DNA from: a virus
Virus genome (UHGV): UHGV-0125438
DNA: 13,447 nt
Reading direction: 5' to 3' (one strand)
In this document: one piece after another, positions 1 through 13,447 of the stretch
Layout of the letters: every line of letters begins with the position of its first letter
How positions within the stretch are numbered: position 1 is the first letter of the stretch
Position numbers and translations under genes: made by a program
Notes under the pieces: generated by a model
The model's database searches: none
What the model saw: only the letters and a program-made list of their open reading frames with translations
Told to the model about the DNA's origin: nothing

Positions 1-51
1 TATGGTGCTCTTGGTCTTAATTTCCACAGATTTCACATGGAGAGAAAATAA
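1..51 (+). CDS. 3' end of an upstream gene (partial, last 16 codons), product unknown
   Basis: Frame 1 is open from the window edge to a TAA at 49-51 that overlaps the next gene's ATG (TAATG, 49-53), a typical translational-coupling junction in phage late operons. Too short to assign a function. Confidence 0.3.
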   Translation, partial: YGALGLNFHRFHMERK

Positions 52-590
52 TGTGTAACCCAGCCATCGCTTTGGTTGCCGTCACAGTGGCATCCACAGC
101 CGCGTCAATGTACAGCCAGAGCAAGCAGGCAAAATACCAGTCAGCCATAGCTGATCGGAATGCTGAAATTGCTGAAGCTCAGGCACAGGATTCAATCAAT
201 CGTGGGAATATTGAAGCGGATCAGCGTCGTCGTGAAATGCGTCAACGCTCAGGCACTGCGGCGGCCACTATGGGTGCTACCGGTGCGGAATTAAGTAGCG
301 GAACAGCTCTTGACGTTTTTGCGGATAATGCTCAGTTCGGCACTCTTGATGCGTTAACGACAGTGAATAATGCTCAGCGTGAGGCATATGGGTATCAGGT
401 TCAGGGAATGAATGCTCAGGCACAGGGGGCTGCTGCTCAGTCGGCTGCTAAATCATCGATGACCAGCACTTTGTTAACGGCACCACTAAAAGCATACGGT
501 GCATACCAGATGGGCGGCGGAACGTGGAGCCCGTTCTCTCAGAAAGCTGCGCCGATTTCTGCTGCTGTTGGTACTCCAACCGGTCGATAA
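51..590 (+). CDS. small virion-associated protein (179 aa), Ala/Gln-rich with an N-terminal hydrophobic segment; possible internal/ejection-associated protein
   Basis: ATG at 51 preceded by GGAGAG (40-45); uninterrupted 179-codon ORF. It is followed 12 nt later by the first of three large co-oriented genes. N-terminal segment AIALVAVTVASTAASMY is hydrophobic. Function inferred from position only. Confidence 0.7.
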   Translation: MCNPAIALVAVTVASTAASMYSQSKQAKYQSAIADRNAEIAEAQAQDSINRGNIEADQRRREMRQRSGTAAATMGATGAELSSGTALDVFADNAQFGTLDALTTVNNAQREAYGYQVQGMNAQAQGAAAQSAAKSSMTSTLLTAPLKAYGAYQMGGGTWSPFSQKAAPISAAVGTPTGR

Positions 591-602
591 GGGGATAATA
601 AG

Positions 603-3116
603 ATGCCAGTTGTACCAACAACATCGGGCCGTCAGGTTCAAAGCAGAGGGATTTCGACGCAGGGATTCTCATCGTTTCAGACACCAAATGTCGGTGATGT
701 ACTTGGCGATGTTGCAGAGCAATATGCAGGTATTATTGCGCAGGCAAAACAGCGTGCGAATGTTGCTATGGCTCAGGATGCTTCTCTTAGCTTAAGCCAG
801 ATAAGCAGCGATCTGCTGAATAACCCTGAAACAGGTTTGCTTAACCTGAAAGGGAAAAATGCTATTGGAAAAGGTCAGGAGTATACGCAGCAGTTTGATG
901 CCCAGGTCGAGCAACTGGCTATGTCGCTGCCGGATGAACAGGCTCGTAATGCTTTCATGCAGCAGGCACAGCAGCAGCGCATTCAGTTCACTACGCAGGC
1001 CGGGCGGCACGAGATAGGGCAAATTAATGCCTACGAAGAAGGTCAGTTTCAGGCGACGCTGCTGAATAATGGTAAAAATGCCGCAGCATTGTATGGCGAC
1101 AATGCCGCATATGTATTGGCTAATAAGCAAACTTTCCAGCAAATTGAGGATTACGGCATTGCGCATGGCTGGAGCGACGAGCAAATCCAGGCCAAGAAAA
1201 TCGAGTTTAAAGAGAAGGTTGCTGATGCCGCATTGTCCCAGTGGTCGGCAAACAATGCGACCGCATTCATCCAAAGTAATGGCGAGTTAAGTGATACTGC
1301 TGCTGGAGCTCGCCGTGCTGTAGCAGATAGTGACTCTTCCGAGCGTGCCCGTGGCATACGCAACAATAACCCAGGAAATCTCGAATACAGCAAAACTAAT
1401 CCGTGGGTAGGCCAGACCGGTGATGATGGTCGATTTGCTAAATTCGAAACACCTGAACACGGGATTCGTGCATTAGGGCGGAACCTGATGTCGTATCAGC
1501 GGCAGGGTATTGATACAGTCAGCGAGATAATTAATCGCTGGGCACCGCCTACTGATAAAAATGACACTATGTCGTATATCAAAGCAGTGTGCGAACAACT
1601 TGGCGTTTCTGCTGATGAGCCTCTCGATGCATCAAATCCTGATACCCTGAAGGCGCTTTGTGCAGCCATTATCCATCATGAGAACGGTAGCCAGCCATAC
1701 AGTGATCAGCAGTTAACTGCTGGTGTCAGTGCAGCACTTGGTTTATCAACAATTCCAACCAACACCAAACGCTATACCGGTAATGCAGCATTCGATGCGG
1801 CCTCTCCTGAGGCGCAGGCAAGTTTTATGCGACAGGCGGATCAACTGCGTCGGCAGCAGCAGGCTGAATATAAAACGATGATTGACAGCCAGGTTCGCGA
1901 TGCGACGGCTGCGTATATGCGTGGCGTTGAATTTCCTAATCCACCTGGTGAGGCTGATTTTATTGCAGCTTATGGCGTCAGAGAAGGAAACCTGCGATAT
2001 ACCGAGTTCAGAAATACGCAGATCGCCGGACAGTATATAGGCTCTTTCCGCAACATGCCGACAAGCAGCATTACAGCATATGTTGAGCAATTACGCCCGG
2101 ATACTGGTGAGACAGGGGAGGGGTATGCGGCACGCGCAGCTCTTTATGACAACGTTGTTTCGGCTGCAAATCAGGTGATAAAGCAGCGGCAGTCGGATCC
2201 TGTGCAGTTCTCTCTTGCCTCCGGACAGGCAAAGCCTATCGACATGAGCAATAAGGATAACTTTGGACAGAGCGTTGCCTTGCGTGCCGCTCAGGTCAGT
2301 GACCTTGCCAAGTCATATGGCACTCCACTGACGTTCTTTTCCAAAGACGAGGCCAATCAGATCGGTGTTTTCTTTCGTGATGCGCCCGTTTCCCAACAGG
2401 CAGCATATCTCGATACCATCAGGCAAAGCACTGGCGGTGGGCAAGTGTATATGTCAGCACTACAGCAGATCAGTGCCAACGCTCCATCTGCTGCCGTTGC
2501 CGGGATACTGATGGATAAGCCTGGTGGTATTTTGGCAGAAAAAAACTGGTTTAATCCGGATGTTTCCGTGTCTCCTGAAACCGCTGCGCAGACAATTCTT
2601 GCTGGCGCGGCGGCTCGTAAAGGTACTGATGATGCGAAAGGTATTCCGATGCCTAAAGATGCTGATCTTCGCCTTGAGTTTTCTGACATGGTGAAGGATG
2701 CATTTGCTGGTGACGCTCAGGGGGCATCAATGGCATACGAGATCGCAAAGGATTATTACGCTGGTGTGATGGCGAAAAAAGGCGTGGTATCAGGCGAAAT
2801 TGACAATGATGTCTGGAAACAGGCTGTTAACGTAGCTACAGGTGGCGTGCATGACTATAACGGAATGGGGAATGTCCTTTTGCCGTGGGGAATGTCTGCA
2901 GAGCAATTCGATAAGCAGGTTAATCAGGCTTGGAATGAACAAGTTGTCGGCTCCGGGATAAAAACACCGCCTGGTCAGTATGGTTTGCAAAGTTACGGCG
3001 ATAGTCAGTACCTGGTGAAACTTGGTACTGGTTATCTGCTGAAAGATGATGGTTCTCCCGTTGTTCTTAATCTGACACAGAAGCGTCAGAGATTCTCCGG
3101 AGATATTCCGCAATGA
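603..3116 (+). CDS. large internal virion / ejection (core) protein, 837 aa
   Basis: 837-codon ORF with ATG at 603 after GGGGATAATAAG; stop overlaps the next start (ATGA at 3113-3116). First of three consecutive 600-840 aa proteins immediately upstream of the tailspike, matching the ejection-protein block of epsilon15-like podophages as I recall it. Contains a motif block (GIRNNNPGNLEY ... HGIRALGRNL ... INRWAPP) that looks like a discrete domain. Confidence 0.8.
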   Translation: MPVVPTTSGRQVQSRGISTQGFSSFQTPNVGDVLGDVAEQYAGIIAQAKQRANVAMAQDASLSLSQISSDLLNNPETGLLNLKGKNAIGKGQEYTQQFDAQVEQLAMSLPDEQARNAFMQQAQQQRIQFTTQAGRHEIGQINAYEEGQFQATLLNNGKNAAALYGDNAAYVLANKQTFQQIEDYGIAHGWSDEQIQAKKIEFKEKVADAALSQWSANNATAFIQSNGELSDTAAGARRAVADSDSSERARGIRNNNPGNLEYSKTNPWVGQTGDDGRFAKFETPEHGIRALGRNLMSYQRQGIDTVSEIINRWAPPTDKNDTMSYIKAVCEQLGVSADEPLDASNPDTLKALCAAIIHHENGSQPYSDQQLTAGVSAALGLSTIPTNTKRYTGNAAFDAASPEAQASFMRQADQLRRQQQAEYKTMIDSQVRDATAAYMRGVEFPNPPGEADFIAAYGVREGNLRYTEFRNTQIAGQYIGSFRNMPTSSITAYVEQLRPDTGETGEGYAARAALYDNVVSAANQVIKQRQSDPVQFSLASGQAKPIDMSNKDNFGQSVALRAAQVSDLAKSYGTPLTFFSKDEANQIGVFFRDAPVSQQAAYLDTIRQSTGGGQVYMSALQQISANAPSAAVAGILMDKPGGILAEKNWFNPDVSVSPETAAQTILAGAAARKGTDDAKGIPMPKDADLRLEFSDMVKDAFAGDAQGASMAYEIAKDYYAGVMAKKGVVSGEIDNDVWKQAVNVATGGVHDYNGMGNVLLPWGMSAEQFDKQVNQAWNEQVVGSGIKTPPGQYGLQSYGDSQYLVKLGTGYLLKDDGSPVVLNLTQKRQRFSGDIPQ

Positions 3117-4915
3117 GTTACTTTGGCCTTAATCCAGTAAACCAGAATCAGCAGCTTGACGAAGCAGCATCAAATCCAGCTGGCTTTAACAGCGATGTTG
3201 GTTTTTTCGACAATGCTGTAGGAGCGGCATTGTCTGGTTTGTACTCCGGGCTGGTGGCAAAGCCAGATCAGTTGCTATGGGCAGGGATGGATAAAATCGT
3301 ATCCCCGATCGCTCAGTTTGTTAACGAAAACACCTCGCTCAATGATACTTCAGTTTCATACATTGCCGAGCAGAGAAAACTAGCAGAGCAGCAGGTTAAG
3401 CGGCTGACGCCTGATGCCGCGACAACCGGAACCGCCGGGCAGGTTCTTTATGGGTTGTTCGATATGGGAGGGCAGGCTGTTGTCGGTACAACGCTCGGTG
3501 GTCCTGTCGGAGGTGCAGCGGCGGTAACTTCGCTACAGGGTTTTTCTGAGTTTGAACGGCTGACAGCACAGGGTGTTGATTTCAGGACGGCGCAGGAAGC
3601 GGGATTAGTGCAGGGCATTACTGCTGGTGCCGGAACACTGATCCCTATGAGCCTCGGGTTACGTGCTGGTGGTGCGCTGGCGGAAGGTGTGGCGGCTCAG
3701 CTTGCGCGGACGGGTGAGAGTTCAGTGCGACGCGCCGCAGCAACAGCAGTACGTGCAATGCCAGATATTGCCTATGCCGCAGGTACAAATATTGCGTTCG
3801 GTATGGCACAGCGTGGGCTTACTGCAAAAACGCTTCGTGATGGTGGCTATAGCGAAATGGCTAACCAGTATGATGTGTTGGATCGACAGGCAATTGCTAT
3901 TGATGCTGTTCTCGGGGTGGCGTTTGGTGGTGTCGGCAGATTTATTAACTCTCGCGGCGAGTCTACAAACGCACCAAATTTTTCACCAGTTGATATCGAT
4001 GCTGCACTGGCTGCGAATGCCGCTCATCATGCTGAAATTGATATTGCGCCCGGCGTGCCGATCAACGTGCTTTCGCGCAATTCTCACATTCAGGCTCTGC
4101 GAAAAGCTATGTCTGATGTTAGCCAGGGGAGACCTGTAGACGTTGCCAGCATTGTTGAGTCTGCATCTTTCAGTGAAATTCCTGGGCGCAAGAGTCTGCT
4201 GTCTCAGGCAGTTAATGAGGCTCTGTCATCTGTAGATGATGGAGTAACGGCGCGCGCTATAGAAAATCGGTTGCTTGAAGAACAGGCCGCGCAGCTTTTG
4301 CCGCGTGGAGATAGACAGGTTTACCAGTCTGAAATCGCTAATAGCCAACGAATTATCGACAATCTCACTGAACAGCGCGCACAAATTCTTGCAGAAGAGC
4401 CAACTGGTAGCGGTAAAGCTTTGTCTCGTGCTCGATCAGATAAACAGGCAAGAATTCGCGATATTGACCAACGAATCCGGCAGGCACAAGAACGCCTGGA
4501 ATTTTCCCGTAACGCGTTGGCACCGCATGAGCCTGGCGGTCAGTTTTTTGAAGCTCGAGCAGAACTGGCACGGAGACAGCAGGCTGAAAGTGAACTTAAT
4601 GCTCAGGCTGTTTCATTCTATAAAACAGCAGAGGTCAGGACGCCAGACGAAGTAGCTCCTTTTGAGCCCGGTAAGATATTGCAACAGACAGAACAAAAAA
4701 TGATGGCAGATCCGGCAGGGGATATTGATCTGCGTATAGCTGAAGACTCGCTGCTTGAATCTCCGGACATGATAATCACCGTGCTGGATGATGATGGTAA
4801 TCCACAATCGCGCAGTGCGCGTGAAGTACTGGATGAAGTGAACAGGGAAAGTGAGCAGGCAATACAGGATTCCAGCCTGTTTGATGTTGCTGTGGCGTGT
4901 TTCTTGAGAGGTTAA
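3113..4915 (+). CDS. internal virion / ejection protein, 600 aa, with Gly/Ala-rich hydrophobic segments
   Basis: ATGA start/stop overlap with the upstream gene; 600-codon ORF. Residues about 100-290 carry repeated small-residue hydrophobic stretches (LGGPVGGAAAVTSL, GITAGAGTLIPMSLGLRAGGALAEGVAAQLA, AIDAVLGVAFGGVG) followed by a charged, helix-prone C-terminal half. Confidence 0.8.
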   Translation: MSYFGLNPVNQNQQLDEAASNPAGFNSDVGFFDNAVGAALSGLYSGLVAKPDQLLWAGMDKIVSPIAQFVNENTSLNDTSVSYIAEQRKLAEQQVKRLTPDAATTGTAGQVLYGLFDMGGQAVVGTTLGGPVGGAAAVTSLQGFSEFERLTAQGVDFRTAQEAGLVQGITAGAGTLIPMSLGLRAGGALAEGVAAQLARTGESSVRRAAATAVRAMPDIAYAAGTNIAFGMAQRGLTAKTLRDGGYSEMANQYDVLDRQAIAIDAVLGVAFGGVGRFINSRGESTNAPNFSPVDIDAALAANAAHHAEIDIAPGVPINVLSRNSHIQALRKAMSDVSQGRPVDVASIVESASFSEIPGRKSLLSQAVNEALSSVDDGVTARAIENRLLEEQAAQLLPRGDRQVYQSEIANSQRIIDNLTEQRAQILAEEPTGSGKALSRARSDKQARIRDIDQRIRQAQERLEFSRNALAPHEPGGQFFEARAELARRQQAESELNAQAVSFYKTAEVRTPDEVAPFEPGKILQQTEQKMMADPAGDIDLRIAEDSLLESPDMIITVLDDDGNPQSRSAREVLDEVNRESEQAIQDSSLFDVAVACFLRG

Positions 4916-4920
4916 ATTAA

Positions 4921-7395
4921 ATGAGACAGGAATGTATACAAGCGGTCCAGCAGGCGGCGCAGCGCACGTTAACGGCGCGAGAAATACAGAACATTGAAGA
5001 CCGCATTTATCGAAATATGCGCTCCATTGCTCGTGATGATCCGATGTCGTGGCGACAACTTTCCGAATCAGAACGGTTGTATCGTGCAGCACAATTGGCA
5101 TCTGAAGAATTACAGCGAGAAGCGGCATTAAAGAAACGTCGTGTGGCTCTCACTATAGCCGCACGTCAGAGATTGGATAAATTTATCAATAGCTATCAAG
5201 GGGCTGATGGGAAACTTGGCGCTCTTAACCGTACTATTGCTTTTAATGCAGACGGTAAATCGAATTTCCTCTCTGTTGAATCCAGAACAAAAGCCACTCG
5301 TGATTATGCATTGAGTCAATTGCAGGAGGCATTTGAAGCAGTTGATCCTCGCTTTTTTGGCCTGTTTGAAGATGAAGCTGGCGTGCGTGACCTGGTATAT
5401 GAAATGCGAGGGCAAAATACTGGCAATGCTAAAGCAAGAAAAGGTGCTAAGGCGTGGAGAGAAGTGACAGAGCTACTGCGCCGCCGGTTTAATGATGCTG
5501 GTGGGGACATTGGCTATCTCGAAAACTGGGGGATCCCTCAACATCATTCTATGGAAAAGGTTGGGGCGGTATCAAAGGATAAGTGGGTTAGCGATGTTAT
5601 AGGTAAGCTGGATCGCAAATATTATACCCGAGTCGATGGACAACTGATGAACGATGCCGAGTTGTCTGCATTTCTTGGAGAGGCTTATAACACGATCGCT
5701 ACTGGTGGGCTGAATAAGCTTACTGATACCGGAATGCGAATTTCCGGCGCACGTGCTAACCGTGGTAATGCATCACGACAGATACATTTCAAAGATGCAG
5801 ATTCCTATCTGCAATATCAGCAACTTTATGGCGATCGCTCTCTATGGGAAATCATGGTCGGTCACCTGGAAGGTATCAGTAAAGATATTGCACTGGTGGA
5901 AACATATGGCCCAAACCCCGATCATGTTTTCCGCTCTCTTCTTGATCAGGTGAAGGCAGAAACTGCAACAGCTAACCCGAGTAAAATCGGTAAAGTCGAG
6001 CGGCTGGCGAACAACACAGAGAATCTGTACAACTTTATTTCCGGAAAGACACAGCCTGTAGCGAATCCGCACATCGCGCGATGGTCTGACAATATCCGCA
6101 ACTGGCTGGTTGCCAGCAGACTCGGATCCGCGTTGCTGTCATCGTTCTCTGATCTTGGAACCATGTATCTGTCTGCGAAGGTTACCAACCTTCCAATGAA
6201 CCAGTTATTCCGCAACCAGCTTGAAGCTATGGACCCAACGAACCGTACAGAACTTGCGCGGGCGCGCCGCGCTGGTCTGGCGATGGAATCTTTACTTGGC
6301 AGCGTTAACCGCTGGGCGATGGATAATATGGGGCCGTCAGTGTCTCGTTGGGCGGCAACGGCGGTAATGCGTGCCAGTGGGCTTACAGCATGGTCAGATG
6401 CGCACAAGCGCGCCTATGGCGTAACCATGATGGGAAGCCTGGGAGAAGTAGTGTCACGGACAGCAGACCTTCGTAGCCTCGATGACTCTGATTTTCGTAT
6501 CCTGAAAAGCAAAGGGATTACTGACACAGACTGGAGAGTATGGAAGCTGGCGCAACAGGAGGACTGGGGGAACGGTAATAATACGATGCTGACACCGGAA
6601 AGCATTATGCGTATCCCTGATTCAGCAGTTAAACATCTTGGTGATCCTGAACGTGTGAAATTTGAGGCAATGCGTAAACTGCTCGGTGCCGTAACTGAAG
6701 AAGTTGATATGGCTGTTATTACACCGGGAGCACGTGAGCAACTGATAACCGGTTCTGGTATTCAGCGTGGAACATGGAAAGGTGAATTAACGAGAAGTGT
6801 TTTCCTGTTTAAATCGTTCCCTATCTCGGTGGTTATGCGTCACTGGTCACGCGCTATGGGTATGCCGTCTGCTGGTGGGCGTGCGGCATATATTGCGACG
6901 TTTATTGCCAGTACGACCATTCTTGGAGCTTTGTCGCAGCAACTTAACGACCTTGCGTCTGGTCGTAATCCTCGCGAGATGACAGGAGAAGATGCCGCAA
7001 AATTCTGGCTTGGTGCTCTATTGAAAGGTGGTGGTCTTGGCCTTTACGGTGACTTTTTATTGTCAGATCACACTAGGTACGGAAGCGGCGCGCTGGCGTC
7101 GATGCTTGGCCCGGTGGCTGGTCTGGTTGATGACGTAGTGAAGATTGCTCAGGGCATACCGTTAAATGCTGTGGAAGGGAAGAGTGAGCAGACTGGTGGT
7201 GATCTGGTGAAGCTGGGGAAAGGTTTGATGCCAGGTGCGAATCTCTGGTACTTGAAGGCGGCTCTCGATCACATGATCTTTAACCAGATGCAGGAGTATT
7301 TTTCACCAGGCTATTTGCGTAAAATGGAGCAACGTTCGAAGAAAGAGTTTAACCAGACATACTGGTGGCGACCTCAGGATGTCACTCCGCAATAA
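4921..7395 (+). CDS. large internal virion / ejection protein, 824 aa
   Basis: ATG at 4921, 5 nt after the previous stop; 824-codon ORF ending TAA at 7393-7395. Third large protein of the block; the only antisense ORFs across it are low-complexity shadow ORFs. Confidence 0.8.
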   Translation: MRQECIQAVQQAAQRTLTAREIQNIEDRIYRNMRSIARDDPMSWRQLSESERLYRAAQLASEELQREAALKKRRVALTIAARQRLDKFINSYQGADGKLGALNRTIAFNADGKSNFLSVESRTKATRDYALSQLQEAFEAVDPRFFGLFEDEAGVRDLVYEMRGQNTGNAKARKGAKAWREVTELLRRRFNDAGGDIGYLENWGIPQHHSMEKVGAVSKDKWVSDVIGKLDRKYYTRVDGQLMNDAELSAFLGEAYNTIATGGLNKLTDTGMRISGARANRGNASRQIHFKDADSYLQYQQLYGDRSLWEIMVGHLEGISKDIALVETYGPNPDHVFRSLLDQVKAETATANPSKIGKVERLANNTENLYNFISGKTQPVANPHIARWSDNIRNWLVASRLGSALLSSFSDLGTMYLSAKVTNLPMNQLFRNQLEAMDPTNRTELARARRAGLAMESLLGSVNRWAMDNMGPSVSRWAATAVMRASGLTAWSDAHKRAYGVTMMGSLGEVVSRTADLRSLDDSDFRILKSKGITDTDWRVWKLAQQEDWGNGNNTMLTPESIMRIPDSAVKHLGDPERVKFEAMRKLLGAVTEEVDMAVITPGAREQLITGSGIQRGTWKGELTRSVFLFKSFPISVVMRHWSRAMGMPSAGGRAAYIATFIASTTILGALSQQLNDLASGRNPREMTGEDAAKFWLGALLKGGGLGLYGDFLLSDHTRYGSGALASMLGPVAGLVDDVVKIAQGIPLNAVEGKSEQTGGDLVKLGKGLMPGANLWYLKAALDHMIFNQMQEYFSPGYLRKMEQRSKKEFNQTYWWRPQDVTPQ

Positions 7396-7404
7396 GGATG
7401 AGAA

Positions 7405-7545
7405 ATGATTGCTTTTATTCTTGTTGTATTTGTGCTTGTTGCCCTTGGCGTTATGAATCGTAAATGTATCATTGAAGACGGTGAATTTGCTGTAGCAGTT
7501 GTTTTGATATTATCTGGTGTAGCAGGGCACATAGGTTTGTCATAG
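7405..7545 (+). CDS. small hydrophobic protein (46 aa), hypothetical
   Basis: Absent from the supplied ORF track (below its length cutoff). ATG at 7405 lies 7 nt after AAGGA (7393-7397) and 9 nt after the upstream stop. My translation is MIAFILVVFVLVALGVMNRKCIIEDGEFAVAVVLILSGVAGHIGLS, two hydrophobic stretches around a charged loop; stop TAG at 7543-7545. Confidence 0.4.
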   Translation: MIAFILVVFVLVALGVMNRKCIIEDGEFAVAVVLILSGVAGHIGLS

Positions 7546-7565
7546 CTTGAGTGTGACATGTCACA

Positions 7566-7581
7566 GGCCGCTTTCGCGGCC
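7566..7581. terminator. GC-rich hairpin (GGCCGC-TTTC-GCGGCC) between convergent genes; possible bidirectional terminator or RNA-stabilising stem
   Basis: Perfect 6-bp GC stem with a 4-nt loop, sitting between the end of the + strand small ORF (7545) and the stop of the - strand gene (7589-7591). No clean poly-U tract on either strand, so terminator function is uncertain. Confidence 0.3.
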
Positions 7582-7588
7582 CTTAAAT

Positions 7589-7846
7589 TTACCGGATTTG
7601 TTTTCGTAATTGTTCGGCACAATAGTCGAGATGTGTTTGCAGATCCTGCATAGACATCTGTGAGCTGGTGACGTAGTTAATCAGTGCAGTCAGTTCGGCA
7701 AGTGGGCCATCGACATTAAATCCATCCTTATCGAGATCCCGGAGTAATTTCATCAAGTGCGATCCCTCCACCAGTGACCTGACGCCTCCCGGCGTGTGAA
7801 TCCTTTCGGTAAATCCGTCTTCCAGTGGATAGTGATACTGCTGCAT
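7589..7846 (-). CDS. small antisense protein (85 aa), unknown function, apparently LexA/SOS-regulated; candidate antirepressor or SOS-induced moron
   Basis: Only convincing - strand gene in the window. I place the start at the internal ATG (7846-7844) because GGAGAAGATAAG sits just upstream on the - strand; the track's longer 126-aa form would run through the LexA box and an AT-rich low-complexity stretch. Product begins MQQYHYPLEDGFTERIHTPGG. A LexA box lies about 20 bp upstream. Confidence 0.55.
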   Translation of the reverse strand: MQQYHYPLEDGFTERIHTPGGVRSLVEGSHLMKLLRDLDKDGFNVDGPLAELTALINYVTSSQMSMQDLQTHLDYCAEQLRKQIR

Positions 7847-7865
7847 CTTATCTTCTCCATGCAAT

Positions 7866-7885
7866 AACTGTATGTTTATACAGTA
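7866..7885 (-). promoter_or_regulatory. LexA binding site (SOS box): AACTGTATGTTTATACAGTA
   Basis: CTGT-N8-ACAG with flanks matching 17 of 20 positions of the E. coli LexA consensus TACTGTATATATATACAGTA, both CTGT/ACAG half-sites intact. It sits in the AT-rich intergenic region just upstream of the - strand gene starting at 7846. Confidence 0.6.
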
Positions 7886-8041
7886 ACAAATAATTTGTTT
7901 GCTATCCAGCACGTTTTGCAAATTACCCGAAAGGTAATATCTATTGGTATTTATAGTCTTTTTATCCATATATGGTTTTTCAGGTAATAGAATAACCAGA
8001 TATGCGGCGCAACGGGTGCTGCGACTATCTGGAGATTTAAC

Positions 8042-10393
8042 ATGACGGTCTCAACCGAAGTTGACCACAACGAATACACCGGTAACGGCGTTACGACATC
8101 ATTCCCTTATACCTTTAGGGTTTTCAATAAATCTGATCTAGTAGTGCAGGTGATTGACCCTGAAGAGAATATCACTGTGCTGGCTCTTGATACTGATTAC
8201 ACAGTCACTGGTGCGGGAGGGTATAACGGCGGCAATGTAATTCTGTCGAAGGCACTGGCTAATGGTTATCAGATTTCCATATCGCGAGAACTGCCGGTTA
8301 CTCAGGAAACAGATCTTAGAAACCAGGGTAAGTTTTTTGCTGAGGTGCACGAGGATGCGTTTGATAAGCTGACTATGCTCATACAGCAGGTAAGTAGTTT
8401 ATTCGGGCTGGCGCTACGTAAGCCATCGAGTATCGCAAACTGGTATGACGCGCTGAACAACTACATCCGTAATCTGTGCGACCCACGAGACCCACAGGAC
8501 GCGGCTACCAAGAACTATGTCGATACGCTGGCAAGTGGCAACTTGAGCCGTACTCTGCGCGTTCCTGAGCCCATTAATCAGCTACCATCAGCAGTTGACA
8601 GGGCAAACAAAATGCCCGCGTTTGATAGCATGGGTAATGCAATTGTCGTTCTCCCGCCATCAGGTTCCGCATCTGAAGTTCTGATAGAGCTGGCAAAAAG
8701 TGACGGCTTCAAATTGATAGGGCAATTCCCTAACGTCACAGTTCTCCGTGCAACGGAGCCAGCTTCCGATGGTCAGCGGGTGCTCCTGAAAGAATATACC
8801 TCTGGTACAGGTTACGGTGGTGGTCAGCTTCGCGCAGTGCTTGATGGAAGTGCATATACAGACAACGGCGTTACCGTATTCAAGACTCCTGGTGGAGCGG
8901 CATGGATTCGTGTTAATGCTGATATCATTAACCCATTAATGGCTGGCGCAGTGCCTGATGGAGTTACCCCGTGCTCAGCAGCAATTAACGCCATGTTTGC
9001 TGTTGGCAAGAGAATGCAGTTTACAGGTGGTGATTATCTTCTTGATGCCACTATAACATTGCAAGCAGGTAGGTCTGTAGATTTTGGATCATCAAGGTTA
9101 ATCCAGGGTACTTCGCTGGCAAATTATATATTGGCGATAAGGGGGGATAATACACATACCTCAGGTGGTTTTATAGTTGGCACAGGTGTCAGGGCTGGGG
9201 CAAACAGTGTGGTGTCTGCGGTATTAGTTGCTGATACCTCTTATAGTTATGTTAAAGGAATGACAGTAAGAAGGGTCCCTGGCTCTGGTATTCAGATGAT
9301 CAATTGCACACGTTGTAAAATTCAGGATTGCATTTCTGAAAATAACTGGGGTATGGGTATTGAAGACCGTTACGGGACATTCAATGAAATTATCAATTCT
9401 GTCGGTAACTATAATGGTTATCTGAGTGATACAGAAATATCTGATGGCGGCAGAGGATGTATTGTCTGGAAGAGCACTGGTACAACCTTTAAAGGAAATC
9501 AAACATTCGGAAATAGCGAGTACGGCATTCGTGTGTATTCACAATCTGGAGATGATGCCACTACACGTTACATCCACATTTTCGACCATCTGGCTGGCGA
9601 TAACAAAAAAATAGACATCTACATTTACAATGATGCAGGAACACTACTTAACGTTGAGTTGAGTAATTGCCATATCCATAGATGGAGCCAGTCATTTAGC
9701 GGAAGCTATATGATTTCTTTGCAAGGAACTCGCTGCCATTTCAATGGAGGAAGTATAACAAAATATGGTGACATTTACGATTCAACGGCAATCCATTGTA
9801 GCAATGGCGACAATATCACAGTTGAAAACGTCAGCATTTCTAACGTATCTGCTGCTTTCGGTAACACTGCCAATAATACTACCGTAAGAAATTGCTCTGC
9901 TTCTTGTGGCGTTGTTATGACAGGTACAGGTGGAACCACCGGATATCTGACATTTGAAAATTGTAACTTTAGCCACACTGGCGCAGGTACATCTGATATA
10001 GCTTTCACAGTAACCTCTGCTACAAAACTTGAAGGGGTCAGGTTCAACGGATTCTTTAGGAATGTTTCATGGAACAATGAACCTCTAATCCTTATAGATT
10101 GTCACAGCACAAATACAACTGGAGACGCAATCAGAATGTACGGAGATGGTGTTGGAGCGTTCTTCCACTCTGGCTGTCGTTGGGATGTCCCAACAGTTCC
10201 TGCCTGGCTTGGAAGCTTAGTGAAGCAAGGATCATCTCTCCCTGTGCTTTACGATACCGCCGCTCCAACCACTTTGACCTGGCCAAGGGGATCGCGATGC
10301 ATAAATTCCTCTCCTGCTGTCGGGAGCCCTAAGGAGTGGGTATGTGTTACCGCCGGCACTCCTGGCACTTGGCAGTCAACAGGAAATCTCTAA
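8042..10393 (+). CDS. tailspike protein (783 aa): conserved N-terminal particle-binding domain plus beta-helix receptor-binding / polysaccharide depolymerase domain
   Basis: ATG at 8042 after GGAG; 783-codon ORF. The N-terminus MTVSTEVDHNEYTGNGVTTSFPYTF matches, from memory, the conserved tailspike N-terminal module of epsilon15/phiV10-like phages. The C-terminal two-thirds is rich in short Asn/Gly/Ser/Thr-containing repeats (NVSISNVSAAFGNTANNTTVRNCSASCGVV, and similar), typical of right-handed parallel beta-helix depolymerases. Confidence 0.85.
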   Translation: MTVSTEVDHNEYTGNGVTTSFPYTFRVFNKSDLVVQVIDPEENITVLALDTDYTVTGAGGYNGGNVILSKALANGYQISISRELPVTQETDLRNQGKFFAEVHEDAFDKLTMLIQQVSSLFGLALRKPSSIANWYDALNNYIRNLCDPRDPQDAATKNYVDTLASGNLSRTLRVPEPINQLPSAVDRANKMPAFDSMGNAIVVLPPSGSASEVLIELAKSDGFKLIGQFPNVTVLRATEPASDGQRVLLKEYTSGTGYGGGQLRAVLDGSAYTDNGVTVFKTPGGAAWIRVNADIINPLMAGAVPDGVTPCSAAINAMFAVGKRMQFTGGDYLLDATITLQAGRSVDFGSSRLIQGTSLANYILAIRGDNTHTSGGFIVGTGVRAGANSVVSAVLVADTSYSYVKGMTVRRVPGSGIQMINCTRCKIQDCISENNWGMGIEDRYGTFNEIINSVGNYNGYLSDTEISDGGRGCIVWKSTGTTFKGNQTFGNSEYGIRVYSQSGDDATTRYIHIFDHLAGDNKKIDIYIYNDAGTLLNVELSNCHIHRWSQSFSGSYMISLQGTRCHFNGGSITKYGDIYDSTAIHCSNGDNITVENVSISNVSAAFGNTANNTTVRNCSASCGVVMTGTGGTTGYLTFENCNFSHTGAGTSDIAFTVTSATKLEGVRFNGFFRNVSWNNEPLILIDCHSTNTTGDAIRMYGDGVGAFFHSGCRWDVPTVPAWLGSLVKQGSSLPVLYDTAAPTTLTWPRGSRCINSSPAVGSPKEWVCVTAGTPGTWQSTGNL

Positions 10394-10432
10394 TGTGATA
10401 TCCTCATTAACAAGGACGTTTTTGAGGTGTTT

Positions 10433-11809
10433 ATGTCAGTTTCCAGAAGAAATTTTATTAAATTAGCTGCGGCCATCGGCGCGCTGTCAGGATCTGGTCT
10501 TCTTTTTGCAGATTTTGTTGCTGGAAGGAAAAACCGCGTATTCATTATTTACGGACAATCCAACTCAACAGGAGCCGTTGATTATTCACAGACCTGGAGA
10601 ACACCAAGCCCATGGGATTCTTATCTTGAATCATATGAGGGTGAGAGAGACGGTAGTAAATTCATCACAACTGATTTGGCAAGTGCATTTACTTTGTCCT
10701 CAGGCGGCGCAAGCTTAACCAATTTAGACAGAATGGCATTTGGTATTGATGCAGGAGAAGGGCCTGTATACGGAATAATTTCACATATCTCAAAAGCGTT
10801 TCCAAATGACAATCTTATTATCTTCGGGCACGGAAGGGGATCCCAGTATATAGAGCAACTTATTAAGCCTAGCAAAGATTTAATTCTTAATGGTGACAAC
10901 TATAACAAACCTCTAACTAAAGAGTCTTCTGACTACAATGTAGTATCAGGAAATAAATCACTGCTTTATTATCGCGAGCCAAAATTCCGCTACCCTTATC
11001 TGAACGGTATGTGGATGCTCGAAAAAATAAAAGATATTATCAAAAGTGATATTCAAGTTGATGGCATCTTCTGGATTCAGGGGGAAAATGATGCCATCGC
11101 CCCTAAAGGATATTCTGAAAAACTTCTATCATTCAGAAATGATTACGTTAAAGATATTGTAAAAATCACAGGGCAGGGCAAAGAGCCAGAGTTTATTTTT
11201 GAGCAAAGCAATTACTGTTGGCATGGTTTTAAAACCGAAGGTAGAAGGATAAACTCACACTTTGGTCTTAACGTCGAGCAACGCATGGCCCATGATGAAG
11301 CAAAACATTCCGGCATTAAGATGTACATCTCTGGCCCAAGATATCACCTGACGAACGAAATTCATATGTACCCACATGCCCAGCGTGCACATGGCGAAAA
11401 AATGGCACAGGCGTATTTAACTAGTAAGTTGTCAGGTTCATCATGGTCACCTCTATGTTATAAATCACATTCTATCGATGGTAACAGCATTATTATAAAA
11501 TTTAATATTCCTGTGAAGCCATTGCAATTTAGAAAAACCCTCAACGGAATGTATTCATTTATAAAAGATGGTTGTCCTATGGGTTTTCATTTCACAGGAA
11601 AAAAACTATCTGCTAGCGACGTTAAGATCATTTCAGATGATACTGTGAGCATCAATACTTCCGGCCTTAAAGGTACGGTGAGTTATCTTAAAGAGTCACG
11701 GATAGGAGAGCTTTGCGATAGTGATGAATTCCCAAATCATTTTAAAGATCGCTATCATGCAGACAATTGCATGCTGAATTATTGCCTTCCGTTTGAGATA
11801 GAAATTTAG
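10433..11809 (+). CDS. Tat-exported SGNH/SASA-family carbohydrate esterase (sialate O-acetylesterase-like), about 458 aa; candidate O-acetyl esterase acting on surface polysaccharide
   Basis: N-terminus MSVSRRNFIKLAAAIGALSGSGLLFA has a twin-arginine motif (SRRNFIK) followed by a hydrophobic h-region. The mature part begins IIYGQSNSTG (SGNH block I as in the SASA family GQSNMxG) and later has WIQGENDA (block III, GxND). Start chosen at ATG 10433 (GAGG 5 nt upstream) rather than the track's GTG at 10427. The gene is visibly AT-rich and sits 39 bp after the tailspike stop. Confidence 0.75.
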   Translation: MSVSRRNFIKLAAAIGALSGSGLLFADFVAGRKNRVFIIYGQSNSTGAVDYSQTWRTPSPWDSYLESYEGERDGSKFITTDLASAFTLSSGGASLTNLDRMAFGIDAGEGPVYGIISHISKAFPNDNLIIFGHGRGSQYIEQLIKPSKDLILNGDNYNKPLTKESSDYNVVSGNKSLLYYREPKFRYPYLNGMWMLEKIKDIIKSDIQVDGIFWIQGENDAIAPKGYSEKLLSFRNDYVKDIVKITGQGKEPEFIFEQSNYCWHGFKTEGRRINSHFGLNVEQRMAHDEAKHSGIKMYISGPRYHLTNEIHMYPHAQRAHGEKMAQAYLTSKLSGSSWSPLCYKSHSIDGNSIIIKFNIPVKPLQFRKTLNGMYSFIKDGCPMGFHFTGKKLSASDVKIISDDTVSINTSGLKGTVSYLKESRIGELCDSDEFPNHFKDRYHADNCMLNYCLPFEIEI

Positions 11810-11934
11810 GCAAATCACCTCTAGGGTAATTTCGTTAAGAGTTATCCGATCAAATTTAATCCACATATGGTTTATTGTGTATGATGAACTCACCAACTAA
11901 GGGGGTTCTTTATGCACATTAAACGGTGGTCACT

Positions 11935-12339
11935 ATGTCGCACTCGTTAACCACTGAAACGCTGAATCAGGGGCTTAGCCTGAGCGCGCTGATGTCTGTG
12001 GTCGCGGGTGCGCCGCCTGAGGTGGCTTTAGGGGCGCTCGCTGGCGCGGTAATTTTTGTTACCTCGGCGGTGGAGTATCCCATAAAGCGACGGTTACTTC
12101 TGGCGTTCCTCAGCTTCTTCTGCGGCCTTCTCTTCTACAAACCGACAGCAACACTTCTCATCGGCTTCGCATCCGCTTTCCCTGGTATTACCACAGATAT
12201 GTTTGAGAAAGGTGTTGCTTACTCAGCAGGGGCGTTTGTTTCTTCAATCGTTGCTGTTGGTATCGGTACCTGGCTGTATCACCGTTCTGGAAATCCACGC
12301 GACCTGATTCCGGGGAGAAAAGACGATGATCAGTCCTGA
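11935..12339 (+). CDS. multi-pass membrane protein of the lysis cassette (about 134 aa); putative holin or holin-associated protein
   Basis: Three to four hydrophobic helices (LSLSALMSVVAGA, LGALAGAVIFVTSAV, LLLAFLSFFCGLLFY, AGAFVSSIVAVGIGTWLY) and a charged C-terminus (RSGNPRDLIPGRKDDDQS). It directly precedes a second small membrane protein and the endolysin. Start is ambiguous: ATG 11935 with GGTGG upstream, or the track's GTG 11926. Confidence 0.65.
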   Translation: MSHSLTTETLNQGLSLSALMSVVAGAPPEVALGALAGAVIFVTSAVEYPIKRRLLLAFLSFFCGLLFYKPTATLLIGFASAFPGITTDMFEKGVAYSAGAFVSSIVAVGIGTWLYHRSGNPRDLIPGRKDDDQS

Positions 12340-12613
12340 GCTCATCCTGAACGCCGCTATATGTGGCGGCATTGCAATCCGAGTCCTGCTGTTCCGCCGT
12401 GACGGGTCACGCCATCGCTGGTGGGGAGGGTGGCTCGCCTATCTGCTGATCGTCGTTGCTGCCAGCGTACCTATCCGGACGTTCTACGGGTACTACGTCA
12501 GCGCCGACTGGTCAGAAATCATCATCAAAGCCGTGTTCCTGGCTGCGCTGATCAAGACAAAAGGGAACGTGGTACAAATCTTCAAGATAACGAGGTCCCA
12601 GCATGGACATTAA
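12326..12613 (+). CDS. putative holin (95 aa)
   Basis: ATG at 12326 after GGGGAG; overlaps the upstream gene by 14 nt and the endolysin start by 11 nt. Small protein with two to three hydrophobic segments and a basic C-terminal tail (KTKGNVVQIFKITRSQHGH), as expected for a holin. Confidence 0.65.
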   Translation: MISPELILNAAICGGIAIRVLLFRRDGSRHRWWGGWLAYLLIVVAASVPIRTFYGYYVSADWSEIIIKAVFLAALIKTKGNVVQIFKITRSQHGH

Positions 12614-13232
12614 ACAATTCCAGCGTGCAGCTGGTGTCAGTGAGGTACTGGCCACGCGCTGGTTCCCGCATATCACCGCAGCAATGAAAGAGTTTGGCAT
12701 TGAGCATCCGCTGCACCAGGCGATGTTTATCGCGCAGGTGGGGCATGAATCCGGCGGATTTACCCGGCTGCAGGAGAATTTTAACTACAGCGTGACCGGG
12801 CTGGCAGGATTCGTCCGCGCCGGGCGACTCACCCAGGGTCAGGCCAACGCGCTGGGCCGCCGTGCCGGCGAACCATCGTTACCGCTGGAGCGCCAGCGTG
12901 CGATAGCCAACCTGGTGTACAGCAAACGCATGGGGAACAACGGGCCGACAGACGGCTGGTTTTACCGCGGGCGCGGGCTTATCCAGATCACCGGGCTGAA
13001 CAACTATCGCGACTGCGGCAACGGCCTGAAGGTTGATCTGGTGCAGAAGCCAGAGCTGCTGGCACAGGATGAGTATGCAGCCCGCAGCGCGGCGTGGTTC
13101 TTCGCCACCAAAGGCTGCATGAAGTACACAGGCGACCTAGTGCGCGTCACGCAGATCATTAATGGCGGGCAGAACGGTATCGACGACCGGCGTGCGCGGT
13201 ACATCACTGCCAGTAAGGTGCTGGCGGTATGA
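12603..13232 (+). CDS. endolysin, glycoside hydrolase family 19 (chitinase-like lysozyme) type, 209 aa
   Basis: Motifs FIAQVGHESGGF and YRGRGLIQITGLNNY are, from memory, characteristic of GH19-type endolysins of enterobacterial phages. Position between the holin and the spanin fits a lysis cassette. GC-rich relative to neighbouring genes. Confidence 0.8.
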   Translation: MDIKQFQRAAGVSEVLATRWFPHITAAMKEFGIEHPLHQAMFIAQVGHESGGFTRLQENFNYSVTGLAGFVRAGRLTQGQANALGRRAGEPSLPLERQRAIANLVYSKRMGNNGPTDGWFYRGRGLIQITGLNNYRDCGNGLKVDLVQKPELLAQDEYAARSAAWFFATKGCMKYTGDLVRVTQIINGGQNGIDDRRARYITASKVLAV

Positions 13233-13447
13233 TCTCGGCATTCGCAAAAGCATACTGGAAACAGTTGGTTATCCTGGCGATGCTTGCTGTTCTGGTCATA
13301 TCAGGAGTTGTAGCCTGGAATGCACACGGCAGTCGTCAGTACGATGCCGGGTATGCGCAGGCGAAGGAAGACCGCAAAGCTGAAGATGAGATAGTTCGTC
13401 AGCACTACGAACAGGAGAAATCGATCAATGAACGTGAAGCGCAGCAG
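13229..13447 (+). CDS. i-spanin (Rz-like), N-terminal part; runs off the window end
   Basis: ATG at 13229 overlaps the endolysin stop (ATGA). My translation is MISAFAKAYWKQLVILAMLAVLVISGVVAWNAHGSRQYDAGYAQAKEDRKAEDEIVRQHYEQEKSINEREAQQ: an N-terminal transmembrane anchor followed by a charged, helix-prone periplasmic region, directly after the endolysin. Confidence 0.65.
   Translation, partial: MISAFAKAYWKQLVILAMLAVLVISGVVAWNAHGSRQYDAGYAQAKEDRKAEDEIVRQHYEQEKSINEREAQQ

Follow-up and report, generated by a model that had tools for sequence, protein, structure and literature searches.

The window analysed here, a stretch of 13,447 nucleotides, derives from an epsilon15/phiV10-like phage (Uetakevirus). 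Its best match among complete E. coli genomes was 97.6% identical, and part of the region matched 539 of 5426 such genomes, in 59 cases with a query coverage of at least 80%. Phages of the epsilon15/phiV10/SPN1S type are common prophages and have been used for typing, for biocontrol and as reporter phages.

Near the middle of the window two genes converge. The first encodes a 46-aa predicted membrane protein and is the final gene of the plus-strand late structural/ejection-protein operon; its homologues phiV10p21 and SPC32H_019 are both annotated as 'putative integral membrane protein'. The second, ant, has homologues in SPC32H_020 ('ant: anti-repressor protein' in the annotation) and phiV10p24. 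The ORF listed at this place on the minus strand has 126 aa, and phrog_450 and phrog_1760 align to its residues 42-126; this over-long ORF is evidently the 85-aa ant plus an upstream extension. With stop codons at 7543-7545 (46-aa ORF) and 7589-7591 (ant), the gap and its two flanking genes comprise the following elements, and a second sequence with the same arms lies further downstream:

7405-7545, plus strand: 46-aa ORF, predicted membrane protein (ORF list; phrog_7892, E 2.5e-30)
7552-7565, no strand assigned: 14-bp perfect palindrome TGTGACATGTCACA (sequence; core conservation; co-occurrence with the phrog_536 family)
7566-7581, plus strand: GC stem-loop GGCCGC-TTTC-GCGGCC (terminator scan; phiV10 RefSeq annotation; 120 contigs; RNA fold)
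7582-7591, plus strand: tail CTTAAATTTA, a weak U-tract that overlaps the ant stop codon (7589-7591)
7589-7846, minus strand: ant, 85 aa, homologue of the SPC32H antirepressor (annotation, PHROG matches, translation)
12399-12410, no strand assigned: second exact-arm match GTGACGGGTCAC, inside a holin-region ORF

An earlier note on this DNA had described TGTGACATGTCACA at 7552-7565 as an exact inverted repeat, directly followed by the stem-loop at 7566-7581, the two together filling the space between the 46-aa ORF and the minus-strand gene. All of this is borne out by the sequence.

The predicted terminator hairpin

The hairpin has a 6-bp stem made entirely of G-C pairs and a 4-nt loop, begins 20 nt past the stop codon of the 46-aa ORF, and was flagged by a terminator scan; its tail CTTAAATTTA is weak, yet passed the scan. 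The equivalent hairpin is already annotated as 'terminator' in the phiV10 RefSeq record, and the tails of relatives are strong T-tracts (TTGTTTTT, TTTTATTTTT and TTTTCTTTTT). Among 120 IMG/VR contigs, which were chosen for carrying the palindrome plus the GGCCGC arm, the stem is kept together with more than 20 loop variants and a T-rich tail in nearly all. The hairpin also forms in the predicted RNA fold of the 71-nt region, with a minimum free energy of about -20 kcal/mol. By these features it is an ordinary plus-strand intrinsic terminator, predicted to end the late structural operon. Like the intrinsic terminators that end phage late operons, it has an all-GC stem, here of 6 bp, and a tetraloop directly after the last gene, with a strong T-tract in relatives; the window copy differs from typical ones in its weak tail (CTTAAATTT) and in the palindrome that abuts it on the 5′ side. 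The hairpin itself is nothing unusual.

The possibility of a bidirectional terminator, raised in the earlier note, is not retained, because a T-rich tail is found on the plus strand alone, both in the window and in relatives. On the minus strand the hairpin is followed by the palindrome itself (UGUGACAU, with 3 U in 8 nt) and, in SPC32H, by UCGUGACA; overall there are 2-3 U in 8 nt. The palindrome-hairpin unit in addition lies at a mosaic joint. Megablast homology with TL-2011b and EC.W1-9 starts at window position 7565/7566, phiV10 and TL-2011b carry modules inserted directly after the unit, and the 120 contigs show 57 distinct left and 54 distinct right flanks around it.

Recurrence and position of the palindrome

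Taken alone, the 14-bp palindrome does not exceed chance expectation. The window holds two perfect 14-bp palindromes against 0.82 expected and six perfect 12-bp palindromes against 3.3 expected, and the significance of the palindrome at 7552-7565 comes solely from its recurrence and conservation in relatives. The conserved unit is a 12-bp core, GTGACATGTCAC at 7553-7564, here named 'site C' of the phage family; relatives differ in the outermost bases of the 14-mer, T and A in the window, and have pyrimidine...purine there. We define the motif as GTGAC-N2-GTCAC (pattern YGTGACATGTCACR).

A search of the genome and its relatives for further copies, as the earlier note had suggested, was positive and decisive. 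The core GTGACATGTCAC occurs exactly three times in PAS61 (12343, 14608 and 32674), in SPC32H (38629, 2145 and 19634) and in the epsilon15-type phage VB_ST_E15, at the same three conserved positions in each. Tyrion has three copies once its record is circularised, and TL-2011b has two. About 0.04 copies are expected per genome, giving a Poisson P of 1e-5 to 1e-6. GTGACATGTCAC is the sole multi-copy perfect 12-bp palindrome in PAS61, SPC32H, VB_ST_E15 and Tyrion; in TL-2011b another one, AAACTATAGTTT, is likewise present in two copies. At site C, PAS61, phiV10, SPC32H, VB_ST_E15, Tyrion and TL-2011b all have the exact core, even with unrelated flanks, and despite a wholly different upstream gene in epsilon15, Tyrion and TL-2011b. 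It remains exact at 80% overall identity. The spacer is strictly N2: Uetakevirus loci totalling 1.39 Mb have 129 N2 copies and not one with N1, N3 or N4. The 12-mers were not found in a phage context in the literature searched.

Two other sequences in the window deserve mention. The second exact-arm match, GTGACGGGTCAC, is of uncertain status and may be a chance match; it is missing from the equivalent place in Tyrion, and the holin segment around it gave no blastn matches in PAS61, SPC32H, VB_ST_E15 or TL-2011b. A longer perfect palindrome, of 16 bp and included in the counts above, lies at 1707 within a gene.

Each Uetakevirus copy lies at a transcription-unit boundary, with a strong intrinsic terminator on its 3′ side: site A at the early-to-late boundary, site B at the terL/moron junction and site C at the late-operon/ant junction. 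Read along the strand with the T-tract, sites B and C consist of a stop codon, after 1-7 nt the palindrome, after a further 1-5 nt the GC hairpin, and then the T-tract; at site A, the terminator preceding terS lies 26-42 nt downstream of the palindrome, and the sequence of the interval between the palindrome and this terminator (tA) differs between the E. coli and the Salmonella lineage. The three copies adjoin three different terminator stems (GGCCGC, GCCAGC/GCCCGCG and GCCGCC), so the palindrome is no hitch-hiker on a single hairpin.

Several familiar kinds of site were considered and set aside. The half-sites resemble those of CRP, and the earlier note had already remarked that their spacing is wrong. 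The pentamers TGTGA and TCACA of the CRP site (TGTGA-N6-TCACA) are indeed both present in the window 14-mer, but they are separated by 4 bp where CRP needs 6, and the outer T/A are unconserved in relatives; a CRP/FNR-type site is ruled out by the spacing. A sigma-70 promoter over the palindrome, with GTGACA as -35 element, was dropped as a general explanation because the candidate -10 (TAAATT, at 17 bp), found only at site A of the Salmonella/Enterobacter phages, is missing at sites B and C and also from the E. coli lineage. The location of site A just upstream of terS, and a Tyrion record that is cut exactly at the palindrome centre, prompted us to consider a pac or cos site, which is disfavoured because Tyrion is reported to be circularly permuted and each genome has three identical copies. 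Finally, we rejected an operator for Cro or for Rep, the prophage repressor: the rep-cro region is without the motif, and its repeats are of the ATTACC-N5-GGTAA(T) type.

A protein family that accompanies the motif

One motif copy contains the stop codon of a 112-aa gene, which in Uetakeviruses is the last of the early-right operon and lies just upstream of terS. In PAS61 this ORF (12008-12346) belongs to phrog_536 (E 1.7e-54), and it alone among the ORFs of PAS61 has homologues by blastp in N15, Vibrio phage K308 and Yersinia phage vB_YenM_42.18. The window is without this gene. The family comprises 179 cluster representatives in 1.84 billion proteins and ranges over podo-, sipho-, myo-, Mu-like and linear-plasmid phages. 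A locus search with the family alignment returned near-identical Uetakevirus loci only, and the distant lineages were reached by tblastn on phage records and a search of the encoding contigs.

PAS61 and these three otherwise unrelated phages all carry the motif. We found three exact-arm sites each in N15, phiKO2, K308 and PhiPS02, and in the Yersinia P2-like phage one exact site and a site with one mismatch 33 bp away; lambda and an Aeromonas phage had none. The Aeromonas phage encodes a homologue of about 30% identity, and its GGTGATCACC repeats lie within coding regions. In three lineages (Uetakevirus; N15 gp46/phiKO2 gp45; Vibrio phage 10N.237, with locus L225), with regulator proteins of about 35% identity, the stop codon of the regulator gene falls within the motif in one and the same register, TGA being motif bases 2-4. 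In Mu-like prophages (Yersinia, Pectobacterium and metagenome) it lies 26-38 nt before the gene end and encodes VTGH. The motif was not found nearby in some distant family members (P0163 loci L223/L224 and Mu-like locus L226). In K308 and N15, motif sites lie 12-19 nt upstream of start codons with terminators not adjacent, and one N15/phiKO2 copy is inside repA. Taken over all lineages, the sites are at gene 3′ ends, beside terminators or before starts, and no conserved -35/-10 pair accompanies them. Positions thus differ between lineages, and any single terminator-tied mechanism would be hypothetical. That sites should lie where genes end, and even on the stop codon of the regulator gene, is unusual.

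The AlphaFold2 model of the phrog_536 protein (59 sequences; pLDDT 88) has helices at residues 5-18, 30-42, 52-74 and 100-108, and replaces an earlier model from 20 close sequences (pLDDT 70) that was without fold matches. Weak Pfam matches were to RHH_5, RepB-RCR_reg and RHH_1. The protein is predicted to consist of a ribbon-helix-helix (RHH) domain and then a Cys4 zinc module, the Cys pattern of the family being CxxC-(8-9)-C-(7-9)-C. Alignment of the C-terminal half to TraR with hhalign (probability 71%, E 3.8e-5) indicates a weak similarity that serves as a lead only; a PDB hmmsearch gave E 0.05-0.14 for YbiI and TraR, and TraR/DksA was not returned by the fold searches. The defining features of TraR/DksA are a DxxDxA tip and a CxxC-17-CxxC zinc finger (PMC9239242), neither of which was found in the phrog_536 family. 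The base-facing residues of the predicted beta strand are unconserved among homologues sharing the same arms, and recognition may therefore use other parts of the protein or another factor.

Interpretation and comparison with known systems

We consider it fairly probable that the gap contains two adjacent elements with separate jobs, a hairpin that terminates the late operon and a palindrome that serves as a site of the phrog_536 protein. GTGAC-N2-GTCAC is most likely where this protein binds double-stranded DNA. Their co-occurrence suggests the pairing; binding itself, and an effect at operon junctions, are what we infer. Among the options listed in the earlier note, an operator for a dimeric phage regulator is the one favoured by an exact, multi-copy and positionally conserved core together with a co-occurring family of predicted RHH proteins. 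The GC hairpin with its T-rich tail would act as the Rho-independent terminator of the plus-strand late structural operon and would also serve as a recombination joint for swapping accessory gene modules. A dimer of the phrog_536 protein, or a dimer of dimers, would occupy the palindrome and control the outcome for RNA polymerase at the operon junction. It would either be a roadblock in both directions that insulates convergent units, or alter how far the adjacent terminator is read through. Late transcription at site C would then end before ant or continue, antisense to ant, in the direction of the tailspike and lysis genes. What was an anonymous intergenic palindrome has thereby become a concrete and testable candidate regulator-site pair, the protein family of which is uncharacterised.

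A more specific version, which we put forward tentatively as a possibility, is that the phrog_536 protein is a site-specific transcription-junction factor that combines its RHH domain with a TraR/DksA-like zinc module and acts on RNA polymerase. Parked on matS-like 12-bp palindromes at operon ends, its own stop codon included, it would cause elongating or terminating RNA polymerase to stop or to read through. If this is true, the factor at site C would decide on antisense late transcription through a LexA-controlled antirepressor gene. Equally tentative is a related possibility, that the protein is a phage mimic of MatP/matS that bridges the three sites, in phage chromosome organisation or in interference with the host Ter macrodomain.

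The leading alternative, which we hold to be rather unlikely, is that the palindrome is the loading site of a Q-like antiterminator, with the phrog_536 protein engaging RNA polymerase there and letting it pass tA, tB and tC, to give a single long late transcript that would extend to the tailspike and lysis genes. In Uetakeviruses the gene indeed has the 'Q position', being the last early gene and followed by its own site, a terminator and terS, and every copy of the motif lies 5′ of a terminator. At sites B and C, about 30-37 bp separate the palindrome centre from the expected release point downstream of it, and the distance from the lambda QBE to the pause is similar. [quoted passage not shown] However, no conserved promoter or pause element lies beside the site, the sequence between palindrome and tA differs between lineages, the sites of K308 and N15 have no adjacent terminator, and the tip and finger motifs of TraR are absent, with the fold searches missing TraR/DksA. 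Moreover, N15 and phiKO2 already have a Q-like late regulator, P2-like phages an Ogr-like one and Mu-like phages Mor, which indicates that the phrog_536 protein is no universal late-gene switch.

It is unlikely that the palindrome is bound in matS-like fashion by host MatP or another host factor, which would tether or organise phage or prophage DNA or titrate MatP. The motif-bearing phages all infect Enterobacterales or Vibrio, hosts that encode MatP, and the MatP site has the same arms; the matS consensus is the 13-bp GTGAC-R-N-Y-GTCAC (PMC3603311). In Uetakeviruses, N15 and the Yersinia phage, however, the spacer is invariably 2 bp and a 3-bp spacer was never seen; the 1.39 Mb of Uetakevirus loci have no N3 site against the 129 N2 sites, and 1 bp less means that the half-sites are shifted and rotated relative to each other. 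True matS is reported to be absent from 500 Escherichia and Salmonella prophages (PMC3603311), lambda has no sites of the phage motif, and binding by a host factor would not account for a motif that, in otherwise unrelated phages, accompanies a single phage gene and overlaps the stop codon of that gene. The phrog_536 protein as a MatP homologue was likewise rejected (hhalign probability 0.1-0.4%; no Pfam MatP/MatP_C match), and fold comparison of the predicted model suggests that the two share the generic RHH fold only. Since the site is nearly identical to host matS, one may ask whether there is cross-talk between phage regulators and the host's chromosome-organising system.

We regard as quite unlikely a role of the palindrome as RNA, in which a small hairpin GUGA-CAUG-UCAC, adjoining the terminator hairpin on its 5′ side, would stabilise the 3′ end, mark processing, or tune termination or the translation of the adjacent gene. 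The palindrome is transcribed in every context, just past stop codons or just before ribosome-binding sites, and at sites A and B the fold prediction includes a 4-bp hairpin. A precedent is Com of phage Mu, a small zinc-finger protein whose target in the mRNA lies immediately before the following gene. At site C, however, the left half pairs with upstream UGUCAUA in the fold and no palindrome hairpin forms, a stem of 4-5 bp is weak, Rfam gave no above-threshold match (only a spurious sub-threshold Histone3), and the predicted binder has a DNA-binding RHH fold. Across lineages the 'loop' dinucleotide varies (AT, TG, CA, AC, GC, CC, AG and CG), the stem is invariant and no compensatory stem changes were seen, the opposite of the usual signature of RNA structure. 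Invariant arms with a free central dinucleotide form a pattern of double-stranded DNA half-sites rather than of an RNA hairpin, which also disfavours the processing or stability element proposed in the earlier note.

That the palindrome has no function of its own, as a passenger of a mobile terminator/boundary cassette or by chance, is very improbable: a 14-bp palindrome is not improbable in 13 kb and the palindrome-hairpin unit is located at a mosaic joint, but the core is exact at 80% overall identity and between unrelated flanks, and the motif recurs in unrelated phage types.

The preferred pairing of the palindrome with the phrog_536 protein can be compared with four known systems. Lambda Q/QBE likewise has its regulator as the last early gene, with a DNA site and then a terminator before the late genes, as at Uetakevirus site A. 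The phage system differs in having several sites per genome, each with its own terminator, in lacking an identified promoter or sigma-dependent pause, and in a protein that has no homology to any Q family and also occurs in phages with their own Q, Ogr or Mor. With the TraR/DksA family (F TraR, lambda Orf73), the phrog_536 protein shares a weak profile similarity over residues ~52-112 (helix plus CxxCG..P zinc motif), and both are small zinc proteins encoded by phages or plasmids; the phrog_536 protein is without DxxDxA and CxxC-17-CxxC and has an added N-terminal RHH domain.

In comparison with matS/MatP, the organiser of the Ter macrodomain in E. coli and Vibrio, the arms are identical and the spacer is 2 bp (a 12-mer) instead of 3 (a 13-mer). 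The phage sites occur at terminators and where genes end, whereas prophages are reported to lack true matS. MatP has a four-helix bundle and a coiled coil; the phrog_536 protein is predicted to have neither, and a Cys4 module instead.

RHH repressor-operator pairs (P22 Arc/Mnt in immI, omega, CopG and AmrZ) similarly consist of a small RHH protein and a palindrome or repeat of abutting half-sites, and P22 immI has a similar neighbourhood, an antirepressor gene being flanked by ejection-protein genes on one side and the tailspike gene on the other. A classical RHH operator overlaps the promoter in front of the gene that it controls, whereas the phage motif sites do not and are instead located at gene 3′ ends, on the stop codon of the regulator itself, beside terminators or a few nt before ribosome-binding sites. 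Compared with classical RHH regulators, the phrog_536 protein has an additional conserved C-terminal module, the predicted Cys4 zinc module.

Palindrome, hairpin and neighbouring genes

Over positions 7000-8100, the window shares 96% identity with Escherichia phages vB_EcoP_PAS61 (PAS61) and phiV10 and ~80% identity with Salmonella phages SPC32H and SPN1S, all belonging to the genus Uetakevirus (epsilon15-like). Three large virion/ejection-protein genes are followed by a small membrane ORF, the gap with the palindrome and hairpin, the antirepressor gene ant and the tailspike gene:

7405-7545, + strand: 46-aa membrane ORF
7552-7565: palindrome TGTGACATGTCACA
7566-7581, + strand: hairpin GGCCGC-TTTC-GCGGCC, directly 3' of the palindrome
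directly 3' of the hairpin: tail CTTAAATTTA
7589-7846, - strand: ant (85-aa version), SPC32H homologue annotated as anti-repressor
8042 onwards, + strand: tailspike gene

The exact 14-bp inverted repeat and adjoining GC stem-loop described in the earlier note were confirmed in the sequence. A LexA-box-like CTGTATGTTTATACAG (CTGT-N8-ACAG) is located at 7868-7883, ~20 nt 5' of the ant start codon, which is consistent with ant being an SOS-controlled antirepressor and agrees with the SPC32H annotation; because the mechanically called 126-aa ORF (7589-7969) crosses this box, the 85-aa version is taken as the real ant. At 7538-7558, the closing codons TTG TCA TAG of the 46-aa ORF supply an imperfect additional half-site, TGTCATA, as the third; in the RNA fold it is paired to the palindrome's left half (UGUCAUA/UGUGACA). 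This pairing is kept in SPC32H and PAS61 and is not found in epsilon15 or phage Tyrion, whose upstream gene differs.

The hairpin is an ordinary intrinsic terminator that had been annotated before: it was flagged as terminator-like on the + strand by a consensus terminator scan of the window, and the phiV10 RefSeq record marks the same hairpin as a terminator. Across 120 IMG/VR contigs selected by the pattern GTGACATGTCAC-N0-4-GGCCGC, its loop has >20 different sequences, the palindrome-to-hairpin spacer is 1-3 nt, and the tail is T-rich in nearly all (TTGTTTTT, TTTTTCAT, TTTTATTTTT and others), the C-initial tail of the window being a rare, weaker variant. Read on the - strand, what comes after the hairpin is the palindrome, with just 2-3 U per 8 nt; the hairpin would thus be a poor terminator for ant, so that the idea of a bidirectional terminator can be set aside.

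Homology to phages TL-2011b and EC.W1-9 (megablast) begins at window position 7565/7566. In phiV10 (2066-3100) and TL-2011b (32282-35260), extra modules encoding Bro-N proteins, a P22-type Arc/Ant pair and a YafO toxin are inserted directly 3' of the hairpin and separate ant from the palindrome-hairpin unit. The insertion ends distally with a second GGCCGC hairpin copy in TL-2011b and with a second annotated terminator in phiV10, indicating that the hairpin acts as a module-exchange joint.

Recurrence of the 12-bp core in Uetakeviruses

A single perfect 14-bp palindrome in 13.4 kb is, taken alone, unremarkable (two observed in the window versus 0.82 expected). A longer, 16-bp perfect palindrome, CAGCAGTTAACTGCTG, occurs at 1707-1722 within the gene for an 837-aa virion protein, and palindrome length alone is therefore uninformative here. 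The search for further copies in relatives, as the earlier note had suggested, was positive for the 12-bp core GTGAC-N2-GTCAC (7553-7564), whereas the outer T/A of the 14-mer is not conserved. The core GTGACATGTCAC has exactly three copies each in PAS61, SPC32H and VB_ST_E15, three in Tyrion (record circularised) and two in TL-2011b, with a chance expectation of ~0.04 per genome (Poisson P 1e-5 to 1e-6). It is the sole perfect 12-bp palindrome with more than one copy in PAS61, SPC32H, VB_ST_E15 and Tyrion; TL-2011b has another, AAACTATAGTTT, in two copies. The three positions are identical across the genomes compared:

Site A: on the stop codon of the last early-right gene; terminator GCCGCC-loop-GGCGGC-T tract 26-42 nt further, before terS
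Site B: between terL and a convergent moron gene; - strand: stop codon, 4 nt, palindrome, 4-5 nt, hairpin, TTTGTTTT
Site C (window copy): + strand: stop codon, 1-37 nt, palindrome, 1-3 nt, hairpin, T tract

In Uetakeviruses a strong intrinsic terminator stands 3' of every copy, and since the three hairpins differ, the palindrome does not simply travel along with a particular hairpin. The site C core remains exact despite an unrelated upstream gene (epsilon15, Tyrion, TL-2011b). Of 80 loci retrieved via the neighbouring protein rather than the motif, nearly all have an exact site A, with variable bases directly 3', and the spacer is strictly 2 (129 N2 copies versus none with N1, N3 or N4). The palindrome is a strictly conserved, multi-copy, double-strand-symmetric motif at transcription-unit ends, both real and functional-looking.

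Several further sequences were observed. A degenerate fourth copy (GTGACATGTCAT at SPC32H 26696-26707; GTGACATGGCAT at 26830-26841 of the epsilon15-type VB_ST_E15) overlaps the stop codon of Rz, the final lysis gene, with TGA once more as motif bases 2-4, and PAS61 has GTAACATGTAAC at 37390, where the O-antigen acetylase gene borders the lysis cassette. The window has another exact-arm match, perhaps a chance one, in GTGACGGGTCAC at 12399-12410 within a holin-region ORF (12326-12613), with ~0.012 motif sites expected by chance in the window; it is missing from the equivalent place in Tyrion, and the surrounding holin segment has no blastn match in PAS61. In the linear Tyrion GenBank record, the ends (41760/1) split the site A palindrome precisely into its two halves (…GTGACA | TGTCAC…). 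The genome is circularly permuted according to its paper, and the cut is probably arbitrary, a packaging-related cut being the other reading. Between the site A terminator and terS, ATTACC-N5-GGTAAT (SPC32H 1-46; Tyrion ~55-100) resembles the rep-cro intergenic repeats (ATTACCCAACAGGTAA; PAS61 6500-6565, GGTAAC...GTTACC), which suggests that the prophage repressor may also bind directly 5' of the late operon.

A co-distributed protein family with a predicted ribbon-helix-helix fold

The gene with its stop codon in site A (PAS61 12008-12346) encodes a 112-aa protein that is labelled hypothetical in source records and has no sequence match in Pfam, NCBIfam or PDB; it matches phrog_536 'transcriptional regulator' (E 1.7e-54). 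The AlphaFold2 model, built from 59 diverse family members (pLDDT 88; helices 5-18, 30-42, 52-74 and 100-108), predicts a ribbon-helix-helix (RHH) fold, in agreement with weak Pfam matches to RHH_5, RepB-RCR_reg and RHH_1. Two cysteines of the C-terminal half are invariant (CxxC), one is nearly invariant, and the fourth position is kept in most members. The weak profile similarity of this half to TraR/YbiI (PDB hmmsearch E 0.05-0.14; hhalign probability 71%) is only a lead, as the TraR hallmarks (DxxDxA tip, CxxC-17-CxxC spacing) are both lacking and fold searches with the model returned no TraR or DksA.

A search of 1.84 billion proteins (E ≤ 0.001) gave a small family of 179 cluster representatives, and tblastn found homologues at 30-40% identity in N15 (gp46), phiKO2 (gp45), Yersinia P2-like phages, many Vibrio phages and others. 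In all-against-all blastp, the 112-aa protein is the sole PAS61 ORF with homologues in Vibrio phage K308, N15 and the Yersinia phage. The motif travels with it: N15 and phiKO2 have three GTGAC-N2-GTCAC sites each at conserved positions (GTGACTGGTCAC / GTGACCAGTCAC), K308 and PhiPS02 three each (centres GC, AC or CC), and Vibrio phage 10N.237 one; in the Yersinia phage, a single exact site is accompanied at a distance of 33 bp by a copy with one mismatch. In N15/phiKO2, and in 10N.237 and its relative L225, the motif sits on the homologue's stop codon in the same register (TGA = motif bases 2-4). The gene is somewhat longer in Mu-like prophages (metagenome, Yersinia pekkanenii, Pectobacterium odoriferum), where the motif precedes the gene end by 26-38 nt and has a second copy ~5.5-6 kb upstream, and in a P22-portal phage the variant GTGTCCGGTCAC flanks the regulator gene on both sides. 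No motif was found in distant lineages L223/L224 and L226, in lambda, or in an Aeromonas phage with a 30% identical homologue. The motif is co-distributed with one protein family of predicted RHH fold, and in Uetakeviruses an intrinsic terminator adjoins it.

Mu-like family members (L222 10001-10390; L226; L227-L229) stand directly upstream of gemA and mor, and the P0180 subgroup has a C-terminal extension in which VTGH is encoded by the motif GTGACCGGTCAC. One N15/phiKO2 copy (28550-28561 / 9510-9521) has gene 33 (phiKO2 gene 31) on one side and, on the other, the terminator preceding the icd-antA-antB operon; here too the motif is associated with a terminator and an antirepressor locus.

Candidate binder, possible action and known systems

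The earlier proposal of an operator for a dimeric phage regulator is favoured by this co-distribution as far as a cognate site is concerned, and a dimer of the 112-aa protein would presumably occupy the palindrome. Arms that never change around a centre free to vary are in keeping with the recognition of DNA half-sites rather than with an RNA hairpin. From these comparisons, the best explanation, and a reasonably probable one, is that the palindrome is the cognate site of this uncharacterised RHH/Cys4 phage protein; any specific mechanism is held with less confidence. None of the 12-mers of the motif occurred in a phage context in the literature searched.

Host MatP may instead bind the motif. 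This RHH protein targets the 13-bp matS (PMC3330122), whose consensus GTGAC[AG]N[TC]GTCAC (PMC3603311) has the same arms, and every motif-bearing phage found infects MatP-encoding hosts; however, the linkage of the motif to one phage gene is then left unexplained. In Uetakeviruses, N15 and the Yersinia phage, the motif is invariably 1 bp shorter than matS, and the phage protein has no significant sequence similarity to MatP. According to Bobay et al., 500 Escherichia and Salmonella prophages contain no true matS. Besides their 12-bp sites, K308 (19491-19503) and PhiPS02 (8818-8830) each have a single genuine matS of 13 bp (GTGACACCGTCAC), whereas enterobacterial prophages are reported to lack it; both Vibrio phages code for a ParA-like protein.

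If the phage protein is the binder, the polarity of palindrome then terminator at all three Uetakevirus sites suggests, more speculatively, control of polymerase passage at junctions. The bound protein might act as a symmetric roadblock insulating convergent units where the hairpin U-tract sits on one strand only, or might locally modulate termination; at site C, late transcription would then stop before ant or run antisense through ant towards the tailspike and lysis genes. Several observations argue against one terminator-linked mechanism for all copies: the K308 and N15 sites lie 12-19 nt 5' of start codons with no adjoining terminator, one N15/phiKO2 copy is within repA, and N15, P2-like and Mu-like phages carry their own late regulators.

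Where a binder's gene carries the binding site at its own 3' end, centromere/organiser systems are a nearer likeness than classical repressors, and this placement allows a MatP-like bridging role as a further reading. An RHH protein with a palindromic site is of a known kind; what is unusual here is the placement of the site and its likeness to matS.

Follow-up and report, generated by a model that had tools for sequence, protein, structure and literature searches.

The small minus-strand gene of the DNA analyzed here and the LexA box in front of it very probably represent ant and its LexA operator in an epsilon15/phiV10/SPC32H-type prophage, in which the antirepressor Ant would inactivate the phage repressor Rep and so act as the induction switch. 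The residual doubt concerns whether this prophage is intact and has a matching Rep. The initial annotation had proposed that the locus is the induction switch of a prophage, and this proposal is supported by the orthology of Ant, the synteny of the region, the box at the homologous position, and the location of the SPC32N difference inside the box. The Ant/Rep/LexA switch of SPC32H was reportedly described by Kim & Ryu in 2013 (J Virol 87:11775) and by Kim et al. in 2016 (PNAS 113:E2480), with the structures PDB 5D50 and 5D4Z. The system is already known from SPC32H, and the window (i.e., the entire stretch of 13,447 nt) contains a widespread E. coli-lineage copy of it, with no new biology beyond the SPC32H work. 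The identical 85-aa protein is found in 332 blocks of a public assembly collection, and its PGAP/RefSeq name is "hypothetical protein." A search with positions 6800–8800 (part of the 824-aa gene, ant, and the N-terminus of the tailspike) matched 539 of the 5,426 complete E. coli genomes, including 23 at a coverage of at least 80%. For annotation, the value is that a very common "hypothetical protein" can be recognized as a LexA-controlled antirepressor, which would explain how common guaA-integrated, serotype-converting prophages respond to DNA-damaging antibiotics.

The window is identifiable as part of a Uetakevirus (epsilon15/phiV10/SPC32H-like) prophage, namely the module for the tail, ejection (internal proteins), and lysis. 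The named members of this group are epsilon15, phiV10, SPN1S, SPC32H, and PAS61. Nucleotide identity of the window is 93–96% to the E. coli phages phiV10 and PAS61 and 77–79% to the Salmonella phages SPC32H and SPN1S. SPC32H, PAS61, and six E. coli prophages match the window in gene order, which runs from the 824-aa gene through the 46-aa gene and ant, on the opposite strand, to the tailspike gene. Prophages that encode the identical 85-aa protein are located between guaA and yfgI in E. coli chromosomes and are collinear except for the tailspike gene and the gene that follows it. As first described, ant is the only minus-strand gene, and this also holds across the same span in the syntenic relatives, apart from oac, which is absent from the window. 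The flanking genes are likewise convergent and divergent as described: the 46-aa membrane-protein gene (7405–7545, plus strand) converges on ant, and the tailspike gene (8042–10393, plus strand) diverges from it.

A plus-strand terminator scan found a GC-rich hairpin, GGCCGCTTTCGCGGCC (7566–7581), between the converging 46-aa gene and ant. Its stem is kept in PAS61 and SPC32H, and there is no T-run on its ant strand. This hairpin probably ends the transcript of the 46-aa gene and, we infer, that of ant as well. Adjoining it, also between the two genes, is a 14-bp perfect palindrome, TGTGACATGTCACA (7546–7562), which may be the second hairpin of a bidirectional terminator. An Rfam scan of the whole window found no RNA family.

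The ant gene occupies 7589–7846 on the minus strand, with its ATG at 7846–7844 and a TAA stop at 7591–7589. The 85-aa product is identified as the orthologue of SPC32H Ant, with 88% amino acid sequence identity (72 of 82 residues; BLASTP E=3e-56), and the syntenic SPC32H gene is named ant, anti-repressor, in GenBank. The only PDB match is chain E of 5D50, "Anti-repressor protein" (phmmer E=1.6e-46), a crystal in which the 86-aa SPC32H Ant is bound to its repressor. Over 81 codons, the two genes differ by 33 synonymous and nine amino-acid-changing differences, and ant therefore appears to be under purifying selection. Ant also matches PHROG 450 (function unknown; E=1e-47) and, weakly, the C-terminus of the "anti-repressor" PHROG 1760; remote similarity was detected only to antirepressor families. 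These matches bear out the antirepressor role that had been proposed for the gene.

A toxin or another moron had been offered as alternatives to an antirepressor. A small SOS-induced protein of this type, or a DinI-like SOS modulator, would serve host physiology. Scans of Ant against Pfam and NCBIfam gave no family match, which leaves room for such a function, as does the uninformative PGAP name, and small LexA-regulated prophage genes of other kinds exist. However, these alternatives are very improbable for a protein with 88% identity to one crystallized in complex with a phage repressor, whose only remote similarity is to antirepressor families (PHROG 1760 and ORF4 of ZX5) and which has no DinI or toxin domain according to Pfam, NCBIfam, and PHROG. 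In addition, a Pfam scan of the 85 residues found no Bro-N domain (PF02498).

The ATG of ant is preceded by a ribosome-binding site that can be read directly from the sequence, GGAGAAG (7852–7858, minus strand), at a distance of 5 nt. The corresponding block, TGCATGGAGAAG, is kept in most relatives and is weakened in Erwinia and Scandinavium. A longer, 126-aa version of the gene (7589–7969) is present in the list of open reading frames and in the PAS61 annotation (OQ921333), and this frame is open in the window. If it were the true product, the "LexA box" would be coding sequence, which is hardly credible. In-frame stops are present 6–13 codons from the ATG in 48 of 87 loci, the extension is likewise interrupted by stops in relatives from Citrobacter, Erwinia, and Pseudocitrobacter, and in 15 loci the gap from box to ATG contains a 1-nt indel. 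Moreover, the ribosome-binding site is placed directly before the ATG at 7846, and the crystallized SPC32H protein has 86 aa. On the basis of the stops, the indels, and the position of the ribosome-binding site, the extension was judged non-coding.

The LexA (SOS) box, AACTGTATGTTTATACAGTA, is located at 7866–7885, reads TACTGTATAAACATACAGTT on the ant strand, and is homologous to the SPC32H box. In the 13.4-kb window, it is the sole site with three or fewer mismatches from the E. coli LexA consensus TACTGTATATATATACAGTA, and 200 dinucleotide-preserving shuffles of the window gave no match at this threshold. The pattern CTGT-N8-ACAG also occurs only once in the window, as this box, against a chance expectation of 0.16. 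With a position weight matrix derived from 20 E. coli chromosomal SOS boxes, which gives indicative scores only, the box has 26.3 bits; the consensus has 30.0, recA has 23.4, and the second-best site in the window has 8.3. A Lewis-style heterology index calculated from the same 20 boxes is 1.9–3.1, within the range of sulA and recA. The box thus scores as strong as the top chromosomal SOS boxes in the reference set. The gap between the box and the ATG of ant is 19 nt. The initial annotation had described a near-consensus LexA box about 20 bp upstream of the small minus-strand gene and had suggested scoring it with a LexA matrix; the description is accurate on all of these points.

The putative promoter of ant (7880–7908, minus strand) overlaps this box. 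It consists of a −35 element TGGATA (7908–7903) and a −10 element TACTGT (7885–7880), separated by a 17-nt spacer that ends in an extended −10 TGn (7888–7886). On the ant strand, TGGATA, TG, and TACTGT are invariant across seven genus-level relatives (E. coli type, Salmonella, two Citrobacter, Erwinia dacicola, Pseudocitrobacter, and Scandinavium). Five loci that served as divergent relatives came from a scan of species-representative genomes, with one genome kept per species. Among 80 E. coli-group loci, nucleotide diversity is zero in the promoter elements except for the n of TGn, and all bases from the palindrome that ends at 7938 to the box are invariant except for this n and the loop of the palindrome. 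From these patterns, we infer that TGGATA-17-TACTGT is the ant promoter. The predicted −10 coincides with the promoter-proximal box arm, and transcription is predicted to start inside the box, at about 7873, such that LexA would occlude both the −10 and the start. Kim & Ryu (2013) reportedly describe the box as overlapping the ant promoter.

A generic sigma-70 promoter scan of 7350–8100 found no minus-strand promoter; the putative ant promoter was missed because it does not fulfill the 9-of-12 rule of the scan. Two other arrangements were considered and rejected, namely a −10 TATAAA inside the box combined with a −35 TAGCAA, and a −35 TTGCAA combined with various −10 elements. Their hexamers or spacings are not kept in SPC32H, Erwinia, or Scandinavium.

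The conservation of the box was examined in 89 related loci, taken from phage records, IMG/VR, and species-representative genomes. With four exceptions, namely SPC32N (the sibling phage of SPC32H), two loci at contig ends, and one with an insertion (L017), the distance from the box start to the ATG is 39 or 40 nt. When aligned, the boxes of the window and SPC32H are at the same distance from the ATG. In the 80 E. coli-group loci, the twelve arm positions have a nucleotide diversity of 0.002, compared with 0.227 for the four positions in the center, and this combination of essentially invariant arms and a free center is the pattern expected of a LexA dimer site. Furthermore, in the segment of about 220 nt that was compared between ant and the tailspike gene, SPC32H and SPC32N have a single difference, which changes CAG to AAG in an arm of the homologous box. 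This change of C to A lowers the matrix score from 25.3 to 19.0 and leaves the putative −10 intact. The box mutation reportedly makes Ant constitutive and SPC32N lytic (Kim & Ryu 2013). Because the altered arm is the one away from the −10, the mutation would abolish LexA binding and spare the −10, which fits the constitutive phenotype. In three complete related genomes, the box of ant is the only strong SOS box (25–27 bits, versus 13.7 or less elsewhere), and the prophage of E. coli F138, which has the identical Ant, contains no second SOS box. Given that complete relatives lack a second strong SOS box, the SOS signal would be able to enter only at ant. Taken together, these patterns support the box as a functional LexA operator of ant.

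Several minor observations concern the center and the integrity of the box. The 8-nt center (7872–7879) occurs in both orientations among the relatives, as ATAAACAT or ATGTTTAT and as ATAAATAT or ATATTTAT, sometimes between loci with identical flanks of about 90 nt. The flipped centers fit either of two explanations, namely that the segment between the palindromic arms was inverted or that positions not contacted by LexA drift freely. The idea that the center is a mutational hotspot was dropped, as the diversity profile shows a stretch of 85 nt that is invariant apart from a few unconstrained positions, among them the center. In L017 (IMGVR_UViG_2563366870_000004), the promoter-proximal half of the box and everything upstream are replaced by unrelated sequence, which would uncouple ant from LexA or silence ant. 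Separately from this locus, the E. coli genome H36 has an annotated ISL3-family element in this region. Finally, one contig in the public record, L060 (IMGVR_UViG_3300045988_013119), ends in a Nextera transposase adaptor, AGATGTGTATAAGAGACAG, that is joined to the SOS box at its middle; this is an assembly artifact.

The proposed switch would work as follows. In the lysogen, host LexA bound at 7866–7885 would cover the −10 and predicted start of ant and keep the gene silent. DNA damage leads to LexA cleavage; RecA would be activated, LexA would cleave itself, and the 85-aa Ant would be made. Ant would bind Rep, a repressor with a helix-turn-helix (HTH) and no autocleavage domain, and the DNA-bound Rep tetramer would be taken apart. 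With Rep gone, the lytic promoters would be derepressed and the prophage would be induced. [quoted passage not shown] The LexA control of ant, the binding of Ant to Rep, the disassembly of the tetramer, and its release from DNA are described for the same phage (PMC7380047, PMC9638917), and further literature has been cited in support of an SPC32H-type switch (bioRxiv 10.1101/2025.11.27.690993).

The rep gene is outside the 13.4-kb window, at a distance of about 24 kb in the prophage. In E. coli F138, a 194-aa protein is encoded at the position of SPC32H rep. This protein aligns over its full length with chain A of PDB 5D50, "Repressor" (E=4e-42), contains only HTH domains and no Peptidase_S24 domain according to Pfam, and is 100% identical to Rep of the viable phage PAS61. 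The E. coli-type Rep and SPC32H Rep share 42% amino acid sequence identity, with a conserved N-terminal NLVNRW. The E. coli-type Rep is the presumed target of the Ant studied here.

A rival reading is that the box and ant are intact and the switch is nevertheless dead here, either because the prophage is defective or because its repressor is not recognized by Ant. In that case, Ant would be idle or would act only in trans on other resident prophages, a mode of action that has been documented for antirepressors of Gifsy and Fels-2 (PMC7380047). Rep is beyond inspection in the window and diverges far more than Ant between the lineages (42% versus 88% identity), and the box is disrupted by an insertion in at least one relative (L017). 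However, a dead switch is unlikely. The structural and lysis genes of the window have their full length and follow the gene order of viable phages, and Ant, the promoter, and the box are strictly conserved across the 80 E. coli-group loci. Furthermore, prophages with the identical Ant have an intact Rep and a complete genome, and the Rep of the F138 prophage is the same as that of a viable phage, PAS61. A working switch remains the preferred reading.

Between the ant and tailspike promoters, a perfect palindrome, ATTACC-CGAAA-GGTAAT (7922–7938), is a candidate Rep operator. It is located 35 nt upstream of the SOS box and is kept in all seven divergent relatives. A second copy in the window, with one mismatch, is found before the holin genes (11814–11830). 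In the SPC32H genome (L004), the motif ATTACC-N5-GGTAAT occurs eight times perfectly and 12 times with at most one mismatch, compared with 0.00 and 0.07 in shuffles, with copies at 11, 3174, 20012, 24781, 33527, 33603, 33665, 34389, 34406, 35971, and 36033. With at most one mismatch, 9–10 copies are present in PAS61 and in an E. coli prophage, and those of L097 range from 7843 to 38367. The palindromes flank rep on both sides in clusters, and others precede a replication-region gene, the terminase gene, the head genes, the tailspike gene, the holin genes, and int.

The tailspike gene has a putative promoter that diverges from ant, TCCATA-17-TAGAAT (7965–7993, plus strand), with TCCATA at 7965–7970 and TAGAAT at 7988–7993. 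A GGTAAT half-site (7983–7988) abuts its −10, and two blocks of this promoter, ATTCATATA and GGTAATAGAAT, vary little or not at all among the seven relatives. The same layout is also seen upstream of the head and holin genes. Several palindromes are followed 42–45 nt further on by CCAYATATGG or CATATGTGGTT and then by a −10, which is often abutted by a GGTAAT half-site. Sites with this layout are found in the window at 7965–7993 (tailspike) and 11859–11885 (holin genes) and in L097 at 17931–18040, 34542–34640, and 38367–38470. One layout for the tailspike, head, and lysis promoters suggests a single regulator. The palindrome may be the Rep operator, dispersed at the head of essentially every transcription unit, with one Rep holding both early and late promoters, although we regard this tentative reading as somewhat less probable than its opposite. 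Dispersed operators are known for C1 of P1, to which the proposed Rep sites can be likened. If the reading is correct, Ant released from LexA control would unlock the whole genome in one step, and ant could also come under positive feedback through a Rep site at about −57 of its promoter. The palindrome motif may already have been mapped in the SPC32H work.

Compared with SPC32H, the window has an Ant that is 88% identical, the same antisense slot, with the 46-aa membrane-protein gene on one side and the tailspike gene on the other, and a LexA box that is equally distant from the ATG, and the Rep of complete relatives is likewise an HTH protein without an S24 domain. In contrast, the window belongs to the E. 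coli-type lineage, in which Rep is only 42% identical, and the central 8 nt of the box are reverse-complemented (on the ant strand, ATAAACAT versus ATGTTTAT). Further differences are found in the tailspike and the seroconversion cassette, and the window copy is known from sequence alone.

A second type of antirepressor in related phages has an N-terminal Bro-N domain, as in ORF4 of ZX5 and gp23 of phiV10 ("anti-immunity protein"). These proteins share with the small Ant the antisense slot and a C-terminal module, and differ in the Bro-N domain and in having a second gene of their own, located downstream of the small ant. Over its whole length, the small Ant is homologous to the last 74 residues of ZX5 ORF4 (150–223; 42% identity, E=7e-16), and it thus appears to be a stand-alone form of that C-terminal module. 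In phiV10 (L099, 1596–2180) and ZX5 (L098, 1078–1773), the small ant is followed on its strand by the Bro-N gene, in tandem. In comparison, the window has the small Ant alone, without the Bro-N cassette and with the terminator directly after it. Overexpression of ZX5 ORF4 reduced lysogeny and favored the lytic cycle in an E. coli Uetakevirus (PMC9782041). This "anti-repressor" study was set aside as a source of data on the small ant, because the gene tested encodes the neighboring Bro-N protein.

The initial annotation had drawn an analogy with Tum of phage 186 and the Gifsy antirepressors, which holds for the logic of the switch and appears not to extend to the sequence family. Tum and the antirepressors of Gifsy-1, Gifsy-3, and Fels-2 were reportedly described in Shearwin 1998 and Lemire 2011. 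In these systems, a LexA-repressed small antirepressor inactivates a non-cleavable repressor by protein–protein contact (PMC7380047). The resemblance to the window is one of regulatory logic; in Pfam and NCBIfam, where Ant matches no family, no sequence relationship to these proteins was found. Their genes occupy other genome positions in myovirus and siphovirus prophages. In P22, the antirepressor gene (immI region) is placed within the late region, beside the tailspike gene. The position next to the tailspike is thus similar, whereas P22 Ant is much larger and is under the control of the phage repressors Mnt and Arc and the antisense sar RNA, not LexA. The c2 repressor of P22 is RecA-cleavable, and ant mutants of P22 stay SOS-inducible (PMC7380047).

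The genes beyond ant are variable. The collinear prophages with the identical Ant (L091–L096) have at least four different tailspikes (783, 790, 825, and 894 aa) and differing downstream conversion genes. Receptor-binding cassettes have evidently been swapped right beside the conserved ant control region. In the window, a gene at 10433–11809 (plus strand) fills the seroconversion slot, where relatives have the O-antigen acetyltransferase gene oac on the opposite strand. Its 458-aa product has a twin-arginine signal, MSVSRRNFIKLAAAIGALSG (TIGR01409; 19.4 bits, above the cut-off), and a SASA carbohydrate-esterase domain. This protein may be an exported de-O-acetylase or a NanS-like esterase, with its gene acting as a conversion gene.

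Follow-up and report, generated by a model that had tools for sequence, protein, structure and literature searches.

A small antisense gene in the late region of an epsilon15-like Escherichia coli phage very probably encodes the antirepressor Ant known from Salmonella phage SPC32H

Introduction

What is encoded by the one conserved gene that runs against all of its neighbours in the late region of a temperate phage, and how might its product act? The question is raised by a stretch of viral DNA of 13,447 nucleotides (UHGV virus genome UHGV-0125438), the whole of which is referred to here as the window, and in which an open reading frame for 85 amino acids lies antisense at positions 7589-7846. 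The original prediction, which was made from the sequence alone, described the product as helix-prone in its C-terminal half, as matching no known family and as being of unknown function; an antirepressor was its first-listed guess, followed by an SOS-induced inhibitor of a host function and a regulator of late genes. It also held that the gene is set apart from everything around it by its orientation and regulation.

The late region and its antisense gene

In the window we recognise the late/lysis region of a temperate E. coli podophage of the epsilon15-like type (Uetakevirus). Its sequence is 96% identical across the region to the E. coli Uetakevirus vB_EcoP_PAS61 (PAS61), the closest complete relative, 94-98% identical to phiV10, TL-2011b and ZX5 over the part shared with them, and ~80% identical to the Salmonella phages SPN1S and SPC32H. 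The genes on the plus strand encode a T7 gp14-like internal virion protein, three large internal or ejection proteins and a 46-aa membrane protein, together with a beta-helix tailspike, a SASA-type esterase with a Tat signal, two proteins of the holin family and a family-19 endolysin. The features that define the position of the antisense gene are:

51-590, plus strand: internal virion protein of the T7 gp14 family
603-7395, plus strand: three large proteins of 837, 600 and 824 aa, none of them assigned to a Pfam family, presumed to be epsilon15-type ejection/core proteins
7405-7545, plus strand: 46-aa protein (PHROG 7892, E=2.5e-30), convergent with ant
7589..7846, minus strand: ant, coding sequence of the very probable antirepressor, 85 aa plus TAA stop (PDB homology, synteny, dN/dS and PHROG 450)

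The antisense gene occupies a slot that has the genes for the internal virion proteins and the 46-aa (141-nt) membrane gene on one side and the tailspike gene on the other, and the order and orientation of the genes around it are the same in SPC32H, PAS61 and phiV10. No other conserved gene of the window lies on the minus strand, the late genes all being on the plus strand, and its orientation does distinguish it from all of its neighbours. Scans of the window with Rfam and for tRNA were both empty and the antisense region therefore contains no known RNA element. In related phages, the 46-aa gene is annotated as encoding an integral membrane protein, for which two transmembrane helices are predicted.

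Relationship to Ant of phage SPC32H

A phmmer search of the PDB with the 85-aa protein returned a single match, the 86-aa chain 5D50_E, 'Anti-repressor protein' (E=1.6e-46), in which residues 3-84 are aligned with residues 2-83 of the query. In entry 5D50, Ant of the Salmonella phage SPC32H (chain E) is crystallised with its repressor, Rep (chain A). Comparison by tblastn with the SPC32H gene, which is annotated as 'ant: anti-repressor protein' and has an identical position and orientation, gave 87.8% identity. There is also a match to PHROG 450 (E=1e-47), an entry that carries no function. When Pfam and NCBIfam were searched with the 85-aa protein, no family was found, and there was no Pfam match above threshold to the Bro-N (PF02498) or ANT domain; a sub-threshold Pfam match to DUF724 (17.5 bits, with a cut-off of 38.4) was dismissed as an artefact of coiled helices. 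Members of the family, which have 85-86 aa and 58-100% identity, occur solely in Enterobacteriaceae and in phages of these bacteria.

We consider it very probable, from these comparisons, that the gene is ant of an epsilon15-like (Uetakevirus) temperate E. coli phage or prophage, and that its product is an orthologue of the Ant proteins of SPC32H and SPN1S. These proteins resemble the window protein in identity (~88%), in length (86 aa as compared with 85 aa) and in their antisense slot, and the likeness extends to the LexA box, the Shine-Dalgarno sequence and the promoter-like blocks described below. They differ from it in that their host is Salmonella rather than E. coli and in that the window Ant is without one residue after Met-Gln. 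The Ant family has already been characterised experimentally and the structure of the complex has been solved. The description of the protein as one of unknown function without a family can thus no longer be upheld: the family is merely absent from Pfam and NCBIfam, and the protein could not be placed at first because nearly all of the database members are labelled 'hypothetical protein'. The original prediction was to be refuted by a confident match to a well-characterised family with a different role; the match was found, but not the different role, since what it confirms is the antirepressor.

Conservation and structure of the coding sequence

The reading frame extends on the minus strand from an ATG at 7846-7844 to a TAA at 7591-7589, and the encoded 85-aa sequence, MQQYHYPLEDGFTERIHTPGG...LDYCAEQLRKQIR, is identical to the one quoted earlier, with the same coordinates. 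The length of the frame by itself is within chance because the window contains 81 open reading frames of at least 40 aa. A chance or decaying frame that is not expressed might accordingly be supposed, the more so as the frame is short, is named 'hypothetical protein' in RefSeq E. coli genomes and belongs to no Pfam or NCBIfam family. Comparison with the orthologues of the Salmonella phages SPC32H and VB_ST_E15 and of the Enterobacter phage Tyrion, however, gives dN/dS values of 0.06-0.10 at dS of 1.0-1.9 (synonymous sites being saturated) and dN of ~0.1, and the frame is, by this measure, under strong purifying selection. There are ~130 close homologues across Enterobacteriaceae, in which the length of 85-86 aa has been kept across many genera; the locus is present in 529 of the 5426 complete E. 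coli genomes (~1 in 10), and an orthologue has a solved structure. The probability that we attach to an unexpressed frame is next to nil, this reading being effectively refuted already by the pattern of conservation. That the 85-aa frame is a real gene follows from the purifying selection, a conserved Shine-Dalgarno sequence (see below) and the number of close homologues.

The secondary structure of the protein is predicted to be entirely helical, which bears out the earlier description of its C-terminal half as helix-prone, and a monomer of five helices was modelled with moderate confidence. Fold searches with this monomer model were uninformative, and the most likely reason for this is that the protein is an obligate oligomer.

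Predicted control region

The region upstream of the gene was compared in an alignment of seven phages, the ant genes of which have diverged to dS>1. The following elements were found or are proposed:

7854..7858, minus strand: Shine-Dalgarno sequence GGAGA, separated from the ATG by 7 nt
7868..7883: predicted LexA (SOS) box CTGTATGTTTATACAG, of the form CTGT-N8-ACAG, 21 nt upstream of the ant ATG
7880..7888, minus strand: proposed extended -10 element, TGtTACTGT, with which the LexA box overlaps
7903..7908, minus strand: proposed -35 element, TGGATA, 17 nt from the -10 element

The sequence 'GCATGGAGA' at the Shine-Dalgarno position is invariant in all seven aligned phages and the ATG is conserved too. 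The perfect CTGT-N8-ACAG motif at 7868-7883 is the only one in the window, and of the 20 positions in the 20-mer that surrounds it (7866-7885), 17 agree with TACTGTATATATATACAGTA, the consensus for SOS boxes in E. coli. At least one such motif was present in 31 of 200 shuffled windows; as a chance match in 13 kb is unremarkable, the case for a LexA box rests on its position and its conservation. The CTGT and ACAG arms are invariant in the seven phages, whereas the AT-rich spacer is variable, and in the whole genomes of PAS61 and SPC32H an SOS box with an AT-rich spacer occurs only upstream of ant.

A generic sigma-70 promoter scan of the window called no ant promoter; the one proposed here is derived from conservation amongst the seven phages and its exact hexamers are putative. 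The extended -10 sequence, TG-n-TACTGT, is invariant in the alignment, as is the block 'TGCTGGATAG', which lies inside an otherwise poorly conserved intergenic spacer. The LexA box would, on this assignment, cover both the -10 element and the likely start site of the ant promoter. A second promoter candidate, TTGCAA-17-ACAAAT, was rejected, its -10 element not being conserved in the Salmonella phages. The claim that the gene is distinguished by its regulation has therefore held, in that a predicted LexA box conserved in seven phages lies in the proposed ant promoter; taken together with the identity of ~88% to the crystallised SPC32H protein, the same box favours the antirepressor guess.

The control region also bears on the extent of the gene. 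The mechanical reading frame remains open further upstream, to an ATG at 7969, and it might be proposed that the true product is a protein of 126 aa, of which the 85 aa are the C-terminal part. The frame is open from 7969 in PAS61 as well as in the window, the annotation of PAS61 uses the 126-aa version, and there are database clusters of 126-127 aa that exist as gene calls (P0004, P0013, P0020 and P0034-P0040). In four of seven phages (TL-2011b, phiV10, VB_ST_E15 and Tyrion), however, the extension is interrupted by in-frame stops, and within it lie the LexA box, the promoter-like blocks and an operator-like repeat. The 85-aa version is taken to be the right one because of these stops and regulatory elements, and the 126-aa frame was rejected; a longer product, which we regard as very improbable, is also opposed by the conserved Shine-Dalgarno sequence ahead of the ATG at 7846 and by the length of the crystallised protein, 86 aa.

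Repressor partner and proposed mechanism

The window does not extend to the immunity region, and the evidence on the repressor comes from complete relatives. The gene used for this purpose is:

L008:5864-6448: rep of PAS61, compared with rep of SPC32H

The PAS61 repressor matches 5D50_A, 'Repressor', over its full length (E=4e-42); it has HTH domains and no Peptidase_S24 domain, and the type of partner repressor in close relatives of the window phage is the same as that of SPC32H and SPN1S. This Rep allele is common to all of the E. coli members that have been sequenced, phiV10, ZX5 and TL-2011b included (98.5-100% identical). Homologues of Ant occur in 35 phage records and those of Rep in 37; the records are almost the same ones and the counts by genus are nearly equal, so that Ant co-occurs with repressors that lack S24. 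The two proteins differ in how far they have diverged between E. coli and Salmonella phages, Ant being ~88% identical and Rep only ~42%, a value that applies equally to SPC32H Rep and the presumed partner of the window Ant. It is assumed that the Ant-Rep interface has been conserved despite the divergence of Rep.

LexA control, binding to Rep and disassembly of the Rep tetramer are known from the literature on the Salmonella orthologue. Self-cleavage of LexA is described as leading to production of the antirepressor, which contacts the repressor protein directly and thereby inhibits it (Kim and Ryu 2013, as cited in PMC7380047; PMC9437464). Other sources state that Salmonella Ant is a tetramer that dissociates the Rep tetramer (Kim et al. 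2016, as cited in PMC9638917), that the target of Ant on Rep is the tetramerisation domain (PMC9986798), and that Ant locks Rep in a non-functional arrangement and does not mimic DNA (bioRxiv 10.1101/2025.11.27.690993).

If the E. coli pair is assumed to behave like the Salmonella pair, the following scheme may be drawn up. In a lysogen, host LexA would occupy the SOS box over the -10 and start region of ant and keep the gene silent. DNA damage would activate RecA and LexA would cleave itself, upon which ant would be transcribed from its own leftward promoter to give the 85-aa helical protein. Ant would then bind Rep, a non-self-cleaving protein with two HTH domains that represses as a tetramer, and convert it to dimers with poor DNA binding; the early lytic promoters would be derepressed and the prophage induced. 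We hold the SPC32H mechanism to be by far the most likely one for the window gene, with very little doubt attached, on account of the identity of 88%, the synteny and the SOS box that the two phages have in common and of the type of partner presumed for it from close relatives.

It could alternatively be supposed that the SOS-induced protein mainly targets something else, be it a host function such as division or replication, the late genes, or the repressors of other prophages. The much stronger conservation of Ant than of Rep would agree with a further conserved target or with cross-reactivity, and LexA-controlled antirepressors that act in trans are documented for the Gifsy and Fels-2 prophages (PMC3121763, as summarised in PMC7380047). 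Such a main target is nevertheless improbable: the crystal structure of the orthologue is that of a complex with its own Rep (5D50, chains A and E), Ant and Rep occur almost one-to-one in phage records, and no likeness to host-targeting families was found in Pfam, NCBIfam or PHROGs. The earlier suggestions that the product inhibits a host function or regulates late genes received no support in this analysis. We return to the reading of the gene as an antirepressor of Rep.

Ant is likely to be the SOS trigger for induction of these prophages, a class that includes phages associated with O157 and O103, for example phiV10 and TL-2011b. The main value of the identification is to correct an annotation, the gene being listed as a 'hypothetical protein' by RefSeq and by most phage records and having no Pfam or NCBIfam model; under its correct name it shows how such prophages are induced. 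The system itself is already known and there is nothing new in its biology beyond the work on SPC32H.

Other phage antirepressors

In the Gifsy-1/3 and Fels-2 prophages, as in coliphage 186 with its protein Tum, a non-cleavable repressor is countered by a small antirepressor that is silenced by LexA and induced by DNA damage (PMC7380047; PMC9437464). These are different phage types, and the likeness of their antirepressors to the window Ant is one of circuit logic. PMC7380047 calls these proteins 'homologous to Tum'. No antirepressor of the Tum, Gifsy or Fels-2 kind surfaced amongst the matches to Ant in the phage records or the protein database.

In phage P22, the ant gene is flanked by the genes for the ejection proteins and by that for the tailspike. 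The P22 immI Ant is, like the protein considered here, an antirepressor in a temperate podophage, and according to PMC7380047 it inactivates the prophage repressor by binding to it. P22 Ant is much larger; the same source indicates that it is under Mnt/Arc control rather than that of LexA, and that P22 ant mutants are still SOS-inducible.

Antirepressors of a further type, with 194-234 aa and an N-terminal Bro-N domain, are encoded near ant in relatives of the window phage (Tyrion gp20, phiV10 p23 and ZX5 ORF4). They are the products of separate genes that lie downstream of ant, and there is none in the window. Two of them are of particular relevance to the relationship with Ant:

L010:3418-4122: Tyrion gp20, Bro-N antirepressor with an Ant-like C-terminal domain
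L009:3647-4231: phiV10 p23, Bro-N antirepressor, partly Ant-like

Over its C-terminal 78 residues, Tyrion gp20 has 38% identity to Ant (E=2e-19); the part of Ant that recurs in phiV10 p23 is shorter, and the C-terminus of PHROG 1760 ('anti-repressor') matches Ant residues 27-75. Overexpression of ZX5 ORF4 lowers lysogeny; it should be noted that this experiment on ZX5, a relative with 98.8% identity, concerned the separate Bro-N 'anti-repressor' and not the small Ant homologue. E. coli prophages vary in what lies between the 46-aa gene and ant, and genes of the BRO-N or AntA/AntB kind are found there.

The fact that Ant is more conserved than Rep (88% as opposed to 42%), together with the reuse of its fold in the Bro-N antirepressors, has led us to the idea that one Ant might inactivate Reps of different immunity types and so cross-induce co-resident epsilon15-like prophages.

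A probable operator

A further conserved element lies upstream of the proposed ant promoter:

7922..7938: 17-bp inverted repeat ATTACC-N5-GGTAAT, 13 bp upstream of the proposed ant -35 element, between ant and the tailspike gene

The repeat is present at this position in all of the relatives that were compared. Exact copies of TTACC-N5-GGTAA number eight in PAS61 and ten in SPC32H, where 0.02-0.07 would be expected. Nearly all of these are intergenic; they are clustered between rep and cro and also shortly beyond rep, and single copies precede the terminase, portal and post-replication gene blocks. In the window, a conserved copy with one mismatch is found at 11814-11830, ahead of the lysis genes. 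As RNA, the repeat at 7922-7938 does not form a stable hairpin (z=-0.08). The distribution is the pattern expected of an operator, and the repeat is probably the operator of the phage repressor. The epsilon15 genome paper reportedly describes an operator of this kind; a literal search of the literature for the operator consensus gave no match.

As this probable operator is only 13 bp from the LexA-controlled ant promoter, it is proposed that Rep may also act on the divergent ant and tailspike promoters, in addition to the action of LexA on ant. If this double lock is real, it would provide positive feedback once Ant begins to remove Rep. The joint reading, in which the ant control region is locked twice and Ant inactivates Reps of different immunity types, is put forward as a tentative one that we think rather unlikely to be correct as a whole.

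Minor features of the window

Two further elements of the window deserve mention:

7566..7581: GC-rich hairpin GGCCGC-TTTC-GCGGCC, separating ant, the stop of which it follows by 7 nt, from the convergent 46-aa gene
10427-11809, plus strand: 460-aa protein with a twin-arginine signal (SRRNFIK) and a SASA/SGNH carbohydrate-esterase domain

The hairpin was called by a terminator scan on the plus strand and folds on both strands (-16.5 and -17.3 kcal/mol), and a terminator is annotated at the equivalent place in the phiV10 record; it is a probable terminator. A U-run is missing from the ant strand, so that the action of the hairpin on ant transcripts is putative. A perfect 14-bp palindrome, TGTGACATGTCACA, adjoins the GC-rich hairpin at 7552-7565 and folds as a second small hairpin.

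The 460-aa protein may be a conversion enzyme that modifies the O-antigen in the periplasm by deacetylation. In relatives, its slot is occupied by an O-antigen acetylase. The esterase together with the receptor-binding part of the tailspike is present in 2 of the 5426 complete E. coli genomes.

Follow-up and report, generated by a model that had tools for sequence, protein, structure and literature searches.

The five modules of the tailspike gene

The window, which is the whole 13,447-nucleotide stretch of DNA analysed here, very likely derives from a temperate E. coli podovirus of the phiV10/epsilon15-like type (Uetakevirus) and represents its late region. Its gene order is that of phiV10, PAS61, F138 and the Enterobacter prophage L012; its backbone is 93–97% identical at the DNA level to phiV10, PAS61, F138 and PH444, except across 8520/8699–11813. 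Prophages near-identical over the full window are present in several E. coli assemblies, such as GCA_012737095.1 and GCA_050296475.1; GCA_052760785.1 and GCA_037970925.1 likewise encode the 783-residue tailspike of cluster P0001. The tailspike gene (8042–10393, plus strand) is located between the internal-virion-protein genes and a holin/GH19 lysis cassette. It consists of five modules, namely an anchor, a linker, a PF27114 domain, a right-handed β-helix and a C-terminal domain.

The anchor (8042–8520, residues 1 to ∼160) is a virion-anchoring N-terminal domain of the T7 gp17/phiV10 gp25 type. Up to ∼8520–8525, its DNA matches phiV10 and PAS61 at 88–91% identity; it contains one weak Phage_T7_tail Pfam match (residues 11–162), and in a PDB sequence search the N-terminus of Dpo31 matched residues 1–166 with an E-value of 1e-25. 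As in Uetakevirus tailspikes, the anchor is homologous to that of phiV10 gp25, which blastp aligned over residues 1–327 at 68.5% and which is 88% identical in DNA to 8524; in PMC10408124, the anchor of phiV10/epsilon15-like tailspikes is defined as the first ∼205 residues. The linker or neck (8521–8698, residues ∼160–219) is 87–98% identical to L012 and ends at a recurrent mosaic boundary, 8698/8699. The domain assigned to PF27114 ('Phage_tail_beta'; 8699–8980, residues 220–313), which precedes the helix, has a GC content of 0.518 and no codon-level shift. The assignment was precomputed on P0001, a 99%-identical cluster representative, and on all relatives; PF27114 was not among the matches when the protein from the window was itself scanned against Pfam locally. 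CBA120 TSP2 (5w6p/6w4q) matched residues 201–367, with E-values of 1e-27 to 2e-28.

The fourth module, the right-handed parallel β-helix (8981–10111, residues 314–690, GC 0.411), is the receptor-binding part and a putative depolymerase. In the AlphaFold model, which was built as a monomer only, a confident right-handed β-helix with pectin-lyase-like fold runs from residue ∼305 to ∼700, as the earlier note had expected from structure prediction. The helix is rich in Gly (12.2%), Thr (9.8%), Ser (9.8%) and Asn (8.5%), the four residues that the earlier note had named, and in Ile (8.2%); no catalytic residues could be assigned in the tailspike by homology. The conserved C-terminal domain (10112–10393, residues 691–783, GC 0.53) carries one widely shared terminal motif, with short high-identity matches to the otherwise unrelated β-helix proteins P0024–P0031 that cover 8–14% of the query.

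The phiV10, F138 and PAS61 tailspikes show protein homology only over residues 1 to ∼306–382, whereas the same β-helix (72–99% identity) is found on the T7/phiV10-type anchor, on the P22 Head_binding domain, on Tail_spike_N (PF18668) and in one 816-residue spike of a baseplate phage. The homology stop, the modelled helix and its presence on at least four anchor types bear out the suggestion that a receptor-binding helix has been joined to a particle anchor. The 'conserved N-terminal module' of that suggestion is, for its part, a mosaic: anchor, linker and PF27114 domain meet in it, and further breakpoints lie at ∼8520 and 8698/8699.

Base composition and recombination breakpoints

The GC profile across 8042–11809 is not uniform. 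In sliding windows, GC is ∼0.50–0.52 at 8250–9000, drops to 0.38–0.44 at 9000–10050, is 0.49–0.50 at 10050–10500 and 0.36–0.42 in the esterase gene, and exceeds 0.52 from ∼11850. Recursive maximum-likelihood segmentation of the whole window placed the first split at 11970 (GC 0.473 and 0.570 on the two sides) and the second, within 1–11969, at 8983 (0.494 and 0.411; LLR 31), less than 20 nt from the break that had been claimed at ∼9000. The first 313 codons (GC ∼0.49) resemble the upstream structural genes (0.50), as had been proposed for the first ∼300. The AT-richness ascribed to the remainder holds for the β-helix and the esterase, but not for the last 93 codons (10112–10393, GC 0.53), and the AT-rich block said to continue into the esterase is interrupted by this GC-rich tailspike C-terminus. 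'Repeat-like' is appropriate for the β-helix rungs of the protein, but not for the DNA, in which Tandem Repeats Finder detected no repeats.

A change-point test within the tailspike gene returned one change-point, at 10141, which was insignificant (LLR 4.7; null maximum 8.0) and was dropped; the two-state model is unsuitable there because the GC-rich C-terminus confounds it. It was replaced by the whole-window segmentation and by tests at each codon position. GC1 of the gene falls from 0.58 to 0.43 at codon 337 (reached by 2 of 500 shuffles) and GC3 from 0.50 to 0.36 at codon 250 (3 of 500), and GC2 increases at codon 739.

About two thirds of the GC drop (∼0.06 of ∼0.09) comes from the amino-acid sequence, and only one third (∼0.03) from codon choice. 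The β-helix has a GC content of 0.411 against 0.443 expected from its amino acids (z = −3.8), and the esterase 0.391 against 0.423 (z = −4.2). This synonymous AT bias is common to the β-helix and the esterase (−0.032 and −0.033, respectively); it is absent from the PF27114 and C-terminal domains, which lie in or beside the shared block described below. The GC drop at 8983 marks the PF27114/β-helix boundary; it is mostly due to the Gly/Thr/Ser/Asn/Ile-rich helix, and the remainder to AT-biased codons. It coincides with the predicted start of the β-helix, with the end of phiV10-type homology (residues ∼306–327) and with the left edge of the block 8980–11803.

As delimited by pairwise identity, this block (8980–11803, plus strand) contains the β-helix, the C-terminal domain and the esterase, and was recently common with P22-like prophages. 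PSJ-36 and LR-25, two E. coli O93 strains, carry the block in P22-like prophages, and the sequence to either side of it there is unrelated; among the genes of these prophages are those for a tail needle, Arc, Ant and gp7/gp20/gp16-type ejection proteins, and their tailspike has a P22 Head_binding domain (residues 4–114). In 60-nt windows, identity to PSJ-36/LR-25 is 55–85% to the left of 8980 and mostly 97–100% from 8980 to 11760, with dips to 0.83–0.93 at 9960–10080 and 10260–10380, and it collapses after 11803. The patch at 10260–10380 is 100% identical to prophage L013 and 83–87% to PSJ-36. Identity to PSJ-36 stays unbroken at 97–100% from the stop codon of the tailspike through the spacer of 39 nt to the end of the esterase gene. 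All identity profiles were taken from pairwise global alignments; one four-way MAFFT DNA alignment was discarded for its unreliable local identities.

Alignment of the tailspike to its relatives, which had been proposed as a way to find the recombination joint, did map joints, near 8520, 8698/8699, 8980 and 9330–9420; they are several, however, and their position varies with the relative. In blastn, homology to the F138 prophage stops at 8698 and homology to PSJ-36 starts at 8699, and matches in 5,426 E. coli genomes break at query 298/300, corresponding to 8697/8699. The picture of a single clean joint at this position was dropped, since PSJ-36 is only 55–85% identical until 8980; the breakpoints are therefore several and nested. 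L012 is the closer match in the PF27114 domain (97%, against 82% for PSJ-36), and PSJ-36 in the β-helix (98%, against 78% for L012). The crossover is at 8980 against PSJ-36 and at ∼9420 against L012. Because identity to L012 stays at 88–97% through 8980 and on to ∼9420, the edge at 8980 may be a joint of the PSJ-36 lineage, not of this phage. On the right, the joint and the intergenic region span 11810–11925; homology to F138, phiV10 and L012 restarts at 11814 in blastn, ∼112 nt before the holin gene.

Taken together, these observations show that recombination has recently moved the block 8980–11803 between phiV10-like and P22-like prophages, in one direction or the other. Its left flank is the conserved PF27114 domain plus the first helix rungs, and its right flank the border of the slot, which lies ∼112 nt upstream of the holin gene. 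That the esterase might have arrived together with the tailspike C-terminus had been suspected; the single 97–100% block, the collinear tailspike–esterase pairs in L013 (85% DNA identity) and in L015, a prophage bearing a baseplate (72%), and the same codon shift in both genes all agree with this. On longer time scales the helix can part from its downstream gene: in close relatives gtrABC or an acyltransferase takes the place of the esterase, and the β-helix of L015, which is followed by the esterase, is closest to the helices of L006 and L009, both gtrABC-linked. The tailspike–esterase unit was seen in a phiV10-like, a P22-like and a baseplate-bearing phage, and in one of unknown architecture. 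Modularity of tailspikes is textbook matter, so this mosaic is one further example; it is a well-resolved one, with breakpoints located to tens of bases.

The downstream esterase gene and its slot

The esterase gene (10433–11809, plus strand) encodes 458 residues; it starts with the ATG at 10433, and one GAGG ribosome-binding site lies 5 nt upstream. The N-terminus of the product, MSVSRRNFIKLAAAIGALSGSGLLFA, contains one Tat signal (residues 1 to ∼28), in which the motif SRRNFIK, of the S/T-R-R-x-F-L-K type, is accompanied by a hydrophobic stretch. TIGR01409 scored 19.4 bits against its cutoff of 16.7, and Pfam TAT_signal 18.1, which is under its cutoff of 22.7; the Tat motif is kept in the homologues P0032–P0034. 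PF03629 (SASA) matched residues 196–331 with 38.2 bits (cutoff 24.8), and the fold is of the SASA/SGNH type. The SGNH motifs are present as GQSN in block I, QGE-ND in block III and, towards the C-terminal end of the domain, one His. Conservation reaches at least 90% for G41-Q42-S43(-N44), which for N44 holds only in alignment A1 (15 sequences); G217-E218 and H311 do not vary in either A1 or A2, and Q216 is invariant in A2 and at least 90% conserved in A1. By comparison with SGNH enzymes in general, these conserved residues are putatively catalytic. Among solved structures, only the Pan3 tailspike matched the esterase family profile, over 95 residues. Homologues numbered 6 by word search and 11 after profile search, and 11 of 1.8 billion cluster representatives fell below E = 1e-30; the closest relatives are virion tail proteins. 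By its sequence, the product is predicted to be a rare SASA-type carbohydrate O-acetylesterase bearing a Tat signal.

The esterase gene occupies the tailspike-adjacent slot that otherwise holds O-antigen-modifying genes. In phiV10, the slot contains oac, annotated 'acetylates the host O-antigen; functions in superinfection immunity'; it contains an O-antigen acetylase gene in PAS61, acyltransferase genes in F138 and L012, and gtrABC in L006, L009, YA-1 and the PSJ-36 argW prophage. GtrABC is also recorded at this slot in L020 and L021. In most relatives oac or gtrABC is on the strand opposite to the tailspike gene; in the window, the tailspike, esterase and holin genes are all co-oriented. The esterase has no homology to acyltransferase_3 or to GtrA/B/C and its fold is that of an SGNH/SASA esterase, therefore it is only a positional analogue of Oac and GtrABC, not a family member. 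One role as peptidoglycan O-acetylesterase, considered for the lysis-cassette neighbourhood, was rejected because the tailspike gene, not the lysis genes, is the constant neighbour everywhere and because, to our knowledge, the peptidoglycan of E. coli is not O-acetylated.

Putative role in receptor editing and comparison with known systems

The receptor-binding domain is present in 5 of 5,426 complete E. coli genomes, all 5 of them among the 10 with an O93-family wzy; the hypergeometric probability of this overlap is 6e-15, or 5e-9 when counted as 3 lineages. The O93 association comes from few lineages; two pairs of strains, PSJ-36 with LR-25 and ij001 with EC_T6, are probably near-clonal. The O-antigen clusters of the hosts include one hexapeptide acyltransferase, and the O93 repeat bears Man2Ac6Ac (PMC10191223). 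Judged by this host distribution, the domain is likely to be specific for the E. coli O93-family O-antigen. O93 does not occur in the main text of the tailspike survey PMC10408124, where 'esterase' occurs once; it would be a predicted serogroup outside the published tailspike-specificity surveys.

The putative esterase would be exported via Tat to the periplasm, where it is predicted to de-O-acetylate the 2,6-di-O-acetyl-mannose in the repeat unit of O93. Such deacetylation would alter the receptor that is read by the partner tailspike, and the enzyme would be a subtractive counterpart of the Oac acetyltransferase and GtrABC glucosylation modules. The likely benefit would be that the lysogen or infected cell is shielded from superinfection and that progeny are not trapped on debris. 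We put the chances at about even that the Tat-exported enzyme deacetylates the O93 antigen and in this way edits the tailspike receptor. All characterised phage O-antigen conversions that we know of add a group (acetyl, glucose, phosphoethanolamine) or alter the polymer linkage. More tentatively, the locus could represent a subtractive O-antigen conversion of a new kind, in which periplasmic O93 deacetylation is coupled to a matching tailspike and both move jointly among at least three to four virion architectures. If true, an esterase that erases a host-made decoration and travels with the tailspike that fits it would open a different route to receptor editing, with bearing on serotype prediction from prophage tailspikes and on tailspike-based typing and killing tools.

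The esterase might instead be a late helper, which is released or exported in lytic growth and either strips acetyl groups, priming the O93 chains of neighbouring cells for binding or cutting by the tailspike, or destroys the receptor at release. One simple consensus scan detected neither a promoter nor a terminator belonging to the esterase gene, and the esterase–holin interval showed no terminator-like or promoter-like site either; as the gene is also co-oriented with its neighbours, expression in the prophage state is not supported. However, such a scan is blind to activator-dependent or weak constitutive promoters; the Tat signal targets the periplasm of the producing cell, not virions, and the slot is a seroconversion slot in every relative. 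We consider this role rather unlikely.

It is improbable that the β-helix and the esterase were acquired separately, the downstream slot being an independent hot spot and the linkage coincidental. Helices 74–79% identical to that of the window do precede gtrABC (L006, L009) or an acyltransferase gene (L012); the L015 helix clusters with gtrABC-linked helices (89–90%) yet has the esterase downstream, and the tailspike genes of two PSJ-36 prophages are identical for the first 990 nt while their downstream modules differ. Against this, identity to PSJ-36 passes from the tailspike into the esterase without a break, the codon-level shift is equal in both genes, and helix and esterase diverge in one order, PSJ-36, then L013, then L015.

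Like the window esterase, E. coli NanS and the prophage NanS-p are of the SASA family, and NanS-p is prophage-borne; it is very unlikely, though, that the esterase acts on sialate as NanS does and is a nutritional 'moron' with no link to the receptor of the phage. NanS is not its closest similarity and the locus is not an Stx-phage late region. Hardly credible is a single gene history without any swap, the break being a by-product of β-helix amino-acid usage: the amino-acid-expected GC does drop from 0.52 in the PF27114 domain to 0.443 in the β-helix, the biggest shift is in GC1 (codon 337), and the E. hormaechei L012 tailspike is collinear over its full length (783 residues, 83%), but the leftover codon-level AT shift (z = −3.8), the abrupt identity changes along the gene (65–98% to L012, 55% to 100% to PSJ-36, F138 ending at 8698), the segment-wise identity matrix and the same helix on four unrelated N-termini all contradict it.

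The account that we favour, a modular tailspike with an exchanged helix-plus-esterase block, an O93 receptor and putative deacetylation, in a phiV10/epsilon15-like phage, is as a whole very likely. Tailspike swapping is ordinary; it is the esterase partner that is unusual.

Among known systems, phiV10 (Uetakevirus; E. coli O157) shares the backbone (93% identical in DNA once the variable segment is set aside), the anchor at the N-terminus of gp25 (88% DNA identity to ∼8524, protein homology to residue 327) and the order of tailspike, O-antigen-modifying gene, holins and GH19 endolysin. Different from the window, its β-helix is unrelated and O157-specific, and its slot encodes an acetyl-adding membrane acyltransferase on the opposite strand, whereas the window slot holds a co-oriented gene for a Tat-signal esterase that is predicted to remove acetyl groups. 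The P22, Sf6 and HK620 tailspikes likewise combine a conserved anchor with an exchangeable O-antigen-specific β-helix, as described in PMC10408124, which also reports tailspike transfer across unrelated genera and notes that an O-antigen modification gene may adjoin the receptor-binding protein in Lederberg- and Uetakeviruses; compared to the picture given there, the exchanged unit in the window takes in a second gene. CBA120 TSP2 (PDB 5w6p/6w4q) has another anchor, that of the branched Kuttervirus complex, and an O157-specific helix of different sequence. In G7C gp63.1, the cyanopodophage Pan3 tailspike and Klebsiella prophage SGNH tail fibres, the esterase is fused to a virion anchor and acts outside the cell; the window esterase, in contrast, has a Tat signal in place of an anchor and is encoded beside a separate β-helix tailspike.

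Tailspike architecture and its backbone

The window comprises the late region of a temperate podovirus, phiV10/epsilon15-like and of the genus Uetakevirus. It contains one T7_gp14-like gene (51–590), three large internal-virion-protein genes (603–7395), the tailspike gene (8042–10393), the esterase gene (10427/10433–11809; product of 458/460 aa) and the genes of two holins and one GH19 endolysin (11926–13232), all on the plus strand. Outside 8520–11813, the DNA is 93–97% identical to that of phiV10, PAS61, phage PH444 and the E. coli F138 prophage. Prophages adjoining yfgI/yfgH in several E. coli assemblies are ∼97% identical to the whole window; the arrangement is therefore established and natural. 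The stretch 7400–8040, which separates the tailspike gene from the last of the internal-virion-protein genes, differs between relatives, with a Bro-N antirepressor in phiV10 and AntA in locus L025. In the window, it holds one 126-aa ORF on the minus strand (7589–7969), where close relatives have 85 aa; ahead of the ORF lies one strong GC-rich terminator-like hairpin (7566–7581; GGCCGC-TTTC-GCGGCC, then a T-run).

The tailspike is 783 residues in length, and its module limits were set by comparison with relatives. The anchor (residues 1–∼160; 8042–8520) is common to all phiV10-like phages; it shares 88–91% DNA identity with phiV10 and PAS61 up to ∼8520–8525, matches Pfam Phage_T7_tail weakly and, among PDB sequences, aligns with the Dpo31 N-terminus. 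A linker (residues ∼160–219; 8521–8698) leads to a putative PF27114 'Phage_tail_beta' domain (residues 220–313; 8699–8980), which is precomputed on P0001, a cluster representative 99% identical to the window tailspike, and on all relatives; it is homologous to the domain ahead of the beta-helix in CBA120 TSP2 (E ∼1e-28). Across the 5,426 complete E. coli genomes searched, matches break sharply at 8697/8699, where phiV10-like tailspikes give way, from left to right, to 'phage tailspike protein' genes of P22-like type; the HSPs of F138 and of the O93 strain PSJ-36 meet at 8698/8699. At the protein level, homology ends at residue 327 for phiV10 and at residue 306 for F138.

The C-terminal domain (residues 691–783; 10112–10393) has a GC content of 0.53. 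Its final ∼60 residues reappear, with 48–95% identity, in otherwise unrelated metagenomic beta-helix proteins (P0024–P0031), and may act as a common 'handle' for trimerisation or recombination. Residues ∼720–783 (10200–10393) carry the recurrent motif …TAAPTTLTWPRGS.C.N..P..G.PK.WVC…GTPGTW…. The patch 10260–10380 is 100% identical to L013, one locus with tailspike and esterase, and only 83–87% identical to PSJ-36.

Compositional break and the shared block

An earlier note, made from the sequence by eye, had placed a compositional break near 9000, where an AT-rich beta-helix would be fused to a conserved N-terminus. The break is real and significant, and recursive likelihood segmentation located it at essentially the same coordinate: the first split of the whole window fell at 11970 (GC 0.473 and 0.570), and the second, within 1–11969, at 8983 (GC 0.494 and 0.411; LLR 31). 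GC is ∼0.50–0.52 over 8250–9000, 0.38–0.44 over 9000–10050, 0.49–0.50 over 10050–10500, 0.36–0.42 over the esterase and >0.52 from ∼11850. The AT-rich block, which the note had described as continuing into the esterase, is interrupted by the GC-rich C-terminal domain. Along the tailspike, GC1 falls from 0.58 to 0.43 at codon 337 (the observed value was reached in 2 of 500 shuffles); GC3 falls earlier, from 0.50 to 0.36 at codon 250 (3 of 500 shuffles), and GC2 goes up at codon 739.

The GC drop was decomposed with the structural genes upstream as the codon-usage reference. For the beta-helix (residues 314–690), GC is 0.411, versus 0.443 expected from the amino acids alone (z = −3.8); for the esterase, the values are 0.391 and 0.423 (z = −4.2). 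No such codon-level shift was found in the PF27114 domain or in the final 93 codons of the tailspike. About two thirds of the drop comes from the Gly/Thr/Ser/Asn/Ile-rich helix and one third from AT-biased synonymous usage, which is equal in size in helix and esterase. The residue bias proposed for the helix stood, whereas its repeat-like character did not extend to the DNA, in which no repeats were found. A second module boundary is marked by the GC change point at ∼11970, at the lysis cassette. The cassette is also distinct in composition, in the opposite direction (GC 0.54–0.61; codon-level z against the structural genes = +3.1, +5.6 and +9.4 for holin 1, holin 2 and endolysin).

The P22-like prophages of the E. 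coli O93 strains PSJ-36 and LR-25 share the block 8980–11803 with the window. In 60-nt windows, identity is 55–62% at 8620–8800, 78–85% at 8800–8980 and 97–100% over 8980–11760, with short dips at 9960–10080 and 10260–10380; it collapses past 11803, six bases ahead of the esterase stop codon. PhiV10-like homology restarts at 11814, ∼112 nt 5′ of the holin gene. These prophages encode a tail needle knob, ejection ('DNA transfer') proteins, Arc and an antirepressor; their tailspike carries the P22 Head_binding domain at residues 4–114, and the esterase is the final prophage gene, followed by dacD. Taken together, four independent markers converge on codons ∼305–337: the change point in GC, the position at which phiV10-type homology stops, the first rungs of the beta-helix and the left limit of the shared block. 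Segment-wise protein identities make the mosaic explicit: the PF27114 domain is 97% identical to that of L012, a phiV10-like prophage of Enterobacter hormaechei, and 82% to that of PSJ-36, whereas the beta-helix shares 98% identity with PSJ-36 and 78% with L012.

Tailspike and esterase are also collinear with the window in L013 (95% and 83% protein identity; DNA 85% over 8831–11808) and in L015, a baseplate-bearing, myovirus-like prophage (77% each; DNA 72% over 8702–11811). With the PSJ-36/LR-25 block, these loci support the proposal that tailspike C-terminus and esterase moved as one cassette, as far as recent transfer is concerned, and the interpretation of the earlier note is supported. 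The breakpoints are nested, however, and their positions vary with the comparator. Identity to L012 holds at 88–97% from 8520 to ∼9420, and the two P22-like prophage tailspike genes of PSJ-36 are 93–100% identical in their first 990 nt (window ∼9330), then only 54–84%; the first rungs (8980–9400) are thus a conserved zone of recurring crossovers. From sequence comparison, the direction of transfer and the exact crossover point cannot be fixed. Three beta-helix clades were distinguished by segment-wise identity: the window, PSJ-36 and L013, all with the esterase; L015 (esterase) with L006 and L009 (gtrABC); and L012 (acyltransferase) with P0012, P0013, P0016 and P0017, these four placed by helix alone. 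The downstream slot was therefore also exchanged alone over longer times.

The two PSJ-36 prophages with O93-type tailspikes are L001 (NZ_AP027648.1 ∼1842413–1881402) and L020 (NZ_AP027648.1 1458893–1473294); one of the pair lies at argW with gtrABC, the other at sbcB/dacD with the esterase. The pair looks like the outcome of a recent recombination inside one cell, or of co-resident phages in an arms race.

Probable O93 specificity and the esterase

Beta-helix DNA occurs in five of the 5,426 complete E. coli genomes (PSJ-36, LR-25, YA-1, ij001 and EC_T6), all five among the ten that carry O93-family wzy (hypergeometric probability 6e-15; 5e-9 counting only three independent lineages). The O-antigen clusters of PSJ-36 and LR-25 contain O93-family wzx and wzy, manB/manC and a hexapeptide-type acyltransferase. 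Judged from this host distribution and cluster content, the receptor-binding domain is probably O93-specific. The O93 repeat unit is ->2)-beta-Man-(1->3)-beta-Man2Ac6Ac-(1->4)-beta-GlcA-(1->3)-alpha-GlcNAc-(1->, and its cluster encodes a putative acetyltransferase, WexC (PMC10191223). Uronate epimerase and lyase modules are the best structural match of the helix; with the 4-linked GlcA of the repeat, this gives a lyase mechanism as a lead, with predicted action at the Man2Ac6Ac-(1->4)-GlcA bond.

The esterase probably starts at ATG 10433, with GAGG 5 nt 5′ of it. Its N-terminus, MSVSRRNFIKLAAAIGALSGSGLLFA, is a canonical twin-arginine signal; the TIGR01409 score exceeds the cutoff, RefSeq annotates a homologue likewise, and the motif is kept in the homologues P0032–P0034. 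The body matches Pfam SASA above threshold, and GQSN (41–44), QGE (216–218) and H311 are conserved among homologues. The family is very small, with 6 clusters among 5.8 billion in a word search and 11 representatives with E < 1e-30 among 1.8 billion; the esterase is present in 2 of the 5,426 E. coli genomes, and no close homologue was found in 50,697 phage records. Weak matches in phage records are annotated as tail fibres, distant relatives are 650–930-aa proteins with the esterase C-terminal, and one of them, P0036, takes the place of the gpH tail fibre in a P2-like phage. The esterase of the window therefore resembles an esterase domain of tail fibres from which the anchor has been lost and to which an export signal has been added. 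In the P2-like phage L016 (8001–10046; compost metagenome), a 681-aa homologue with 39% identity occupies the gpH position right after gpI, which suggests that enzymes of this domain family belong primarily to virion tail fibres. P0035, annotated in E. coli assemblies, is a truncated esterase homologue (298 aa; 63% identity) in which the first 160 residues, and with them the Tat signal, are missing; it may descend from a second esterase lineage and have decayed.

In every relative, the slot adjoining the tailspike holds an O-antigen modifier. PhiV10 carries oac, with the annotation 'acetylates the host O-antigen; functions in superinfection immunity', and PAS61 has an O-antigen acetylase; F138 and L012 have acyltransferases there, and L006, L009, YA-1 and the PSJ-36 argW prophage have gtrABC. 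Because of this slot, the predicted export compartment and a presumptive host antigen that is heavily O-acetylated, the best-supported reading, at about an even chance, is that the esterase would be exported to the periplasm, where O-antigen is polymerised and ligated, and would de-O-acetylate the O93 antigen, altering the receptor read by its partner tailspike. The main functional rival, a late-co-expressed helper enzyme that destroys or primes the receptor, is somewhat less probable; the esterase gene runs in the same direction as those of the tailspike and holins, and no site resembling a promoter or terminator was found around it, which fits late co-expression as well as or better than conversion in the prophage state. 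A NanS-like nutritional role is very improbable, given the fold ranking and the strict tailspike adjacency.

Comparison with known systems

As a mosaic, the tailspike is an ordinary case of a known phenomenon, and a well-resolved one. Described esterase tailspikes include G7C gp63.1 and the SGNH tail fibres of Klebsiella prophages, which act from outside to remove acetyl groups from O-antigen or capsule. Full-text searches of one open-access library yielded no account of a free-standing esterase with a Tat signal that accompanies a beta-helix tailspike, nor of a temperate phage that converts O-antigen subtractively. The tailspike-linked esterase is worth a bench test: as a co-travelling enzyme with predicted export, it is a new variation on the 'tailspike plus receptor-modifying gene' module.

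Follow-up and report, generated by a model that had tools for sequence, protein, structure and literature searches.

Esterases carried on the virion are well known among tailspikes, as in gp63.1 of phage G7C and the acetyl-esterase tailspikes of Vi phages. The SGNH receptor-binding proteins of Klebsiella prophages are also virion-borne esterases (PMC13123978). In Stx prophages, the esterase NanS-p is encoded in the late region, in the order Q, stx, nanS-p, S and under the control of the Q antiterminator (PMC10462455). NanS-p has been described as a nutritional enzyme acting on host-derived sialic acids, and a 2026 preprint reports that a processed esterase decorates the capsid of phi24B. Other phages modify the O-antigen from a gene next to the tailspike: the known neighbours of this kind are membrane proteins that add acetyl or glucosyl groups or alter the linkage made by the polymerase, and in the cases examined their genes are encoded on the strand opposite to the tailspike.

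There is thus precedent for tailspikes with esterase activity, for conversion genes that neighbour a tailspike gene and for SASA esterases encoded late in a prophage. Our literature search for a TAT-exported or periplasmic prophage O-antigen esterase, or for one linked to a tailspike domain, found no description. What is new here is that a predicted TAT-exported esterase and a tailspike domain are connected through a conserved linker, in a 13,447-nt stretch of viral DNA (UHGV-0125438, the window). At this locus the predicted chemistry is the opposite one, and it would be carried out by a soluble exported enzyme of tail-fibre esterase descent. The explanation that we consider best, with a probability of roughly 0.55, is that the linker is a selected internal part of a mobile cassette of tailspike domain and TAT esterase, and that the esterase is expressed from the tailspike mRNA.

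Results

Genomic context of the junction

The window comes from a temperate podovirus of the epsilon15/phiV10 type (Uetakevirus) and covers its late genes; the backbone that it shares with phiV10 is about 82% identical at the DNA level. Its protein matches comprise T7-gp14-like internal virion proteins, tail fibre/tailspike, two holin families and a GH19 endolysin. On the plus strand, four backbone genes (51-590, 603-3116, 3113-4915 and 4921-7395) are followed by an open reading frame for a small membrane protein (7405-7545) and by a strong plus-strand hairpin terminator, called by the terminator scan, at 7566-7581. An Rfam match to Histone3 at 7561-7607 (E 0.044, under the gathering score) is this terminator hairpin and was taken as chance. 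Since the structural operon ends at the terminator, the tailspike opens a separate unit.

Between the two lies a gp19/phiV10p24-like gene on the minus strand (7589-7846), with a perfect LexA box, CTGTATGTTTATACAG, in front of it at 7868-7883 and a palindrome, ATTACCcgaaaGGTAAT, at 7922-7938 that matches a site annotated as repressor operator in epsilon15. The plus strand then continues with the tailspike (8042-10393, 783 aa), the esterase (10433-11809, 458 aa), a holin-like gene (ATG at 11936, extending to 12339), a holin (12326-12613) and the endolysin (12603-13232). An identical esterase is also present on a 39,435-bp IMG/VR contig.

A preliminary description of this DNA had placed 39 nt between the tailspike and an esterase with its own ribosome-binding site, and both statements hold. 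The tailspike stop codon TAA occupies 10391-10393 and the esterase ATG begins at 10433, leaving a linker of 39 nt at 10394-10432. The Shine-Dalgarno sequence GAGGTG lies at 10424-10429, 3-4 nt before the ATG, and is invariant in the six loci compared below. The GTG at 10427 was considered as an alternative esterase start and rejected, because a 1-nt insertion in one homologue (L006) puts it out of frame.

The tailspike domain and the esterase form one cassette

When the esterase protein and the spacer sequence were used as queries, five more independent loci with this arrangement were found. One is shared by P22-like prophages of E. coli PSJ-36 and LR-25, adjoining dacD (L002/L003; esterase 97% identical, with 96% DNA identity over the match). 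The others are found on a contig that ends inside the tailspike gene (L004; 83%), in a phage with baseplate-J, wedge and collar genes (L006; 77%), beside a tailspike with a TSP1/gp66-type N-terminus, where gtrABC comes next on the opposite strand (L016; 79%), and beside a tailspike with a P22 head-binding domain (L017; 82%). The six contexts are all temperate phages; their backbones are epsilon15-like, P22-like, of TSP1/gp66-adaptor type or of myovirus type, and four kinds of N-terminal adaptor occur among their tailspikes. In every one of them the esterase lies 3' of the tailspike on the same strand, at a distance of 39 nt (40 nt in L006).

In the window, the tailspike combines an N-terminal adaptor specific to the epsilon15/phiV10 backbone (8042-8698, plus strand; residues 1 to about 227, PHROG tail-fibre families) with a receptor-binding beta-helix domain (8699-10393, plus strand; Pfam Beta_helix), which forms the left part of the cassette. 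Homology to the other copies starts at about 8699, near tailspike residue 220 and the end of the adaptor, and from there on nucleotide identity is 95% to L002, 85% to L004 and 72% to L006. The right boundary is the esterase stop (11803-11811), and homology to epsilon15-like prophages returns at 11814. These limits indicate that the unit consists of the tailspike receptor-binding part (from about 8699), the 39-nt spacer and the esterase.

Base composition leads to the same unit. The GC content is 0.38-0.42 across about 9000-11999, compared to 0.50-0.61 in the backbone, and since this low-GC block takes in the receptor-binding domain of the tailspike, the unit is the whole cassette rather than just the esterase. 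Judged by the moron definition of Hendrix and colleagues, the locus does deviate in base composition, but the deviating block includes that tailspike domain; it does not have both a promoter and a terminator of its own, since no terminator lies between the esterase and the lysis genes. A hairpin 3' of the esterase occurs in L006 only.

The receptor-binding part also occurs without the esterase. A tailspike of the virulent Kuttervirus fGh-Ecl02 shares 74% amino-acid identity along the entire receptor-binding part; neither spacer nor esterase follows it, and unrelated sequence and another tailspike gene are found there instead. That neighbouring tailspike is annotated as G7C-like, but its sole Pfam match is to the gp66/TSP1 N-terminal domain, and it was dropped as evidence for pairing with an esterase.

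The cassette is present in 2 of 5,426 complete E. coli genomes, and no close relative of the esterase was found among 50,697 deposited phage genomes. Species-representative genomes gave no relative by single-protein scan and none by linker pattern, and metagenome contigs gave one distant fused homologue only.

The downstream gene encodes a predicted TAT-exported esterase

The product of 10433-11809 (plus strand) is a predicted carbohydrate O-acetylesterase of the SASA family with a TAT export signal at approximately residues 1-26/30 (10433 to about 10522). Pfam SASA (PF03629) matches with 38.2 bits against a cut-off of 24.8, the match covering only positions 107-225 of the 226 in the profile. 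The N-terminus reads S4-R-R-N-F-I-K10 followed by the hydrophobic stretch LAAAIGALSGSGLLFA, which conforms to the TAT motif. TIGR01409 recognises the signal with 19.4 bits (cut-off 16.7), Pfam TAT_signal scores 18.1, under its cut-off of 22.7, and the 97% homologue is named TAT signal protein in RefSeq. Together, we infer from these features that the esterase is exported to the periplasm by the TAT route.

The protein carries the motifs GQSN (S43), QGEND (216-220) and H311. In our alignment A2, G41-Q42-S43-N44 are at least 90% conserved and Q216-G217-E218-N219 and H311/H315 are invariant, and the residues of the three motifs are presumably catalytic. The AlphaFold model is poor (pLDDT 58, pTM 0.60; 11-sequence alignment), and the Foldseek matches obtained with it, to the Pan3 tailspike (3.8e-10), the XAC1771 acetylesterase (2e-6), the FI8 deacetylase (8e-6) and 1zmb (1e-3), serve as weak support only. 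A PDB sequence search returned a marginal match (E 0.35), and phmmer found no NanS structure.

The family is small, with ten proteins among 5.8 billion clusters. Three are full-length TAT forms, one is a truncated remnant of 298 aa, and six are proteins of 658-769 aa, 38-40% identical, in which a fibrous N-terminus stands instead of the signal peptide; one of these six is encoded within a siphovirus-type tail module. In 22 distant viral homologues (22-29% identity, ORFs of 634-788 aa) the domain is C-terminal and no signal peptide is present. The esterase is also matched by PHROG 4201, 'tail fiber protein'. Because the homologues, PHROG 4201 and the Foldseek matches all point to tail fibres, the enzyme looks like a tail-fibre esterase whose virion anchor has been exchanged for a TAT signal.

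A possible substrate is suggested by the hosts. In PSJ-36 and LR-25, the two complete E. coli genomes with the cassette, the wzx and wzy genes are of the O93 family and the O-antigen cluster encodes an acyltransferase, although the two strains share many identical proteins and are probably clonal, and the substrate assignment rests on these two. The O93 repeat contains Man2Ac6Ac; about half of the repeat units are di-acetylated, and mono-acetylated and unacetylated units account for a quarter each (PMC10191223). The enzyme would then be an O-antigen deacetylase paired with an O93-type tailspike, with O93-type O-antigen (Man2Ac6Ac) as its likely target.

The linker is conserved beyond its ribosome-binding site

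Across the six loci, 33 of the 39 linker positions are invariant. Four-fold degenerate sites of the flanking genes, by comparison, are only 35-48% identical between diverged pairs, which is near saturation. Between the window and L006, 37 of 39 linker positions are identical against a four-fold identity of about 0.37 (0.36-0.38; binomial P=3.7e-14), and within 60 codons either side of the linker 23 of 63 four-fold sites agree. L006 and L017 share the entire linker (39/39) compared to 0.48 at four-fold sites (P=2.6e-13). Over the diverged pairs, linker identity is 35-39 of 39 and identity at nearby four-fold sites is 20-25 of 59-63, with P between 1e-5 and 4e-14. Nucleotide identity is high as well in the coding sequence on either side (the final ~80 nt of the tailspike and the initial ~60 nt of the esterase), but there it reflects conservation of the protein only.

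Since the spacer is near-invariant beside near-random four-fold sites, and is missing in fGh-Ecl02, this sequence comparison indicates that it goes together with the esterase and that purifying selection acts on far more of it than a 6-nt ribosome-binding site would require.

The esterase is best assigned to the tailspike transcription unit

The preliminary description had proposed that no terminator separates the two genes and that the esterase is co-transcribed with the late genes. Our consensus scan agrees with the first point: it detected no terminator-like site on the plus strand from 9239 to 12033, the junction included, and no canonical terminator at the junction of L002, L004 or L006. 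The compact G+C-rich stem-loop followed by a U tract that characterises an intrinsic terminator is not found at 10394-10432. The chance expectation of a terminator in 39 nt is about 0.016, so that its absence alone carries little weight; the lack of a called promoter in so short a stretch is likewise what chance would give, and conservation is the more informative signal. The arrangement expected of an operon (same strand, spacing of 39-40 nt, no canonical terminator) is present in 6 of 6 loci, which share one ancestral cassette, and their co-orientation therefore counts as one preserved event and not as six.

A further indication comes from the motif CCAYATRTGGTTT, which in this genus is a mark of the sequence ahead of the tailspike and lysis units. 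In phiV10 it precedes five groups of genes, mostly after annotated terminators: the head genes, the tail fibre, the lysis cassette and two blocks of the early region. In the window the exact motif occurs only twice (four matches counting palindromic reverse strands, versus 0.68 expected). The plus-strand copy CCATATATGGTTT at 7966-7978, 76 nt upstream of the tailspike ATG, is a candidate marker for the start of the tailspike unit, and the second plus-strand copy, CCACATATGGTTT, lies at 11861-11873, 75 nt before the ATG of the holin-like gene. There is no CCAYATRTGGTTT motif before the esterase. A motif before the tailspike and the lysis genes and none before the esterase argues that the esterase belongs to the tailspike unit.

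The second copy is part of the backbone leader of the lysis cassette (11810-11935, plus strand), which also contains a long hairpin at about 11870-11926 and no intrinsic terminator. The leader, a gap of 116 nt, is conserved in phiV10 and epsilon15, its hairpin folds with a z-score of -5.05, and the epsilon15 record has an RNase III site annotated at the equivalent position. A covariation test of this hairpin found no two-sided changes, and Rfam has no match to the lysis leader or to the linker.

Where the cassette sits in a P22-like backbone, there is a strong terminator ahead of the tailspike gene. The P22 terminator is reportedly passed only by antiterminated late transcription, a result attributed to Berget, Poteete and Sauer in 1983, and such polymerases would therefore continue into the esterase.

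Because the architecture is kept across backbones without an intervening terminator, co-transcription with the tailspike is the best-supported reading of the main expression route of the esterase, and we give it somewhat better than even odds. The comparison of loci thus supports the co-transcription proposed earlier, on stronger evidence than was available then.

A small predicted hairpin pairs the esterase Shine-Dalgarno sequence

The junction had also been described as free of hairpins, which does not hold. A small plus-strand hairpin at 10402-10427 pairs the Shine-Dalgarno sequence of the esterase through an outer helix, CCUCA (10402-10406) with UGAGG (10423-10427), and an inner AAC/GUU helix. 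Its energy is -8.3 kcal/mol (26 nt) or -10.8 kcal/mol when the start codon is included (43 nt), and 1.75% of shuffles fold as well; in a context of 101 nt the fold is unremarkable (z = -0.81). In RNA that reads through from the tailspike, the GAGG of the Shine-Dalgarno sequence is predicted to be paired in 6 of 6 loci (P unpaired 0.00-0.07). The substitutions U10408G and C10417U, found in L006/L017, each turn a mismatch into a pair, and the inner helix grows to 5 bp. No two-sided covariation is seen over the six loci, where 7 of the 10 pairs never vary, which means that such support is absent and not that it is negative.

Hairpins that mask a downstream ribosome-binding site couple translation in the coat/replicase genes of RNA phages and in the IF3-L35-L20 operon. 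As in those systems, the distal Shine-Dalgarno sequence pairs with a segment just past the proximal stop codon; unlike in those systems, the pairing in the linker is a prediction, the stem is short, and covariation is lacking.

A promoter-like element overlaps the linker

The absence of any visible promoter-like element, as stated in the preliminary description, was not confirmed either. The consensus scan reports no site of at least 9/12 on the plus strand from 7472 to 11729, but an extended -10-like match at 10376-10404 is conserved in all six loci. This candidate sigma-70 extended -10 promoter (plus strand) is composed of TCAACA at 10376-10381, a 17-nt spacer and TG-a-TATCCT at 10396-10404. 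T-12, A-11 and T-7 are present in addition to the extended TG, the -35 matches at 4 of 6 positions, and within TGnTATCCT only the 'n' varies (in L016). RNA would start at about 10410-12, past the anti-Shine-Dalgarno arm of the hairpin.

The site scores 8/12, under the threshold of the consensus tool. In a weight-matrix scan it reaches 9.8 bits, rank 4 on the plus strand and rank 11 of 26,822 positions, with a matrix that we built ourselves and defined after the site was seen; the same matrix gives the candidate -10 regions before the tailspike and before the lysis genes 8.0 and 8.3, respectively. On shuffled sequence there are 9.4 such matches for each strand of 13.4 kb, equivalent to about 0.04 in 60 nt. 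Since the matrix was defined post hoc and the -35 lies inside conserved coding sequence, we regard the element as no more than a plausible promoter. Three other candidates were discarded: a CRP site at TGTGA, whose second half-site matches at 1 of 5 positions only; TTGACC/TTGACA at 10274 with CATAAA/TATAAA, at a spacing of 20 nt; and TTGGCA-16-TAATGT (10369), which is not conserved in L006.

On this basis the linker could be mainly a promoter, an explanation that we regard as possible but doubtful. Transcription in the prophage would start near 10410-12, past the anti-Shine-Dalgarno arm, and ribosomes would have free access to the resulting RNA. By deacetylating the O-antigen in the periplasm, the esterase would then serve lysogenic conversion or superinfection exclusion, and read-through from the late genes would be a side effect or would be dampened by the hairpin. 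Besides the key -10 positions, the TG, the rank and the conservation in six loci, the -35 spacing is correct. The short leader opens the Shine-Dalgarno sequence in five loci (P unpaired 0.17-0.48, against at most 0.07 in read-through RNA), although the short leader of L017 is still predicted to be closed (0.02). A promoter would account equally well for the conservation of the linker and would permit expression independent of the tailspike.

The biology of the locus is also consistent with expression in the prophage state. TAT export requires an intact, energised cell, the free-standing esterase is found in temperate phages and prophages only while the virulent fGh-Ecl02 has no esterase, the slot is the classical conversion slot, and the hosts produce O-acetylated O-antigen. 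Against the promoter stand its 8/12 match to consensus, unreported by the scanning tool, a chance of about 4% per 60 nt with a model chosen post hoc, and a -35 whose conservation within coding sequence is uninformative. Moreover, no terminator lies past the esterase in the window, and transcription from a constitutive promoter would continue through the genes for holin, endolysin and spanin. Strong constitutive activity would thus express the lysis genes, which argues that any such promoter is weak.

These observations alter two further statements of the earlier description. It had placed expression in lytic growth rather than solely under a lysogenic moron promoter; the conserved -10-like element leaves room for expression in lysogens, which would be compatible with co-transcription and which we consider a tentative proposal, held at clearly less than even odds. 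It had also favoured a role in infection over seroconversion. The TAT signal, the restriction of the free-standing form to temperate phages, the absence of the esterase from fGh-Ecl02 and the conversion slot fit a function in the lysogen at least equally well. Since the esterase carries a TAT signal, it would work in an energised, intact cell, and a role in the living lysogen is indicated by these sequence features at least as well as a lytic one.

The promoter may also coexist with the explanation that we prefer, and the linker would then be a dual-mode switch for a receptor-editing enzyme, a combination that we think unlikely. In the lysogen, a weak linker promoter with a short open leader may provide a low level of esterase in the periplasm, sufficient to maintain a deacetylated O-antigen. 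In lytic growth, the fold on the tailspike mRNA may tie the esterase to tailspike translation, and at burst a soluble receptor-modifying enzyme may be freed in a set ratio to particles, by analogy with the receptor-destroying enzymes of influenza and coronaviruses. The esterase, presumably retargeted from the virion to the periplasm, travels with the matching tailspike domain across phage morphotypes.

It is very improbable that the hairpin acts as an attenuator or weak intrinsic terminator at which most tailspike transcripts stop, leaving the esterase largely uncoupled. The 5-bp stem has three G-C pairs and is followed by UGUUUAUG, with five U in eight, and a terminator is annotated directly after the tailspike in epsilon15, where ZX5 has a G+C-rich hairpin. 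However, the terminator scan does not call the linker hairpin, its stem arms are separated by 16 nt with internal loops, and it is weak, with an A/U-rich inner helix and no more than -8.3 kcal/mol of folding energy. Late transcription is antiterminated in P22-like contexts, and an attenuated esterase would need its own promoter, which collapses this explanation into the linker promoter discussed above.

Least probable of all is that recombination or gene conversion at the module junction explains the conservation of the linker with no regulatory role past the ribosome-binding site: identity profiles do show allele switches near the junction (at about 10343-10373 between the window and L002, and at about 10395-10440 between the window and L004) and alleles have been reassorted (four-fold identity between L004 and L017 is 0.78 for the esterase gene but 0.33 for the tailspike gene), but recombination uses identity and does not create it, the flanking four-fold sites are near saturation, and conversion tracts would need to match the linker exactly in every lineage.

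Discussion

We favour the view that the linker was selected as part of the cassette and that the esterase is expressed from the tailspike mRNA. Since no terminator lies between the genes, the esterase would be present on this mRNA whenever the tailspike unit is on, and with the unit on during lytic growth the esterase would be transcribed along with it. On the polycistronic RNA, the linker hairpin would pair the esterase ribosome-binding site with an anti-Shine-Dalgarno arm that begins 8 nt past the stop codon. As the hairpin suggests, translation of the esterase would be held down, or would be coupled to ribosomes completing the tailspike. The folded enzyme would be exported to the periplasm, and there, and after lysis in the medium, it would remove O-acetyl groups from the polysaccharide recognised by its partner tailspike.

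If esterase and tailspike are produced at the same time, editing of the receptor by temperate phages may take place in lytic growth in addition to lysogeny. Such receptor editing, if true, bears on the loss of progeny to debris, on superinfection, on serotype heterogeneity, O93 being naturally only partly acetylated, and on the prediction of host range from tailspikes. The cassette would also offer a compact case of a short intergenic element that controls a cargo gene in two life-cycle states.

With NanS-p the locus shares a SASA-family esterase in the late region of a temperate phage. The sequence link is only the partial match to Pfam SASA, the position is another one, and NanS-p has no link to a tailspike.

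With the virion-borne esterase fibres it shares a homologous C-terminal catalytic domain and the presumed deacetylation of the receptor polysaccharide. Unlike in these fibres, a TAT signal of about 30 residues takes the place of an anchor of about 200-500 residues, and the beta-helix tailspike is a separate protein. Because the TAT signal replaces the virion anchor, the enzyme is predicted to reach the periplasm of the producing cell and not the particle.

A parallel in position exists with gp21/gp22 of epsilon15 and Oac of phiV10, which occupy the same slot between the tailspike and the holin-like gene and act on the O-antigen used by the phage's own tailspike. The acetylation state is the variable there too, since Oac of phiV10 is an O-acetyltransferase and conversion by epsilon15 also abolishes O-acetylation. 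In ZX5 the slot is empty, and the G+C-rich hairpin lies directly 3' of the tail-fibre stop. Genes 21 and 22 of epsilon15 and oac of phiV10 are encoded on the opposite strand and specify integral membrane proteins, and in epsilon15 the annotated terminator directly follows the tailspike. The esterase gene described here, in contrast, is co-oriented with the tailspike, begins 39 nt from its stop codon and has no terminator on either side, and it encodes a soluble, predicted TAT-exported hydrolase that would remove acetyl groups rather than add them.

Candidate regulatory signals flanking the cassette

The esterase gene (window 10433-11809) is separated from the lysis genes by a long and very stable hairpin (window ~11814-11930; z = -5), which is kept in phiV10 and epsilon15; the epsilon15 record annotates an RNase III site at the corresponding place. 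The first of the lysis genes is the holin-like gene (ATG at 11936), and in the predicted folds its Shine-Dalgarno region, GGTGG, is paired with bases upstream: AUCACC at 11814-11819 when the window is folded alone, and the CCAY of a motif, CCAYATRTGGTTT, in the three-phage consensus fold. Because of this predicted pairing, RNA reading through from upstream might be translationally silent, and RNA starting within the hairpin might be open.

The motif CCAYATRTGGTTT is partly palindromic and recurs in these genomes, at 7966-7978 and 11861-11873 in the window and at 3304-3319, 20917-20932, 24735-24750, 33131-33146 and 35115-35127 in phiV10 (L009). It lies 35-76 nt 5' of the first gene in several same-strand gene blocks, and most of the blocks headed by it come after annotated terminators. 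We found no prior description of the motif, which might serve this genus as a promoter or as an activator site specific to it.

Two further elements lie ahead of the tailspike gene (8042-10393). Between it and the antirepressor-like gene, the palindrome ATTACCcgaaaGGTAAT (window 7922-7938) agrees with ATTACCtgtaaGGTAAT, which the epsilon15 record lists as a repressor operator; given this location, the repressor may act directly on the tailspike unit. The second element is a perfect LexA box, CTGTATGTTTATACAG (7868-7883), directly upstream of the small gp19/phiV10p24-like gene on the minus strand (7589-7846; phrog_450), whose anti-repressor match is weak. Taken together, the box and the match suggest an SOS-controlled antirepressor of the kind reported for the related phage SPC32H.

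Relatives, exchange and composition of the cassette

The receptor-binding domain of the tailspike is also found in a virulent phage. In the Kuttervirus fGh-Ecl02 (L041, ON212266.1), isolated on Enterobacter cloacae, the tailspike (1196-4192) has a receptor-binding part 74% identical to that of the window, so temperate podoviruses and Ackermannviridae have exchanged the same tailspike binding domain.

Relatives of the esterase occur in other settings. At L007 (8001-8897), a 298-aa fragment of the esterase (63% identical) has lost the N-terminal part, and with it both the TAT signal and the serine motif GQSN; it adjoins dacD, the chromosomal site of the intact PSJ-36 prophage; it looks like the decayed remnant of a cassette-bearing prophage. 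A P2-like prophage in Serratia fonticola (L010/L011, 7001-9145) encodes the esterase in a fused form of 714 aa, its gene lying immediately 3' of the portal gene and ahead of ogr. This site is outside the tail-fibre region, which is odd for a fibre-like protein. In L016, a further cassette copy, the esterase is followed on the opposite strand by a gtrA/gtrB/gtrC-type glucosylation operon (5475-8214, minus strand), which gives this phage two distinct functions that modify the O-antigen, with differing gene architectures.

Within the cassette, tailspike and esterase alleles are reassorted among loci, as between the copies L004 and L017, and alleles switch near the linker (window 10253-10440 against L004 and the P22-like prophage L002). 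Most differences between L002 and the window fall in the final ~150 nt of the tailspike gene. In that stretch L004 is identical to the window, but it is divergent in the esterase. The conserved linker (10394-10432) is probably also a crossover point. The GC content of the receptor-binding domain and esterase (window ~9000-11999) is 0.38-0.42, compared with 0.50-0.61 in the phage backbone, and O-antigen gene clusters are likewise often low in GC.

Follow-up and report, generated by a model that had tools for sequence, protein, structure and literature searches.

A mobile phage cassette pairing a tailspike receptor-binding domain with a putative Tat-exported SGNH/SASA esterase that might act on the Escherichia coli O93 O-antigen

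The DNA analysed here is a stretch of 13,447 nucleotides from the virus genome UHGV-0125438 (hereafter the window), which derives from a phiV10/epsilon15-like phage whose structural genes show 93–94% nucleotide identity to those of phiV10 (Uetakevirus). All features described below are encoded on the plus strand. The tailspike ORF (8042–10393) consists of an N-terminal virion-attachment part of the phiV10/epsilon15 type (8042–8698; phrog_1640 tail protein), which is 88% identical in nucleotide sequence to the N-terminus of the phiV10 tail fibre, and a receptor-binding domain assigned to the right-handed beta-helices (8699–10393; Pfam Beta_helix). It ends 39 nt upstream of an intact ORF of 458 aa (10433–11809), whose translation is free of internal stops and comprises a predicted SGNH/SASA catalytic domain followed by a C-terminal beta-sandwich. 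The lysis genes, two holins and an endolysin according to Pfam and PHROG, are found at 11926–13232. According to an earlier note on this DNA, the 458-aa gene is the immediate downstream neighbour of the tailspike gene and belongs to an epsilon15-like late region, and the comparison with phiV10 agrees with this. When opened at a GTG the frame is listed as 10427–11809; the likely start codon is, however, the ATG at 10433, which is preceded by the Shine-Dalgarno (SD) sequence GAGGTG at 10424–10429. An E. coli gene with 97% identity is labelled 'twin-arginine translocation signal domain-containing protein' in RefSeq. Pairwise comparison of the homologous loci gave dN/dS values of 0.04–0.19 with dS saturated, indicating that the gene is under strong purifying selection; a pseudogene or a decaying gene is ruled out by the same values.

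With regard to the enzyme class, the earlier note had read the gene as an SGNH/SASA-type esterase and proposed a profile search as a check. This search gave a significant match to Pfam SASA (PF03629; E=1.5e-9; 38.2 bits, gathering score 24.8), and the fold matches described below point to the same class. The Pfam match spans residues 194–329 only, corresponding to profile positions 107–225 in the C-terminal half of the profile, and an insertion of ~150 residues interrupts the SASA domain in the esterase. The GQSN and GxND blocks that had been picked out earlier could be read in the translation at residues 41–44 and, as GEND, at 217–220. Block I (G41-Q-S43-N44; 10553–10564) comes immediately after strand 34–41 near the N-terminus of the domain, contains the predicted nucleophile Ser43, is nearly invariant in an alignment of 14 sequences and aligns with YGQSLSTG in a secreted relative from Bacteroidota. 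Block III (GEND with Asn219; 11081–11092) lies inside the SASA match, and in the same alignment no variation is seen at Q216, G217 or E218, N219 being nearly invariant. Block V (N308-E-I-H311; 11354–11365) carries an Asn in place of the usual Asp: the histidine is invariant (14/14 sequences), while the acid position is N, S or D among the relatives. As this position is Asn308 in the esterase, a catalytic dyad or an unconventional triad is predicted. A Ser-His dyad has been reported for NanS, and the missing block V acid resembles that arrangement.

The AF2 model of the protein had a pTM of 0.73 and a mean pLDDT of 68, with values below 50 at residues 43–81 and 302–313, that is around Ser43 and His311. 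A profile search to deepen the alignment brought in three proteins only, and the confidence of the model consequently remained moderate. Foldseek nevertheless assigned this model a probability of 1.00 to 9vyh, 7kmm, 8f9o, 9ega and 1zmb, with query-normalised TM scores of 0.49–0.58 for the leading matches of full length (9vyh, 7kmm and 8f9o) and 0.31–0.36 for the partial ones (9ega and 1zmb). The best fold matches were to esterase tailspikes, among them that of the cyanopodophage Pan3 (9vyh, E=5e-14) and those of Vi phages and Klebsiella; the CE20 acetylesterase XAC1771 and the mammalian sialate O-acetylesterase (SIAE) were matched as well. In a sequence search of the PDB the only match was a weak one, with E=0.0013, to the tailspike of Pan3, and NanS was not matched. 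Judged by family and fold, the gene product is an SGNH/SASA-fold carbohydrate O-acetyl-esterase, its activity being predicted.

The N-terminal 26 residues (10433–10510) have the appearance of a Tat signal peptide. The twin-arginine motif S4-R-R-N-F-I-K10, which the earlier note had recognised as SRRNFIK, is followed by the hydrophobic stretch LAAAIGALSGSGLLFA (mean Kyte-Doolittle value 1.8), and cleavage probably takes place after A26, between LFA and D. The NCBIfam model TIGR01409 (TAT signal) scored 19.4 bits, above its cut-off of 16.7, while Pfam TAT_signal scored 18.1 bits, below its gathering cut-off of 22.7. The pattern S-R-R-x-F-[IV]-K is present in 6/6 homologues, which are 72–97% identical at the nucleotide level. 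Over codons 1–32, dN was 0.03–0.14 and dS reached 1.4; dS exceeded dN in 13 of the 15 pairs, the reverse being seen for the window and L002 and for L003 and L011, which are the two closest pairs among those compared. These values indicate that the Tat signal peptide is itself under purifying selection, and the esterase would accordingly be expected in the host periplasm, exported there by Tat.

The nearest relatives of the esterase, ~40% identical across the whole mature protein, are tail fibres encoded by P2-like prophages and by siphovirus prophages. They are 650–930 aa long, and the match begins at esterase residue ~33, so that the part in common is their C-terminal enzymatic head; the preceding 250–450 residues (attachment and shaft) have no counterpart in the esterase, in which only 32 residues stand ahead of the catalytic strand. 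Two of these relatives (P0005 and P0010) are bona fide tail fibres, but this could not be said of every long homologue, as P0007 from a Serratia P2-like prophage sits between the portal gene and ogr, outside the fibre locus. A truncated relative (P0004) occurs elsewhere. When the esterase was compared by tblastn with 50,697 phage records, the five matches were all to tail fibres of Klebsiella or Vibrio phages. Two metagenome scans revealed no new loci, the second giving only a compost-metagenome contig with the known tail-fibre homologue P0005, and a scan of GTDB species representatives gave one remote relative from Dysgonomonas and nothing else. The best explanation appears to be that a phage tail fibre supplied the enzymatic head from which the esterase evolved, the virion-attachment part having been swapped for a Tat signal.

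Virion esterase fibres and spikes such as G7C gp63.1, those of Vi phages, the SGNH receptor-binding proteins of Klebsiella prophages and Pan3 9vyh thus have a homologous catalytic module. These SGNH receptor-binding proteins remove acetyl groups from surface polysaccharide (PMC13123978). The virion enzymes, however, carry an N-terminal attachment and shaft part of 250–450 residues and act on the target cell from the outside, whereas the esterase has a Tat signal of 26–32 residues instead, from which delivery into the envelope of the producing cell is predicted. One could also read the N-terminus as a membrane anchor or docking helix, which would make the product a non-exported, second receptor-binding or receptor-modifying protein of the virion, comparable to the esterase tailspikes known from G7C or the Vi phages. 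The homology of the whole mature part to virion tail-fibre heads, the match to PHROG 4201 'tail fiber protein' (E=6e-30), the adjoining tailspike gene and the Pfam TAT_signal score below the gathering cut-off are in line with this. We nevertheless regard it as very improbable: an adaptor or shaft domain is absent, the N-terminus fits the full Tat consensus S-R-R-x-F-L-K with its hydrophobic region and passes TIGR01409, and since the esterase is found behind tailspikes whose tails are of four different structures (see below), a docking site would be needed on all of them.

The receptor-binding domain of the tailspike is 77–97% identical in amino acid sequence to the C-termini (~520–570 residues) of the tailspikes of five other loci (L002, L003, L005, L011 and L012), whose N-termini differ; over 8042–8698 the other carriers have no homology to the window. 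The receptor-binding domain and the esterase make up the first and second halves of a 3.1-kb cassette (~8700–11809 in the window) that was found in six or seven loci, where it is carried on four tailspike adaptors: epsilon15-like, P22-like (Head_binding), TSP1/gp66-type (Tail_spike_N) and myovirus baseplate. The ends of the cassette are identical in each locus, and homology between loci ceases at the stop codon of the esterase; the N-terminal part of the tailspike and the lysis genes lie outside it. These comparisons indicate that the receptor-binding domain and the esterase travel jointly between unrelated phages. Strict co-divergence of the two halves was rejected, as no correlation was seen between the identities of the two in pairwise comparisons (r=0.30, p=0.28). 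With recombination within the cassette, the argument for linkage is one of co-occurrence and not of congruent trees. Moreover, the esterase was seen in temperate contexts only; the lytic Kuttervirus fGh-Ecl02 has a receptor-binding domain with 74% amino acid identity but no esterase.

The base composition bears on the extent of the foreign segment. The earlier note had described the esterase as AT-rich, as befits an acquired moron. The gene is indeed low in GC (39.1%) compared with the backbone (1–8698, 49.3%) and the lysis genes (54–61%), but the receptor-binding domain has a GC content of 44.9%, falling to 40–43% over 9000–10000. Since the AT-rich tract opens within the receptor-binding domain, the foreign segment comprises the domain plus the esterase and not the esterase only, and the notion of a lone moron gives way to that of one half of a two-part cassette.

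The carriers share a particular host background. Contigs with the esterase gene number ~90 in E. coli and ~30 in Enterobacter hormaechei. Among complete E. coli genomes, five have the receptor-binding domain, and all five fall among the 10 of 5426 that have the O93 wzy; this link amounts to about three independent host lineages. The receptor-binding domain may thus be specific for the O93 O-antigen. The O93 repeat unit is ->2)-b-Man-(1->3)-b-Man2Ac6Ac-(1->4)-b-GlcA-(1->3)-a-GlcNAc, and about three quarters of the units bear the O-acetylated mannose (PMC10191223). The O93 cluster includes wexC, a cytoplasmic-type acetyltransferase gene (PMC10191223), and wexC was also found in the O-antigen cluster of the carrier strain. 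The link of the esterase to the tailspike receptor, which the earlier note had suggested, is thereby strengthened: a functional tie between the two is supported by the linkage in the cassette, the O93 hosts and the O-acetylation of O93.

The same findings can be weighed against the view that the gene is a metabolic moron of the NanS/NanS-p kind, a periplasmic esterase that would let the lysogen use scavenged sugars by removing their acetyl groups (9-O-acetyl sialic acid and acetylated mannans being examples) and would be unrelated to the phage receptor. NanS-p enzymes encoded by prophages are known in EHEC. NanS (E. coli YjhS) and NanS-p belong to the same Pfam SASA superfamily, some database entries name the esterase 'sialate O-acetylesterase', and the fold matches include mammalian SIAE. 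On the other hand, the domain layout and the neighbourhood differ, and the esterase is tied to an O93 tailspike and has no link to sialic-acid genes. The tblastn search (50,697 phage records, E<=1e-5) gave no match to Stx phages or NanS-p phages, the nearest relatives are tail-fibre heads rather than NanS, and a nutritional gene would not need to be invariably linked to one family of receptor-binding domain across four architectures and O93-type hosts. A NanS/NanS-p kinship, NanS-type esterases having been mentioned in the earlier note, was therefore abandoned, also in view of the PDB sequence search, and the metabolic reading seems very improbable to us.

It is also evident that the esterase occupies a slot used by genes of serotype conversion. 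In phiV10 this position holds oac, annotated as 'functions in superinfection immunity', and in the P22-like carriers the esterase takes the position of gtr (gtrABC). In L011, gtrCBA comes immediately after the esterase; a related O93 prophage has gtrCBA in its place, and in a P22-like prophage the esterase is the last prophage gene, followed by dacD. PADLOC gave no defence-system match, and membership of such a system was dropped. The slot, which has the tailspike on one side and the lysis genes or att on the other, is thus shared with phiV10 Oac and BTP1 GtrC (acetyltransferases) and with gtrABC of the P22/Sf6 type, and so is the predicted purpose, namely to alter the O-antigen used by the phage's own tailspike for superinfection exclusion and self-protection. 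BTP1 GtrC, which blocks superinfection and shields the O-antigen of the lysogen against the tailspike that the prophage itself encodes (PMC4413052), may serve as a precedent for a modifier matched to a tailspike. There are differences, however. Oac, GtrC and GtrABC are integral-membrane proteins that add acetyl or glucose, whereas the esterase is predicted to be a soluble, Tat-signal-bearing hydrolase of the SGNH/SASA class that would remove acetyl; oac and gtr are usually divergent from the tailspike gene (opposite strand), whereas the esterase is co-oriented with it; and only the esterase is joined with a receptor-binding domain in one mobile cassette.

Taken with the family and fold, the signal motif, the cassette linkage, the restriction to O93 hosts and the purifying selection, the conversion slot leads us to propose, with a confidence close to but short of even, that the esterase is a periplasmic O93 O-antigen de-O-acetylase serving lysogenic conversion. 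In this scheme the O93 repeat unit would be assembled in the cytoplasm, where WexC would also acetylate it, before flipping, and the folded enzyme would be exported into the periplasm by the Tat system of the host. There it would meet the O-antigen during flipping, polymerisation and ligation and take off the 2-O- and/or 6-O-acetyl of the beta-mannose, with the proposed result that the lysogen displays a de-O-acetylated O-antigen. Such an O93 antigen would serve less well as a receptor or substrate for the O93-specific tailspike inherited along with the esterase, leading to seroconversion, to exclusion of superinfecting phages that bear the same receptor-binding domain and to protection of the lysogen's O-antigen against its own tailspike. 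The effect on tailspike adsorption could, however, have the opposite sign; we infer this direction, as we do the export, the substrate and the expression in the lysogen. On this proposal a protective enzyme has to suit the receptor-binding domain that it accompanies, which is why domain and esterase would travel as one cassette. Somewhat more tentatively, the pair may be pictured as a portable 'key plus lock-changer' cassette, in which a fibre esterase head readdressed by a Tat signal erases O-acetyl from the lysogen's nascent O-antigen, with E. coli O93 and Enterobacter hormaechei as hosts and podovirus, P22-like and myovirus tails as vehicles.

Conversion would require the esterase to be expressed from the repressed prophage in the lysogen, as we presume. 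The 39-nt spacer (10394–10432), which contains the SD, varies in only ~6 of 39 columns in an alignment of six loci, while the flanking coding DNA is 72–95% identical. An SD-sequestering RNA hairpin in the spacer was not significant (MFE -13.8 kcal/mol, z=-1.28, equalled by 23 of 200 shuffles). A relaxed scan found a candidate weak extended -10 promoter (10376–10404; TCAACA, 17 nt, TG-a-TATCCT) that overlaps the tailspike stop codon, with 8/12 matches plus the TG and at an identical offset in 6/6 loci. The stricter consensus sigma-70 scan called no promoter upstream of the esterase, and a strong sigma-70 promoter at that threshold was therefore discarded. The tailspike, esterase and holin genes are separated by no predicted terminator.

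As the esterase is co-oriented with the tailspike across a gap of 39 nt and with no predicted terminator, it must be transcribed late, and the one promoter candidate of its own is weak; both points weigh against lysogenic conversion, as does the contrast with oac and gtr on the opposite strand. Late transcription raises the alternative of a late-expressed helper, made together with the tailspike in lytic growth only and acting at or after lysis. It might de-acetylate the O-antigen of debris and neighbouring cells so that progeny stay untrapped, a form of receptor destruction, which the earlier note had offered as a role alongside lysogenic conversion and superinfection exclusion, or it might prime the receptor by turning acetylated O93 into a form that the tailspike binds and cuts. 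The absence of a strong promoter, the lysis genes downstream in the same direction of transcription, the conservation of spacer and SD as if expression were coupled to the tailspike, and the relatives being virion enzymes that work from the cell exterior all suit this alternative. We still find it rather unlikely, though clearly less so than the metabolic and virion readings. A Tat signal would be pointless if the enzyme were released by lysis, and the periplasm gives no access to surface LPS; yet the signal peptide is under purifying selection. Moreover, fGh-Ecl02 manages without the esterase, and the conversion slot is occupied, beside or replacing gtr/oac. Lysogenic conversion accommodates the signal better: a periplasmic enzyme would reach nascent O-antigen only, so that a Tat signal fits sustained expression and not the minutes before lysis.

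Known prophage seroconversion adds glucose or acetyl, alters polymer linkages or represses host genes. In epsilon15 lysogens O-acetylation is reported to be lost by shut-off of the host acetyltransferase. The phage group and the predicted outcome, a de-O-acetylated O-antigen in the lysogen, are the same here, but epsilon15 is reported to prevent acetylation whereas the cassette would strip acetyl after the repeat unit has left the cytoplasm. If this is true, periplasmic enzymatic removal of a host modification represents a new mode of seroconversion, and swapping the N-terminus suffices to make a virion enzyme an editor of the host surface. A description of a comparable system was not found in the literature. 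The cassette would then be a receptor-binding domain and a presumptive immunity function inherited together across unrelated phage architectures, which is relevant to the prediction of host range and superinfection exclusion from sequence and to phage-therapy cocktails against O-acetylated serotypes. Serotyping is also concerned, as the typing result or the reaction of O93 lysogens may be altered. The proposal is well suited to testing, since the structure of the substrate is known, sequences of carrier strains exist and the same receptor-binding domain occurs in a lytic phage. Finally, the AF2 model also gave a weak fold match, at rank 38, to the peptidoglycan O-acetylesterase Ape1 (PDB 4k3u), an SGNH-fold enzyme that is likewise exported onto a cell-envelope polysaccharide; the similarity is remote only, Ape1 being a chromosomal housekeeping enzyme that has a different substrate and is not phage-borne.

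The window represents the late region of a temperate podovirus of the phiV10/epsilon15 type (Uetakevirus), and its structural genes are 93–94% identical at the nucleotide level to those of phiV10 and relatives. The genes for internal virion proteins (51–7395) are followed by a small antirepressor-like ORF on the minus strand (7589–7969), the tailspike gene (8042–10393), the esterase ORF on the same strand as the tailspike (10433–11809), and the genes for two holins and an endolysin (11926–13232). A 39-kb viral contig from IMG/VR (L010) is near-identical to this phage (98% nucleotide identity). The stretch from the last internal virion protein gene to the tailspike (7398–8041) departs from phiV10: the alignment goes directly from 7581 to 7589 and leaves out about 1 kb of phiV10 (the Bro-N antirepressor region), and only a 126-aa minus-strand ORF is retained, which matches phrog_450 and an antirepressor C-terminus. 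A second mosaic joint lies at 11810, directly past the esterase stop codon. The lysis module beyond it (11810–13447; two holins, GH19-type endolysin) has 54–61% GC and is 77% identical to phiV10, compared to 94% for the structural genes.

The esterase ORF encodes 458 aa and is preceded by a Shine-Dalgarno sequence (GAGGTG). It shares the strand of the tailspike gene and starts 39 nt after the stop codon of the latter, in agreement with the earlier note, which had placed it directly behind the tailspike. The motifs named there were all found as well: SRRNFIK (residues 4–10) followed by a hydrophobic stretch, GQSN (41–44) and GEND (217–220). The proposed SGNH/SASA membership was borne out by a Pfam SASA match above the gathering score (E=1.5e-9), which is confined to the profile's C-terminal half because an insertion of about 150 residues comes after block I. 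The claim that the gene is more AT-rich than the structural genes stood against the backbone (39.1% versus 49.3% GC) but not as a feature of the esterase alone, the receptor-binding half of the tailspike being already low (44.9%).

An AlphaFold2 model from 14 sequences was of moderate confidence (mean pLDDT 68, pTM 0.73) and poor near Ser43 and His311. Foldseek matches in the PDB at probability 1.00 included the tailspike of cyanopodophage Pan3 (9vyh, E=5e-14), the CE20 carbohydrate acetylesterase XAC1771 (7kmm) and further CE20 enzymes, mammalian sialic-acid esterases (8f9o and others) and a Clostridium acetylxylan esterase. Across all relatives aligned, Ser43, the QGEN(D) block and His311 show little or no variation, and Asn308 stands at the usual Asp position of SGNH enzymes. 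From sequence and model we conclude that the protein has the predicted activity of a carbohydrate O-acetyl-esterase, with an SGNH/SASA fold and a Ser-His dyad or an unconventional triad. A nutritional role like that of NanS appears quite improbable.

Matches among predicted viral structures were long phage proteins, including a Klebsiella phage head-binding tailspike, the Salmonella phage ViI adhesin and Pectobacterium tailspikes. When 1.84 billion representative proteins were scanned exhaustively with HMMER, only 11 matches fell below E=1e-30. Outside the cluster of Tat forms and one truncated copy, most of these are 650–930 aa long with the esterase at the C-terminus; one (P0016) has 475 aa and no long N-terminal part. 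One relative, P0005, occupies the gpH tail-fibre position in a P2-like prophage, and another, P0010, lies behind a gpJ-like protein in a siphovirus-type prophage; a conserved 294-aa ORF comes next in each case. Residues 188–457 of the window protein match PHROG 4201 ('tail fiber protein', E=6e-30). The long fibre-type relatives, the two positions and the PHROG match thus indicate that the esterase is the enzyme head of a tail fibre whose attachment part was swapped for a Tat signal. That it acts bound to the virion we consider very improbable.

With regard to the signal peptide, NCBIfam TIGR01409 scored 19.4 bits on the esterase, above the cut-off of 16.7, and Pfam TAT_signal 18.1 bits, below 22.7; in RefSeq, the E. 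coli orthologue is annotated as a twin-arginine signal protein. All six homologues (72–97% nucleotide identity) keep the motif S-R-R-x-F-[IV]-K. Over codons 1–32, dN was 0.03–0.14 and dS, which reached 1.4, exceeded dN in 13 of 15 pairwise comparisons; in the two closest pairs (the window and the homologous locus L002, and the cassette loci L003 and L011) dS did not exceed dN, with too few substitutions to inform. The longer relatives align from about residue 33, right before the nucleophile-bearing strand, and residues 1–32 are therefore a separate N-terminal add-on. Together, these observations make export likely.

E. coli PSJ-36 and LR-25 share one P22-like prophage with a 97%-identical esterase gene behind its tailspike; no other phage gene lies between it and dacD, a position taken by gtr in P22. 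Window positions 8699–11803 are shared at 95% identity, and this block comprises the tailspike from about residue 220 onwards, the spacer and the esterase up to its stop codon. The block has the same ends at a prophage end adjoining yedD-amyA-fli (L003, 85% nucleotide identity to the window), behind a myovirus baseplate (L005, 72%), in a Tail_spike_N (TSP1/gp66-type) tailspike locus followed by gtrC-gtrB-gtrA on the other strand (L011, 82%) and with a P22 Head_binding tailspike (L012, 74%). At least four kinds of tail have thus received one and the same unit of receptor-binding domain and esterase. Downstream homology between loci stops abruptly, and a terminator hairpin comes next in L003, L005 and L012. 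Purifying selection on the esterase is strong (dN/dS 0.04–0.19, dS being saturated in distant pairs). Pairwise identities were uncorrelated between receptor-binding domain and esterase (r=0.30); the two halves have recombined, yet always co-occur. A 298-aa relative (P0004, 63% identity) in E. coli GCA_031576115.1 (L024, 8001–8897) has neither signal peptide nor Ser block. Located, again beside dacD, where a different prophage of myovirus type ends, it resembles the decayed remnant of a similar cassette.

PSJ-36 carries an O93 O-antigen cluster with the published gene order, including the acetyltransferase gene wexC. O93 wzy was found in 10 of 5426 complete E. coli genomes, and these ten include all five genomes in which the receptor-binding domain has a full-length homologue (about three independent lineages). 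The O93 repeat is ->2)-beta-Man-(1->3)-beta-Man2Ac6Ac-(1->4)-beta-GlcA-(1->3)-alpha-GlcNAc, with about half of the units di-acetylated, a quarter mono-acetylated and a quarter bare (PMC10191223). The 83% esterase clade comes from Enterobacter hormaechei genomes, and the lytic Kuttervirus fGh-Ecl02 (ON212266.1), isolated on E. cloacae, encodes the receptor-binding domain (74% aa identity) but no esterase, which suggests an O93-like O-antigen common to E. coli and the E. cloacae complex. In fGh-Ecl02 the domain is on one of four tailspikes (4696–7692). The O93 genomes YA-1, ij001 and EC_T6, probably only one or two independent lineages, carry a P22-like prophage with a related domain (72% nucleotide identity). 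In YA-1 (NZ_CP137162.1, 6641–11462), the only one of the three examined, gtrCBA comes behind it and the esterase is absent. L011 (5784–12127) combines domain, esterase and gtrCBA, with gtr ORFs of the same sizes as in YA-1 (488, 305 and 120 aa). Hence one receptor-binding domain family appears to work with two different O-antigen modifiers.

We tentatively favour a role of the esterase in lysogenic conversion matched to the tailspike, because the gene occupies the slot of phiV10 oac and P22-like gtr, because it was found in temperate contexts only, and by analogy with BTP1, in which a prophage modifier shields the lysogen O-antigen from the phage's own tailspike and blocks superinfection (PMC4413052). 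O93 units are acetylated in the cytoplasm, WexC being a MAT-like soluble acetyltransferase. Flipping, polymerisation and ligation follow at the periplasmic side of the inner membrane, and at exactly this stage a Tat-exported esterase could reach the units and strip mannose acetyl groups before LPS export. The main rival, a late-only helper or receptor-destroying role, is possible but rather unlikely: the esterase is co-oriented with the tailspike, no terminator or strong promoter was predicted and its ancestry is virion-related, but a periplasmic address is useless to an enzyme soon freed by lysis, and the lytic Kuttervirus manages without it. The 39-nt spacer (10394–10432), which holds the Shine-Dalgarno sequence, is almost invariant in six loci, whereas the flanking coding DNA is only 72–95% identical and varies at third codon positions. 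A weak extended -10 candidate (10376–10404; TCAACA, 17 nt, TGaTATCCT) overlaps the tailspike stop and is kept in all six loci; taken alone, it is not convincing as a promoter. A hairpin predicted to sequester the Shine-Dalgarno sequence in the spacer had no statistical significance.

A full-text literature search combining twin-arginine, prophage and O-acetylesterase found nothing, and the literature on prophage, O-antigen, deacetylase, SGNH and superinfection yielded nothing beyond virion-borne esterases and additive converters; in public annotations the gene bears automatic names only. The biochemical direction, export route and cassette architecture therefore all appear undescribed so far, with our confidence limited by the moderate quality of the structural model. 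Already described are the SGNH receptor-binding proteins of Klebsiella prophages, which are virion esterases (PMC13123978), the virion SGNH esterases of G7C (gp63.1) and the Vi phages, prophage acetyltransferase and glucosyltransferase converters, and NanS-p. We rate the cassette among the prophage receptor-modification modules.

The conserved ORF of about 294 aa stands behind each of the long tail-fibre-type homologues, in L022 (Serratia fonticola, 8001–11038), L026 (9001–11940) and L027 (9001–12204); its called length is 260 aa in L022, but 294 aa for the corresponding region in L023. It had no Pfam match and is possibly a fibre chaperone. In the Serratia P2-like prophage, the pair of homologue and ORF lies between the portal gene and ogr, outside the fibre locus.
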